Shown: positions 1-64,000 of the stretch, piece after piece
How positions within the stretch are numbered: the first letter of the stretch is position 1
Layout of the letters: every line of letters starts with the position of its first letter
The notes under the pieces: model-generated
Databases searched by the model: none
What the model was told of the DNA's origin: nothing
Seen by the model: the letters and a program-made list of their open reading frames with translations, nothing else
Source: Eledone cirrhosa
Lineage: Eukaryota
NCBI GenBank assembly: GCA_964016885.1
Contig: OZ024759.1
Location: 3,782,001 to 3,846,000 of the forward strand
Length of the DNA stretch: 64,000 nt
Direction: 5' to 3'
Position numbers and translations under genes: made by a program

Positions 1-3000
1 TCTGTGTGTCTAAGGTGTCTGTGTGTCTACAGTGTCTGTGTGTCTACAATGTCTGTGTGTCTACAGTGACTGTGTGTCTACAGTGTCTGTGTGTCTAAAA
101 TGTCTGTGTCTACAGTTTCTGTGTGTCTACAGTGTCTGTGTGTCTACAATGTCTGTGTGTCTACAGTGTCTGTGTCTACAGTGTCTGTGTCTACAGTGTC
201 TGTGTGTCTAAAATGTCTGTGTCTACAGTGACTATGTGTCTACAGTGTCTACAATGTTTGTGTGTCTACAGTGTCTCTGTGTCTACAATGCCTGTGTCTA
301 CAGTGCCTGTGTCTACAATGACTGTGTGTCTACAGTGTCTGTGTGTCTACAGTGTCTGTGTCTACAGTGTCTGTGTGTCTACAGTGTCTGTGTGTCTACA
401 GTGTCTGTGTGTCTACAATGTCTGTGTGTCTACAGTGTCTGTGTGTCTACAGTGTCTCTGTGTCTACAATGCCTGTGTCTACAGTGCCTGTGTCTACAAT
501 GTCTGTGTGTCTACAGTGTCTGTGTCTACAGTGTCTGTGTGTCTACAGTGTCTGTGTGTCTACAATGTCTGTGTGTCTACAATGTCTGTGTGTCTACAAT
601 GTCTGTGTGTCTACAATGTCTGTGTGTCTACAATGTCTGTGTGTCTACAATGTCTGTGTGTCTACAGTGTCTGTGTGTCTACAGTGTCTGTGTGTCTACA
701 GTGACTGTATATACAGTGTCTGTGTGTCTACAGTGTCTGTGTGTCTACAATGTCTGTGTCTACAGTGTCTGTGTGTCTAAAATGTCTGTGTCTACAGTTA
801 CTGTGTGTCTACAGTGTCTGTGTGTCTACAATGTCTGTGTGTCTGTGTGTCTACAGTGTCTGTGTGTCTACAATGTCTGTGTGTCTACAATGTCTGTGTG
901 TCTACAGTGTCTGTGTGTCTACAGTGTCTGTGTGTCTACAGTGTCTGTGTGTCTACAGTGACTGTATATACAGTGTCTGTGTGTCTACAGTGTCTGTGTG
1001 TCTACAGTGTCTGTGTGTCTACAATGCCTGTGTCTACAGTGTATGTGTGTCTACAGTGTCTGTGTCTACTGTGTCTACAGTGTCTGTGTCTACAGTGTCT
1101 GAGTCTACAATGTCTGTGTGTCTACAGTGTCTGTGTGTGTACAGTGTCTGTGTCTACAGTGTCTGTGTCTACAGTGTCTGAGTCTACAATGTCTGTGTGT
1201 CTACAATGCCTGTGTCTACAGTGTCTGTGTGTCTGTGTCTACAGTGTCTGTGACTACAAAGCCTGTGTCTACAGTGTCTGTGTGTCTACAGTTTCTGTGT
1301 CTACAGTGTCTGTGTCTGCAGTGTCTGAGTCTACAATGTCTGTGTGTCTACAGTGTCTGTGTCTACAGTGTCTGTGTGTCTACAGTGTCTGTGTGTCTAC
1401 AATGTCTGTGTGTCTACAGTGTCTGTGTGTCTACAATGTCGGTGTGTCTACAGTGTCTGTGTGTCTACAGTGTATGTGTCTACAGTGACTGTGTGTCTAC
1501 AGTGTCTGTGTGTCTACAATGTTTGTGTGTCTACAGTGTCTCTGTGTCTACAATGCCTGTGTCTACAGTGCCTGTGTCAACAGTGCCTGTGTCTACAATG
1601 TCTGTGTGTCTACAGTGTCTGTGTGTCTACAGTGTCTGTGTGTCTACAGTGTCTGTGTGTCTACAGTGTCTGTGTTTCTACAGTGTCTGTGTGTCTACAG
1701 TGACTGTATATACAGTGTCTGTGTGTCTACAGTGTCTGTGTGTCTACAGTGTCTGTGTGTCTACAGTGTCTACAGTGTCTGTGTGTCTACAATATCTGTG
1801 TCTACAGTGTCTGTGTGTCTAAAATGTCTGTGTCTACAGTGACTGTGTGTCTACAGTGTCTGTGTGTCTACAATGTCTGTGTGTCTACAGTGTCTGTGTG
1901 TCTACAGTGTCTCTGTGTCTACAATGCCTGTGTCTACAGTGCCTGTGTCTACAATGTCTGTGTGTCTACAGTGTCTGTGTGTCTACAGTGTCTATGTCTA
2001 CAGTGTCTGTGTGTCTACAGTGTCTGTGTCTACAGTGTCTGTGTGTCTACAGTGTCTGTGTGTCTACAATGTCTGTGTGTCTACAATGTCTGTGTGTCTA
2101 CAATGTCTGTGTGTCTACAGTGTCTGTGTGTCTACAGTGTCTGTGTGTCTACAGTGACTGTATATACAGTGTCTGTGTGTCTACAGTGTCTGTGTGTCTA
2201 CAGTGTCTGTGTGTCTACAATGCCTGTGTCTACAGTGTATGTGTGTCTACAGTGTCTGTGTCTACTGTGTCTACAGTGTCTGCGTCTACAGTGTCTGAGT
2301 CTACAAAGTCTGTGTGTCTACAGTGTCTGTGTGTGTACAGTGTCTGTGTCTACAGTGTCTGAGTCTACAATGTCTGTGTGTCTACAATGCCTGTGTCTAC
2401 AGTGTCTGTGTGTCTGTGTCTACAGTGTCTGTGACTACAAAGCCTGTGTCTACAGTGTCTGTGTGTCTACAGTGTCTGTGTCTACAGTGTCTGTGTCTGC
2501 AGTGTCTGAGTCTACAATGTCTGTGTGTCTACAGTGTCTGTGTCTACAGTGTCTGTGTGTCTACAGTGTCTGTGTGTCTACAATGTCTGTGTGTCTACAG
2601 TGTCTGTGTGTCTACAGTGTCGGTGTGTCTACAGTGTCTGTGTGTCTACAGTGTATGTGTCTACAGTGTCTGTGTGTCTAAAATGTCTGTGTCTACAGTG
2701 ACTGTGTGTCTACAGTGTCTGTGTGTCTACAATGTCTGTGTGTCTACAGTGTCTGTGTGTCTACAGTGTCTCTGTGTCTACAATGCCTGTGTCTACAGTG
2801 CCTGTGTCAACAGTGCCTGTGTCTACAATGTCTGTGTGTCTACAGTGTCTGTGTGTCTACAGTGTCTGTGTGTCTACAGTGTCTGTGTGTCTACAGTGTC
2901 TGTGTTTCTACAGTGTCTGTGTGTCTACAGTGACTGTATATACAGTGTCTGTGTGTCTACAGTGTCTGTGTGTCTACAGTGTCTGTGTGTCTACAATATC

Positions 3001-6000
3001 TGTGTCTACAGTGTCTGTGTGTCTAAAATGTCTGTGTCTACAGTGACTGTGTGTCTACAGTGTCTGTGTGTCTACAATGTCTGTGTGTCTACAGTGTCTG
3101 TGTGTCTACAGTGTCTCTGTGTCTACAATGCCTGTGTCTACAGTGCCTGTGTCTACAATGTCTGTGTGTCTACAGTGTCTGTGTGTCTACAGTGTCTATG
3201 TCTACAGTGTCTGTGTGTCTACAGTGTCTGTGTCTACAGTGTCTGTGTGTCTACAGTGTCTGTGTGTCTACAGTGTCTATGTCTACAGTGTCTGTGTGTC
3301 TACAGTGTCTATGTCTACAGTGTCTGTGTGTCTACAGTGACTGTATATACAGTGTCTGTGTGTCTACAGTGTTTGTGTGTCTACAGTGTCTGTTTGTCTA
3401 CAATGCCTGTGTCTACAGTGTATGTGTGTCTACAGTGTCTGTGTCTACTGTGTCTACAGTGTCTGAGTCTACAATGTCTGTGTGTCTACAGTGTCTGTGT
3501 GTGTACAGTGTCTGTGTCTACAGTGTCTGAGTCTACAATGCCTGTGTGTCTACAATGCCTGTGTCTACATTGTCCGTGTGTCTGTGTCTACAGTGTCTGT
3601 GTCTACAATACCTGTGTCTAGAGTGTCTGTGTGTCTACAGTGTCTGAGTCTACAATGTCTGTGTGTCTACAATGCCTGTGTCTACAGTGTCCGTGTGTCT
3701 GTGTCTACAGTGTCTGTGACTACAAAGCCTGTGTCTACAGTGTCTGTGTGTCTACAGTGTCTGTGTCTACAGTGTCTGTGTCTACAGTGTCTGAGTCTAC
3801 AATGTCTGTGTGTCTACAGTGTCTGTGTCTACAGTGTCTGTGTGTCTACAGTGTCTGTGTGTCTACAGTGTCTGTGTCTACAGTGTCTGTGTGTCTACAG
3901 TGTCTGTGTGTCTACAGTGTCTGTGTGTCTACAGTGTCTGTGTGTCTACAGTGTCTGTGTCTACAGTGTCTGTCTGTCTACAGTGTCTGTGTCTACAGTG
4001 TCTGTGTGTCTACAATGTCTGTGTGTCTACAATGTCTGTGTGTCTACAGTGTCTGTGTCTACAGTGTCTGTGTGTCTACAGTGTCTGTGTCTACAGTGTC
4101 TGTGTGTCCACAGTGTCTGTGTCTACAGTGTCTGTGTGTCTACAGTGTCTGTGTCTACAGTGTCTGTGTGTCTACAGTGTCTGTGTCTACAGTATCTGTG
4201 TGTCTACAGTGTCTGTGTGTCTACAATGTCTGTGTGTCTACAATGTCTGTGTGTCTACAATGTCTGTGTGTCTACAGTGTCTGTGTGTCTACAGTGTCTG
4301 TGTATCTACAGTGTCTGTGTGTCTACAGTGACTGTGTGTCTACAATGTCTGTGTGTCTACAATGTCTGTGTCTACAGTGTCTGTGTATCTACAGTGTCTG
4401 TGTGTCTACAATGCCTGTGTCTCTACATTGTCTGTGTGTCTACAATGTCTGTGTGTCTACAATGTCTGTGTCTCTACAGTGTCTGTGTGTCTACAATGTC
4501 TGTGTGTTTACAATGTCTGTGTGTCTACAGTGTTTGTGTGTCTACAGTGTCTGTGTGTCTACAGTGACTGTGTGTCTACAATGTCTGTGTGTCTACAATG
4601 TCTGAGTGTCTACAATGTCTGTGTGTCTACAATGTCTGTGTGTCTACAGTGCCTGTGTCTACAATATCTGTGTGTCTACAATATCTGTGTGTCTACAGTG
4701 TCTGTATCTACAGTGTCTGTGTGTCTACAGTGTCTGTGTGTCTACAATATCTGTGTGTCTACAATATCTGTGTGTCTACAGTGTCTGTATCTACAGTGTC
4801 TGTGTCTCTACAGTGTCTGTGTCTACAATGTCTGTGTGTCTAAGGTGTCTGTGTGTCTACAGTGTCTGTGTGTCTACAATGTCTGTGTGTCTACAGTGAC
4901 TGTGTGTCTACAGTGTCTGTGTGTCTAAAATGTCTGTGTCTACAGTTTCTGTGTGTCTACAGTGTCTGTGTGTCTACAATGTCTGTGTGTCTACAGTGTC
5001 TGTGTCTACAGTGTCTGTGTCTACAGTGTCTGTGTGTCTAAAATGTCTGTGTCTACAGTGACTGTGTGTCTACAGTGTCTACAATGTTTGTGTGTCTACA
5101 GTGTCTCTGTGTCTACAATGCCTGTGTCTACAGTGCCTGTGTCTACAATGACTGTGTGTCTACAGTGTCTGTGTGTCTACAGTGTCTGTGTCTACAGTGT
5201 CTGTGTGTCTACAGTGTCTGTGTGTCTACAGTGTCTGTGTGTCTACAATGTCTGTGTGTCTACAGTGTCTGTGTGTCTACAGTGTCTCTGTGTCTACAAT
5301 GCCTGTGTCTACAGTGCCTGTGTCTACAATGTCTGTGTGTCTACAGTGTCTGTGTCTACAGTGTCTGTGTGTCTACAGTGTCTGTGTGTCTACAATGTCT
5401 GTGTGTCTACAATGTCTGTGTGTCTACAATGTCTGTGTGTCTACAATGTCTGTGTGTCTACAATGTCTGTGTGTCTACAGTGTCTGTGTGTCTACAGTGT
5501 CTGTGTGTCTACAGTGTCTGTGTGTCTACAGTGTCTGTGTGTCTACAGTGACTGTATATACAGTGTCTGTGTGTCTACAGTGTCTGTGTGTCTACAGTGT
5601 CTGTGTGTCTACAATGTCTGTGTCTACAGTGTCTGTGTGTCTAAAATGTCTGTGTCTACAGTTACTGTGTGTCTACAGTGTCTGTGTGTCTACAATGTCT
5701 GTGTGTCTACAGTGTCTGTGTGTCTACAGTGTTTGTGTGTCTACAGTGTCTGTGTGTCTACAGTGACTGTGTGTCTACAATGTCTGTGTGTCTACAATGT
5801 CTGAGTGTCTACAATGTCTGTGTGTCTACAATGTCTGTGTGTCTACAGTGCCTGTGTCTACAGTGCCTGTGTCTACAATGTCTGTGTGTCTACAGTGTCT
5901 GTGCCTACAATGCCTGTGTCTACAATGCCTGTGTCTACAGTGTCTGTGTGTCTACAGTGTCTGTGTCTACAGTGTCTGAGTCTACAATGTCTGTGTGTCT

Positions 6001-9000
6001 ACAGTGTCTGTGTCTACAGTGTCCGTGTGTCTGTCTACATTGTCCGTGTGTCTACAGTGTCTGTGTCTACAGTGTCTGTGTGTCTACAGTGTCTGTGTCT
6101 ACAGTGTCTGTGTGTCTACGTCTGTGTGTCTACACTGTCTGTCTGTCTACAGTGTTTGTGTGTCTACAGTGTCTGTGTGTCTACAATGTCTGTGTCTACA
6201 GTGTTTGTGTGTCTACAGTGTCTGTGTGTCTACAGTGTCTGTGCCTACAGTGTCTGGGTGTCTACAATGTCTGTGTGTCTACAGTGTCTGTGTGTCTACA
6301 GTGTATGTGTCTACAGTGTCTGTGTGTCTACAATGTTTGTGTGTCTACAGTGTCTCTGTGTCTACAATGCCTGTGTCTACAGTGCCTGTGTCAACAGTGC
6401 CTGTGTCTACAATGTCTGTGTGTCTACAGTGTCTGTGTGTCTACAGTGTCTGTGTGTCTACAGTGTCTGTGTTTCTACAGTGTCTGTGTGTCTACAGTGA
6501 CTGTATATACAGTGTCTGTGTGTCTACAGTGTCTGTGTGTCTACAGTGTCTACAGTGTCTGTGTGTCTACAATATATGTGTCTACAGTGTCTGTGTGTCT
6601 AAAATGTCTGTGTCTACAGTGACTGTGTGTCTACAGTGTCTGTGTGTCTACAATGTCTGTGTGTCTACAGTGTCTGTGTGTCTACAGTGTCTCTGTGTCT
6701 ACAATGCCTGTGTCTACAGTGCCTGTGTCTACAATGTCTGTGTGTCTACAGTGTCTGTGTGTCTACAGTGTCTATGTCTACAGTGTCTGTGTGTCTACAG
6801 TGTCTGTGTCTACAGTGTCTGTGTGTCTACAGTGTCTGTGTGTCTACAGTGTCTATGTCTACAGTGTCTGTGTGTCTACAGTGTCTATGTCTACAGTGTC
6901 TGTGTGTCTACAGTGACTGTATATACAGTGTCTGTGTGTCTACAGTGTTTGTGTGTCTACAGTGTTTGTGTGTCTACAGTGTCTGTTTGTCTACAATGCC
7001 TGTGTCTACAGTGTATGTGTGTCTACAGTGTCTGTGTCTACTGTGTCTACAGTGTCTGAGTCTACAATGTCTGTGTGTCTACAGTGTCTGTGTGTGTACA
7101 GTGTCTGTGTCTACAGTGTCTGTGTCTACAGTGTCTGAGTCTACAATGCCTGTGTGTCTACAATGCCTGTGTCTACATTGTCCGTGTGTCTGTGTCTACA
7201 GTGTCTGTGTCTACAATACCTGTGTCTAGAGTGTCTGTGTGTCTACAGTGTCTGAGTCTACAATGTCTGTGTGTCTACAATGCCTGTGTCTACAGTGTCC
7301 GTGTGTCTGTGTCTACAGTGTCTGTGACTACAAAGCCTGTGTCTACAGTGTCTGTGTGTCTACAGTGTCTGTGTCTACAGTGTCTGTGTCTACAGTGTCT
7401 GAGTCTACAATGTCTGTGTGTCTACAGTGTCTGTGTCTACAGTGTCTGTGTGTCTACAGTGTCTGTGTGTCTACAGTGTCTGTGTGTCTACAGTGTCTGT
7501 GTGTCTACAGTGTATGTGTCTACAGTGACTGTGTGTCTACAGTGTCTGTGTGTCTACAATGTTTGTGTGTCTACAGTGTCTCTGTGTCTACAATGCCTGT
7601 GTCTACAGTGCCTGTGTCAACAGTGCCTGTGTCTACAATGTCTGTGTGTCTACAGTGTCTGTGTGTCTACAGTGTCTGTGTGTCTACAGTGTCTGTGTCT
7701 ACAGTGTCTGTGTGTCTACAATGTCTGTGTGTCTACAATGTCTGTGTGTCTACAGTGTCTGTGTCTACAGTGTCTGTGTGTCTACAGTGTCTGTGTCTAC
7801 AGTATCTGTGTGTCTACAGTGTCTGTGTGTCTACAATGTCTGTGTGTCTACAATGTCTGTGTGTCTACAATGTCTGTGTGTCTACAGTGTCTGTGTGTCT
7901 ACAGTGTCTGTGTATCTACAGTGTCTGTGTGTCTACAGTGACTGTGTGTCTACAATGTCTGTGTGTCTACAATGTCTGTGTCTACAGTGTCTGTGTATCT
8001 ACAGTGTCTGTGTGTCTACAATGCCTGTGTCTCTACATTGTCTGTGTCTACAGTGTCTGTGTGTCTACAATGTCTGTGTGTCTACAATGTCTGTGTCTCT
8101 ACAGTGTCTGTGTGTCTACAATGTCTGTGTGTTTACAATGTCTGTGTCTACAGTGTCTGTGTGTCTACAGTGTCTGTGTGTCTACAATATCTGTGTGTCT
8201 ACAATATCTGTGTGTCTACAATATCTGTGTGTCTACAGTGTCTGTATCTACAGTGTCTGTGTCTCTACAGTGTCTGTGTCTACAATGTCTGTGTGTCTAA
8301 GGTGTCTGTGTGTCTACAGTGTCTGTGTGTCTACAATGTCTGTGTGTCTACAGTGTCTGTGTGTCTAAAATGTCTGTGTCTACAGTTTCTGTGTGTCTAC
8401 AGTGTCTGTGTGTCTACAGTGTCTGTGTGTCTACAGTGTCTGTGTCTACAGTGTCTGTGTGTCTAAAATGTCTGTGTCTACAGTGACTGTGTATCTACAG
8501 TGTCTACAATGTTTGTGTGTCTACAGTGTCTCTGTGTCTACAATGCCTGTGTCTACAGTGCCTGTGTCTACAATGAATGTGTGTCTACAGTGTCTGTGTG
8601 TCTACAGTGTCTGTGTCTACAGTGTCTGTGTCTACAATACCTGTGTCTAGAGTGTCTGTGTGTCTACAGTGTCTGAGTCTACAATGTCTGTGTGTCTACA
8701 ATGCCTGTGTCTACAGTGTCCGTGTGTCTGTGTCTACAGTGTCTGTGACTACAAAGCCTGTGTCTACAGTGTCTGTGTGTCTACAGTGTCTGTGTCTACA
8801 GTGTCTGAGTCTACAATGTCTGTGTGTCTACAGTGTCTGTGTCTACAGTGTCTGTGTGTCTACAGTGTCTGTGTGTCTACAATGTCTGTGTGTCTACAGT
8901 GTCTGTGTGTCTACAGTGTCTGTGTGTCTACAGTGTATGTGTCTACAGTGACTGTGTGTCTACAGTGTCTGTGTGTCTACAATGTTTGTGTGTCTACAGT

Positions 9001-12000
9001 GTCTCTGTGTCTACAATGCCTGTGTCTACAGTGCCTGTGTCAACAGTGCCTGTGTCTACAATGTCTGTGTGTCTACAGTGTCTGTGTGTCTACAGTGTCT
9101 GTGTGTCTACAGTGTCTGTGTCTACAGTGTCTGTGTGTCTACAATGTCTTTGTGTCTACAATGTCTGTGTGTCTACAGTGTCTGTGTCTACAGTGTCTGT
9201 GTGTCTACAGTGTCTGTGTCTACAGTGTCTGTGTGTCTACAGTGTCTGTGTGTCTACAGTGTCTGTGTCTACAGTGTCTGTGTGTCTACAGTGTCTGTGT
9301 CTACAGTGTCTGTGTGTCTACAGTGTCTGTGTGTCTACAATGTCTGTGTGTCTACAATGTCTGTGTGTCTACAGTGTCTGTGTGTCTACAGTGTCTGTGT
9401 GTCTACAGTGTCTGTGTGTCTACAGTGACTGTGTATCTACAGTGTCTGTGTGTCTACAATGCCTGTGTCTCTACATTGTCTGTGTCTACAGTGTCTGTGT
9501 GTCTACAATGTCTGTGTGTCTACAGTGTCTGTGTGTCTACAGTGTCTGTGTGTCTACAATGTCTGTGTCTCTACATTGTCTGTGTCTCTACAGTGTCTCT
9601 GTCTACAGTGTCTGTGTGTCTACAATGTCTGTGTGTCTACAATGTCTGTGTGTCTACAATGTCTGTGTGTCTACAATGTCTGTGTGTCTACAGTGTCTCT
9701 GTGTCTACAGTGTCTGTGTGTCTACAGTGTCTGTGTTTCTACAGTGTCTGTGTGTCTACAGTGTCTGTGTGTGTACAGTGTCTGTGTCTACTGTGTCTAC
9801 AGTGTCTGTGTCTACAGTGTCTGAGTCTACAATGTCTGTGTGTCTACAGTGTCTGTGTGTGTACAGTGTCTGTGTCTACAGTGTCTGAGTCTACAATGTC
9901 TGTGTGTCTACAATGCCTGTGTCTACAGTGTCCGTGTGTCTGTGTCTACAGTGTCTGTGTCTACAATACCTGTGTCTACAGTGTCTGTGTGTCTACAGTC
10001 TCTGAGTCTACAATGTCTGTGTGTCTACAATGCCTGTGTCTACAGTGTCCGTGTGTCTGTGTCTACAGTGTCTGTGAATACAATGCCTGTGTCTACAGTG
10101 TCTGTGTGTCTGTGTCTACAGTGTCTGTGTCTACAGTGTCTGAGTCTACAATGTCTGTGTGTCTACAGTGTCTGTGTCTACAATGTCTGTGTCTACAGTG
10201 TCCGTGTGTCTGTCTACAGTGTCTGTGTGTCTACAGTGTCTGTGTCTACAGTGACTGTGTGTCTACAGTGTCTGTGTGTCTACAATATGTGTCTACAGTG
10301 TCTGTGTCTACAGTGTCTGTGTGTCTACACTGTCTGTCTGTCTACAGTGTTTGTGTATCTACAGTGTCTGTGTGACTACAATGTATGTGTGTCTACAGTG
10401 TCTGTGTGTCTACGTCTGTGTGTCTACAGTGTCTGTGTGTCTACAGTGTATGTGTCTCTACATTGTCTGTGTGTCTACAGTGTCTGTGTCTACAGTGTCT
10501 GTGTGTCTACAGTGTCTGTGTGTCTACAGTGTCTGTGTGTCTACAGTGTCTGTGTGTCTACAGTGTCTGTGTCTACAGTGTCTGTCTGTCTACAGTGTCT
10601 GTGTCTACAGTGTCTGTGTGTCTACAATGTCTGTGTGTCTACAATGTCTGTGTGTCTACAGTGTCTGTGTCTACAGTGTCTGTGTGTCTACAGTGTCTGT
10701 GTCTACAGTGTCTGTGTGTCCACAGTGTCTGTGTCTACAGTGTCTGTGTGTCTACAGTGTCTGTGTCTACAGTGTCTGTGTGTCTACAGTGTCTGTGTCT
10801 ACAGTGTCTGTGTATCTACAGTGTCTGTGTGTCTACAGTGACTGTGTGTCTACAATGTCTGTGTGTCTACAATGTCTGTGTCTACAGTGTCTGTGTATCT
10901 ACAGTGTCTGTGTGTCTACAATGCCTGTGTCTCTACATTGTCTGTGTCTACAGTGTCTGTGTGTCTACAATGTCTGTGTGTCTACAATGTCTGTGTCTCT
11001 ACAGTGTCTGTGTGTCTACAATGTCTGTGTGTTTACAATGTCTGTGTCTACAGTGTCTGTGTGTCTACAGTGTCTGTGTGTCTACAATATCTGTGTGTCT
11101 ACAATATCTGTGTGTCTACAGTGTCTGTATCTACAGTGTCTGTGTCTCTACAGTGTCTGTGTCTACAATGTCTGTGTGTCTAAGGTGTCTGTGTGTCTAC
11201 AGTGTCTGTGTGTCTACAATGTCTGTGTGTCTACAGTGACTGTGTGTCTACAGTGTCTGTGTGTCTAAAATGTCTGTGTCTACAGTTTCTGTGTGTCTAC
11301 AGTGTCTGTGTGTCTACAATGTCTGTGTCTACAGTGTCTGTGTCTACAGTGTCTGTGTGTCTAAAATGTCTGTGTCTACAGTGACTGTGTGTCTACAGTG
11401 TCTACAATGTTTGTGTGTCTACAGTGTCTCTGTGTCTACAATGCCTGTGTCTACAGTGCCTGTGTCTACAATGACTGTGTGTCTACAGTGTCTGTGTGTC
11501 TACAGTGTCTGTGTCTACAGTGTCTGTGTGTCTACAATGTCTGTGTGTCTACAATGTCTGTGTGTCTACAATGTCTGTGTGTCTACAATGTCTGTGTGTC
11601 TACAATGTCTGTGTGTCTACAGTGTCTGTGTGTCTACAGTGTCTGTGTGTCTACAGTGACTGTATATACAGTGTCTGTGTGTCTACAGTGTCTGTGTGTC
11701 TACAGTGTCTGTGTGTCTACAATGTCTGTGTCTACAGTGTCTGTGTGTCTAAAATGTCTGTGTCTACAGTTACTGTGTGTCTACAGTGTCTGTGTGTCTA
11801 CAATGTCTGTGTGTCTACAGTGTCTGTGTGTCTACAGTGTCTGTGTGTCTACAATGTCTGTGTGTCTACAATGTCTGTGTGTCTACAATGTCTGTGTGTC
11901 TACAGTGTCTGTGTGTCTACAGTGTCTGTGTGTCTACAGTGTCTGTGTGTCTACAGTGACTGTATATACAGTGTCTGTGTGTCTACAGTGTCTGTGTGTC

Positions 12001-15000
12001 TACAGTGTCTGTGTGTCTACAATGCCTGTGTCTACAGTGTATGTGTGTCTACAGTGTCTGTGTCTACTGTGTCTACAGTGTCTGTGTCTACAGTGTCTGA
12101 GTCTACAATGTCTGTGTGTCTACAGTGTCTGTGTGTGTACAGTGTCTGTGTCTACAGTGTCTGTGTCTACAGTGTCTGAGTCTACAATGTCTGTGTGTCT
12201 ACAATGCCTGTGTCTACAGTGTCTGTGTGTCTGTGTCTACAGTGTCTGTGACTACAAAGCCTGTGTCTACAGTGTCTGTGTGTCTACAGTTTCTGTGTCT
12301 ACAGTGTCTGTGTCTGCAGTGTCTGAGTCTACAATGTCTGTGTGTCTACAGTGTCTGTGTCTACAGTGTCTGTGTGTCTACAGTGTCTGTGTGTCTACAA
12401 TGTCTGTGTGTCTACAGTGTCTGTGTGTCTACAATGTCGGTGTGTCTACAGTGTCTGTGTGTCTACAGTGTATGTGTCTACAGTGACTGTGTGTCTACAG
12501 TGTCTGTGTGTCTACAATGTTTGTGTGTCTACAGTGTCTCTGTGTCTACAATGCCTGTGTCTACAGTGCCTGTGTCAACAGTGCCTGTGTCTACAATGTC
12601 TGTGTGTCTACAGTGTCTGTGTGTCTACAGTGTCTGTGTGTCTACAGTGTCTGTGTGTCTACAGTGTCTGTGTGTCTACAGTGACTGTATATACAGTGTC
12701 TGTGTGTCTACAGTGTCTGTGTGTCTACAGTGTCTACAGTGTCTGTGTGTCTACAATATCTGTGTCTACAGTGTCTGTGTGTCTAAAATGTCTGTGTCTA
12801 CAGTGACTGTGTGTCTACAGTGTCTGTGTGTCTACAATGTCTGTGTGTCTACAGTGTCTGTGTGTCTACAGTGTCTCTGTGTCTACAATGCCTGTGTCTA
12901 CAGTGCCTGTGTCTACAATGTCTGTGTGTCTACAGTGTCTGTGTGTCTACAGTGTCTATGCCTAAGTGTCTGTGTGTCTACAGTGTCTGTGTCTACAGTG
13001 TCTGTGTGTCTACAGTGTCTGTGTGTCTACAATGTCTGTGTGTCTACAATGTCTGTGTGTCTACAATGTCTGTGTGTCTACAGTGTCTGTGTGTCTACAG
13101 TGTCTGTGTGTCTACAGTGACTGTATATACAGTGTCTGTGTGTCTACAGTGTCTGTGTGTCTACAGTGTCTGTGTGTCTACAATGCCTGTGTCTACAGTG
13201 TATGTGTGTCTACAGTGTCTGTGTCTACTGTGTCTACAGTGTCTGTGTCTACAGTGTCTGAGTCTACAATGTCTGTGTGTCTACAGTGTTTGTGTGTGTA
13301 CAGTGTCTGTGTCTACAGTGTCTGTGTCTACAGTGTCTGAGTCTACAATGTCTGTGTGTCTACAATGCCTGTGTCTACAGTGTCTGTGTGTCTGTGTCTA
13401 CAGTGTCTGTGACTACAAAGCCTGTGTCTACAGTGTCTGTGTGTCTACAGTGTCTGTGTCTACAGTGTCTGTGTCTGCAGTGTCTGAGTCTACAATGTCT
13501 GTGTGTCTACAGTGTCTGTGTCTACAGTGTCTGTGTGTCTACAGTGTCTGTGTGTCTACAATGTCTGTGTGTCTACAGTGTCTGTGTGTCTACAGTGTCG
13601 GTGTGTCTACAGTGTCTGTGTGTCTACAGTGTATGTGTCTACAGTGACTGTGTGTCTACAGTGTCTGTGTGTCTACAATGTTTCTGTGTCTACAGTGTCT
13701 CTGTGTCTACAATGCCTGTGTCTACAGTGCCTGTGTCAACAGTGCCTGTGTCTACAATGTCTGTGTGTCTACAGTGTCTGTGTGTCTACAGTGTCTGTGT
13801 GTCTACAGTGTCTGTGTGTCTACAGTGTCTGTGTTTCTACAGTGTCTGTGTGTCTACAGTGACTGTATATACAGTGTCTGTGTGTCTACAGTGTCTGTGT
13901 GTCTACAGTGTCTACAGTGTCTGTGTGTCTACAATATCTGTGTCTACAGTGTCTGTGTGTCTAAAATGTCTGTGTCTACAGTGACTGTGTGTCTACAGTG
14001 TCTGTGTGTCTACAATGTCTGTGTGTCTACAGTGTCTGTGTGTCTACAGTGTCTCTGTGTCTACAATGCCTGTGTCTACAGTGCCTGTGTCTACAATATC
14101 TGTGTGTCTACAGTGTCTGTGTGTCTACAGTGTCTATGTCTACAGTGTCTGTGTGTCTACAGTGTCTGTGTCTACAGTGTCTGTGTGTCTACAGTGTCTA
14201 TGTCTACAGTGTCTGTGTGTCTACAGTGTCTATGTCTACAGTGTCTGTGTGTCTACAGTGACTGTATATACAGTGTCTGTGTGTCTACAGTGTTTGTGTG
14301 TCTACAGTGTCTGTTTGTCTACAATGCCTGTGTCTACAGTGTATGTGTGTCTACAGTGTCTGTGTCTACTGTGTCTACAATGTCTGAGTCTACAATGTCT
14401 GTGTGTCTACAGTGTCTGTGTGTGTACAGTGTCTGTGTCTACAGTGTCTGTGTCTACAGTGTCTGAGTCTACAATGCCTGTGTGTCTACAATGCCTGTGT
14501 CTACAGTGTCGGGGTGTCTGTGTCTACAGTGTCTGTGTCTACAATACCTGTGTCTAGAGTGTCTGTGTGTCTACAGTGTCTGAGTCTACAATGTCTGTGT
14601 GTCTACAATGCCTGTGTCTACAGTGTCCGTGTGTCTGTGTCTACAGTGTCTGTGACTACAAAGCCTGTGTCTACAGTGTCTGTGTGTCTACAGTGTCTGT
14701 GTCTACAGTGTCTGAGTCTACAATGTCTGTGTGTCTACAGTGTCTGTGTCTACAGTGTCTGTGTGTCTACAGTGTCTGTGTGTCTACAATGTCTGTGTGT
14801 CTACAGTGTCTGTGTGTCTACAGTGTCTGTGTGTCTACAGTGTATGTGTCTACAGTGACTGTGTGTCTACAGTGTCTGTGTGTCTACAATGTTTGTGTGT
14901 CTACAGTGTCTCTGTGACTACAATGCCTGTGTCTACAGTGCCTGTGTCAACAGTGCCTGTGTCTACAATGTCTGTGTGTCTACAGTGTCTGTGTGTCTAC

Positions 15001-18000
15001 AGTGTCTGTGTGTCTACAGTGTCTGTGTCTACAGTGTCTGTGTGTCTACAATGTCTTTGTGTCTACAATGTCTGTGTGTCTACAGTGTCTGTGTCTACAG
15101 TGTCTGTGTGTCTACAGTGTCTGTGTCTACAGTGTCTGTGTGTCTACAGTGTCTGTGTGTCTACAGTGTTTCTGTCTACAGTGTCTGTGTGTCTACAGTG
15201 TCTGTGTCTACAGTGTCTGTGTGTCTACAGTGTCTGTGTGTCTACAATGTCTGTGTGTCTACAATGTCTGTGTGTCTACAGTGTCTGTGTGTCTACAGTG
15301 TCTGTGTGTCTACAGTGTCTGTGTGTCTACAGTGACTGTGTATCTACAGTGTCTGTGTGTCTACAATGCCTGTGTCTCTACATTGTCTGTGTCTACAGTG
15401 TCTGTGTGTCTACAATGTCTGTGTGTCTACAGTGTCTGTGTGTCTACAGTGTCTGTGTGTCTACAATGTCTGTGTCTCTACATTGTCTGTGTCTCTACAG
15501 TGTCTCTGTCTACAGTGTCTGTGTGTCTACAATGTCTGTGTGTCTACAATGTCTGTGTGTCTACAATGTCTGTGTGTCTACAATGTCTGTGTGTCTACAA
15601 TGTCTGTGTGTCTACAGTGTCTGTGTGTCTACAGTGTCTGTGTGTCTACAGTGTCTGTGTTTCTACAGTGTCTGTGTGTCTACAGTGTCTGTGTGTGTAC
15701 AGTGTCTGTGTCTACTGTGTCTACAGTGTCTGTGTCTACAGTGTCTGAGTCTACAATGTCTGTGTGTCTACAGTGTCTGTGTGTGTACAGTGTCTCTGTC
15801 TACCGTGTCTGAGTCTACAATGTCTGTGTGTCTACAATGCCTGTGTCTACAGTGTCCGTGTGTCTGTGTCTACAGTGTCTGTGTCTACAATACCTGTGTC
15901 TACAGTGTCTGTGTGTCTACAGTCTCTGAGTCTACAATGTCTGTGTGTCTACAATGCCTGTGTCTACAGTGTCCGTGTGTCTGTGTCTACAGTGTCTGTG
16001 AATACAATGCCTGTGTCTACAGTGTCTGTGTGTCTGTGTCTACAGTGTCTGTGTCTACAGTGTCTGAGTCTACAATGTCTGTGTGTCTACAGTGTCTGTG
16101 TCTACAATGTCTGTGTCTACAGTGTCCGTGTGTCTGTCTACAGTGTCTGTGTGTCTACAGTGTCTGTGTCTACAGTGACTGTGTGTCTACAGTGTCTGTG
16201 TGTCTACAATATGTGTCTACAGTGTCTGTGTCTACAGTGTCTGTGTGTCTACACTGTCTGTCTGTCTACAGTGTTTGTGTATCTACAGTGTCTGTGTGTC
16301 TACAATGTATGTGTGTCTACAGTGTCTGTGTGTCTACGTCTGTGTGTCTACAGTGTCTGTGTGTCTACAGTGTATGTGTCTCTACATTGTCTGTGTGTCT
16401 ACAGTGTCTGTGTCTACAGTGTCTGTGTGTCTACAGTGTCTGTGTGTCTACAGTGTCTGTGTGTCTACAGTGTCTGTGTGTCTACAGTGTCTGTGTCTAC
16501 AGTGTCTGTCTGTCTACAGTGTCTGTGTCTACAGTGTCTGTGTGTCTACAATGTCTGTGTGTCTACAATGTCTGTGTGTCTACAGTGTCTGTGTCTACAG
16601 TGTCTGTGTGTCTACAGTGTCTGTGTCTACAGTGTCTGTGTGTCCACAGTGTCTGTGTCTACAGTGTCTGTGTGTCTACAGTGTCTGTGTCTACAGTGTC
16701 TGTGTGTCTACAGTGTCTGTGTCTACAGTGTCTGTGTGTCTACAGTGTCTGTGTGTCTACAATGTCTGTGTGTCTACAATGTCTGTGTGTCTACAATGTC
16801 TGTGTGTCTACAGTGTCTGTGTGTCTACAGTGTCTGTGTATCTACAGTGTCTGTGTGTCTACAGTGACTGTGTGTCTACAATGTCTGTGTGTCTACAATG
16901 TCTGTGTCTACAGTGTCTGTGTATCTACAGTGTCTGTGTGTCTACAATGCCTGTGTCTCTACATTGTCTGTGTCTACAGTGTCTGTGTGTCTACAATGTC
17001 TGTGTGTCTACAATGTCTGTGTCTCTACAGTGTCTGTGTGTCTACAATGTCTGTGTGTTTACAATGTCTGTGTCTACAGTGTCTGTGTGTCTACAGTGTC
17101 TGTGTGTCTACAATATCTGTGTGTCTACAATATCTGTGTGTCTACAGTGTCTGTATCTACAGTGTCTGTGTCTCTACAGTGTCTGTGTCTACAATGTCTG
17201 TGTGTCTAAGGTGTCTGTGTGTCTACAGTGTCTGTGTGTCTACAATGTCTGTGTGTCTACAGTGACTGTGTGTCTACAGTGTCTGTGTGTCTAAAATGTC
17301 TGTGTCTACAGTTTCTGTGTGTCTACAGTGTCTGTGTGTCTACAATGTCTGTGTGTCTACAGTGTCTGTGTCTACAGTGTCTGTGTGTACAGTGTCTGTG
17401 TGTCTAAAATGTCTGTGTCTACAGTGACTATGTGTCTACAGTGTCTACAATGTTTGTGTGTCTACAGTGTCTCTGTGTCTACAATGCCTGTGTCTACAGT
17501 GCCTGTGTCTACAATGACTGTGTGTCTACAGTGTCTGTGTGTCTACAGTGTCTGTGTCTACAGTGTCTGTGTGTCTACAGTGTCTGTGTGTCTACAGTGT
17601 CTGTGTGTCTACAATGTCTGTGTGTCTACAGTGTCTGTGTGTCTACAGTGTCTCTGTGTCTACAATGCCTGTGTCTACAGTGCCTGTGTCTACAATGTCT
17701 GTGTGTCTACAGTGTCTGTGTCTACAGTGTCTGTGTGTCTACAGTGTCTGTGTGTCTACAATGTCTGTGTGTCTACAATGTCTGTGTGTCTACAATGTCT
17801 GTGTGTCTACAATGTCTGTGTGTCTACAATGTCTGTGTGTCTACAGTGTCTGTGTGTCTACAGTGACTGTATATACAGTGTCTGTGTGTCTACAGTGTCT
17901 GTGTGTCTACAGTGTCTGTGTGTCTACAATGTCTGTGTCTACAGTGTCTGTGTGTCTAAAATGTCTGTGTCTACAGTTACTGTGTGTCTACAGTGTCTGT

Positions 18001-21000
18001 GTGTCTACAATGTCTGTGTGTCTGTGTGTCTACAGTGTCTGTGTGTCTACAATGTCTGTGTGTCTACAATGTCTGTGTGTCTACAATGTCTGTGTGTCTA
18101 CAGTGTCTGTGTGTCTACAGTGTCTGTGTGTCTACAGTGTCTGTGTGTCTACAGTGACTGTATATACAGTGTCTGTGTGTCTACAGTGTCTGTGTGTCTA
18201 CAGTGTCTGTGTGTCTACAATGCCTGTGTCTACAGTGTATGTGTGTCTACAGTGTCTGTGTCTACTGTGTCTACAGTGTCTGTGTCTACAGTGTCTGAGT
18301 CTACAATGTCTGTGTGTCTACAGTGTCTGTGTGTGTACAGTGTCTGTGTCTACAGTGTCTGTGTCTACAGTGTCTGAGTCTACAATGTCTGTGTGTCTAC
18401 AATGCCTGTGTCTACAGTGTCTGTGTGTCTGTGTCTACAGTGTCTGTGACTACAAAGCCTGTGTCTACAGTGTCTGTGTGTCTACAGTTTCTGTGTCTAC
18501 AGTGTCTGTGTCTGCAGTGTCTGAGTCTACAATGTCTGTGTGTCTACAGTGTCTGTGTCTACAGTGTCTGTGTGTCTACAGTGTCTGTGTGTCTACAATG
18601 TCTGTGTGTCTACAGTGTCTGTGTGTCTACAATGTCGGTGTGTCTACAGTGTCTGTGTGTCTACAGTGTATGTGTCTACAGTGACTGTGTGTCTACAGTG
18701 TCTGTGTGTCTACAATGTTTGTGTGTCTACAGTGTCTCTGTGTCTACAATGCCTGTGTCTACAGTGCCTGTGTCAACAGTGCCTGTGTCTACAATGTCTG
18801 TGTGTCTACAGTGTCTGTGTGTCTACAGTGTCTGTGTGTCTACAGTGACTGTATATACAGTGTCTGTGTGTCTACAGTGTCTGTGTGTCTACAGTGTCTG
18901 TGTGTCTACAGTGTCTACAGTGTCTGTGTGTCTACAATATCTGTGTCTACAGTGTCTGTGTGTCTAAAATGTCTGTGTCTACAGTGACTGTGTGTCTACA
19001 GTGTCTGTGTGTCTACAATGTCTGTGTGTCTACAGTGTCTGTGTGTCTACAGTGTCTCTGTGTCTACAATGCCTGTGTCTACAGTGCCTGTGTCTACAAT
19101 GTCTGTGTGTCTACAGTGTCTGTGTGTCTACAGTGTCTATGTCTACAGTGTCTGTGTGTCTACAGTGTCTGTGTCTACAGTGTCTGTGTGTCTACAGTGT
19201 CTGTGTGTCTACAATGTCTGTGTGTCTACAATGTCTGTGTGTCTACAATGTCTGTGTGTCTACAGTGTCTGTGTGTCTACAGTGTCTGTGTGTCTACAGT
19301 GTCTGTGTGTCTACAGTGACTGTATATACAGTGTCTGTGTGTCTACAGTGTCTGTGTGTCTACAGTGTCTGTGTGTCTACAATGCCTGTGTCTACAGTGT
19401 ATGTGTGTCTACAGTGTCTGTGTCTACTGTGTCTACAGTGTCTGTGTCTACAGTGTCTGAGTCTACAAAGTCTGTGTGTCTACAGTGTCTGTGTGTGTAC
19501 AGTGTCTGTGTCTACAGTGTCTGTGTCTACAGTGTCTGAGTCTACAATGTATGTGTGTCTACAATGCCTGTGTCTACAGTGTCTGTGTGTCTGTGTCTAC
19601 AGTGTCTGTGACTACAAAGCCTGTGTCTACAGTGTCTGTGTGTCTACAGTGTCTGTGTCTACAGTGTCTGTGTCTGCAGTGTCTGAGTCTACAATGTCTG
19701 TGTGTCTACAGTGTCTGTGTCTACAGTGTCTGTGTGTCTACAGTGTCTGTGTGTCTACAGTGTCTGTGTGTCTACAATGTCTGTGTGTCTACAGTGTCTG
19801 TGTGTCTACAGTGTCGGTGTGTCTACAGTGTCTGTGTGTCTACAGTGTATGTGTCTACAGTGACTGTGTGTCTACAGTGTCTGTGTGTCTACAATGTTTG
19901 TGTGTCTACAGTGTCTCTGTGTCTACAATGCCTGTGTCTACAGTGCCTGTGTCTACAATGTCTGTGTGTCTACAGTGTCTGTGTGTCTACAGTGTCTGTG
20001 TGTCTACAGTGTCTGTGTGTCTACAGTGTCTGTGTTTCTACAGTGTCTGTGTGTCTACAGTGACTGTATATACAGTGTCTGTGTGTCTACAGTGTCTGTG
20101 TGTCTACAGTGTCTGTGTGTCTACAATATCTGTGTCTACAGTGTCTGTGTGTCTAAAATGTCTGTGTCTACAGTGACTGTGTGTCTACAGTGTCTGTGTG
20201 TCTACAATGTCTGTGTGTCTACAGTGTCTGTGTGTCTACAGTGTCTCTGTGTCTACAATGCCTGTGTCTACAGTGCCTGTGTCTACAATGTCTGTGTGTC
20301 TACAGTGTCTGTGTGTCTACAGTGTCTATGTCTACAGTGTCTGTGTGTCTACAGTGTCTGTGTCTACAGTGTCTGTGTGTCTACAGTGTCTGTGTGTCTA
20401 CAGTGTCTATGTCTACAGTGTCTGTGTGTCTACAGTGTCTATGTCTACAGTGTCTGTGTGTCTACAGTGACTGTATATACAGTGTCTGTGTGTCTACAGT
20501 GTTTGTGTGTCTACAGTGTCTGTTTGTCTACAATGCCTGTGTCTACAGTGTATGTGTGTCTACAGTGTCTGTGTCTACTGTGTCTACAGTGTCTGAGTCT
20601 ACAATGTCTGTGTGTCTACAGTGTCTGTGTGTGTACAGTGTCTGTGTCTACAGTGTCTGAGTCTACAATGCCTGTGTGTCTACAATGCCTGTGTCTACAG
20701 TGTCCGTGTGTCTGTGTCTACAGTGTCTGTGTCTACAATACCTGTGTCTAGAGTGTCTGTGTGTCTACAGTGTCTGAGTCTACAATGTCTGTGTGTCTAC
20801 AATGCCTGTGTCTACAGTGTCCGTGTGTCTGTGTCTACAGTGTCTGTGACTACAAAGCCTGTGTCTACAGTGTCTGTGTGTCTACAGTGTCTGTGTCTAC
20901 AGTGTCTGAGTCTACAATGTCTGTGTGTCTACAGTGTCTGTGTCTACAGTGTCTGTGTGTCTACAGTGTCTGTGTGTCTACAATGTCTGTGTGTCTACAG

Positions 21001-24000
21001 TGTCTGTGTGTCTACAGTGTATGTGTCTACAGTGACTGTGTGTCTACAGTGTCTGTGTGTCTACAGTGTCTCTGTGACTACAATGCCTGTGTCTACAGTG
21101 TCTGTGTGTCTACAGTGTCTGTGTGTCTACAGTGTCTGTGTCTACAGTGCCTGTGTGTCTACAATGTCTTTGTGTCTACAATGTCTGTGTGTCTACAGTG
21201 TCTGTGTCTACAGTGTCTGTGTGTCTACAGTGTCTGTGTCTACAGTGTCTGTGTGTCTACAGTGTCTGTGTGTCTACAGTGTCTGTGTCTACAGTGTCTG
21301 TGTGTCTACAGTGTCTGTGTCTACAGTGTCTGTGTGTCTACAGTGTCTGTGTGTCTACAATGTCTGTGTGTCTACAATGTCTGTGTGTCTACAATGTCTG
21401 TGTGTCTACAGTGTCTGTGTGTCTACAGTGTCTGTGTGTCTACAGTGACTGTGTATCTACAGTGTCTGTGTGTCTACAATGCCTGTGTCTCTACATTGTC
21501 TGTGTCTACAGTGTCTGTGTGTCTACAATGTCTGTGTGTCTACAGTGTCTGTGTGTCTACAGTGTCTGTGTGTCTACAATGTCTGTGTCTCTACATTGTC
21601 TGTGTCTCTACAGTGTCTGTGTCTACAGTGTCTGTGTGTCTACAATGTCTGTGTGTCTACAATGTCTGTGTGTCTACAATGTCTGTGTGTCTACAATGTC
21701 TGTGTGTCTACAATGTCTGTGTGTCTACAGTGTCTGTGTGTGTACAGTGTCTGTGTCTACTGTGTCTACAGTGTCTGTGTCTACAGTGTCTGAGTCTACA
21801 ATGTCTGTGTGTCTACAGTGTCTGTGTGTGTACAGTGTCTGTGTCTACAGTGTCTGAGTCTACAATGTCTGTGTGTCTACAATGCCTGTGTCTACAGTGT
21901 CCGTGTGTCTGTGTCTACAGTGTCTGTGTCTACAATACCTGTGTCTACAGTGTCTGTGTGTCTACAGTCTCTGAGTCTACAATGTCTGTGTGTCTACAAT
22001 GCCTGTGTCTACAGTGTCCGTGTGTCTGTGTCTACAGTGTCTGTGAATACAATGCCTGTGTCTACAGTGTCTGTGTGTCTACAGTGTCTGTGTCTACAGT
22101 GTCTGAGTCTACAATGTCTGTGTGTCTACAGTGTCTGTGTCTACAATGTCTGTGTCTACAGTGTCCGTGTGTCTGTCTACAGTGTCTGTGTGTCTACAGT
22201 GTCTGTGTCTACAGTGACTGTGTGTCTACAGTGTCTGTGTGTCTACAATATGTGTCTACAGTGTCTGTGTCTACAGTGTCTGTGTGTCTACACTGTCTGT
22301 CTGTCTACAGTGTTTGTGTATCTACAGTGTCTGTGTGTCTACAATGTATGTGTGTCTACAGTGTCTGTGTGTCTACGTCTGTGTGTCTACAGTGTCTGTG
22401 TCTCTACATTGTCTGTGTGTCTACAGTGTCTGTGTCTACAGTGTCTGTGTGTCTACAGTGTCTGTGTGTCTACAGTGTCTGTGTGTCTACAGTGTCTGTG
22501 TGTCTACAGTGTCTGTGTCTACAGTGTCTGTCTGTCTACAGTGTCTGTGTCTACAGTGTCTGTGTGTCTACAATGTCTGTGTGTCTACAATGTCTGTGTG
22601 TCTACAGTGTCTGTGTCTACAGTGTCTGTGTGTCTACAGTGTCTGTGTCTACAGTGTCTGTGTGTCCACAGTGTCTGTGTCTACAGTGTCTGTGTGTCTA
22701 CAGTGTCTGTGTCTACAGTGTCTGTGTGTCTACAGTGTCTGTGTCTACAGTATCTGTGTGTCTACAGTGTCTGTGTGTCTACAATGTCTGTGTGTCTACA
22801 ATGTCTGTGTGTCTACAATGTCTGTGTGTCTACAGTGTCTGTGTGTCTACAGTGTCTGTGTATCTACAGTGTCTGTGTGTCTACAGTGACTGTGTGTCTA
22901 CAATGTCTGTGTGTCTACAATGTCTGTGTCTACAGTGTCTGTGTATCTACAGTGTCTGTGTGTCTACAATGCCTGTGTCTCTACATTGTCTGTGTGTCTA
23001 CAATGTCTGTGTGTCTACAATGTCTGTGTCTCTACAGTGTCTGTGTGTCTACAATGTCTGTGTGTTTACAATGTCTGTGTCTACAGTGTCTGTGTGTCTA
23101 CAGTGTCTGTGTGTCTACAATATCTGTGTGTCTACAATATCTGTGTGTCTACAGTGTCTGTATCTACAGTGTCTGTGTCTCTACAGTGTCTGTGTCTACA
23201 ATGTCTGTGTGTCTAAGGTGTCTGTGTGTCTACAGTGTCTGTGTGTCTACAATGTCTGTGTGTCTACAGTGACTGTGTGTCTACAGTGTCTGTGTGTCTA
23301 AAATGTCTGTGTCTACAGTTTCTGTGTGTCTACAGTGTCTGTGTGTCTACAATGTCTGTGTGTCTACAGTGTCTGTGTCTACAGTGTCTGTGTCTACAGT
23401 GTCTGTGTGTCTAAAATGTCTGTGTCTACAGTGACTGTGTGTCTACAGTGTCTACAATGTTTGTGTGTCTACAGTGTCTCTGTTTCTACAATGCCTGTGT
23501 CTACAGTGCCTGTGTCTACAATGACTGTGTGTCTACAGTGTCTGTGTGTCTACAGTGTCTGTGTCTACAGTGTCTGTGTGTCTACAGTGTCTGTGTGTCT
23601 ACAGTGTCTGTGTGTCTACAATGTCTGTGTGTCTACAGTGTCTGTGTGTCTCTGTGTCTACAATGCCTGTGTCTACAGTGCCTGTGTCTACAATGTCTGT
23701 GTGTCTACAGTGTCTGTGTCTACAGTGTCTGTGTGTCTACAGTGCCTGTGTGTCTACAATGTCTGTGTGTCTACAATGTCTGTGTGTCTACAATGTCTGT
23801 GTGTCTACAATGTCTGTGTGTCTACAATGTCTGTGTGTCTACAGTGTCTGTGTGTCTACAGTGTCTGTGTGTCTACAGTGTCTGTGTGTCTACAGTGACT
23901 GTATATACAGTGTCTGTGTGTCTACAGTGTCTGTGTGTCTACAGTGTCTGTGTGTCTACAATGTCTGTGTCTACAGTGTCTGTGTGTCTAAAATGTCTGT

Positions 24001-27000
24001 GTCTACAGTTACTGTGTGTCTACAGTGTCTGTGTGTCTACAATGTCTGTGTGTCTACAGTGTCTGTGTGTCTACAGTGTCTGTGTGTCTACAGTGTCTGT
24101 GTGTCTACAGTGACTGTGTGTCTACAATGTCTGTGTGTCTACAATGTCTGAGTGTCTACAATGTCTGTGTGTCTACAATGTCTGTGTGTCTACAGTGCCT
24201 GTGTCTACAGTGCCTGTGTCTACAATGTCTGTGTGTCTACAGTGTCTGTGCCTACAATGCCTGTGTCTACAATGCCTGTGTCTACAGTGTCTGTGTGTCT
24301 ACAGTGTCTGTGTCTACAGTGTCTGAGTCTACAATGTCTGTGTGTCTACAGTGTCTGTGTCTACAGTGTCCGTGTGTCTGTCTACATTGTCCGTGTGTCT
24401 ACAGTGTCTGTGTCTACAGTGTCTGTGTGTCTACAGTGTCTGTGTCTACAGTGTCTGTGTGTCTACGTCTGTGTGTCTACACTGTCTGTCTGTCTACAGT
24501 GTTTGTGTGTCTACAGTGTCTGTGTGTCTACAATGTCTGTGTCTACAGTGTTTGTGTGTCTACAGTGTCTGTGTGTCTACAGTGTCTGTGCCTACAGTGT
24601 CTGGGTGTCTACAATGTCTGTGTGTCTACAGTGTCTGTGTGTCTACAGTGTATGTGTCTACAGTGACTGTGTGTCTACAGTGTCTGTGTGTCTACAATGT
24701 TTGTGTGTCTACAGTGTCTCTGTGTCTACAATGCCTGTGTCTACAGTGCCTGTGTCAACAGTGCCTGTGTCTACAATGTCTGTGTGTCTACAGTGTCTGT
24801 GTGTCTACAGTGTCTGTGTGTCTACAGTGTCTGTGTTTCTACAGTGTCTGTGTGTCTACAGTGACTGTATATACAGTGTCTGTGTGTCTACAGTGTCTGT
24901 GTGTCTACAGTGTCTACAGTGTCTGTGTGTCTACAATATATGTGTCTACAGTGTCTGTGTGTCTAAAATGTCTGTGTCTACAGTGACTGTGTGTCTACAG
25001 TGTCTGTGTGTCTACAATGTCTGTGTGTCTACAGTGTCTGTGTGTCTACAGTGTCTCTGTGTCTACAATGCCTGTGTCTACAGTGCCTGTGTCTACAATG
25101 TCTGTGTGTCTACAGTGTCTATGTCTACAGTGTCTGTGTGTCTACAGTGTCTGTGTCTACAGTGTCTGTGTGTCTACAGTGTCTGTGTGTCTACAGTGTC
25201 TATGTCTACAGTGTCTGTGTGTCTACAGTGTCTATGTCTACAGTGTCTGTGTGTCTACAGTGACTGTATATACAGTGTCTGTGTGTCTACAGTGTTTGTG
25301 TGTCTACAGTGTTTGTGTGTCTACAGTGTCTGTTTGTCTACAATGCCTGTGTCTACAGTGTATGTGTGTCTACAGTGTCTGTGTCTACTGTGTCTACAGT
25401 GTCTGAGTCTACAATGTCTGTGTGTCTACAGTGTCTGTGTGTGTACAGTGTCTGTGTCTACAGTGTCTGTGTCTACAGTGTCTGAGTCTACAATGCCTGT
25501 GTGTCTACAATGCCTGTGTCTACATTGTCCGTGTGTCTGTGTCTACAGTGTCTGTGTCTACAATACCTGTGTCTAGAGTGTCTGTGTGTCTACAGTGTCT
25601 GAGTCTACAATGTCTGTGTGTCTACAATGCCTGTGTCTACAGTGTCCGTGTGTCTGTGTCTACAGTGTCTGTGACTACAAAGCCTGTGTCTACAGTGTCT
25701 GTGTGTCTACAGTGTCTGTGTCTACAGTGTCTGTGTCTACAGTGTCTGAGTCTACAATGTCTGTGTGTCTACAGTGTCTGTGTCTACAGTGTCTGTGTGT
25801 CTACAGTGTCTGTGTGTCTACAGTGTCTGTGTCTACAGTGTCTGTGTGTCTACAGTGTCTGTGTGTCTACAGTGTCTGTGTGTCTACAGTGTCTGTGTGT
25901 CTACAGTGTCTGTGTCTACAGTGTCTGTCTGTCTACAGTGTCTGTGTCTACAGTGTCTGTGTGTCTACAATGTCTGTGTGTCTACAATGTCTGTGTGTCT
26001 ACAGTGTCTGTGTCTACAGTGTCTGTGTGTCTACAGTGTCTGTGTCTACAGTGTCTGTGTGTCCACAGTGTCTGTGTCTACAGTGTCTGTGTGTCTACAG
26101 TGTCTGTGTCTACAGTGTCTGTGTGTCTACAGTGTCTGTGTCTACAGTATCTGTGTGTCTACAGTGTCTGTGTGTCTACAATGTCTGTGTGTCTACAATG
26201 TCTGTGTGTCTACAATGTCTGTGTGTCTACAGTGTCTGTGTGTCTACAGTGTCTGTGTATCTACAGTGTCTGTGTGTCTACAGTGACTGTGTGTCTACAA
26301 TGTCTGTGTGTCTACAATGTCTGTGTGTCTACAATGTCTGTGTCTCTACAGTGTCTGTGTGTCTACAATGTCTGTGTGTTTACAATGTCTGTGTCTACAG
26401 TGTCTGTGTGTCTACAGTGTCTGTGTGTCTACAATATCTGTGTGTCTACAATATCTGTGTGTCTACAGTGTCTGTATCTACAGTGTCTGTGTCTCTACAG
26501 TGTCTGTGTCTACAATGTCTGTGTGTCTAAGGTGTCTGTGTGTCTACAGTGTCTGTGTGTCTACAATGTCTGTGTGTCTACAGTGACTGTGTGTCTACAG
26601 TGTCTGTGTGTCTAAAATGTCTGTGTCTACAGTTTCTGTGTGTCTACAGTGTCTGTGTGTCTACAATGTCTGTGTGTCTACAGTGTCTGTGTCTACAGTG
26701 TCTGTGTCTACAGTGTCTGTGTGTCTAAAATGTCTGTGTCTACAGTGACTGTGTGTCTACAGTGTCTACAATGTTTGTGTGTCTACAGTGTCTCTGTGTC
26801 TACAATGCCTGTGTCTACAGTGCCTGTGTCTACAATGACTGTGTGTCTACAGTGTCTGTGTGTCTACAGTGTCTGTGTCTACAGTGTCTGTGTGTCTACA
26901 GTGTCTGTGTGTCTACAGTGTCTGTGTGTCTACAATGTCTGTGTGTCTACAGTGTCTGTGTGTCTACAGTGTCTCTGTGTCTACAATGCCTGTGTCTACA

Positions 27001-27429
27001 GTGCCTGTGTCTACAATGTCTGTGTGTCTACAGTGTCTGTGTCTACAGTGTCTGTGTGTCTACAGTGTCTGTGTGTCTACAATGTCTGTGTGTCTACAAT
27101 GTCTGTGTGTCTACAATGTCTGTGTGTCTACAATGTCTGTGTGTCTACAGTGTCTGTGTGTCTACAGTGTCTGTGTGTCTACAGTGTCTGTGTGTCTACA
27201 GTGTCTGTGTGTCTACAGTGACTGTATATACAGTGTCTGTGTGTCTACAGTGTCTGTGTGTCTACAGTGTCTGTGTGTCTACAATGTCTGTGTCTACAGT
27301 GTCTGTGTGTCTAAAATGTCTGTGTCTACAGTTACTGTGTGTCTACAGTGTCTGTGTGTCTACAATGTCTGTGTGTCTACAGTGTCTGTGTGTCTACAGT
27401 GTCTGTGTGTCTACAGTGTCTGTGTGTCT

Positions 27430-30400
27430 ACAGTGACTGTGTGTCTACAATGTCTGTGTGTCTACAATGTCTGAGTGTCTACAATGTCTGTGTGTCTACA
27501 ATGTCTGTGTGTCTACAGTGCCTGTGTCTACAGTGCCTGTGTCTACAATGTCTGTGTGTCTACAGTGTCTGTGCCTACAATGCCTGTGTCTACAATGCCT
27601 GTGTCTACAGTGTCTGTGTGTCTACAGTGTCTGTGTCTACAGTGTCTGAGTCTACAATGTCTGTGTGTCTACAGTGTCTGTGTCTACAGTGTCCGTGTGT
27701 CTGTCTACATTGTCCGTGTGTCTACAGTGTCTGTGTCTACAGTGTCTGTGTGTCTACAGTGTCTGTGTCTACAGTGTCTGTGTGTCTACGTCTGTGTGTC
27801 TACACTGTCTGTCTGTCTACAGTGTTTGTGTGTCTACAGTGTCTGTGTGTCTACAATGTCTGTGTCTACAGTGTTTGTGTGTCTACAGTGTCTGTGTGTC
27901 TACAGTGTCTGTGCCTACAGTGTCTGGGTGTCTACAATGTCTGTGTGTCTACAGTGTCTGTGTGTCTACAGTGTATGTGTCTACAGTGACTGTGTGTCTA
28001 CAGTGTCTGTGTGTCTACAATGTTTGTGTGTCTACAGTGTCTCTGTGTCTACAATGCCTGTGTCTACAGTGCCTGTGTCAACAGTGCCTGTGTCTACAAT
28101 GTCTGTGTGTCTACAGTGTCTGTGTGTCTACAGTGTCTGTGTGTCTACAGTGACTGTATATACAGTGTCTGTGTGTCTACAGTGTCTGTGTGTCTACAGT
28201 GTCTACAGTGTCTGTGTGTCTACAATATATGTGTCTACAGTGTCTGTGTGTCTAAAATGTCTGTGTCTACAGTGACTGTGTGTCTACAGTGTCTGTGTGT
28301 CTACAATGTCTGTGTGTCTACAGTGTCTGTGTGTCTACAGTGTCTCTGTGTCTACAATGCCTGTGTCTACAGTGCCTGTGTCTACAATGTCTGTGTGTCT
28401 ACAGTGTCTGTGTGTCTACAGTGTCTATGTCTACAGTGTCTGTGTGTCTACAGTGTCTGTGTCTACAGTGTCTGTGTGTCTACAGTGTCTGTGTGTCTAC
28501 AGTGTCTATGTCTACAGTGTCTGTGTGTCTACAGTGTCTATGTCTACAGTGTCTGTGTGTCTACAGTGACTGTATATACAGTGTCTGTGTGTCTACAGTG
28601 TTTGTGTGTCTACAGTGTTTGTGTGTCTACAGTGTCTGTTTGTCTACAATGCCTGTGTCTACAGTGTATGTGTGTCTACAGTGTCTGTGTCTACTGTGTC
28701 TACAGTGTCTGAGTCTACAATGTCTGTGTGTCTACAGTGTCTGTGTGTGTACAGTGTCTGTGTCTACAGTGTCTGTGTCTACAGTGTCTGAGTCTACAAT
28801 GCCTGTGTGTCTACAATGCCTGTGTCTACATTGTCCGTGTGTCTGTGTCTACAGTGTCTGTGTCTACAATACCTGTGTCTAGAGTGTCTGTGTGTCTACA
28901 GTGTCTGAGTCTACAATGTCTGTGTGTCTACAATGCCTGTGTCTACAGTGTCCGTGTGTCTGTGTCTACAGTGTCTGTGACTACAAAGCCTGTGTCTACA
29001 GTGTCTGTGTGTCTACAGTGTCTGTGTCTACAGTGTCTGTGTCTACAGTGTCTGAGTCTACAATGTCTGTGTGTCTACAGTGTCTGTGTCTACAGTGTCT
29101 GTGTGTCTACAGTGTCTGTGTGTCTACAGTGTCTGTGTGTCTACAGTGTCTGTGTGTCTACAGTGACTGTGTGTCTACAATGTCTGTGTGTCTACAATGT
29201 CTGAGTGTCTACAATGTCTGTGTGTCTACAATGTCTGTGTGTCTACAGTGCCTGTGTCTACAGTGCCTGTGTCTACAATGTCTGTGTGTCTACAGTGTCT
29301 GTGCCTACAATGCCTGTGTCTACAATGCCTGTGTCTACAGTGTCTGTGTGTCTACAGTGTCTGTGTCTACAGTGTCTGAGTCTACAATGTCTGTGTGTCT
29401 ACAGTGTCTGTGTCTACAGTGTCCGTGTGTCTGTCTACATTGTCCGTGTGTCTACAGTGTCTGTGTCTACAGTGTCTGTGTGTCTACAGTGTCTGTGTCT
29501 ACAGTGTCTGTGTGTCTACGTCTGTGTGTCTACACTGTCTGTCTGTCTACAGTGTTTGTGTGTCTACAGTGTCTGTGTGTCTACAATGTCTGTGTCTACA
29601 GTGTTTGTGTGTCTACAGTGTCTGTGTGTCTACAGTGTCTGTGCCTACAGTGTCTGGGTGTCTACAATGTCTGTGTGTCTACAGTGTCTGTGTGTCTACA
29701 GTGTATGTGTCTACAGTGACTGTGTGTCTACAGTGTCTGTGTGTCTACAATGTTTGTGTGTCTACAGTGTCTCTGTGTCTACAATGCCTGTGTCTACAGT
29801 GCCTGTGTCAACAGTGCCTGTGTCTACAATGTCTGTGTGTCTACAGTGTCTGTGTGTCTACAGTGTCTGTGTGTCTACAGTGTCTGTGTTTCTACAGTGT
29901 CTGTGTGTCTACAGTGACTGTATATACAGTGTCTGTGTGTCTACAGTGTCTGTGTGTCTACAGTGTCTACAGTGTCTGTGTGTCTACAATATATGTGTCT
30001 ACAGTGTCTGTGTGTCTAAAATGTCTGTGTCTACAGTGACTGTGTGTCTACAGTGTCTGTGTGTCTACAATGTCTGTGTGTCTACAGTGTCTGTGTGTCT
30101 ACAGTGTCTCTGTGTCTACAATGCCTGTGTCTACAGTGCCTGTGTCTACAATGTCTGTGTGTCTACAGTGTCTGTGTGTCTACAGTGTCTATGTCTACAG
30201 TGTCTGTGTGTCTACAGTGTCTGTGTCTACAGTGTCTGTGTGTCTACAGTGTCTGTGTGTCTACAGTGTCTATGTCTACAGTGTCTGTGTGTCTACAGTG
30301 TCTATGTCTACAGTGTCTGTGTGTCTACAGTGACTGTATATACAGTGTCTGTGTGTCTACAGTGTTTGTGTGTCTACAGTGTTTGTGTGTCTACAGTGTC

Positions 30401-30890
30401 TGTTTGTCTACAATGCCTGTGTCTACAGTGTATGTGTGTCTACAGTGTCTGTGTCTACTGTGTCTACAGTGTCTGAGTCTACAATGTCTGTGTGTCTACA
30501 GTGTCTGTGTGTGTACAGTGTCTGTGTCTACAGTGTCTGTGTCTACAGTGTCTGAGTCTACAATGCCTGTGTGTCTACAATGCCTGTGTCTACATTGTCC
30601 GTGTGTCTGTGTCTACAGTGTCTGTGTCTACAATACCTGTGTCTAGAGTGTCTGTGTGTCTACAGTGTCTGAGTCTACAATGTCTTTGTGTCTACAATGC
30701 CTGTGTCTACAGTGTCCGTGTGTCTGTGTCTACAGTGTCTGTGACTACAAAGCCTGTGTCTACAGTGTCTGTGTGTCTACAGTGTCTGTGTCTACAGTGT
30801 CTGTGTCTACAGTGTCTGAGTCTACAATGTCTGTGTGTCTACAGTGTCTGTGTCTACAGTGTCTGTGTGTCTACAGTGTCTGTGTGTCTA
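27430..30890 (+). repeat. Direct tandem block duplication, about 1.73-1.76 kb unit
   Basis: Identical pseudo-ORFs at 27458/29188 (offset 1730) and 28280/30044 (offset 1764). XbaI-type variant at ~28878 and ~30642. Confidence 0.8.
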
Positions 30891-32109
30891 CAGTGTCTGT
30901 GTGTCTACAGTGTCTGTGTGTCTACAGTGTATGTGTCTACAGTGACTGTGTGTCTACAGTGTCTGTGTGTCTACAATGTTTGTGTGTCTACAGTGTCTCT
31001 GTGTCTACAATGCCTGTGTCTACAGTGCCTGTGTCAACAGTGCCTGTGTCTACAATGTCTGTGTGTCTACAGTGTCTGTGTGTCTACAGTGTCTGTGTGT
31101 CTACAGTGTCTGTGTCTACAGTGTCTGTGTGTCTACAATGTCTGTGTGTCTACAATGTCTGTGTGTCTACAGTGTCTGTGTCTACAGTGTCTGTGTGTCT
31201 ACAGTGTCTGTGTCTACAGTGTCTGTGTGTCTACAGTGTCTGTGTGTCTACAGTGTCTGTGTGTCTACAGTGTCTGTGTCTACAGTGTCTGTGTGTCTAC
31301 AGTGTCTGTGTCTACAGTATCTGTGTGTCTACAGTGTCTGTGTGTCTACAATGTCTGTGTGTCTACAATGTCTGTGTGTCTACAATGTCTGTGTGTCTAC
31401 AGTGTCTGTGTGTCTACAGTGTCTGTGTATCTACAGTGTCTGTGTGTCTACAGTGACTGTGTGTCTACAATGTCTGTGTGTCTACAATGTCTGTGTCTAC
31501 AGTGTCTGTGTATCTACAGTGTCTGTGTGTCTACAATGCCTGTGTCTCTACATTGTCTGTGTCTACAGTGTCTGTGTGTCTACAATGTCTGTGTGTCTAC
31601 AATGTCTGTGTCTCTACAGTGTCTGTGTGTCTACAATGTCTGTGTGTTTACAATGTCTGTGTCTACAGTGTCTGTGTGTCTACAGTGTCTGTGTGTCTAC
31701 AATATCTGTGTGTCTACAATATCTGTGTGTCTACAATATCTGTGTGTCTACAGTGTCTGTATCTACAGTGTCTGTGTCTCTACAGTGTCTGTGTCTACAA
31801 TGTCTGTGTGTCTAAGGTGTCTGTGTGTCTACAGTGTCTGTGTGTCTACAATGTCTGTGTGTCTACAGTGTCTGTGTGTCTAAAATGTCTGTGTCTACAG
31901 TTTCTGTGTGTCTACAGTGTCTGTGTGTCTACAGTGTCTGTGTGTCTACAGTGTCTGTGTCTACAGTGTCTGTGTGTCTAAAATGTCTGTGTCTACAGTG
32001 ACTGTGTATCTACAGTGTCTACAATGTTTGTGTGTCTACAGTGTCTCTGTGTCTACAATGCCTGTGTCTACAGTGCCTGTGTCTACAATGAATGTGTGTC
32101 TACAGTGTC

Positions 32110-34450
32110 TGTGTGTCTACAGTGTCTGTGTCTACAGTGTCTGTGTGTCTACAGTGTCTGTGTGTCTACAGTGTCTGTGTGTCTACAATGTCTGTGTGTC
32201 TACAGTGTCTGTGTGTCTACAGTGTCTCTGTGTCTACAATGCCTGTGTCTACAGTGCCTGTGTCTACAATGTCTGTGTGTCTACAGTGTCTGTGTCTACA
32301 GTGTCTGTGTGTCTACAGTGTCTGTGTGTCTACAATGTCTGTGTGTCTACAATGTCTGTGTGTCTACAATGTCTGTGTGTCTACAATGTCTGTGTGTCTA
32401 CAATGTCTGTGTGTCTACAGTGTCTGTGTGTCTACAGTGTCTGTGTGTCTACAGTGTCTGTGTGTCTACAGTGTCTGTGTGTCTACAGTGACTGTATATA
32501 CAGTGTCTGTGTGTCTACAGTGTCTGTGTGTCTACAGTGTCTGTGTGTCTACAATGTCTGTGTCTACAGTGTCTGTGTGTCTAAAATATCTGTGTCTACA
32601 GTTACTGTGTGTCTACAGTGTCTGTGTGTCTACAATGTCTGTGTGTCTACAGTGTCTGTGTGTCTACAGTGTCTGTGTGTCTACAATGTCTGTGTGTCTA
32701 CAGTGTCTGTGTGTCTACAGTGTCGGTGTGTCTACAGTGTCTGTGTGTCTACAGTGTATGTGTCTACAGTGACTGTGTGTCTACAGTGTCTGTGTGTCTA
32801 CAATGTTTGTGTGTCTACAGTGTCTCTGTGTCTACAATGCCTGTGTCTACAGTGCCTGTGTCAACAGTGCCTGTGTCTACAATGTCTGTGTGTCTACAGT
32901 GTCTGTGTGTCTACAGTGTCTGTGTGTCTACAGTGTCTGTGTGTCTACAGTGTCTGTGTTTCTACAGTGTCTGTGTGTCTACAGTGACTGTATATACAGT
33001 GTCTGTGTGTCTACAGTGTCTGTGTGTCTACAGTGTCTACAGTGTCTGTGTGTCTACAATATCTGTGTCTACAGTGTCTGTGTGTCTAAAATGTCTGTGT
33101 CTACAGTGACTGTGTGTCTACAGTGTCTGTGTGTCTACAATGTCTGTGTGTCTACAGTGTCTGTGTGTCTACAGTGTCTCTGTCTACAATGCCTGTGTCT
33201 ACAGTGCCTGTGTCTACAATGTCTGTGTGTCTACAGTGTCTGTGTGTCTACAGTGTCTATGTCTACAGTGTCTGTGTGTCTACAGTGTCTGTGTCTACAG
33301 TGTCTGTGTGTCTACAGTGTCTGTGTGTCTACAGTGTCTGTGTGTCTACAATGTCTGTGTGTCTACAGTGTCTGTGTGTCTACAGTGTCTCTGTGTCTAC
33401 AATGCCTGTGTCTACAGTGCCTGTGTCTACAATGTCTGTGTGTCTACAGTGTCTGTGTCTACAGTGTCTGTGTGTCTACAGTGTCTGTGTGTCTACAATG
33501 TCTGTGTGTCTACAATGTCTGTGTGTCTACAATGTCTGTGTGTCTACAATGTCTGTGTGTCTACAATGTCTGTGTGTCTACAGTGTCTGTGTGTCTACAG
33601 TGTCTGTGTGTCTACAGTGTCTGTGTGTCTACAGTGACTGTATATACAGTGTCTGTGTGTCTACAGTGTCTGTGTGTCTACAGTGTCTGTGTGTCTACAA
33701 TGTCTGTGTCTACAGTGTCTGTGTGTCTAAAATATCTGTGTCTACAGTTACTGTGTGTCTACAGTGTCTGTGTGTCTACAATGTCTGTGTGTCTACAGTG
33801 TCTGTGTGTCTACAGTGTCTGTGTGTCTACAATGTCTGTGTGTCTACAGTGTCTGTGTGTCTACAGTGTCGGTGTGTCTACAGTGTCTGTGTGTCTACAG
33901 TGACTGTGTGTCTACAGTGTCTGTGTGTCTACAATGTTTGTGTGTCTACAGTGTCTCTGTGTCTACAATGCCTGTGTCTACAGTGCCTGTGTCAACAGTG
34001 CCTGTGTCTACAATGTCTGTGTGTCTACAGTGTCTGTGTGTCTACAGTGTCTGTGTGTCTACAGTGTCTGTGTGTCTACAGTGTCTGTGTTTCTACAGTG
34101 TCTGTGTGTCTACAGTGACTGTATATACAGTGTCTGTGTGTCTACAGTGTCTGTGTGTCTACAGTGTCTACAGTGTCTGTGTGTCTACAATATCTGTGTC
34201 TACAGTGTCTGTGTGTCTAAAATGTCTGTGTCTACAGTGACTGTGTGTCTACAGTGTCTGTGTGTCTACAATGTCTGTGTGTCTACAGTGTCTGTGTGTC
34301 TACAGTGTCTCTGTCTACAATGCCTGTGTCTACAGTGCCTGTGTCTACAATGTCTGTGTGTCTACAGTGTCTGTGTGTCTACAGTGTCTATGTCTAAAGT
34401 GTCTGTGTGTCTACAGTGTCTGTGTCTACAGTGTCTGTGTGTCTACAGTG
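32110..34450 (+). repeat. Direct tandem block duplication, about 1.13-1.15 kb unit
   Basis: Private variant ctaaaatatc at 32581 and 33727 (offset 1146); tgtcggtg at 32721 and 33867; acagtgtctctgtctacaat at 33171 and 34302. Confidence 0.75.
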
Positions 34451-37400
34451 TCTGTGTGTCTACAGTGTCTATGTCTACAGTGTCTGTGTGTCTACAGTGT
34501 CTATGTCTACAGTGTCTGTGTGTCTACAGTGACTGTATATACAGTGTCTGTGTGTCTACAGTGTTTGTGTGTCTACAGTGTCTGTTTGTCTACAATGCCT
34601 GTGTCTACAGTGTATGTGTGTCTACAGTGTCTGTGTCTACTGTGTCTACAGCGTCTGAGTCTACAATGTCTGTGTGTCTACAGTGTCTGTGTGTGTACAG
34701 TGTCTGTGTCTACAGTGTCTGAGTCTACAATGCCTGTGTGTCTACAATGCCTGTGTCTACAGTGTCCGTGTGTCTGTGTCTACAGTGTCTGTGTCTACAA
34801 TACCTGTGTCTAGAGTGTCTGTGTGTCTACAATGTCTGTGTGTCTACAATGCCTGTGTCTACAGTGTCCGTGTGTCTGTGTCTACAGTGTCTGTGACTAC
34901 AAAGCCTGTGTCTACAGTGTCTGTGTGTCTACAGTGTCTGTGTCTACAGTGTCTGAGTCTACAATGTCTGTGTGTCTACAGTGTCTGTGTCTACAGTGTC
35001 TGTGTGTCTACAGTGTCTGTGTGTCTACAATGTCTGTGTGTCTACAGTGTATGTGTCTACAGTGACTGTGTGTCTACAGTGTCTGTGTGTCTACAGTGTC
35101 TCTGTGACTACAATGCCTGTGTCTACAGTGTCTGTGTGTCTACAGTGTCTGTGTGTCTACAGTGTCTGTGTCTACAGTGTCTGTGTGTCTACAATGTCTT
35201 TGTGTCTACAATGTCTGTGTGTCTACAGTGTCTGTGTCTACAGTGTCTGTGTGTCTACAGTGTCTGTGTCTACAGTGTCTGTGTGTCTACAGTGTCTGTG
35301 TGTCTACAGTGTCTGTGTCTACAGTGTCTGTGTGTCTACAGTGTCTGTGTCTACAGTGTCTGTGTGTCTACAGTGTCTGTGTGTCTACAATGTCTGTGTG
35401 TCTACAATGTCTGTGTGTCTACAATGTCTGTGTGTCTACAGTGTCTGTGTGTCTACAGTGTCTGTGTGTCTACAGTGTCTGTGTGTCTACAGTGACTGTG
35501 TATCTACAGTGTCTGTGTGTCTACAATGCCTGTGTCTCTACATTGTCTGTGTCTACAGTGTCTGTGTGTCTACAATGTCTGTGTGTCTACAGTGTCTGTG
35601 TGTCTACAGTGTCTGTGTGTCTACAATGTCTGTGTCTCTACATTGTCTGTGTCTCTACAGTGTCTGTGTCTACAGTGTCTGTGTGTCTACAATGTCTGTG
35701 TGTCTACAATGTCTGTGTGTCTACAATGTCTGTGTGTCTACAATGTCTGTGTGTCTACAATGTCTGTGTGTCTACAGTGTCTGTGTGTCTACAGTGTCTG
35801 TGTTTCTACAGTGTCTGTGTGTCTACAGTGTCTGTGTGTGTACAGTGTCTGTGTCTACTGTGTCTACAGTGTCTGTGTCTACAGTGTCTGAGTCTACAAT
35901 GTCTGTGTGTCTACAGTGTCTGTGTGTGTACAGTGTCCGTGTGTCTGTGTCTACAGTGTCTGTGTCTACAATACCTGTGTCTACAGTGTCTGTGTGTCTA
36001 CAGTCTCTGAGTCTACAATGTCTGTGTGTCTACAATGCCTGTGTCTACAGTGTCCGTGTGTCTGTGTCTACAGTGTCTGTGAATACAATGCCTGTGTCTA
36101 CAGTGTCTGTGTGTCTACAGTGTCTGTGTCTACAGTGTCTGTGTCTACAGTGTCTGAGTCTACAATGTCTGTGTGTCTACAGTGTCTGTGTCTACAATGT
36201 CTGTGTCTACAGTGTCCGTGTGTCTGTCTACAGTGTCTGTGTGTCTACAGTGTCTGTGTCTACAGTGACTGTGTGTCTACAGTGTCTGTGTGTCTACAAT
36301 ATGTGTCTACAGTGTCTGTGTCTACAGTGTCTGTGTGTCTACACTGTCTGTCTGTCTACAGTGTTTGTGTATCTACAGTGTCTGTGTGTCTACAATGTAT
36401 GTGTGTCTACAGTGTCTGTGTGTCTACGTCTGTGTGTCTACAGTGTCTGTGTGTCTACAGTGTATGTGTCTCTACATTGTCTGTGTGTCTACAGTGTCTG
36501 TGTCTACAGTGTCTGTGTGTCTACAGTGTCTGTGTGTCTACAGTGTCTGTGTGTCTACAGTGTCTGTGTGTCTACAGTGTCTGTGTCTACAGTGTCTGTC
36601 TGTCTACAGTGTCTGTGTCTACAGTGTCTGTGTGTCTACAATGTCTGTGTGTCTACAATGTCTGTGTGTCTACAGTGTCTGTGTCTACAGTGTCTGTGTG
36701 TCTACAGTGTCTGTGTCTACAGTGTCTGTGTGTCCACATTGTCTGTGTCTACAGTGTCTGTGTGTCTACAGTGTCTGTGTCTACAGTGTCTGTGTGTCTA
36801 CAGTGTCTGTGTCTACAGTATCTGTGTGTCTACAGTGTCTGTGTGTCTACAATGTCTGTGTGTCTACAATGTCTGTGTGTCTACAATGTCTGTGTGTCTA
36901 CAGTGTCTGTGTGTCTACAGTGTCTGTGTATCTACAGTGTCTGTGTGTCTACAGTGACTGTGTGTCTACAATGTCTGTGTGTCTACAATGTCTGTGTCTA
37001 CAGTGTCTGTGTATCTACAGTGTCTGTGTGTCTACAATGCCTGTGTCTCTACATTGTCTGTGTCTACAGTGTCTGTGTGTCTACAATGTCTGTGTGTCTA
37101 CAATGTCTGTGTCTCTACAGTGTCTGTGTGTCTACAATGTCTGTGTGTTTACAATGTCTGTGTCTACAGTGTCTGTGTGTCTACAGTGTCTGTGTGTCTA
37201 CAATATCTGTGTGTCTACAATATCTGTGTGTCTACAGTGTCTGTATCTACAGTGTCTGTGTATCTACAGTGTCTGTGTCTCTACAGTGTCTGTGTCTACA
37301 ATGTCTGTGTGTCTAAGGTGTCTGTGTGTCTACAGTGTCTGTGTGTCTACAGTGACTGTGTGTCTACAGTGTCTGTGTGTCTAAAATGTCTGTGTCTACA

Positions 37401-40400
37401 GTTTCTGTGTGTCTACAGTGTCTGTGTGTCTACAATGTCTGTGTGTCTACAGTGTCTGTGTCTACAGTGTCTGTGTCTACAGTGTCTGTGTGTCTAAAAT
37501 GTCTGTGTCTACAGTGACTGTGTGTCTACAGTGTCTACAATGTTTGTGTGTCTACAGTGTCTCTGTGTCTACAATGCCTGTGTCTACAGTGCCTGTGTCT
37601 ACAATGACTGTGTGTCTACAGTATCTGTGTGTCTACAGTGTCTGTGTCTACAGTGTCTGTGTGTCTACAGTGTCTGTGTGTCTACAGTGTCTGTGTGTCT
37701 ACAATGTCTGTGTGTCTACAGTGTCTGTGTGTCTACAGTGTCTCTGTGTCTACAATGCCTGTGTCTACAGTGCCTGTGTCTACAATGTCTGTGTGTCTAC
37801 AGTGTCTGTGTCTACAGTGTCTGTGTGTCTACAGTGTCTGTGTGTCTACAATGTCTGTGTGTCTACAATGTCTGTGTGTCTACAATGTCTGTGTGTCTAC
37901 AATGTCTGTGTGTCTACAATGTCTGTGTGTCTACAGTGTCTGTGTGTCTACAGTGTCTGTGTGTCTACAGTGTCTGTGTGTCTACAGTGACTGTATATAC
38001 AGTGTCTGTGTGTCTACAGTGTCTGTGTGTCTACAGTGTCTGTGTGTCTACAATGTCTGTGTCTACAGTGTCTGTGTGTCTAAAATGTCTGTGTCTACAG
38101 TTACTGTGTGTCTACAGTGTCTGTGTGTCTACAATGTCTGTGTGTCTACAGTGTCTGTGTGTCTACAGTGTCTGTGTGTCTACAGTGTCTGTGTGTCTAC
38201 AGTGACTGTGTGTCTACAATGTCTGTGTGTCTACAATGTCTGAGTGTCTACAATGTCTGTGTGTCTACAATGTCTGTGTGTCTACAGTGCCTGTGTCTAC
38301 AGTGCCTGTGTCTACAATGTCTGTGTGTCTACAGTGTCTGTGCCTACAATGCCTGTGTCTACAATGCCTGTGTCTACAGTGTCTGTGTGTCTACAGTGTC
38401 TGTGTCTACAGTGTCTGAGTCTACAATGTCTGTGTGTCTACAGTGTCTGTGTCTACAGTGTCCGTGTGTCTGTCTACATTGTCCGTGTGTCTACAGTGTC
38501 TGTGTCTACAGTGTCTGTGTGTCTACAGTGTCTGTGTCTACAGTGTCTGTGTGTCTACGTCTGTGTGTCTACACTGTCTGTCTGTCTACAGTGTTTGTGT
38601 GTCTACAGCGTCTGTGTGTCTACAATGTCTGTGTCTACAGTGTTTGTGTGTCTACAGTGTCTGTGTGTCTACAGTGTCTGTGCCTACAGTGTCTGGGTGT
38701 CTACAATGTCTGTGTGTCTACAGTGTCTGTGTGTCTACAGTGTATGTGTCTACAGTGACTGTGTGTCTACAGTGTCTGTGTGTCTACAATGTTTGTGTGT
38801 CTACAGTGTCTCTGTGTCTACAATGCCTGTGTCTACAGTGCCTGTGTCAACAGTGCCTGTGTCTACAATGTCTGTGTGTCTACAGTGTCTGTGTGTCTAC
38901 AGTGTCTGTGTTTCTACAGTGCCTGTGTGTCTACAGTGACTGTATATACAGTGTCTGTGTGTCTACAGTGTCTGTGTGTCTACAGTGTCTGTGTGTCTAC
39001 AATATATGTGTCTACAGTGTCTGTGTGTCTAAAATGTCTGTGTCTACAGTGACTGTGTGTCTACAGTGTCTGTGTGTCTACAATGTCTGTGTGTCTACAG
39101 TGTCTGTGTGTCTACAGTGTCTCTGTGTCTACAATGCCTGTGTCTACAGTGCCTGTGTCTACAATGTCTGTGTGTCTACAGTGTCTGTGTGTCTACAGTG
39201 TCTATGTCTACAGTGTCTGTGTGTCTACAGTGTCTGTGTCTACAGTGTCTGTGTGTCTACAGTGTCTGTGTGTCTACAGTGTCTATGTCTACAGTGTCTG
39301 TGTGTCTACAGTGTCTATGTCTACAGTGTCTGTGTGTCTACAGTGACTGTATATACAGTGTCTGTGTGTCTACAGTGTTTGTGTGTCTACAGTGTTTGTG
39401 TGTCTACAGTGTCTGTTTGTCTACAATGCCTGTGTCTACAGTGTATGTGTGTCTACAGTGTCTGTGTCTACTGTGTCTACAGTGTCTGAGTCTACAATGT
39501 CTGTGTGTCTACAGTGTCTGTGTGTGTACAGTGTCTGTGTCTACAGTGTCTGTGTCTACAGTGTCTGAGTCTACAATGCCTGTGTGTCTACAATGCCTGT
39601 GTCTACATTGTCCGTGTGTCTGTGTCTACAATACCTGTGTCTAGAGTGTCTGTGTGTCTACAGTGTCTGAGTCTACAATGTCTGTGTGTCTACAATGCCT
39701 GTGTCTACAGTGTCCGTGTGTCTGTGTCTACAGTGTCTGTGACTACAAAGCCTGTGTCTACAGTGTCTGTGTGTCTACAGTGTCTGTGTCTACAGTGTCT
39801 GTGTCTACAGTGTCTGAGTCAACAATGTCTGTGTGTCTACAGTGTCTGTGTCTACAGTGTCTGTGTGTCTACAGTGTCTGTGTGTCTACAGTGTCTGTGT
39901 GTCTACAGTGTCTGTGTGTCTACAGTGTATGTGTCTACAGTGACTGTGTGTCTACAGTGTCTGTGTGTCTACAATGTTTGTGTGTCTACAGTGTCTCTGT
40001 GTCTACAATGCCTGTGTCTACAGTGCCTGTGTCAACAGTGCCTGTGTCTACAATGTCTGTGTGTCTACAGTGTCTGTGTGTCTACAGTGTCTGTGTGTCT
40101 ACAGTGTCTGTGTCTACAGTGTCTGTGTGTCTACAATGTCTGTGTGTCTACAATGTCTGTGTGTCTACAGTGTCTGTGTCTACAGTGTCTGTGTGTCTAC
40201 AGTGTCTGTGTCTACAGTGTCTGTGTGTCTACAGTGTCTGTGTGTCTACAGTGTCTGTGTGTCTACAGTGTCTGTGTCTACAGTGTCTGTGTGTCTACAG
40301 TGTCTGTGTCTACAGTATCTGTGTGTCTACAGTGTCTGTGTGTCTACAATGTCTGTGTGTCTACAATGTCTGTGTGTCTACAATGTCTGTGTGTCTACAG

Positions 40401-43400
40401 TGTCTGTGTGTCTACAGTGTCTGTGTATCTACAGTGTCTGTGTGTCTACAGTGACTGTGTGTCTACAATGTCTGTGTGTCTACAATGTCTGTGTCTACAG
40501 TGTCTGTGTATCTACAGTGTCTGTGTGTCTACAATGCCTGTGTCTCTACATTGTCTGTGTCTACAGTGTCTGTGTGTCTACAATGTCTGTGTGTCTACAA
40601 TGTCTGTGTCTCTACAGTGTCTGTGTGTCTACAATGTCTGTGTGTTTACAATGTCTGTGTCTACAGTGTCTGTGTGTCTACAGTGTCTGTGTGTCTACAA
40701 TATCTGTGTGTCTACAATATCTGTGTGTCTACAGTGTCTGTATCTACAGTGTCTGTGTCTCTACAGTGTCTGTGTCTACAATGTCTGTGTGTCTAAGGTG
40801 TCTGTGTGTCTACAGTGTCTGTGTGTCTACAATGTCTGTGTGTCTACAGTGACTGTGTGTCTACAGTGTCTGTGTGTCTAAAATGTCTGTGTCTACAGTT
40901 TCTGTGTGTCTACAGTGTCTGTGTGTCTACAATGTCTGTGTGTCTACAGTGTCTGTGTCTACAGTGTCTGTGTGTCTAAAATGTCTGTGTCTACAGTGAC
41001 TGTGTATCTACAGTGTCTACAATGTTTGTGTGTCTACAGTGTCTCTGTGTCTACAATGCCTGTGTCTACAGTGCCTGTGTCTACAATGAATGTGTGTCTA
41101 CAGTGTCTGTGTGTCTACAGTGTCTGTGTCTACAGTGTCTGTGTGTCTACAGTGTCTGTGTGTCTACAGTGTCTGTGTGTCTACAATGTCTGTGTGTCTA
41201 CAGTGTCTGTGTGTCTACAGTGTCTCTGTGTCTACAATGCCTGTGTCTACAGTGCCTGTGTCTACAATGTCTGTGTGTCTACAGTGTCTGTGTCTACAGT
41301 GTCTGTGTGTCTACAGTGTCTGTGTGTCTACAATGTCTGTGTGTCTACAATGTCTGTGTGTCTACAATGTCTGTGTGTCTACAATGTCTGTGTGTCTACA
41401 ATGTCTGTGTGTCTACAGTGTCTGTGTGTCTACAGTGTCTGTGTGTCTACAGTGTCTGTGTGTCTACAGTGTCTGTGTGTCTACAGTGACTGTATATACA
41501 GTGTCTGTGTGTCTACAGTGTCTGTGTGTCTACAGTGTCTGTGTGTCTACAATGTCTGTGTCTACAGTGTCTGTGTGTCTAAAATGTCTGTGTCTACAGT
41601 TACTGTGTGTCTACAGTGTCTGTGTGTCTACAATGTCTGTGTGTCTACAGTGTCTGTGTGTCTACAGTGTCTGTGTGTCTACAGTGTCTGTGTGTCTACA
41701 GTGACTGTGTGTCTACAATGTCTGTGTGTCTACAATGTCTGAGTGTCTACAATGTCTGTGTGTCTACAATGTCTGTGTGTCTACAGTGCCTGTGTCTACA
41801 GTGCCTGTGTCTACAATGTCTGTGTGTCTACAGTGTCTGTGCCTACAATGCCTGTGTCTACAATGCCTGTGTCTACAGTGTCTGTGTGTCTACAGTGTCT
41901 GTGTCTACAGTGTCTGAGTCTACAATGTCTGTGTGTCTACAGTGTCTGTGTCTACAGTGTCCGTGTGTCTGTCTACATTGTCCGTGTGTCTACAGTGTCT
42001 GTGTCTACAGTGTCTGTGTGTCTACGTCTGTGTGTCTACACTGTCTGTCTGTCTACAGTGTTTGTGTGTCTACAGTGTCTGTGTGTCTACAATGTCTGTG
42101 TCTACAGTGTTTGTGTGTCTACAGTGTCTGTGTGTCTACAGTGTCTGTGCCTACAGTGTCTGGGTGTCTACAATGTCTGTGTGTCTACAGTGTCTGTGTG
42201 TCTACAGTGTCTGTGTGTCTACAGTGTATGTGTCTACAGTGACTGTGTGTCTACAGTGTCTGTGTGTCTACAATGTTTGTGTGTCTACAGTGTCTCTGTG
42301 TCTACAATGCCTGTGTCTACAGTGCCTGTGTCAACAGTGCCTGTGTCTACAATGTCTGTGTGTCTACAGTGTCTGTGTGTCTACAGTGTCTGTGTGTCTA
42401 CAGTGTCTGTGTGTCTACAGTGTCTGTGTTTCTACAGTGTCTGTGTGTCTACAGTGACTGTATATACAGTGTCTGTGTGTCTACAGTGTCTGTGTGTCTA
42501 CAGTGTCTACAGTGTCTGTGTGTCTACAATATATGTGTCTACAGTGTCTGTGTGTCTAAAATGTCTGTGTCTACAGTGACTGTGTGTCTACAGTGTCTGT
42601 GTGTCTACAATGTCTGTGTGTCTACAGTGTCTGTGTGTCTACAGTGTCTCTGTGTCTACAATGCCTGTGTCTACAGTGCCTGTGTCTACAATGTCTGTGT
42701 GTCTACAGTGTCTGTGTGTCTACAGTGTCTATGTCTACAGTGTCTGTGTGTCTACAGTGTCTGTGTCTACAGTGTCTGTGTGTCTACAGTGTCTGTGTGT
42801 CTACAGTGTCTATGTCTACAGTGTCTGTGTGTCTACAGTGTCTATGTCTACAGTGTCTGTGTGTCTACAGTGACTGTATATACAGTGTCTGTGTGTCTAC
42901 AGTGTTTGTGTGTCTACAGTGTTTGTGTGTCTACAGTGTCTGTTTGTCTACAATGCCTGTGTCTACAGTGTATGTGTGTCTACAGTGTCTGTGTCTACTG
43001 TGTCTACAGTGTCTGAGTCTACAATGTCTGTGTGTCTACAGTGTCTGTGTGTGTACAGTGTCTGTGTCTACAGTGTCTGAGTCTACAATGCCTGTGTGTC
43101 TACAATGCCTGTGTCTACAGTGTCCGTGTGTCTGTGTCTACAGTGTCTGTGTCTACAATACCTGTGTCTAGAGTGTCTGTGTGTCTACAGTGTCTGAGTC
43201 TACAATGTCTGTGTGTCTACAATGCCTGTGTCTACAGTGTCCGTGTGTCTGTGTCTACAGTGTCTGTGACTACAAAGCCTGTGTCTACAGTGTCTGTGTG
43301 TCTACAGTGTCTGTGTCTACAGTGTCTGTGTCTACAGTGTCTGAGTCTACAATGTCTGTGTGTCTACAGTGTCTGTGTCTACAGTGTCTGTGTGTCTACA

Positions 43401-46400
43401 GTGTCTGTGTGTCTACAATGTCTGTGTGTCTACAGTGTCTGTGTGTCTACAGTGTCTGTGTGTCTACAGTGTATGTGTCTACAGTGACTGTGTGTCTACA
43501 GTGTCTGTGTGTCTACAGTGTCTGTGTGTCTACAGTGTCTCTGTGTCTACAATGCCTGTGTCTACAGTGCCTGTGTCAACAGTGCCTGTGTCTACAATGT
43601 CTGTGTGTCTACAGTGTCTGTGTGTCTACAGTGTCTGTGTGTCTACAGTGTCTGTGTGTCTACAATGTCTGTGTGTCTACAATGTCTGTGTGTCTACAGT
43701 GTCTGTGTCTACAGTGTCTGTGTGTCTACAGTGTCTGTGTCTACAGTGTCTGTGTGTCTACAGTGTCTGTGTGTCTACAGTGTCTGTGTCTACAGTGTCT
43801 GTGTGTCTACAGTGTCTGTGTCTACAGTGTCTGTGTGTCTACAGTGTCTGTGTGTCTACAATGTCTGTGTGTCTACAATGTCTGTGTGTCTACAATGTCT
43901 GTGTGTCTACAGTGTCTGTGTGTCTACAGTGTCTGTGTGTCTACAGTGTCTGTGTGTCTACAGTGACTGTGTATCTACAGTGTCTGTGTGTCTACAATGC
44001 CTGTGTCTACAGTGTCTGTGTGTCTACAATGTCTGTGTGTCTACAGTGTCTGTGTGTCTACAGTGTCTGTGTGTCTACAATGTCTGTGTCTCTACATTGT
44101 CTGTGTCTCTACAGTGTCTGTGTCTACAGTGTATGTGTGTCTACAATGTCTGTGTGTCTACAATGTCTGTGTGTCTACAATGTCTGTGTGTCTACAATGT
44201 CTGTGTGTCTACAATGTCTGTGTGTCTACAGTGTCTGTGTGTCTACAGTGTCTGTGTGTGTACAGTGTCTGTGTCTACAGTGTCTGCGTCTACAATGTCT
44301 GTGTGTCTACAATGCCTGTGTCTACAGTGTCCGTGTGTCTGTGTCTACAGTGTCTGTGTCTACAATACCTGTGTCTACAGTGTCTGTGTGTCTACAGTCT
44401 CTGAGTCTACAATGTCTGTGTGTCTACAATGCCTGTGTCTACAGTGTCCGTGTGTCTGTGTCTACAGTGTCTGTGAATACAATGCCTGTGTCTACAGTGT
44501 CTGTGTGTCTACAGTGTCTGTGTCTACAGTGTCTGTGTCTACAGTGTCTGAGTCTACAATGTCTGTGTGTCTACAGTGTCTGTGTCTACAGTGTCCGTGT
44601 GTCTGTCTACAGTGTCTGTGTGTCTACAGTGTCTGTGTCTACAGTGACTGTGTGTCTACAGTGTCTGTGTGTCTACAATATGTGTCTACAGTGTCTGTGT
44701 CTACAGTGTCTGTGTGTCTACACTGTCTGTCTGTCTACAGTGTTTGTGTATCTACAGTGTCTGTGTGTCTACAATGTATGTGTGTCTACAGTGTCTGTGT
44801 GTCTACGTCTGTGTGTCTACAGTGTCTGTGTGTCTACAGTGTCTGTGTCTCTACATTGTCTGTGTGTCTACAGTGTCTGTGTCTACAGTGTCTGTGTGTC
44901 TACAGTGTCTGTGTGTCTACAGTGTCTGTGTGTCTACAGTGTCTGTCTGTCTACAGTGTCTGTGTCTACAGTGTCTGTGTGTCTACAATGTCTGTGTGTC
45001 TACAATGTCTGTGTGTCTACAGTGTCTGTGTCTCTACAGTGTCTGTGTCTACAGTGTCTGTGTGTCTACAGTGTCTGTGTCTACAGTGTCTGTGTGTCTA
45101 CAGTGTCTGTCTACAGTGTCTGTGTGTCTACAGTGTCTGCAATGTCTGTGTGTCTACAATGTCTGTGTGTCTACAATGTCTGTGTGTCTACAGTGTCTGT
45201 GTGTCTACAGTGTCTGTGTATCTACAGTGTCTGTGTGTCTACAGTGACTGTGTGTCTACAATGTCTGTGTGTCTACAGTGTCTGTGTATCTACAGTGTCT
45301 GTGTGTCTACAATGCCTGTGTCTCTACATTGTCTGTGTCTACAGTGTCTGTGTGTCTACAATGTCTGTGTGTCTACAATGTCTGTGTCTCTACAGTGTCT
45401 GTGTGTCTACAATGTCTGTGTGTTTACAATGTCTGTGTCTACAGTGTCTGTGTGTCTACAGTGTCTGTGTGTCTACAATATCTGTGTGTCTACAATATCT
45501 GTGTGTCTACAGTGTCTGTATCTACAGTGTCTGTGTCTCTACAGTGTCTGTGTCTACAATGTCTGTGTGTCTAAGGTGTCTGTGTGTCTACAGTGTCTGT
45601 GTGTCTACAATGTCTGTGTGTCTACAGTGACTGTGTGTCTACAGTGTCTGTGTGTCTAAAATGTCTGTGTCTACAGTTTCTGTGTGTCTACAGTGTCTGT
45701 GTGTCTACAATGTCTGTGTGTCTACAGTGTCTGTGTCTACAGTGTCTGTGTGTCTAAAATGTCTGTGTCTACAGTGACTGTGTGTCTAGTGTCTGTGTGT
45801 CTACAATGTTTGTGTGTCTACAGTGTCTCTGTGTCTACAATGCCTGTGTCTACAGTTCCTGTGTCTACAATGACTGTGTGTCTACAGTGTCTGTGTGTCT
45901 ACAGTGTCTGTGTCTACAGTGTCTGTGTGTCTACAGTGTCTGTGTGTCTACAGTGTCTGTGTGTCTACAATGTCTGTGTGTCTACAGTGTCTGTGTGTCT
46001 ACAGTGTCTCTGTGTCTACAATGCCTGTGTCTACAGTGCCTGTGTCTACAATGTCTGTGTGTCTACAGTGTCTGTGTCTACAGTGTCTGTGTGTCTACAG
46101 TGTCTGTGTGTCTACAATGTCTGTGTGTCTACAATGTCTGTGTGTCTACAATGTCTGTGTGTCTACAATGTCTGTGTGTCTACAATGTCTGTGTGTCTAC
46201 AGTGTCTGTGTGTCTACAGTGTCTGTGTGTCTACAGTGTCTGTGTGTCTACAGTGTCTGTGTGTCTACAGTGACTGTATATACAGTGTCTGTGTGTCTAC
46301 AGTGTCTGTGTGTCTACAGTGTCTGTGTGTCTACAATGTCTGTGTCTACAGTGTCTGTGTGTCTAAAATGTCTGTGTCTACAGTTACTGTGTGTCTACAG

Positions 46401-48499
46401 TGTCTGTGTGTCTACAATGTCTGTGTGTCTACAGTGTCTGTGTGTCTACAGTGTCTGTGTGTCTACAGTGACTGTGTGTCTACAATGTCTGTGTGTCTAC
46501 AATGTCTGAGTGTCTACAATGTCTGTGTGTCTACAATGTCTGTGTGTCTACAGTGCCTGTGTCTACAGTGCCTGTGTCTACAATGTCTGTGTGTCTACAG
46601 TGTCTGTGCCTACAATGCCTGTGTCTACAATGCCTGTGTCTACAGTGTCTGTGTGTCTACAGTGTCTGTGTCTACAGTGTCTGAGTCTACAATGTCTGTG
46701 TGTCTACAGTGTCTGTGTCTACAGTGTCCGTGTGTCTGTCTACATTGTCCGTGTGTCTACAGTGTCTGTGTCTACAGTGTCTGTGTGTCTACAGTGTCTG
46801 TGTGTCTACGTCTGTGTGTCTACACTGTCTGTCTGTCTACAGTGTTTGTGTGTCTACAGTGTCTGTGTGTCTACAATGTCTGTGTCTACAGTGTTTGTGT
46901 GTCTACAGTGTCTGTGTGTCTACAGTGTCTGTGCCTACAGTGTCTGGGTGTCTACAATGTCTGTGTGTCTACAGTGTCTGTGTGTCTACAGTGTCTGTGT
47001 GTCTACAGTGTCTGTGTGTTTACAGTGTCTGTGTGTCTACAGTGTCTGTGTGTCTACAGTGTCTGTGTGTCTACAGTGTCTGTGTCTACAGTGTCTGTGT
47101 GTCTACAGTGTCTGTGTGTCTACAAGATGTGTCTACAGTGTCTGTGTCTACAGTGTCTGTGTGTCTACACTGTCTGTCTACAGTGTTTGTGTGTCTACAG
47201 TGTCTGTGTGTTTACAGTGTCTGTGTGTCGACAGTGTCTGTGTCTACAGTGTCTGTGTGTCTACAGTGTCTGTGTGTCTACAAGATGTGTCTACAGTGTC
47301 TGTGTCTACAGTGTCTGTGTGTCTACAGTGTCTGTGTGTCTACAGTGTCTGTGTCTACAGTGTCTGTGTGTCTACAGTGTCTGTGTCTACAGTGTCTGTG
47401 TGTCTACAATGTCTGTGTGTCTACAATGTCTGTGTGTCTACAGTGTCTACAGTGTCTGTGTGTCTACAGTGACTGTGTGTCTACAATGTCTGTGTGTCTA
47501 CAATGTCTGTGTGTCTACAGTGTCTGTGTCTACAGTGTCTGTGTGTCTACAGTGTCTGTGTGTCTACAATGTCTGTGTGTCTACAATGTCTGTGTCTACA
47601 GTGTCTGTGTATCTACAGTGTCTGTGTGTCTACAGTGACTGTGTGTCTACAATGTCTGTGTGTCTACAATGTCTGTGTGTCTACAATGCCTGTGTCTCTA
47701 CATTGTCTGTGTCTACAGTGTCTGTGTGTCTACTATGTCTGTGTGTCTACAGTGTCTGTGTGTCTACAGTGTCTGTGTCTACAGTGTCTGTGTGTCTACA
47801 ATGTCTGTGTGTTTACAATGTCTGTGTCTACAGTGTCTGTGTGTCTACAGTGTCTGTGTGTCTACAATATCTGTGTGTCTACAGTGTCTGTATCTACATT
47901 GTCTGTATCTACACTGTCTGTGTCTCTACAGTGTCTGTGTCTACAATGTCTGTGTGTCTACAGTGTCTGTGTGTCTAAAATGTCTGTGTCTACAGTTTCT
48001 GTGTGTCTACAGTGTCTGTGTGTCTACAATGTCTGTGTGTCTACAGTGTCTGTGTCTACAGTGTCTGTGTGTCTAAAATGTCTACAGTGACTATGTGTCT
48101 ACAGTGTCTGTGTGTCTACAATGTTTGTGTGTCTACAATGTCTGTGTGTCTACAGTGTCTGTGTTTCTACAGTGTCTGTGTGTCTACAGTGACTGTATAT
48201 ACAGTGTCTGTGTGTCTACAGTGTCTGTGTGTCTACAGTGTCTGTGTGTCTACAATGCCTGTGTCTACAGTGTCTGTGTCTACTGTGTCTACAGTGTCTG
48301 TGTCTACAGTGTCTGTGTCTACTGTGTCTACAGTGTCTGTGTCTACAGTGTCTGAGTCTACAATGTCTGTGTGTCTACAGTGTCTGTGTGTGTACAGTGT
48401 CTGTGTCTACAGTGTCTGTGTCTACAGTGTCTGAGTCTACAATGTCTGTGTGTCCGTGTGTCTGTGTCTACAGTGTCTGTGTCTACAGTGCCTGTGTCT

Positions 48500-51250
48500 A
48501 CAGTGCCTGTGTCTACAGTGTCTGTGTCTACAGTGTCTGAGTCTACAATTTCTGTGTGTCTACAGTGTCTGTGTCTACAATGTCTGTGTCTACAGTGTCC
48601 GTGTGTCTGTCTACAGAGTCTGTGTGTCTACAGTGTCTGTGTCTACAGTGACTGTGTGTCTACAGTGTCTGTGTGTCTACAATATGTGTCCACAGTGTCC
48701 GTGTGTCTGTCTACAGTGTCTGTGTGTCTACAGTGTCTGTGTCTACAGTGTCTGTGTGTCTACGTCTGTGTGTCTACACTGTCTGTCTGTCTACAGTGTT
48801 TGTGTGTCTACAGTGTCTGTGTGTCTACAGTGTCTGTGTGTCTACAATGTCTGTGTCTACAGTGTTTGTGTGTCTACAGTGTCTGTGTGTCTATAGTGTC
48901 TGTGCCTACAGTGTCTGGGTGTCTACAATGTCTGTGTGTCTACAGTGTCTGTGTGTCTACAGTGTCTGTGTGTCTACAGTGTCTGTGTGTTTACAGTGTC
49001 TGTGTGTCTACAGTGTCTGTGTGTCTACAGTGTCTGTGTGTCTACAGTGTCTGTGTGTCTACAGTGTCTGTGTGTCCACAATGTCTGTGTGTCTACAATG
49101 TCTGTGTGTCTACAATGTCTGTGTGTCTACAGTGTCTGTATCTACATTGTCTGTATCTACAGTGTCTGTGTGTCTACAGTGTCTGTGTGTCTACAGTGTC
49201 TGTGTGTCTACAGTTTCTGTGTCTACAATGTCTGTGTGTCTACAGTGACTGTGTGTCTACAGTGTCTGTGTGTCTAAAATGTCTGTGTCTACAGTTTCTG
49301 TGTGTCTACAGTGTCTGTGTGTCTACAATGTCTGTGTGTCTACAGTGTCTGAGTCTACAATGTATGTGTGTCTACAGTGTCTGTGCCTACAATGCCTGTT
49401 TCTACAGTGTCTGTGTGTCTACAGTGTCTGAGTCTACAATGTCTGTGTGTCTACAGTGTCTGTGTGTCTACAGTGTCTGTGTCTATAGTGTCCGTGTGTC
49501 TGTCTACAGTGTCTGTGTGTCTACAGTGTCTGTGTCGACAGTGACTGTGTGTCTACAGTGTCTGTGTGTCTACAATATGTGTCCACAGTGTCCGTGTGTC
49601 TGTCTACAGTGTCTGTGTGTCTACAGTGTCTGTGTGTCTACGTCTGTGTGTCTACACTGTCTGTCTGTCTCCAGTGTTTGTGTGTCTACAGTATCTGTGT
49701 GTCTACAATGTCTGTGTCTACAGTGTCTGTGTGTCTACAGTGTCTGTGCCTACAGTGTCTGGGTGTCTACAATGTCTGTGTGTCTACAGTGTCTGTGTGT
49801 CTACAGTGTCTGTGTGTCTACAGTGTCTGTGTGTCTACAGTGTCTGTGTGTTTACAGTGTCTGTGTGTCTACAGTGTCTGTGTCTACAGTGTCTGTGTGT
49901 CTACAGTGTCTGTGTGTCTACAGTGTCTGTGTCTACAGTGTCTGTGTGTCTGTGTCTACAGTGTCTGTGTGTCTACAGTGTCTGTGTGTCCACAATGTCT
50001 GTGTGTCTACAATGTCTGTGTGTCTACAGTGTCTGTATCTACATTGTCTGTATCTACAGTGTCTGTGTGTCTACAATGTCTGTGTGTCTACAATGTCTGT
50101 GTGTCTACAGTGTCTGTATCTACATTGTCTGTATCTACAGTGTCTGTGTGTCTACAGTGTCTGTGTGTCTACAGTGTCTGTGTGTCTACAGTGTCTGTGT
50201 CTAAAGTGTCTGTGTGTCTACAGTTTCTGTGTCTACAATGTCTGTGTGTCTACAGTGACTGTGTGTCTACAGTGTCTGTGTGTCTAAAATGTCTGTCTAC
50301 AGTTTCTGTGTGTCTACAGTGTCTGTGTGTCTACAATGTCTGTGTGTCTACAGTGTCTGATTCTACAATGTATGTGTGTCTACAGTGTCTGTGCCTACAA
50401 TGCCTGTGTCTACAGTGTCTGTGTGTCTACAGTGTCTGTGTCTACAGTGTCTGAGTCTACAATGTCTGTGTGTCTACAGTGTCTGTGTCTACAATGTCTG
50501 TGTCTATAGTGTCCGTGTGTCTGTCTACAGTGTCTGTGTGTCTACAGTGTCTGTGTCTACAGTGACTGTGTGTCTACAGTGTCTGTGTGTCTACAATATG
50601 TGTCCACAGTGTCCGTGTGTCTGTCTACAGTGTCTGTGTGTCTACATTGTCTGTGTCTACGTCTGTGTGTCTACACTGTCTGTCTGTCTACAGTGTTTGT
50701 GTGTCTACAGTGTCTGTGTGTCTACAATGTCTGTGTCTACAGTGTTTGTGTGTCTACAGTGTCTGTGTGTCTACAGTGTCTGTGTGCCTACAGTGTCTGG
50801 GTGTCTACAATGTCTGTGTGTCTACAGTGTCTGTGTGTCTACAGTGTCTGTGTGTCTACAGTGTCTGTGTTTACAGTGTCTGTGTGTCTACAGTGTCTGT
50901 GTGTCTACAGTGTCTGTGTCTACAGTGTCTGTGTGTCTACAGTGTCTGTGTCTACAGTGTCTGTGTGTCTACAGTGTCTGTGTGTCTACAGTGTCTGTGT
51001 GTCTACAGTGTCTGTGTGTCCACAATGTCTGTGTGTCTACAATGTCTGTGTGTCTACAATGTCTGTGTGTCTACATTGTCTGTATCTACAGTGTCTGTGT
51101 GTCTACAGTGTCTGTGTGTCTACAGTGTCTGTGTCTAAAGTGTCTGTGTGTCTACAGTTTCTGTGTCTACAATGTCTGTGTGTCTACAGTGACTGTGTGT
51201 CTACAGTGTCTGTGTGTCTAAAATGTCTGTGTCTACAGTTTCTGTGTGTC
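48500..51250 (+). repeat. Imperfect triplication, about 0.9-1.0 kb unit
   Basis: aatatgtgtccacagtgtccg at ~48681, ~49574 and ~50595; pseudo-ORFs starting MSTICVHSV at 48673, 49566 and 50587. Confidence 0.7.
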
Positions 51251-51499
51251 TACAGTGTCTGTGTGTCTACAATGTCTGTGTGTCTACAATGTCTGTGTGT
51301 CTACAGTGTCTCTGTGTCTACAATGCCTGTGTCTACAGTGTCTGTGCGTCTACAGTGTCTGTGTGTCTACAGTGTCTGTGTGTCTACAATGTCTGTGTGT
51401 CTACAATGTCTGTGTGTCTACAGTGTCTGTGTGTCTACAGTGTCTGTGTGTCTACAGTGTCTGTGTGTCTACAATGCCTTTGTCTACAGTGTCTGTGTG

Positions 51500-54400
51500 T
51501 CTACAATGTCTGTGTCTACAGTGTCTGTGTGTCTAAAATGTCTACAGTGACTGTGTGTCTACAATGTCTGTGTGTCTACAGTGTCTGTGTGTCTACAGTG
51601 TTTCTGTGTCTACAATGCCTGTGTCTACAGTGCCTGTGTCTACAATGTCTGTGTGTCTACAGTGTCTGTGTGTCTACAGTGTCTGTGTCTCTACAGTGTC
51701 TGTGTCTACAGTGTCTGTGTGTCTACAGTGTCTGTGTGTCTACAATGTCTGTGTGTCTACAATGTCTGTGTGTCTACAATGTCTGTGTGTCTACAATGTC
51801 TGTGTGTCTACAATGTCTGTGTGTCTACAGTGTCTGTGTGTCTACAGTGTCTGTGTGTCTACAGTGTCTGTGTTTCTACAGTGTCTGTGTGTCTACAGTG
51901 ACTGTATATACAGTGTCTGTGTGTCTACAGTGTCTGTGTGTCTACAATGCCTGTGTCTACAGTGTATGTGTGTCTACAGTGTCTGTGTCTACAGTGTCTG
52001 TGTGTCTACAGTGTCTGTGTGTCTACAGTGTCTGTGTGTCTACAGTGTCTATGTCTACAGTGTCTGTGTCTACAGTGTCTGTGTGTCTACAGTGTCTGTG
52101 TGCCTACAATGTCTGTGTGTCAACAGTGACTGTGTGTCTACAGTGTCTGTGTGTCTACAGTGTCTGTGTGTCTACAGTGTCTGTGTGCCTACAATGTCTG
52201 TGTGCCTACAATGTCTGCGTGTCTACAGTGTCTGTGTGTCTACAGTGTCTGTGTGTCTACAGTGTCTGTGTGTTTACAGTGTCTGTGTGTCTACAATGTC
52301 TGTGTGTCTACAGTGTCTGTGTGTCTACAATGTCTGTGTATCTACAATGTCTGTGTGTGTACAATATCTGTGTGTCTACAATGTCTGTGTGTCTACAATG
52401 TCTGTGTGTCTACAGTCTCTGTGTGTCTACAGTGTCTGTGTCTACAGTGTCTGTGTGTCTACAGTGTCTGTGTCTACAGTGTCTGTGTGTCTACAGTGTC
52501 TGTGTGTCTACAATGTCTGTGTGTCTACAATGTCTGTGTGTCTACAATGTCTGTGTGTCTACAATGTCTGTGTGTCTACAGTGTCTGTGTGTCTACAGTG
52601 TCTGTGTCTCTACATTGTCTGTGTGTCTACAGTGTCTGTATCTACAGTGTCTGTGTGTCTACAGTGTCTGTGTGTCTGTGTCTACAGTGTCTGTGTTTCT
52701 ACAGTGTCTGTGTCTACAGTGTCTGTGTGTCTACAGTGTCTGTGTGTCCACAATGTCTGTGTGTCTACAATGTCTGTGTGTCTACAATGTCTGTGTGTCT
52801 ACAGTGTCTGTGTGTCTACAGTGTCTGTATCTACATTGTCTGTATCTACAGTGTCTGTGTCTCTACAGTGTCTATGTCTACAATGTCTGTGTGTCTACAG
52901 TGTCTGTGTGTCTACAGTGTCTGTGTGTCTACAGTGTCTGTGTCTAAAGTGTCTGTGTCTCTACAGTGACTGTGTGTCTACAGTGTCTGTGTGTCTAAAA
53001 TGTCTGTGTCTACAGTTTCTGTGTCTACAGTGTCTGTGTGTCTACAATGTCTGTGTGTCTACAGTGTCTGTGTCTACAGTGTCTGTGTGTCTAAAATGTC
53101 TGTGTCTACAGTGACTGTGTGTCTACAGTGTCTGTGTGTCTACAATGTTTGTGTGTCTACAGTGTCTGTGTGTCTACACTGTCTGTGTCTACAATGTCTG
53201 TGTGTCTACAGTGTCTGTGTGTCTAAAATTTCTGTGTCTACAGTGACTGTGTGTCTACAGTGTCTCTGTGTCTACAATGCCTGTGTCTACAGTGTTTGTG
53301 TGTCTACAGTGTCTGTGTCTACAGTGTCTGTGTGTCTACAGTGTCTGTGTGTCTACAATGTCTGTGTGTCTACAATGTCTGTGTGTCTACAGTGTCTGTG
53401 TGTCTACAGTGTCTGTGTTTCTACAGTATCTGTGTGTCTACAGTGACTGCATATACAGTATCTGTGTGTCTACAGTGTCTGTGTGTCTACAATGCCTTTG
53501 TCTACAGTGTCTGTGTGTCTACAATGTCTGTGTCTACAGTGTCTGTGTGTCTAAAATGTCTACAGTGACTGTGTGTCTACAGTGTCTGTGTGTCTACAAT
53601 GTCTGTGTGTCTACAGTGTCTGTGTGTCTACAATGCCTTTGTCTACAGTGTTTCTGTGTCTACAATGCCTGTGTCTACAGTGCCTGTGTCTACAATGTCT
53701 GTGTGTCTACAGTGTCTGTGTGTCTACAGTGTCTGTGTCTACAGTGTCTGTGTGTCTACAGTGTCTGTGTCTACAGTGTCTGTGTGTCTACAGTGTCTGT
53801 GTGTCTACAATGTCTGTGTGTCTACAATGTCTGTGTGTCTACAATGTCTGTGTGTCTACAATGTCTGTTTGTCTACAATGTCTGTGTGTCTACAGTGTCT
53901 GTGTGTCTACAGTGTCTGTGTTTCTACAGTGTCTGTGTGTCTACAGTGACTGTATATACAGTGTCTGTGTGTCTACAGTGTCTGTGTGTCTACAGTGTCT
54001 GTGTGTCTACAATGCCTGTGTCTACAGTGTATGTGTGTCTACAGTGTCTGTGTCTACAGTGTCTGTGTGTCTACAGTGTCTGTGTGTCTACAGTGTCTAT
54101 GTCTACAGTGTCTGTGTCTACAGTGTCTGTGTGTCTACAGTGTCTGTGTGCCTACAATGTCTGTGTGTCAACAGTGACTGTGTGTCTACAGTGTCTGTGT
54201 GTCTACAGTGTCTGTGTGTCTACAGTGTCTGTGTGCCTACAATGTCTGTGTGCCTACAATGTCTGTGTGCCTACAATGTCTGCGTGTCTACAGTGTCTGT
54301 GTGTCTACAGTGTCTGTGTGTTTACAGTGTCTGTGTGTCTACAATGTCTGTGTGTCTACAGTGTCTGTGTGTCTACAGTGTCTGTGTGTCTACAGTGTCT

Positions 54401-55500
54401 GTGTGCCTACAATGTCTGTGTGCCTACAATGTCTGTGTGCCTACAATGTCTGCGTGTCTACAATGTCTGCGTGTCTACAGTGTCTGTGTGTCTACAGTGT
54501 CTGTGTGCCTACAATGTCTGTGTGTCAACAGTGACTGTGTGTCTACAGTGTCTGTGTGTCTACAGTGTCTGTGTGTCTACAGTGTCTGTGTGCCTACAAT
54601 GTCTGTGTGCCTACAATGTCTGTGTGCCTACAATGTCTGCGTGTCTACAGTGTCTGTGTGTCTACAGTGTCTGTGTGTCTACAGTGTCTGTGTGTCTACA
54701 GTGTCTGTGTGTCTGTGTCTACAGTGTCTGTGTGTCTACAGTGTCTGTGTGTCTACAGTGTCTGTGTGTCCACAATGTCTGTGTGTCTACAATGTCTGTG
54801 TGTCTACAATGTCTGTGTGTCTACAGTGTCTGTGTGTCTACAGTGTCTGTATCTACATTGTCTGTATCTACAGTGTCTGTGTCTCTACAGTGTCTATGTC
54901 TACAATGTCTGTGTGTCTACAGTGTCTGTGTGTCTACAGTGTCTGTGTGTCTACAGTGTCTGTGTCTAAAGTGTCTGTGTGTCTACAATGTCTGTGTGTC
55001 TACAGTGACTGTGTGTCTACAGTGTCTGTGTGTCTAAAATGTCTGTGTCTACAGTTTCTGTGTCTACAGTGTCTGTGTGTCTACAATGTCTGTGTGTCTA
55101 CAGTGTCTGTGTGTCTACACTGTCTGTGTCTACAATGTCTGTGTGTCTACAGTGTCTGTGTCTACAATGTCTGTGTCTACAGTGACTGTGTGTCTACAGT
55201 GTCTCTGTGTCTACAATGCCTGTGTCTACAGTGTTTGTGTGTCTACAGTGTCTGTGTCTACAGTGTCTGTGTGTCTACAGTGTCTGTGTGTCTACAATGT
55301 CTGTGTGTCTACAATGTCTGTGTGTCTACAGTGTCTGTGTGTCTACAGTGTCTGTGTGTCTACAGTGTCTGTGTTTCTACAGTATCTGTGTGTCTACAGT
55401 GACTGTATATACAGTGTCTGTGTGTCTACAGTGTCTGTGTGTCTACAATGCCTTTGTCTACAGTGTCTGTGTGTCTACAGTGTCTGTGTGTCTAAAATGT
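51500..55500 (+). repeat. Imperfect tandem block duplication, about 2.0 kb unit
   Basis: gtctaaaatgtctacag at ~51531, ~53549 and ~55490; gtcaacagtgactg at ~52119 and ~54167; pseudo-ORF ends at 52129 and 54177 (offset 2048). Confidence 0.7.
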
Positions 55501-56649
55501 CTACAGTGACTGTGTGTCTACAGTGTCTGTGTGTCTACAATGCCTTTGTCTACAGTGTTTATGTGTCTACAATGCCTGTGTCTACAGTGCCTGTGTCTAC
55601 AGTGCCTGTGTCTCTACAGTGTCTGTGTCTACAGTGTCTGTGTGTCTACAGTGTCTGTGTGTCTACAATGTCTGTGTGTCTACAATGTCTGTGTGTCTAC
55701 AATGTCTGTTTGTCTACAATGTCTGTGTGTCTACAGTGACTGTATATACAGTGTCTGTGTGTCTACAGTGTCTGTGTGTCTACAGTGTCTGTGTGTCTAC
55801 AATGCCTGTGTCTACAGTGTCTGTGTCTACTGTGTCTACAGTGTCTGTGTCTACTGTGTCTACAGTGTCTGTGTCTACAGTGTCTGAGTCTACAATGTCT
55901 GTGTGTCTACAGTGTCTGTGTGTGTACAGTGTCTGTGTCTACAGTGTCTGTGTCTACAGTGTCTGTGTCTACAGTGTCTGTGTGACTACAGTGTCTGAGT
56001 CTACAATGTCTGTGTGTCTACAATGCCTGTGTCTACAGTGTCCGTGTGTCTGTGTCTACAGTGTCTGAGTCTACAATGTATGTGTGTCTACAGTGTCTGT
56101 GCCTACAATGCCTGTGTCTACAGTGTCTGTGTGTCTACAGTGTCTGTGTCTACAGTGTCTGAGTCTACAATGTCTGTGTGTCTACAGTGTCTGTGTCTAC
56201 AATGTCTGTGTCTACAGTGTCCGTGTGTCTGTCTACAGAGTCTGTGTGTCTACAGTGTCTGTGTCTACAGTGACTGTGTGTCTACAGTGTCTGTGTGTCT
56301 ACAATATGTGTCCACAGTGTCCGTGTGTCTGTCTACAGTGTCTGTGTGTCTACAGTGTCTGTGTCTACAGTGCCTGTGTGTCTACGTCTGTGTGTCTACA
56401 CTGTCTGTCTGTCTACAGTGTTTGTGTGTCTACAGTGTTTGTGTGTCTACACTGTCTGTCTGTCTACAGTGTTTGTGTGTCTACAGTGTCTGTGTTTCTA
56501 CAGTGTCTGGGTGTCTACAGTGACTATATATACAGTGTCTGTGTGTCTACAGTGTCTGTGTGTCTACAGTGTCTGTGTGTCTACAGTGTCTGTGTGTCTA
56601 CAATGTCTGTTTCTACAGTGTCTGTGTGTCTAAAATGTCTGTGTCTACA

Positions 56650-59600
56650 GTGACTGTGTGTCTACAATGTCTGTGTGTCTACAGTGACTGTGTGTCTACA
56701 ATGTCTGTGTGTCTACAATGTCTGTGTGTCTACAGTGCCTGTGTCTACAGTGCCTGTGTCTCTACAGTGTCTGTGCCTACAATGCCTGTGTCTACAGTGT
56801 CTGTGTCTACAGTGTCTGTGTCTACAGTGTCTGAGTCTACAATGTCTGTGTGTCTACAGTGTCTGTGTCTACAGTGTATGTGTCTACAGTGACTGTGTGT
56901 CTACAGTGTCTGTGTGTCTACAACATGTGTCTACAGTGTCTGTGTCTACAGTGTCTGTGTGTCTACACTGTCTGTCTGTCTACAGTGTTTGTGTGTCTAA
57001 AGTGTCTGTGTGTCTACAATGTATGTGTGTATACAGTGTCTGTGTGTCTACGTCTGTGTGTCTACAGTGTCTGTGTGTCTACAGTGTCTGTGTCTCTACA
57101 TTGTCTGTGTGTCTACAGTGTCTGTGTCTACAGTGTCTGTGTGTCTACAGTGTCTGTGTGTCTACAATGCCTGTGTCTACAGTGTATGTGTGTCTACAGT
57201 GTCTGTGTGTCTACAGTGTCTGTGTCTACTGTGTCTACAGTGTCTGTGTCTACTGTGTCTACAGTGTCTGTGTCTACAATGTCTGTGTGTCTACAGAGTC
57301 TGTGTGTGTACAGTGTCTGTGTCTACAGTGTCTGTGTCTACAGTGTCTGAGTCTACAATGTCTGTGTGTCCGTGTCTACATTGTCTGTGTCTACAGTGTC
57401 TGAGTCTACAGTGCCTGTGTCTACAGTGTCTGTGTGTCTACAGTGTCTGTGTCTACAGTGTCTGTGTCTACAGTGTCTGAGTCTACAATGTCTGTGTGTC
57501 TACAATGCCTGTGTCTACAGTGTCCGTGTGTCTGTGTCTACAGTGTCTGAGTCTACAATGTATGTGTGTCTACAGTGTCTGTGCCTACAATGCCTGTGTC
57601 TACAGTGTCTGTGTCTAAAGTGTCTGTGTCTACAATGTCTGTGTGTCTACAGTGTCTGTATCTACAGTGTCTGTGTGTCTAAAATGTCTGTGTCTACAGT
57701 GACTGTGTGTCTACAGTGTCTGTGTGTCTACAATGTTTGTGTGTCTACAGTGTCTGTGTGTCTACAGTGTCTGTGTCTACAATGTCTGTGTGTCTACAGT
57801 GTCTGTGTCTACAGTGTCTGTGTGTCTAAAATGTCTGTGTCTACAGTGACTGTGTGTCTACAGTGTCTGTGTGTCTACAATGTTTGTGTGTCTACAGTGT
57901 CTGTGTGTCTACAGTGTCTGTGTCTACAATGTCTGTGTGTCTACAGTGTCTGTGTGTCTAAAATGTCTGTGTCTACAGTGACTGTGTGTCTACAGTGTCT
58001 CTGTGTCTACAATGCCTGTGTCTACAGTGTCTGTGTGTCTACAGTGTCTGTGTCTACAGTGTCTGTGTGTCTACAGTGTCTGTGTGTCTACAATGTCTGT
58101 GTGTCTACAATGTCTGTGTGTCTACAGTGTCTGTGTGTCTACAGTGTCTGTGTGTCTACAGTGACTGTATATACAGTGTCTGTGTGTCTACAGTGTCTGT
58201 GTGTCTACAATGCCTTTGTCTACAGTGTCTGTGTGTCTACAATGTCTGTGTCTACAGTGTCTGTGTGTCTAAAATGTCTACAGTGACTGTGTGTCTACAG
58301 TGTCTGTGTGTCTACAATGTCTGTGTGTCTACAGTGTCTGTGTGTCTACAGTGTTTCTGTGTCTACAGTGTCTGTGTCTACAATGTCTGTGTGTCTACAG
58401 TGTCTGTGTCTACAGTGTCTGTGTGTCAAAAACGTCTGTGTCTACAGTGACTGTGTGTCTACAGTGTCTGTGTGTCTACAATGTTTGTGTGTCTAAAATG
58501 TCTACAGTGACTGTGTGTCTACAGTGTCTGTGTGTCTACAATGCCTTTGTCTACAGTGTTTATGTGTCTACAATGCCTGTGTCTACAGTGCCTGTGTCTA
58601 CAATGTCTGTGTGTCTACAGTGTCTGTGTGTCTACAGTGTCTATGTCTACAGTGTCTGTGTGTCTACAGTGTCTGTGTCTACAGTGTCTGTGTGTCTACA
58701 GTGTCTGTGTGTCTACAATGTCTGTGTGTCTACAATGTCTGTGTGTCTACAATGTCTGTTTGTCTACAATGTCTGTGTGTCTACAGTGACTGTATATACA
58801 GTGTCTGTGTGTCTACAGTGTCTGTGTGTCTACAGTGTCTGTGTGTCTACAATGCCTGTGTCTACAGTGTCTGTGTCTACTGTGTCTACAGTGTCTGTGT
58901 CTACTGTGTCTACAGTGTCTGTGTCTACAGTGTCTGAGTCTACAATGTCTGTGTGTGTACAGTGTCTGTGTGTGTACAGTGTCTGTGTCTACAGTGTCTG
59001 TGTCTACAGTGACTGTGTGTCTACAATGTCTGTGTGTCTACAGTGACTGTGTGTCTACAATGTCTGTGTGTCTACAATGTCTGTGTGTCTACAATGTCTG
59101 TGTGTCTACAGTGCCTGTGTCTACAGTGCCTGTGTCTCTACAGTGTCTGTGCCTACAATGCCTGTGTCTACAGTGTCTGTGTCTACAGTGTCTGTGTCTA
59201 CAGTGTCTGAGTCTACAATGTCTGTGTGTCTACAGTGTCTGTGTCTACAGTGACTGTGTGTCTACAGTGTCTGTGTGTCTACAATATGTGTCTACAGTGT
59301 CTGTGTCTACAGTGTCTGTGTGTCTACACTGTCTGTCTGTCTACAGTGTTTGTGTGTCTAAAGTGTCTGTGTGTCTACAATGTATGTGTGTATACAGTGT
59401 CTGTGTGTCTACAGTGTCTGTGTGTCTACAGTGTCTGTGTCTCTACATTGTCTGTGTGTCTACAGTGTCTGTGTCTACAGTGTCTGTGTGTCTACAGTGT
59501 CTGTGTGTCTACAATGCCTGTGTCTACAGTGTATGTGTGTCTACAGTGTCTGTGTGTCTACAGTGTCTGTGTCTACTGTGTCTACAGTGTCTGTGTCTAC

Positions 59601-60900
59601 TGTGTCTACAGTGTCTGTGTCTACAATGTCTGTGTGTCTACAGAGTCTGTGTGTGTACAGTGTCTGTGTCTACAGTGTCTGTGTCTACAGTGTCTGAGTC
59701 TACAATGTCTGTGTGTCCGTGTGTCTGTGTCTACAGTGTCTGTGTCTACAGTGTCTGAGTCTACAGTGCCTGTGTCTACAGTGTCTGTGTGTCTACAGTG
59801 TCTGTGTCTACAGTGTCTGAGTCTACAATGTCTGTGTGTCCGTGTGTCTGTGTCTACAGTGTCTGTGTCTACAGTGTCCGAGTCTACAGTGCCTGTGTCT
59901 ACAGTGTCTGTGTGTCTACAGTGTCTGTGTCTACAGTGTCTGAGTCTACAATGTATGTGTGTCTACAGTGTCTGTGCCTACAATGCCTGTGTCTACAGTG
60001 TCTGTGTCTAAAGTGTCTGTGTCTACAATGTCTGTGTGTCTACAGTGTCTGTATCTACAGTGTCTGTGTGTCTAAAATGTCTGTGTCTACAGTGACTGTG
60101 TATCTACAGTGTCTGTGTGTCTACAATGTTTGTGTGTCTACAGTGTCTGTGTGTCTACAGTGTCTGTGTCTACAATGTCTGTGTGTCTACAGTGTCTGTG
60201 TCTACAGTGTCTGTGTGTCTAAAATGTCTGTGTCTACAGTGACTGTGTGTCTACAGTGTCTGTGTGTCTACAATGTTTGTGTGTCTACAGTGTCTGTGTA
60301 TCTACAGTGTCTGTGTCTACAATGTCTGTGTGTCTACAGTGTCTGTGTCTACAGTGTCTGTGTCTACAGTGTCTGTGTGTCTAAAATGTCTGTGTCTACA
60401 GTGACTGTGTGTCTACAGTGTCTCTGTGTCTACAATGCCTGTGTCTACAGTGTCTGTGTGTCTACAGTGTCTGTGTCTACAGTGTCTGTGTGTCTACAGT
60501 GTCTGTGTGTCTACAATGTCTGTGTGTCTACAATGTCTGTGTGTCTACAGTGTCTGTGTGTCTACAGTGTCTGTGTGTCTACAGTGACTGTATATACAGT
60601 GTCTGTGTGTCTACAGTGTCTGTGTGTCTACAATGCCTTTGTCTACAGTGTCTGTGTGTCTACAATGTCTGTGTCTACAGTGTCTGTGTGTCTAAAATGT
60701 CTACAGTGACTGTGTGTCTACAGTGTCTGTGTGTCTACAATGTCTGTGTGTCTACAGTGTCTGTGTGTCTACAGTGTTTCTGTGTCTACAGTGTCTGTGT
60801 CTACAATGTCTGTGTGTCTACAGTGTCTGTGTCTACAGTGTCTGTGTGTCAAAAATGTCTGTGTCTACAGTGACTGTGTGTCTACAGTGTCTGTGTGTCT
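56650..60900 (+). repeat. Tandem block duplication, about 2.4 kb unit
   Basis: Pseudo-ORFs 57986/60409 and 58291/60714 (offset 2423); private gtcaaaaa variant at ~58425 and ~60848. Confidence 0.8.
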
Positions 60901-61339
60901 ACAATGTTTGTGTGTCTACAGTGTCTGTGTGTCTACACTGTCTGTGTCTACAATGTCTGTGTGTCTACAGTGTCTGTGTCTACAGTGTCTACAGTGTCTG
61001 TGTCTACAGTGTCTGTGTCTACAGTGTCTGTGTGTCTACAGTGTCTGTGTGTCTACAATGTCTGTGTTTCTACAGTGTCTGTGTGTCTACAGTGACTGTA
61101 TATACAGCGTATGTATGTCTACAGCGTCTGTGTGTCTACAGTGTCTGTGTGTCTACAATGCCTGTGTCTACAGTGTATGTGTGTCTACAGTGTCTGTGTC
61201 TACAGTGTCTGTGTCTACTGTGTCTACAGTGTCTGTGTCTACAGTGTCTGAGTCTACAATGTCTGTGTGTCTATAGTGTCTGTGTGTGTACAGTGTCTGT
61301 GTCTACAGTGTCTGTGTCTACAGTGTCTGTGTCTACAGT

Positions 61340-63625
61340 GTCTGAGTCTACAGTGCCTGTGTCTACAGTGTCTGTGTGTCTACAGTGTCTGTGTCTACAG
61401 TGTCTGAGTCTACCATGTCTGTGTGTCTACAATGCCTGTGTCTACAGTGTCCGTGTGTCTGTGTCTACAGTGTCTGAGTCTACAATGCATGTGTGTCTAC
61501 AGTGTCTGTGCCTACAATGCCTGTGTCTACAGTGTCTGTGTGTCTACAGTGTCTGTGTCTACAGTGTCTGTGTCTACAGTGTCTGAGTCTACAATGTCTG
61601 TGTGTCTACAGTGTCTGTGTCTACAATGTCTGTGTCTACAGTGTCCGTGTGTCTGTCTACAGTGTCTGTGTGTCTACAGTGTCTGTGTCCACAGTGACTG
61701 TGTGTCTACAGTGTCTGTGTGTCTACAATATGTGTCTACAGTGTCCGTGTGTCTGTCTACAGTGTCTGTTTGTCTACAGTGTCTGTGTCTACAGTGTCTG
61801 TGTCTACAGTGTCTGTGTCTACAGTGTCTGTGTCTCTACATTGTCTGTGTGTCTACAATGTCTGTGTCTACAGTGTCTGTGTGTCTGTGTGGCTACAATG
61901 TCTCTGTGTCTACAGTGTCTGTGGTTCTACAGTGTCTGTGTGTCTGTGTGGCTACAATGTCTGTGTGTCTACAGTGTCTTAGTCAACAGTTTCTGTGTCA
62001 ACAGTGTCTGTGTCTACAGTGTCTGTGTGTCTACAATGTCTGTGTCTACAGTGTCTGTATGTCTACAGTGTCTGTGTGTCTACAGTGTGTGTGTGTCTAC
62101 AGTGTCTGTGTGTCTACAGTGTCTGTGTGCCTACAATGTCTGTGTGTCTACAGTGTCTGTGTCTACAGTGTCTGTGTGTCTACAATGTCTGTGTGTCTAC
62201 AGTGTGTGTGTCTACAGTGTCTGTGTGTCTACAGTGTCTGTGTGTCTACAGTGTCTGTGTCTACAGTGTCTGTGTCTACAGTGTCTGTGTGTCTACAGTG
62301 TCTGTGTGTCTACAGTGTCTGTGTGCCTACAATGTCTGTGTGTCTACAGTGTCTGTGTCTACAGTGTCTGTGTCTACAGTGTCTGTGTGTCTACAATGTC
62401 TGTGTGTCTACAATGTCTGTGTGTCTACAGTGTCTGTGTGTCTACAGTGTCTGTGTGTCTACAGTTTCTGTGTCTACAGTGTCTGAGTCTACAGTGCCTG
62501 TGTCTACAGTGTCTGTGTGTCTACAGTGTCTGTGTCTACAGTGTCTGAGTCTACAATGTCTGTGTGTCTACAATGCCTGTGTCTACAGTGTCCGTGTGTC
62601 TGTGTCTACAGTGTCTGAGTCTACAATGCATGTGTGTCTACAGTGTCTGTGCCTACAATGCCTGTGTCTACAGTGTCTGTGTGTCTACAGTGTCTGTGTC
62701 TACAGTGTCTGTGTCTACAGTGTCTGAGTCTACAATGTCTGTGTGTCTACAGTGTCTGTGTCTACAATGTCTGTGTCTACAGTGTCCGTGTGTCTGTCTA
62801 CAGTGTCTGTGTGTCTACAGTGTCTGTGTCCACAGTGACTGTGTGTCTACAGTGTCTGTGTGTCTACAATATGTGTCTACAGTGTCCGTGTGTCTGTCTA
62901 CAGTGTCTGTTTGTCTACAGTGTCTGTGTCTACAGTGTCTGTGTCTACAGTGTCTGTGTCTCTACATTGTCTGTGTGTCTACAATGTCTGTGTCTACAGT
63001 GTCTGGGTGTCTACAGTGTCTGTGTGGCTACAATGTCTGTGTGTCTACAGTGTCTGTGGTTCTACAGTGTCTGTGTGTCTGTGTGGCTACAATGTCTGTG
63101 TGTCTACAGTGTCTTAGTCAACAGTTTCTGTGTCAACAGTGTCTGTGTGTCTACAATGTCTGTGTCTACAGTGTCTGTATGTCTACAGTGTCTGTGTGTC
63201 TACAGTGTGTGTGTGTCTACAGTGTCTGTGTGTCTACAGTGTCTGTGTGCCTACAATGTCTGTGTGTCTACAGTGTCTGTGTCTACAGTGTCTGTGTGTC
63301 TACAATGTCTGTGTGTCTACAGTGTGTGTGTCTACAGTGTCTGTGTGTCTACAGTGTCTGTGTGTCTACAGTGTCTGTGTCTACAGTGTCTGTGTCTACA
63401 GTGTCTGTGTGTCTACAGTGTCTGTGTGTCTACAGTGTCTGTGTGCCTACAATGTCTGTGTGTCTACAGTGTCTGTGTCTACAGTGTCTGTGTCTACAGT
63501 GTCTGTGTCTACAGTGTCTGTGTGTCTACAATGTCTGTGTGTCTACAATGTCTGTGTGTCTACAGTGTCTGTGTGTCTACAGTGTCTGTGTGTCTACAGT
63601 GTCTGTGTGTCTACAGTTTCTGTGT
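61340..63625 (+). repeat. Terminal tandem block duplication, 1141-bp unit, adjacent to the LINE junction
   Basis: Pseudo-ORF starts 61423/62564, 61493/62634 and 61719/62860 are all offset by 1141. Private variants gtcttagtcaacagtttctg (~61976, ~63111), gtggttctac, ggctac and aatgcatg occur only in these two copies. Confidence 0.88.
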
Positions 63626-63998
63626 CTACAGTGTCAGTGTCTACAGTGTCTGTGTCCCACTGTCCCTCTATATTGTCCGACTCTAAATGCTCTTCCTTAC
63701 TGTCGAAAGCATCAAGTAATATGCTTTGAAATTTATTTCTGGCTGTGGGGTCCTTTAGCTTCCATATTTTTCTCTTGAGGATAGTCCTCTTCTGCTGTCG
63801 AGTACGTCTCGTCCTGACTATGAGGTCGCTAATTATCAGTCTATGTTGGGAGGTGCTTTCTTCATGGGGGAGGGATTTAGTGTTTACAACAGACACTCTG
63901 TCACGTCTTCTGGTAAGGATATAATCTACCTGGCTGGTATGTTCCCCTGATCTGTAGATGATCAAGCGATTGTCTCGTTTTTTGAAGTTAGTGTTACA
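63594..63998 (-). pseudogene. 5'-open LINE ORF, truncated by the satellite: 114 stop-free LINE codons followed in frame by DTDTV-DTDTV-DTETV-DTQTL-stop
   Basis: The frame stays open upstream of the track's TTG at 63965 (11 more codons to 63998). The stop is TAG at 63594-63596, in the first 17-bp monomer boundary. No reverse transcriptase domain lies within the window. Confidence 0.7.
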
Positions 63999-64000
63999 GA
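63657..64000 (-). mobile_element. Non-LTR retrotransposon (LINE, probably RTE clade) fragment: C-terminal part of the APE-type endonuclease plus start of the EN-RT linker; continues beyond the right edge
   Basis: Minus-strand translation CNTNFKKRDNRLIIYRSGEHTSQVDYILTRRRDRVSVVNTKSLPHEESTSQHRLIISDL...KRKIWKLKD...EGQW matches by recognition the NTxF(K)K, (T)YxSG..SQ(I/V)DYIL and xQHR motifs of RTE-like (CFDP2-like) EEP endonucleases. The clade call comes from motif memory, not a search. Confidence 0.88.

Follow-up and report, generated by a model that had tools for sequence, protein, structure and literature searches.

Previous work has placed LINEs and other transposable elements at satellite boundaries (reviewed in PMC12628747). 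As far as the available part of that review describes them, these systems resemble the locus analyzed here in that a truncated LINE piece touches a satellite in a repeat-rich region. They differ in that the cut here lies mid-ORF on the 3' side of the element, in a copy that is only ~1% old. Three further kinds of junction have been described in the accessible portions of other papers. In twin-primed 5' inversions, the target is joined to a position inside the LINE through 2 to 5 bp of microhomology (PMC2912911), and twin-primed L1 copies (PMC2912911, PMC4245944) share with our junction an antisense internal position, microhomology, and the absence of a tail or extra bases. In these texts, however, the process is mainly one of mammalian L1, whereas our LINE is RTE-like and only its join and 344 bp are visible. 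Internal priming and endonuclease-independent insertion leave 3'-truncated L1 ends, which are tail-less and lie inside the element, as here; the human cases in the part of the paper available prime at A-rich tracts, whereas the join here is not A-rich (PMC4859970). Finally, satellite can come to lie inside an element via 2 to 10 bp of homology, as for alpha pieces in L1, Alu, and ERV (PMC7719264) and for MSAT-11_cRei (PMC9977147), and this too is like our locus. In the available text, alpha pieces of mostly a few monomers are said not to spread further, whereas the array here exceeds 63 kb (PMC7719264). On the LINE side, octopus RTE-2_OV (PMC9115989), likened here by its partial description only, has a single 1109-aa ORF with endonuclease (EN) and reverse transcriptase (RT), as do relatives of our LINE. 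RTE-BovB has expanded in cephalopods (PMC10294476), and the RTE-clade LINEs of octopus and other cephalopods form abundant young families in the sections seen of both papers, as here (PMC9115989, PMC10294476). The portions available of the literature on satellite-LINE junctions and cephalopod satellites, supplements aside, held no description of the 15/17-bp repeat or of this locus. Every explanation of the junction that we consider live is a known process.

The window, by which we mean the whole 64-kb stretch of DNA analyzed, consists almost entirely of a satellite or minisatellite array (positions 1 to 63656, unstranded) that leaves it at the left edge. TRF returned a single array at 1 to 63655 with a period of 17, 3879 copies (~3,880 units), and 84% matches. 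The units are mixed 17- and 15-bp monomers; we found 172 monomer types among 3574 of them, with a diversity of ~3% from the main units. No foreign sequence interrupts the array and there is no N anywhere in the window, in agreement with the sequence-only reading, which had described a satellite array of more than 63 kb meeting a LINE piece. Monomer purity is steady toward the LINE, and the final 20 units form the cleanest bin: 16 of the 20 belong to one of the three commonest types, compared with ~55% array-wide. The three last monomers (63611 to 63656) include a TTT variant and a monomer unique in the array (63626), which is probably chance. The satellite also occurs in public runs under three organism labels. 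A search of metagenome contigs with the satellite pattern gave 0 matches, and an Rfam scan of 60000 to 64000 gave none.

Adjoining the array is a LINE ORF piece of 114 stop-free codons on the minus strand (63657 to 63998), which comprises the C-terminal end of an RTE-like, APE-type endonuclease and the start of the EN-RT linker. LINE sequence continues to 64000 and leaves the window at the right edge, with 344 bp visible; the two other minus-strand frames in the fragment are full of stops. The fragment is 57% identical over its full length to residues 248 to 361 of P0001, an Exo_endo_phos (PF03372) protein, although the fragment alone had no match in Pfam. We found that 1027 representatives match at an E value of ≤0.001, that 96 of 97 relatives were matched, with RVT_1 in most of the full-length ones, and that profile A1 matches L1 ORF2p at 1e-55. 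One Octopus bimaculoides protein matches a fifth of P0001 at 79% identity. Another match, P0007, is named CFDP2-like; CFDP2 is presumably the bovine Bcnt protein, which reportedly contains an RTE-1 endonuclease. This homology to APE endonuclease and RT polyproteins, together with the dispersed, multicopy nature of the family described below, identifies the fragment as part of an APE-type non-LTR retrotransposon (LINE). The longer relatives of P0001 are mostly 950- to 1,130-aa proteins with EN and RVT_1 (in many cases also a PHD domain) on 3.2- to 4.2-kb contigs, with no RNase H listed for these top matches. Thus, the RTE layout, a single EN-RT ORF of ~1,000 to 1,100 aa in a 3- to 4-kb element without RNase H, is seen in the relatives only. 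We regard membership of the RTE clade as likely, rather than established, because RT is absent from the fragment. A PHD finger stands beside EN and RT in many full-length relatives (P0158, P0159, P0162, and others).

Projected onto the ~1,050-aa EN-RT relatives, the break falls at about residue 340. Because this position precedes RVT_1, which begins near residue 565 in P0116 and P0137, the break lies in the EN-RT linker, as had been proposed from the sequence alone. Compared with 35 full-length relatives, a median of 715 residues is missing at the break and 229 lie upstream, beyond the window. About two-thirds of the ORF (the linker, all of RT, and the C terminus) and the 3' end are therefore absent at the join. 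An intact or active LINE has an uninterrupted ORF through RT, and this ORF stops in the linker.

Ten public runs from 6 studies contained the stretch or part of it, seven of them with at least half of its words. On 63620 to 64000 (381 bp), we aligned 1898 contigs from run X5, 13 from X1, 7 from X7, and 1 from X10. The 1898 X5 contigs carry many variant letters, as expected of a dispersed, multicopy family. The copy in the window has four private substitutions (63775, 63857, 63958, and 63967, read on the minus strand), which are all nonsynonymous and differ from virtually all contigs in all four runs. Its private change is thus 4/346, or 1.2% (95% confidence interval [CI], 0.3 to 2.9%). One of the four changes hits a Thr position that holds T in 94 of 96 relatives and S in the other two. 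Four nonsynonymous changes out of four arise by chance 39% of the time, and 114 codons remain open after four random substitutions in 82% of cases; the open frame therefore speaks for youth, not function. We conclude from these substitutions that the copy is young, likely dead, and likely not under selection. The earlier description of the LINE ORF as intact does not hold for 344 visible bp that carry four private nonsynonymous changes and would be expected to stay open this often. ADAR-type editing is unsupported, as the four changes are of four different kinds.

The family contains several subfamilies. Except at the four private sites, the lone long X7 contig matches the window, whereas most of the X5 depth also departs from it at 63687, 63936, and 63939 (63687 to 63954 in X5, X1, and X7).

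We then consider the junction itself (63655 to 63656, unstranded), where two bases are compatible with the satellite phase as well as with the continuation of the LINE family. Such a 2-bp microhomology is not above chance, since at least two shared bases are expected in 18% of random joins. The minus-strand frame running from 63998 to 63657 ends at the Trp codon (63659 to 63657) and then reads satellite, and so a stop-free endonuclease ORF of 114 codons does enter the array directly after this codon, as first noted. We also saw no poly(A), tail, or degenerate spacer at the join, as had been stated, and the last 20 monomers are clean up to it. Alignments of LINE contigs reach down to 63655, beyond which the contigs continue in frame into nonsatellite sequence encoding Glu-Phe-Leu-Lys, as in the next residues of P0001, which bears out that the break is mid-ORF. 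This native LINE continuation was found in 8 X5, 2 X7, and 2 X1 contigs aligned on 63620 to 64000 and, in a targeted alignment on 63615 to 63697, in 1 X5, 2 X6, and 2 X8 contigs. Satellite contigs align up to 63655 to 63656 and continue as satellite; every satellite loose end among those listed runs on into satellite or satellite-like sequence. We found no imperfect extended homology at the break above background. Saying that the array "starts in the middle of" the LINE, as the sequence-only reading did, implies an order of events, and the window shows none.

The targeted alignment comprised 143 contigs from X5, 132 from X6, and 123 from X8, all three from one sample, as well as 1119 RAD reads from X12; pieces were retained by length, the longest of them covering 43 bases on a single side. 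No piece crosses 63656 among the best 24 of 1929 matches (including all 7 X7 records) or the best 24 of 412. Three X12 reads sit on the satellite side of 63656, with their right ends unseen. The junction pattern gave 0 matches in metagenome contigs. If the copy were absent, a word share of 0.65 would be expected, because 117 of the 331 words overlap either the join or one of the private sites. We found shares of 0.56 to 0.73 in X1, X5, X6, X7, and X8 (0.62 to 0.73 in the best runs), leaving out X4 (0.06). The public runs thus seem to be without this LINE copy, so that the missing join-spanning contigs are uninformative and neither confirm nor challenge the join.

The array has two parts of different history. 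From 1 to 47000 (unstranded) it is recently amplified and homogenized, with kilobase-long, near-identical blocks in a mosaic; the best other copy differs by ≤1.0% in 15 of 16 1-kb tiles left of ~46 kb. The LINE-proximal part (47001 to 63656, unstranded) is older. Its tile partners are mostly local, its private monomer variants are more numerous, and the best copy of each 1-kb tile differs by 2.2 to 5.6% (median, 3.4%; 16 tiles), compared with 5.3 to 7.1% in 12 shuffled control tiles. The two parts remain related, since 27% of the 60-mers of the right part are found in the core versus 9% when shuffled. The last local tandem duplication (61313 to 63655, unstranded) has a period of ~1141 bp and ends about two monomers from the junction; 61313 to 62518 and 62454 to 63655 differ at 9 of 1176 aligned bases (~0.8%; 0.8 to 1.2% when aligned directly). 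Overall the array is structurally very active, with dozens of near-exact 0.6- to 1.6-kb duplications and near-exact blocks of up to 1.6 kb. Homogeneity shifts sharply near 47 kb, from the recently amplified mosaic core to an older margin whose duplications are all local, and core offsets recur at ~1.7, 3.3, 5.9 to 6.0, 9.0, and 18.3 kb.

Because tile divergence beside the LINE exceeds that of the left core, the LINE-adjoining array is the older part, and the data lean toward local duplication within it over a time roughly equal to, or exceeding, the age of the LINE copy. The local duplicates in these oldest 16 kb differ by a median of 3.4% pairwise, or ~1.7% per lineage, versus 1.2% for the LINE. 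This estimate leans toward the array having come first but overlaps with the same age, given the LINE CI of 0.3 to 2.9%; tiles that span the ends of duplications also overstate mismatch, and a satellite may evolve faster than a LINE.

Taken together, these data make it rather probable that the array was there first, whether the LINE end was lost by a later deletion or was never made because the insertion was tail-less; the window cannot tell these two apart. The satellite is present in runs X1, X5, X6, X7, and X8, which seem to be without the LINE copy, and this supports an older array. The clean array edge likewise fits a cut through an existing repeat. As a rough base-rate inference, young LINEs should land in an old, long array more often than one of them comes to host the seed of a new array. 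Between the two, we tentatively rank first a deletion or rearrangement after insertion, whose two breakpoints, one within the LINE and the other within the array, were rejoined at the 2-bp microhomology, although we give it somewhat less than an even chance. The ranking follows from an array that is old at its LINE end and highly unstable and from the rarity of inversion outside L1. The sequence-only reading had offered such a fusion by later deletion as its second option, and that option, thus qualified, is the one we keep. According to this model, normal target-primed reverse transcription would first have placed the LINE within or next to the array, its 3' end facing the repeat. Breakage or template switching in the unstable array would then have removed at least 2.1 kb of the LINE and some flank or array, end joining would have sealed the break, and the array would have kept expanding, mostly further left. 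Several points weigh against a deletion. A copy that is ~1% old leaves little time for one, the age comparison overlaps, the two shared bases fit every model as well as chance, and the join is crossed by none of the listed contigs or reads.

The same clean edge could instead date from the insertion itself, with the LINE landing in an existing array and a free 3' end of the array priming inside the RNA. Twin, internal, and endonuclease-independent priming can each give exactly such a junction. The premise that a LINE here should have either a tail or a 5' truncation point is therefore too narrow; it describes ordinary copies, but these processes and later deletions also produce tail-less, mid-ORF junctions. 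The twin-priming variant predicts a 5'-inverted copy with its RT half further right on the plus strand, and the internal or endonuclease-independent variant predicts a tail-less copy. Consistently with the former, the geometry is that of a twin-primed 5' junction, in which the target top strand is followed by antisense LINE running from an internal point toward its 5' end, with 2 bp shared at chance level. In the part of PMC2912911 available, ~70% of 5'-inverted L1 copies have 2 to 5 bp of microhomology, and internal and endonuclease-independent priming yield 3' truncation in that of PMC4859970. However, 5' inversions were nearly confined to human L1 in cultured cells in the text available of PMC4245944, with one Nimb-2 case and RTE not among the elements tested. 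No strand-changing joint occurs among the 1898 X5 contigs on the 381-bp stretch, a search of low power that needs both arms inside the stretch. As for the RTE Tn-TA signature (PMC13295347), TTT lies 9 to 11 bases before the TA at 63627 to 63628, a Tn-TA-like arrangement, and occurs in 195 of 3574 monomers; it implies a 29-bp duplication, and only through this duplication does the signature fit, whereas RTE duplications peak at 10 to 12 bp in the available part of PMC4245944. We consider a junction made at insertion possible but on the unlikely side.

Less probable again, and unlikely on present evidence, is the capture that the sequence-only reading had headlined alongside birth in the LINE: a block of existing satellite would have been placed inside the LINE, by break repair or reintegration of circular DNA at short homology, and grown in place to more than 63 kb, so that the LINE would resume at the far left of the array. 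The abrupt join with two shared bases fits this, as does an array whose oldest part lies beside the LINE and whose youngest lies further in, as in growth from a seed; here too the ages overlap. Precedents in the partial texts include alpha-satellite pieces in L1, Alu, and ERV with 2- to 10-bp junction duplications (PMC7719264) and de novo satellite insertions of 0.5 to more than 21 kb in Chlamydomonas (PMC9977147). In contrast, because the 16 kb beside the LINE have partners no closer than ~2%, the last block excepted, such growth needs a seed of many kilobases of already varied satellite, or fast divergence. Young LINE copies are also a small target, and the predicted second junction is absent among the satellite loose ends listed.

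We think it very unlikely that the join is an assembly artifact between two very common repeats. Both sides are indeed high copy, and no listed piece crosses in six contig sets, nor visibly among the 1119 RAD reads. There is, however, no N or gap and the array structure is consistent up to the join. The four private sites are nearly absent from the public runs, which appear to lack the copy, so that the missing join says little.

That LINE sequence at the break duplicated and so gave birth to the 15/17-bp unit de novo, which would make the array arise inside the LINE as once suggested, can practically be dismissed: the first LINE bases have a loose likeness to the monomer (7 of 12 columns), but resemblance to the satellite is no stronger at the break than at other places in the LINE fragment (rank 81/337 to 281/335 at four window sizes), the family continuation is unlike satellite, the repeat occurs under three organism labels, and 172 monomer types ~3% from the main units exceed what an age of 1.2% gives. 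For the same reason we rejected a LINE-derived satellite, in which the monomer is homologous to the element at its site of origin, since neither the break nor the family continuation resembles the satellite; this comparison covered the LINE fragment in the window and the family sequence just past the break.

The consequences differ between these readings. No function for the junction is implied, and unless the LINE resumes at the far end of the array, the junction is of an ordinary kind. Under the likely readings, this is another broken retrotransposon at a satellite edge, with little consequence. If satellite was instead placed inside the LINE, the split copy would bracket and date the array and provide a rare clock for satellite seeding and growth to more than 63 kb. 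If the copy is 5' inverted, twin priming would extend from mammalian L1 to the RTE clade, in an invertebrate.

Other copies of the family carry breaks of their own. In X5, we observed five skip-type joints of 52 to 239 bp within 63716 to 63980, in single low-depth contigs from other family copies, one of which swaps 91 bases for 31 others. They give a weak hint that mid-ORF breaks are common in this LINE family, with one contig each and four of the five having fewer than 30 letters on the short side.

A candidate breakpoint hotspot at 63655 across the family came from the X12 RAD reads, 499 of 1119 of which had mixed loose ends there (agreement, 0.4). We rejected it as a library artifact because AAT ends complete a family AATT site and a second AATT lies at 63730 to 63733. 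The median loose length of 71 is also 150 minus 79, and genomic contigs show native continuation only. Restriction-ligation chimeras at AATT sites explain the loose ends best, and we infer that the RAD enzyme was an AATT cutter such as MluCI. The ~80-bp LINE fragment between the two sites (63655 to 63733) can thus be mistaken in X12 for hundreds of insertion junctions.
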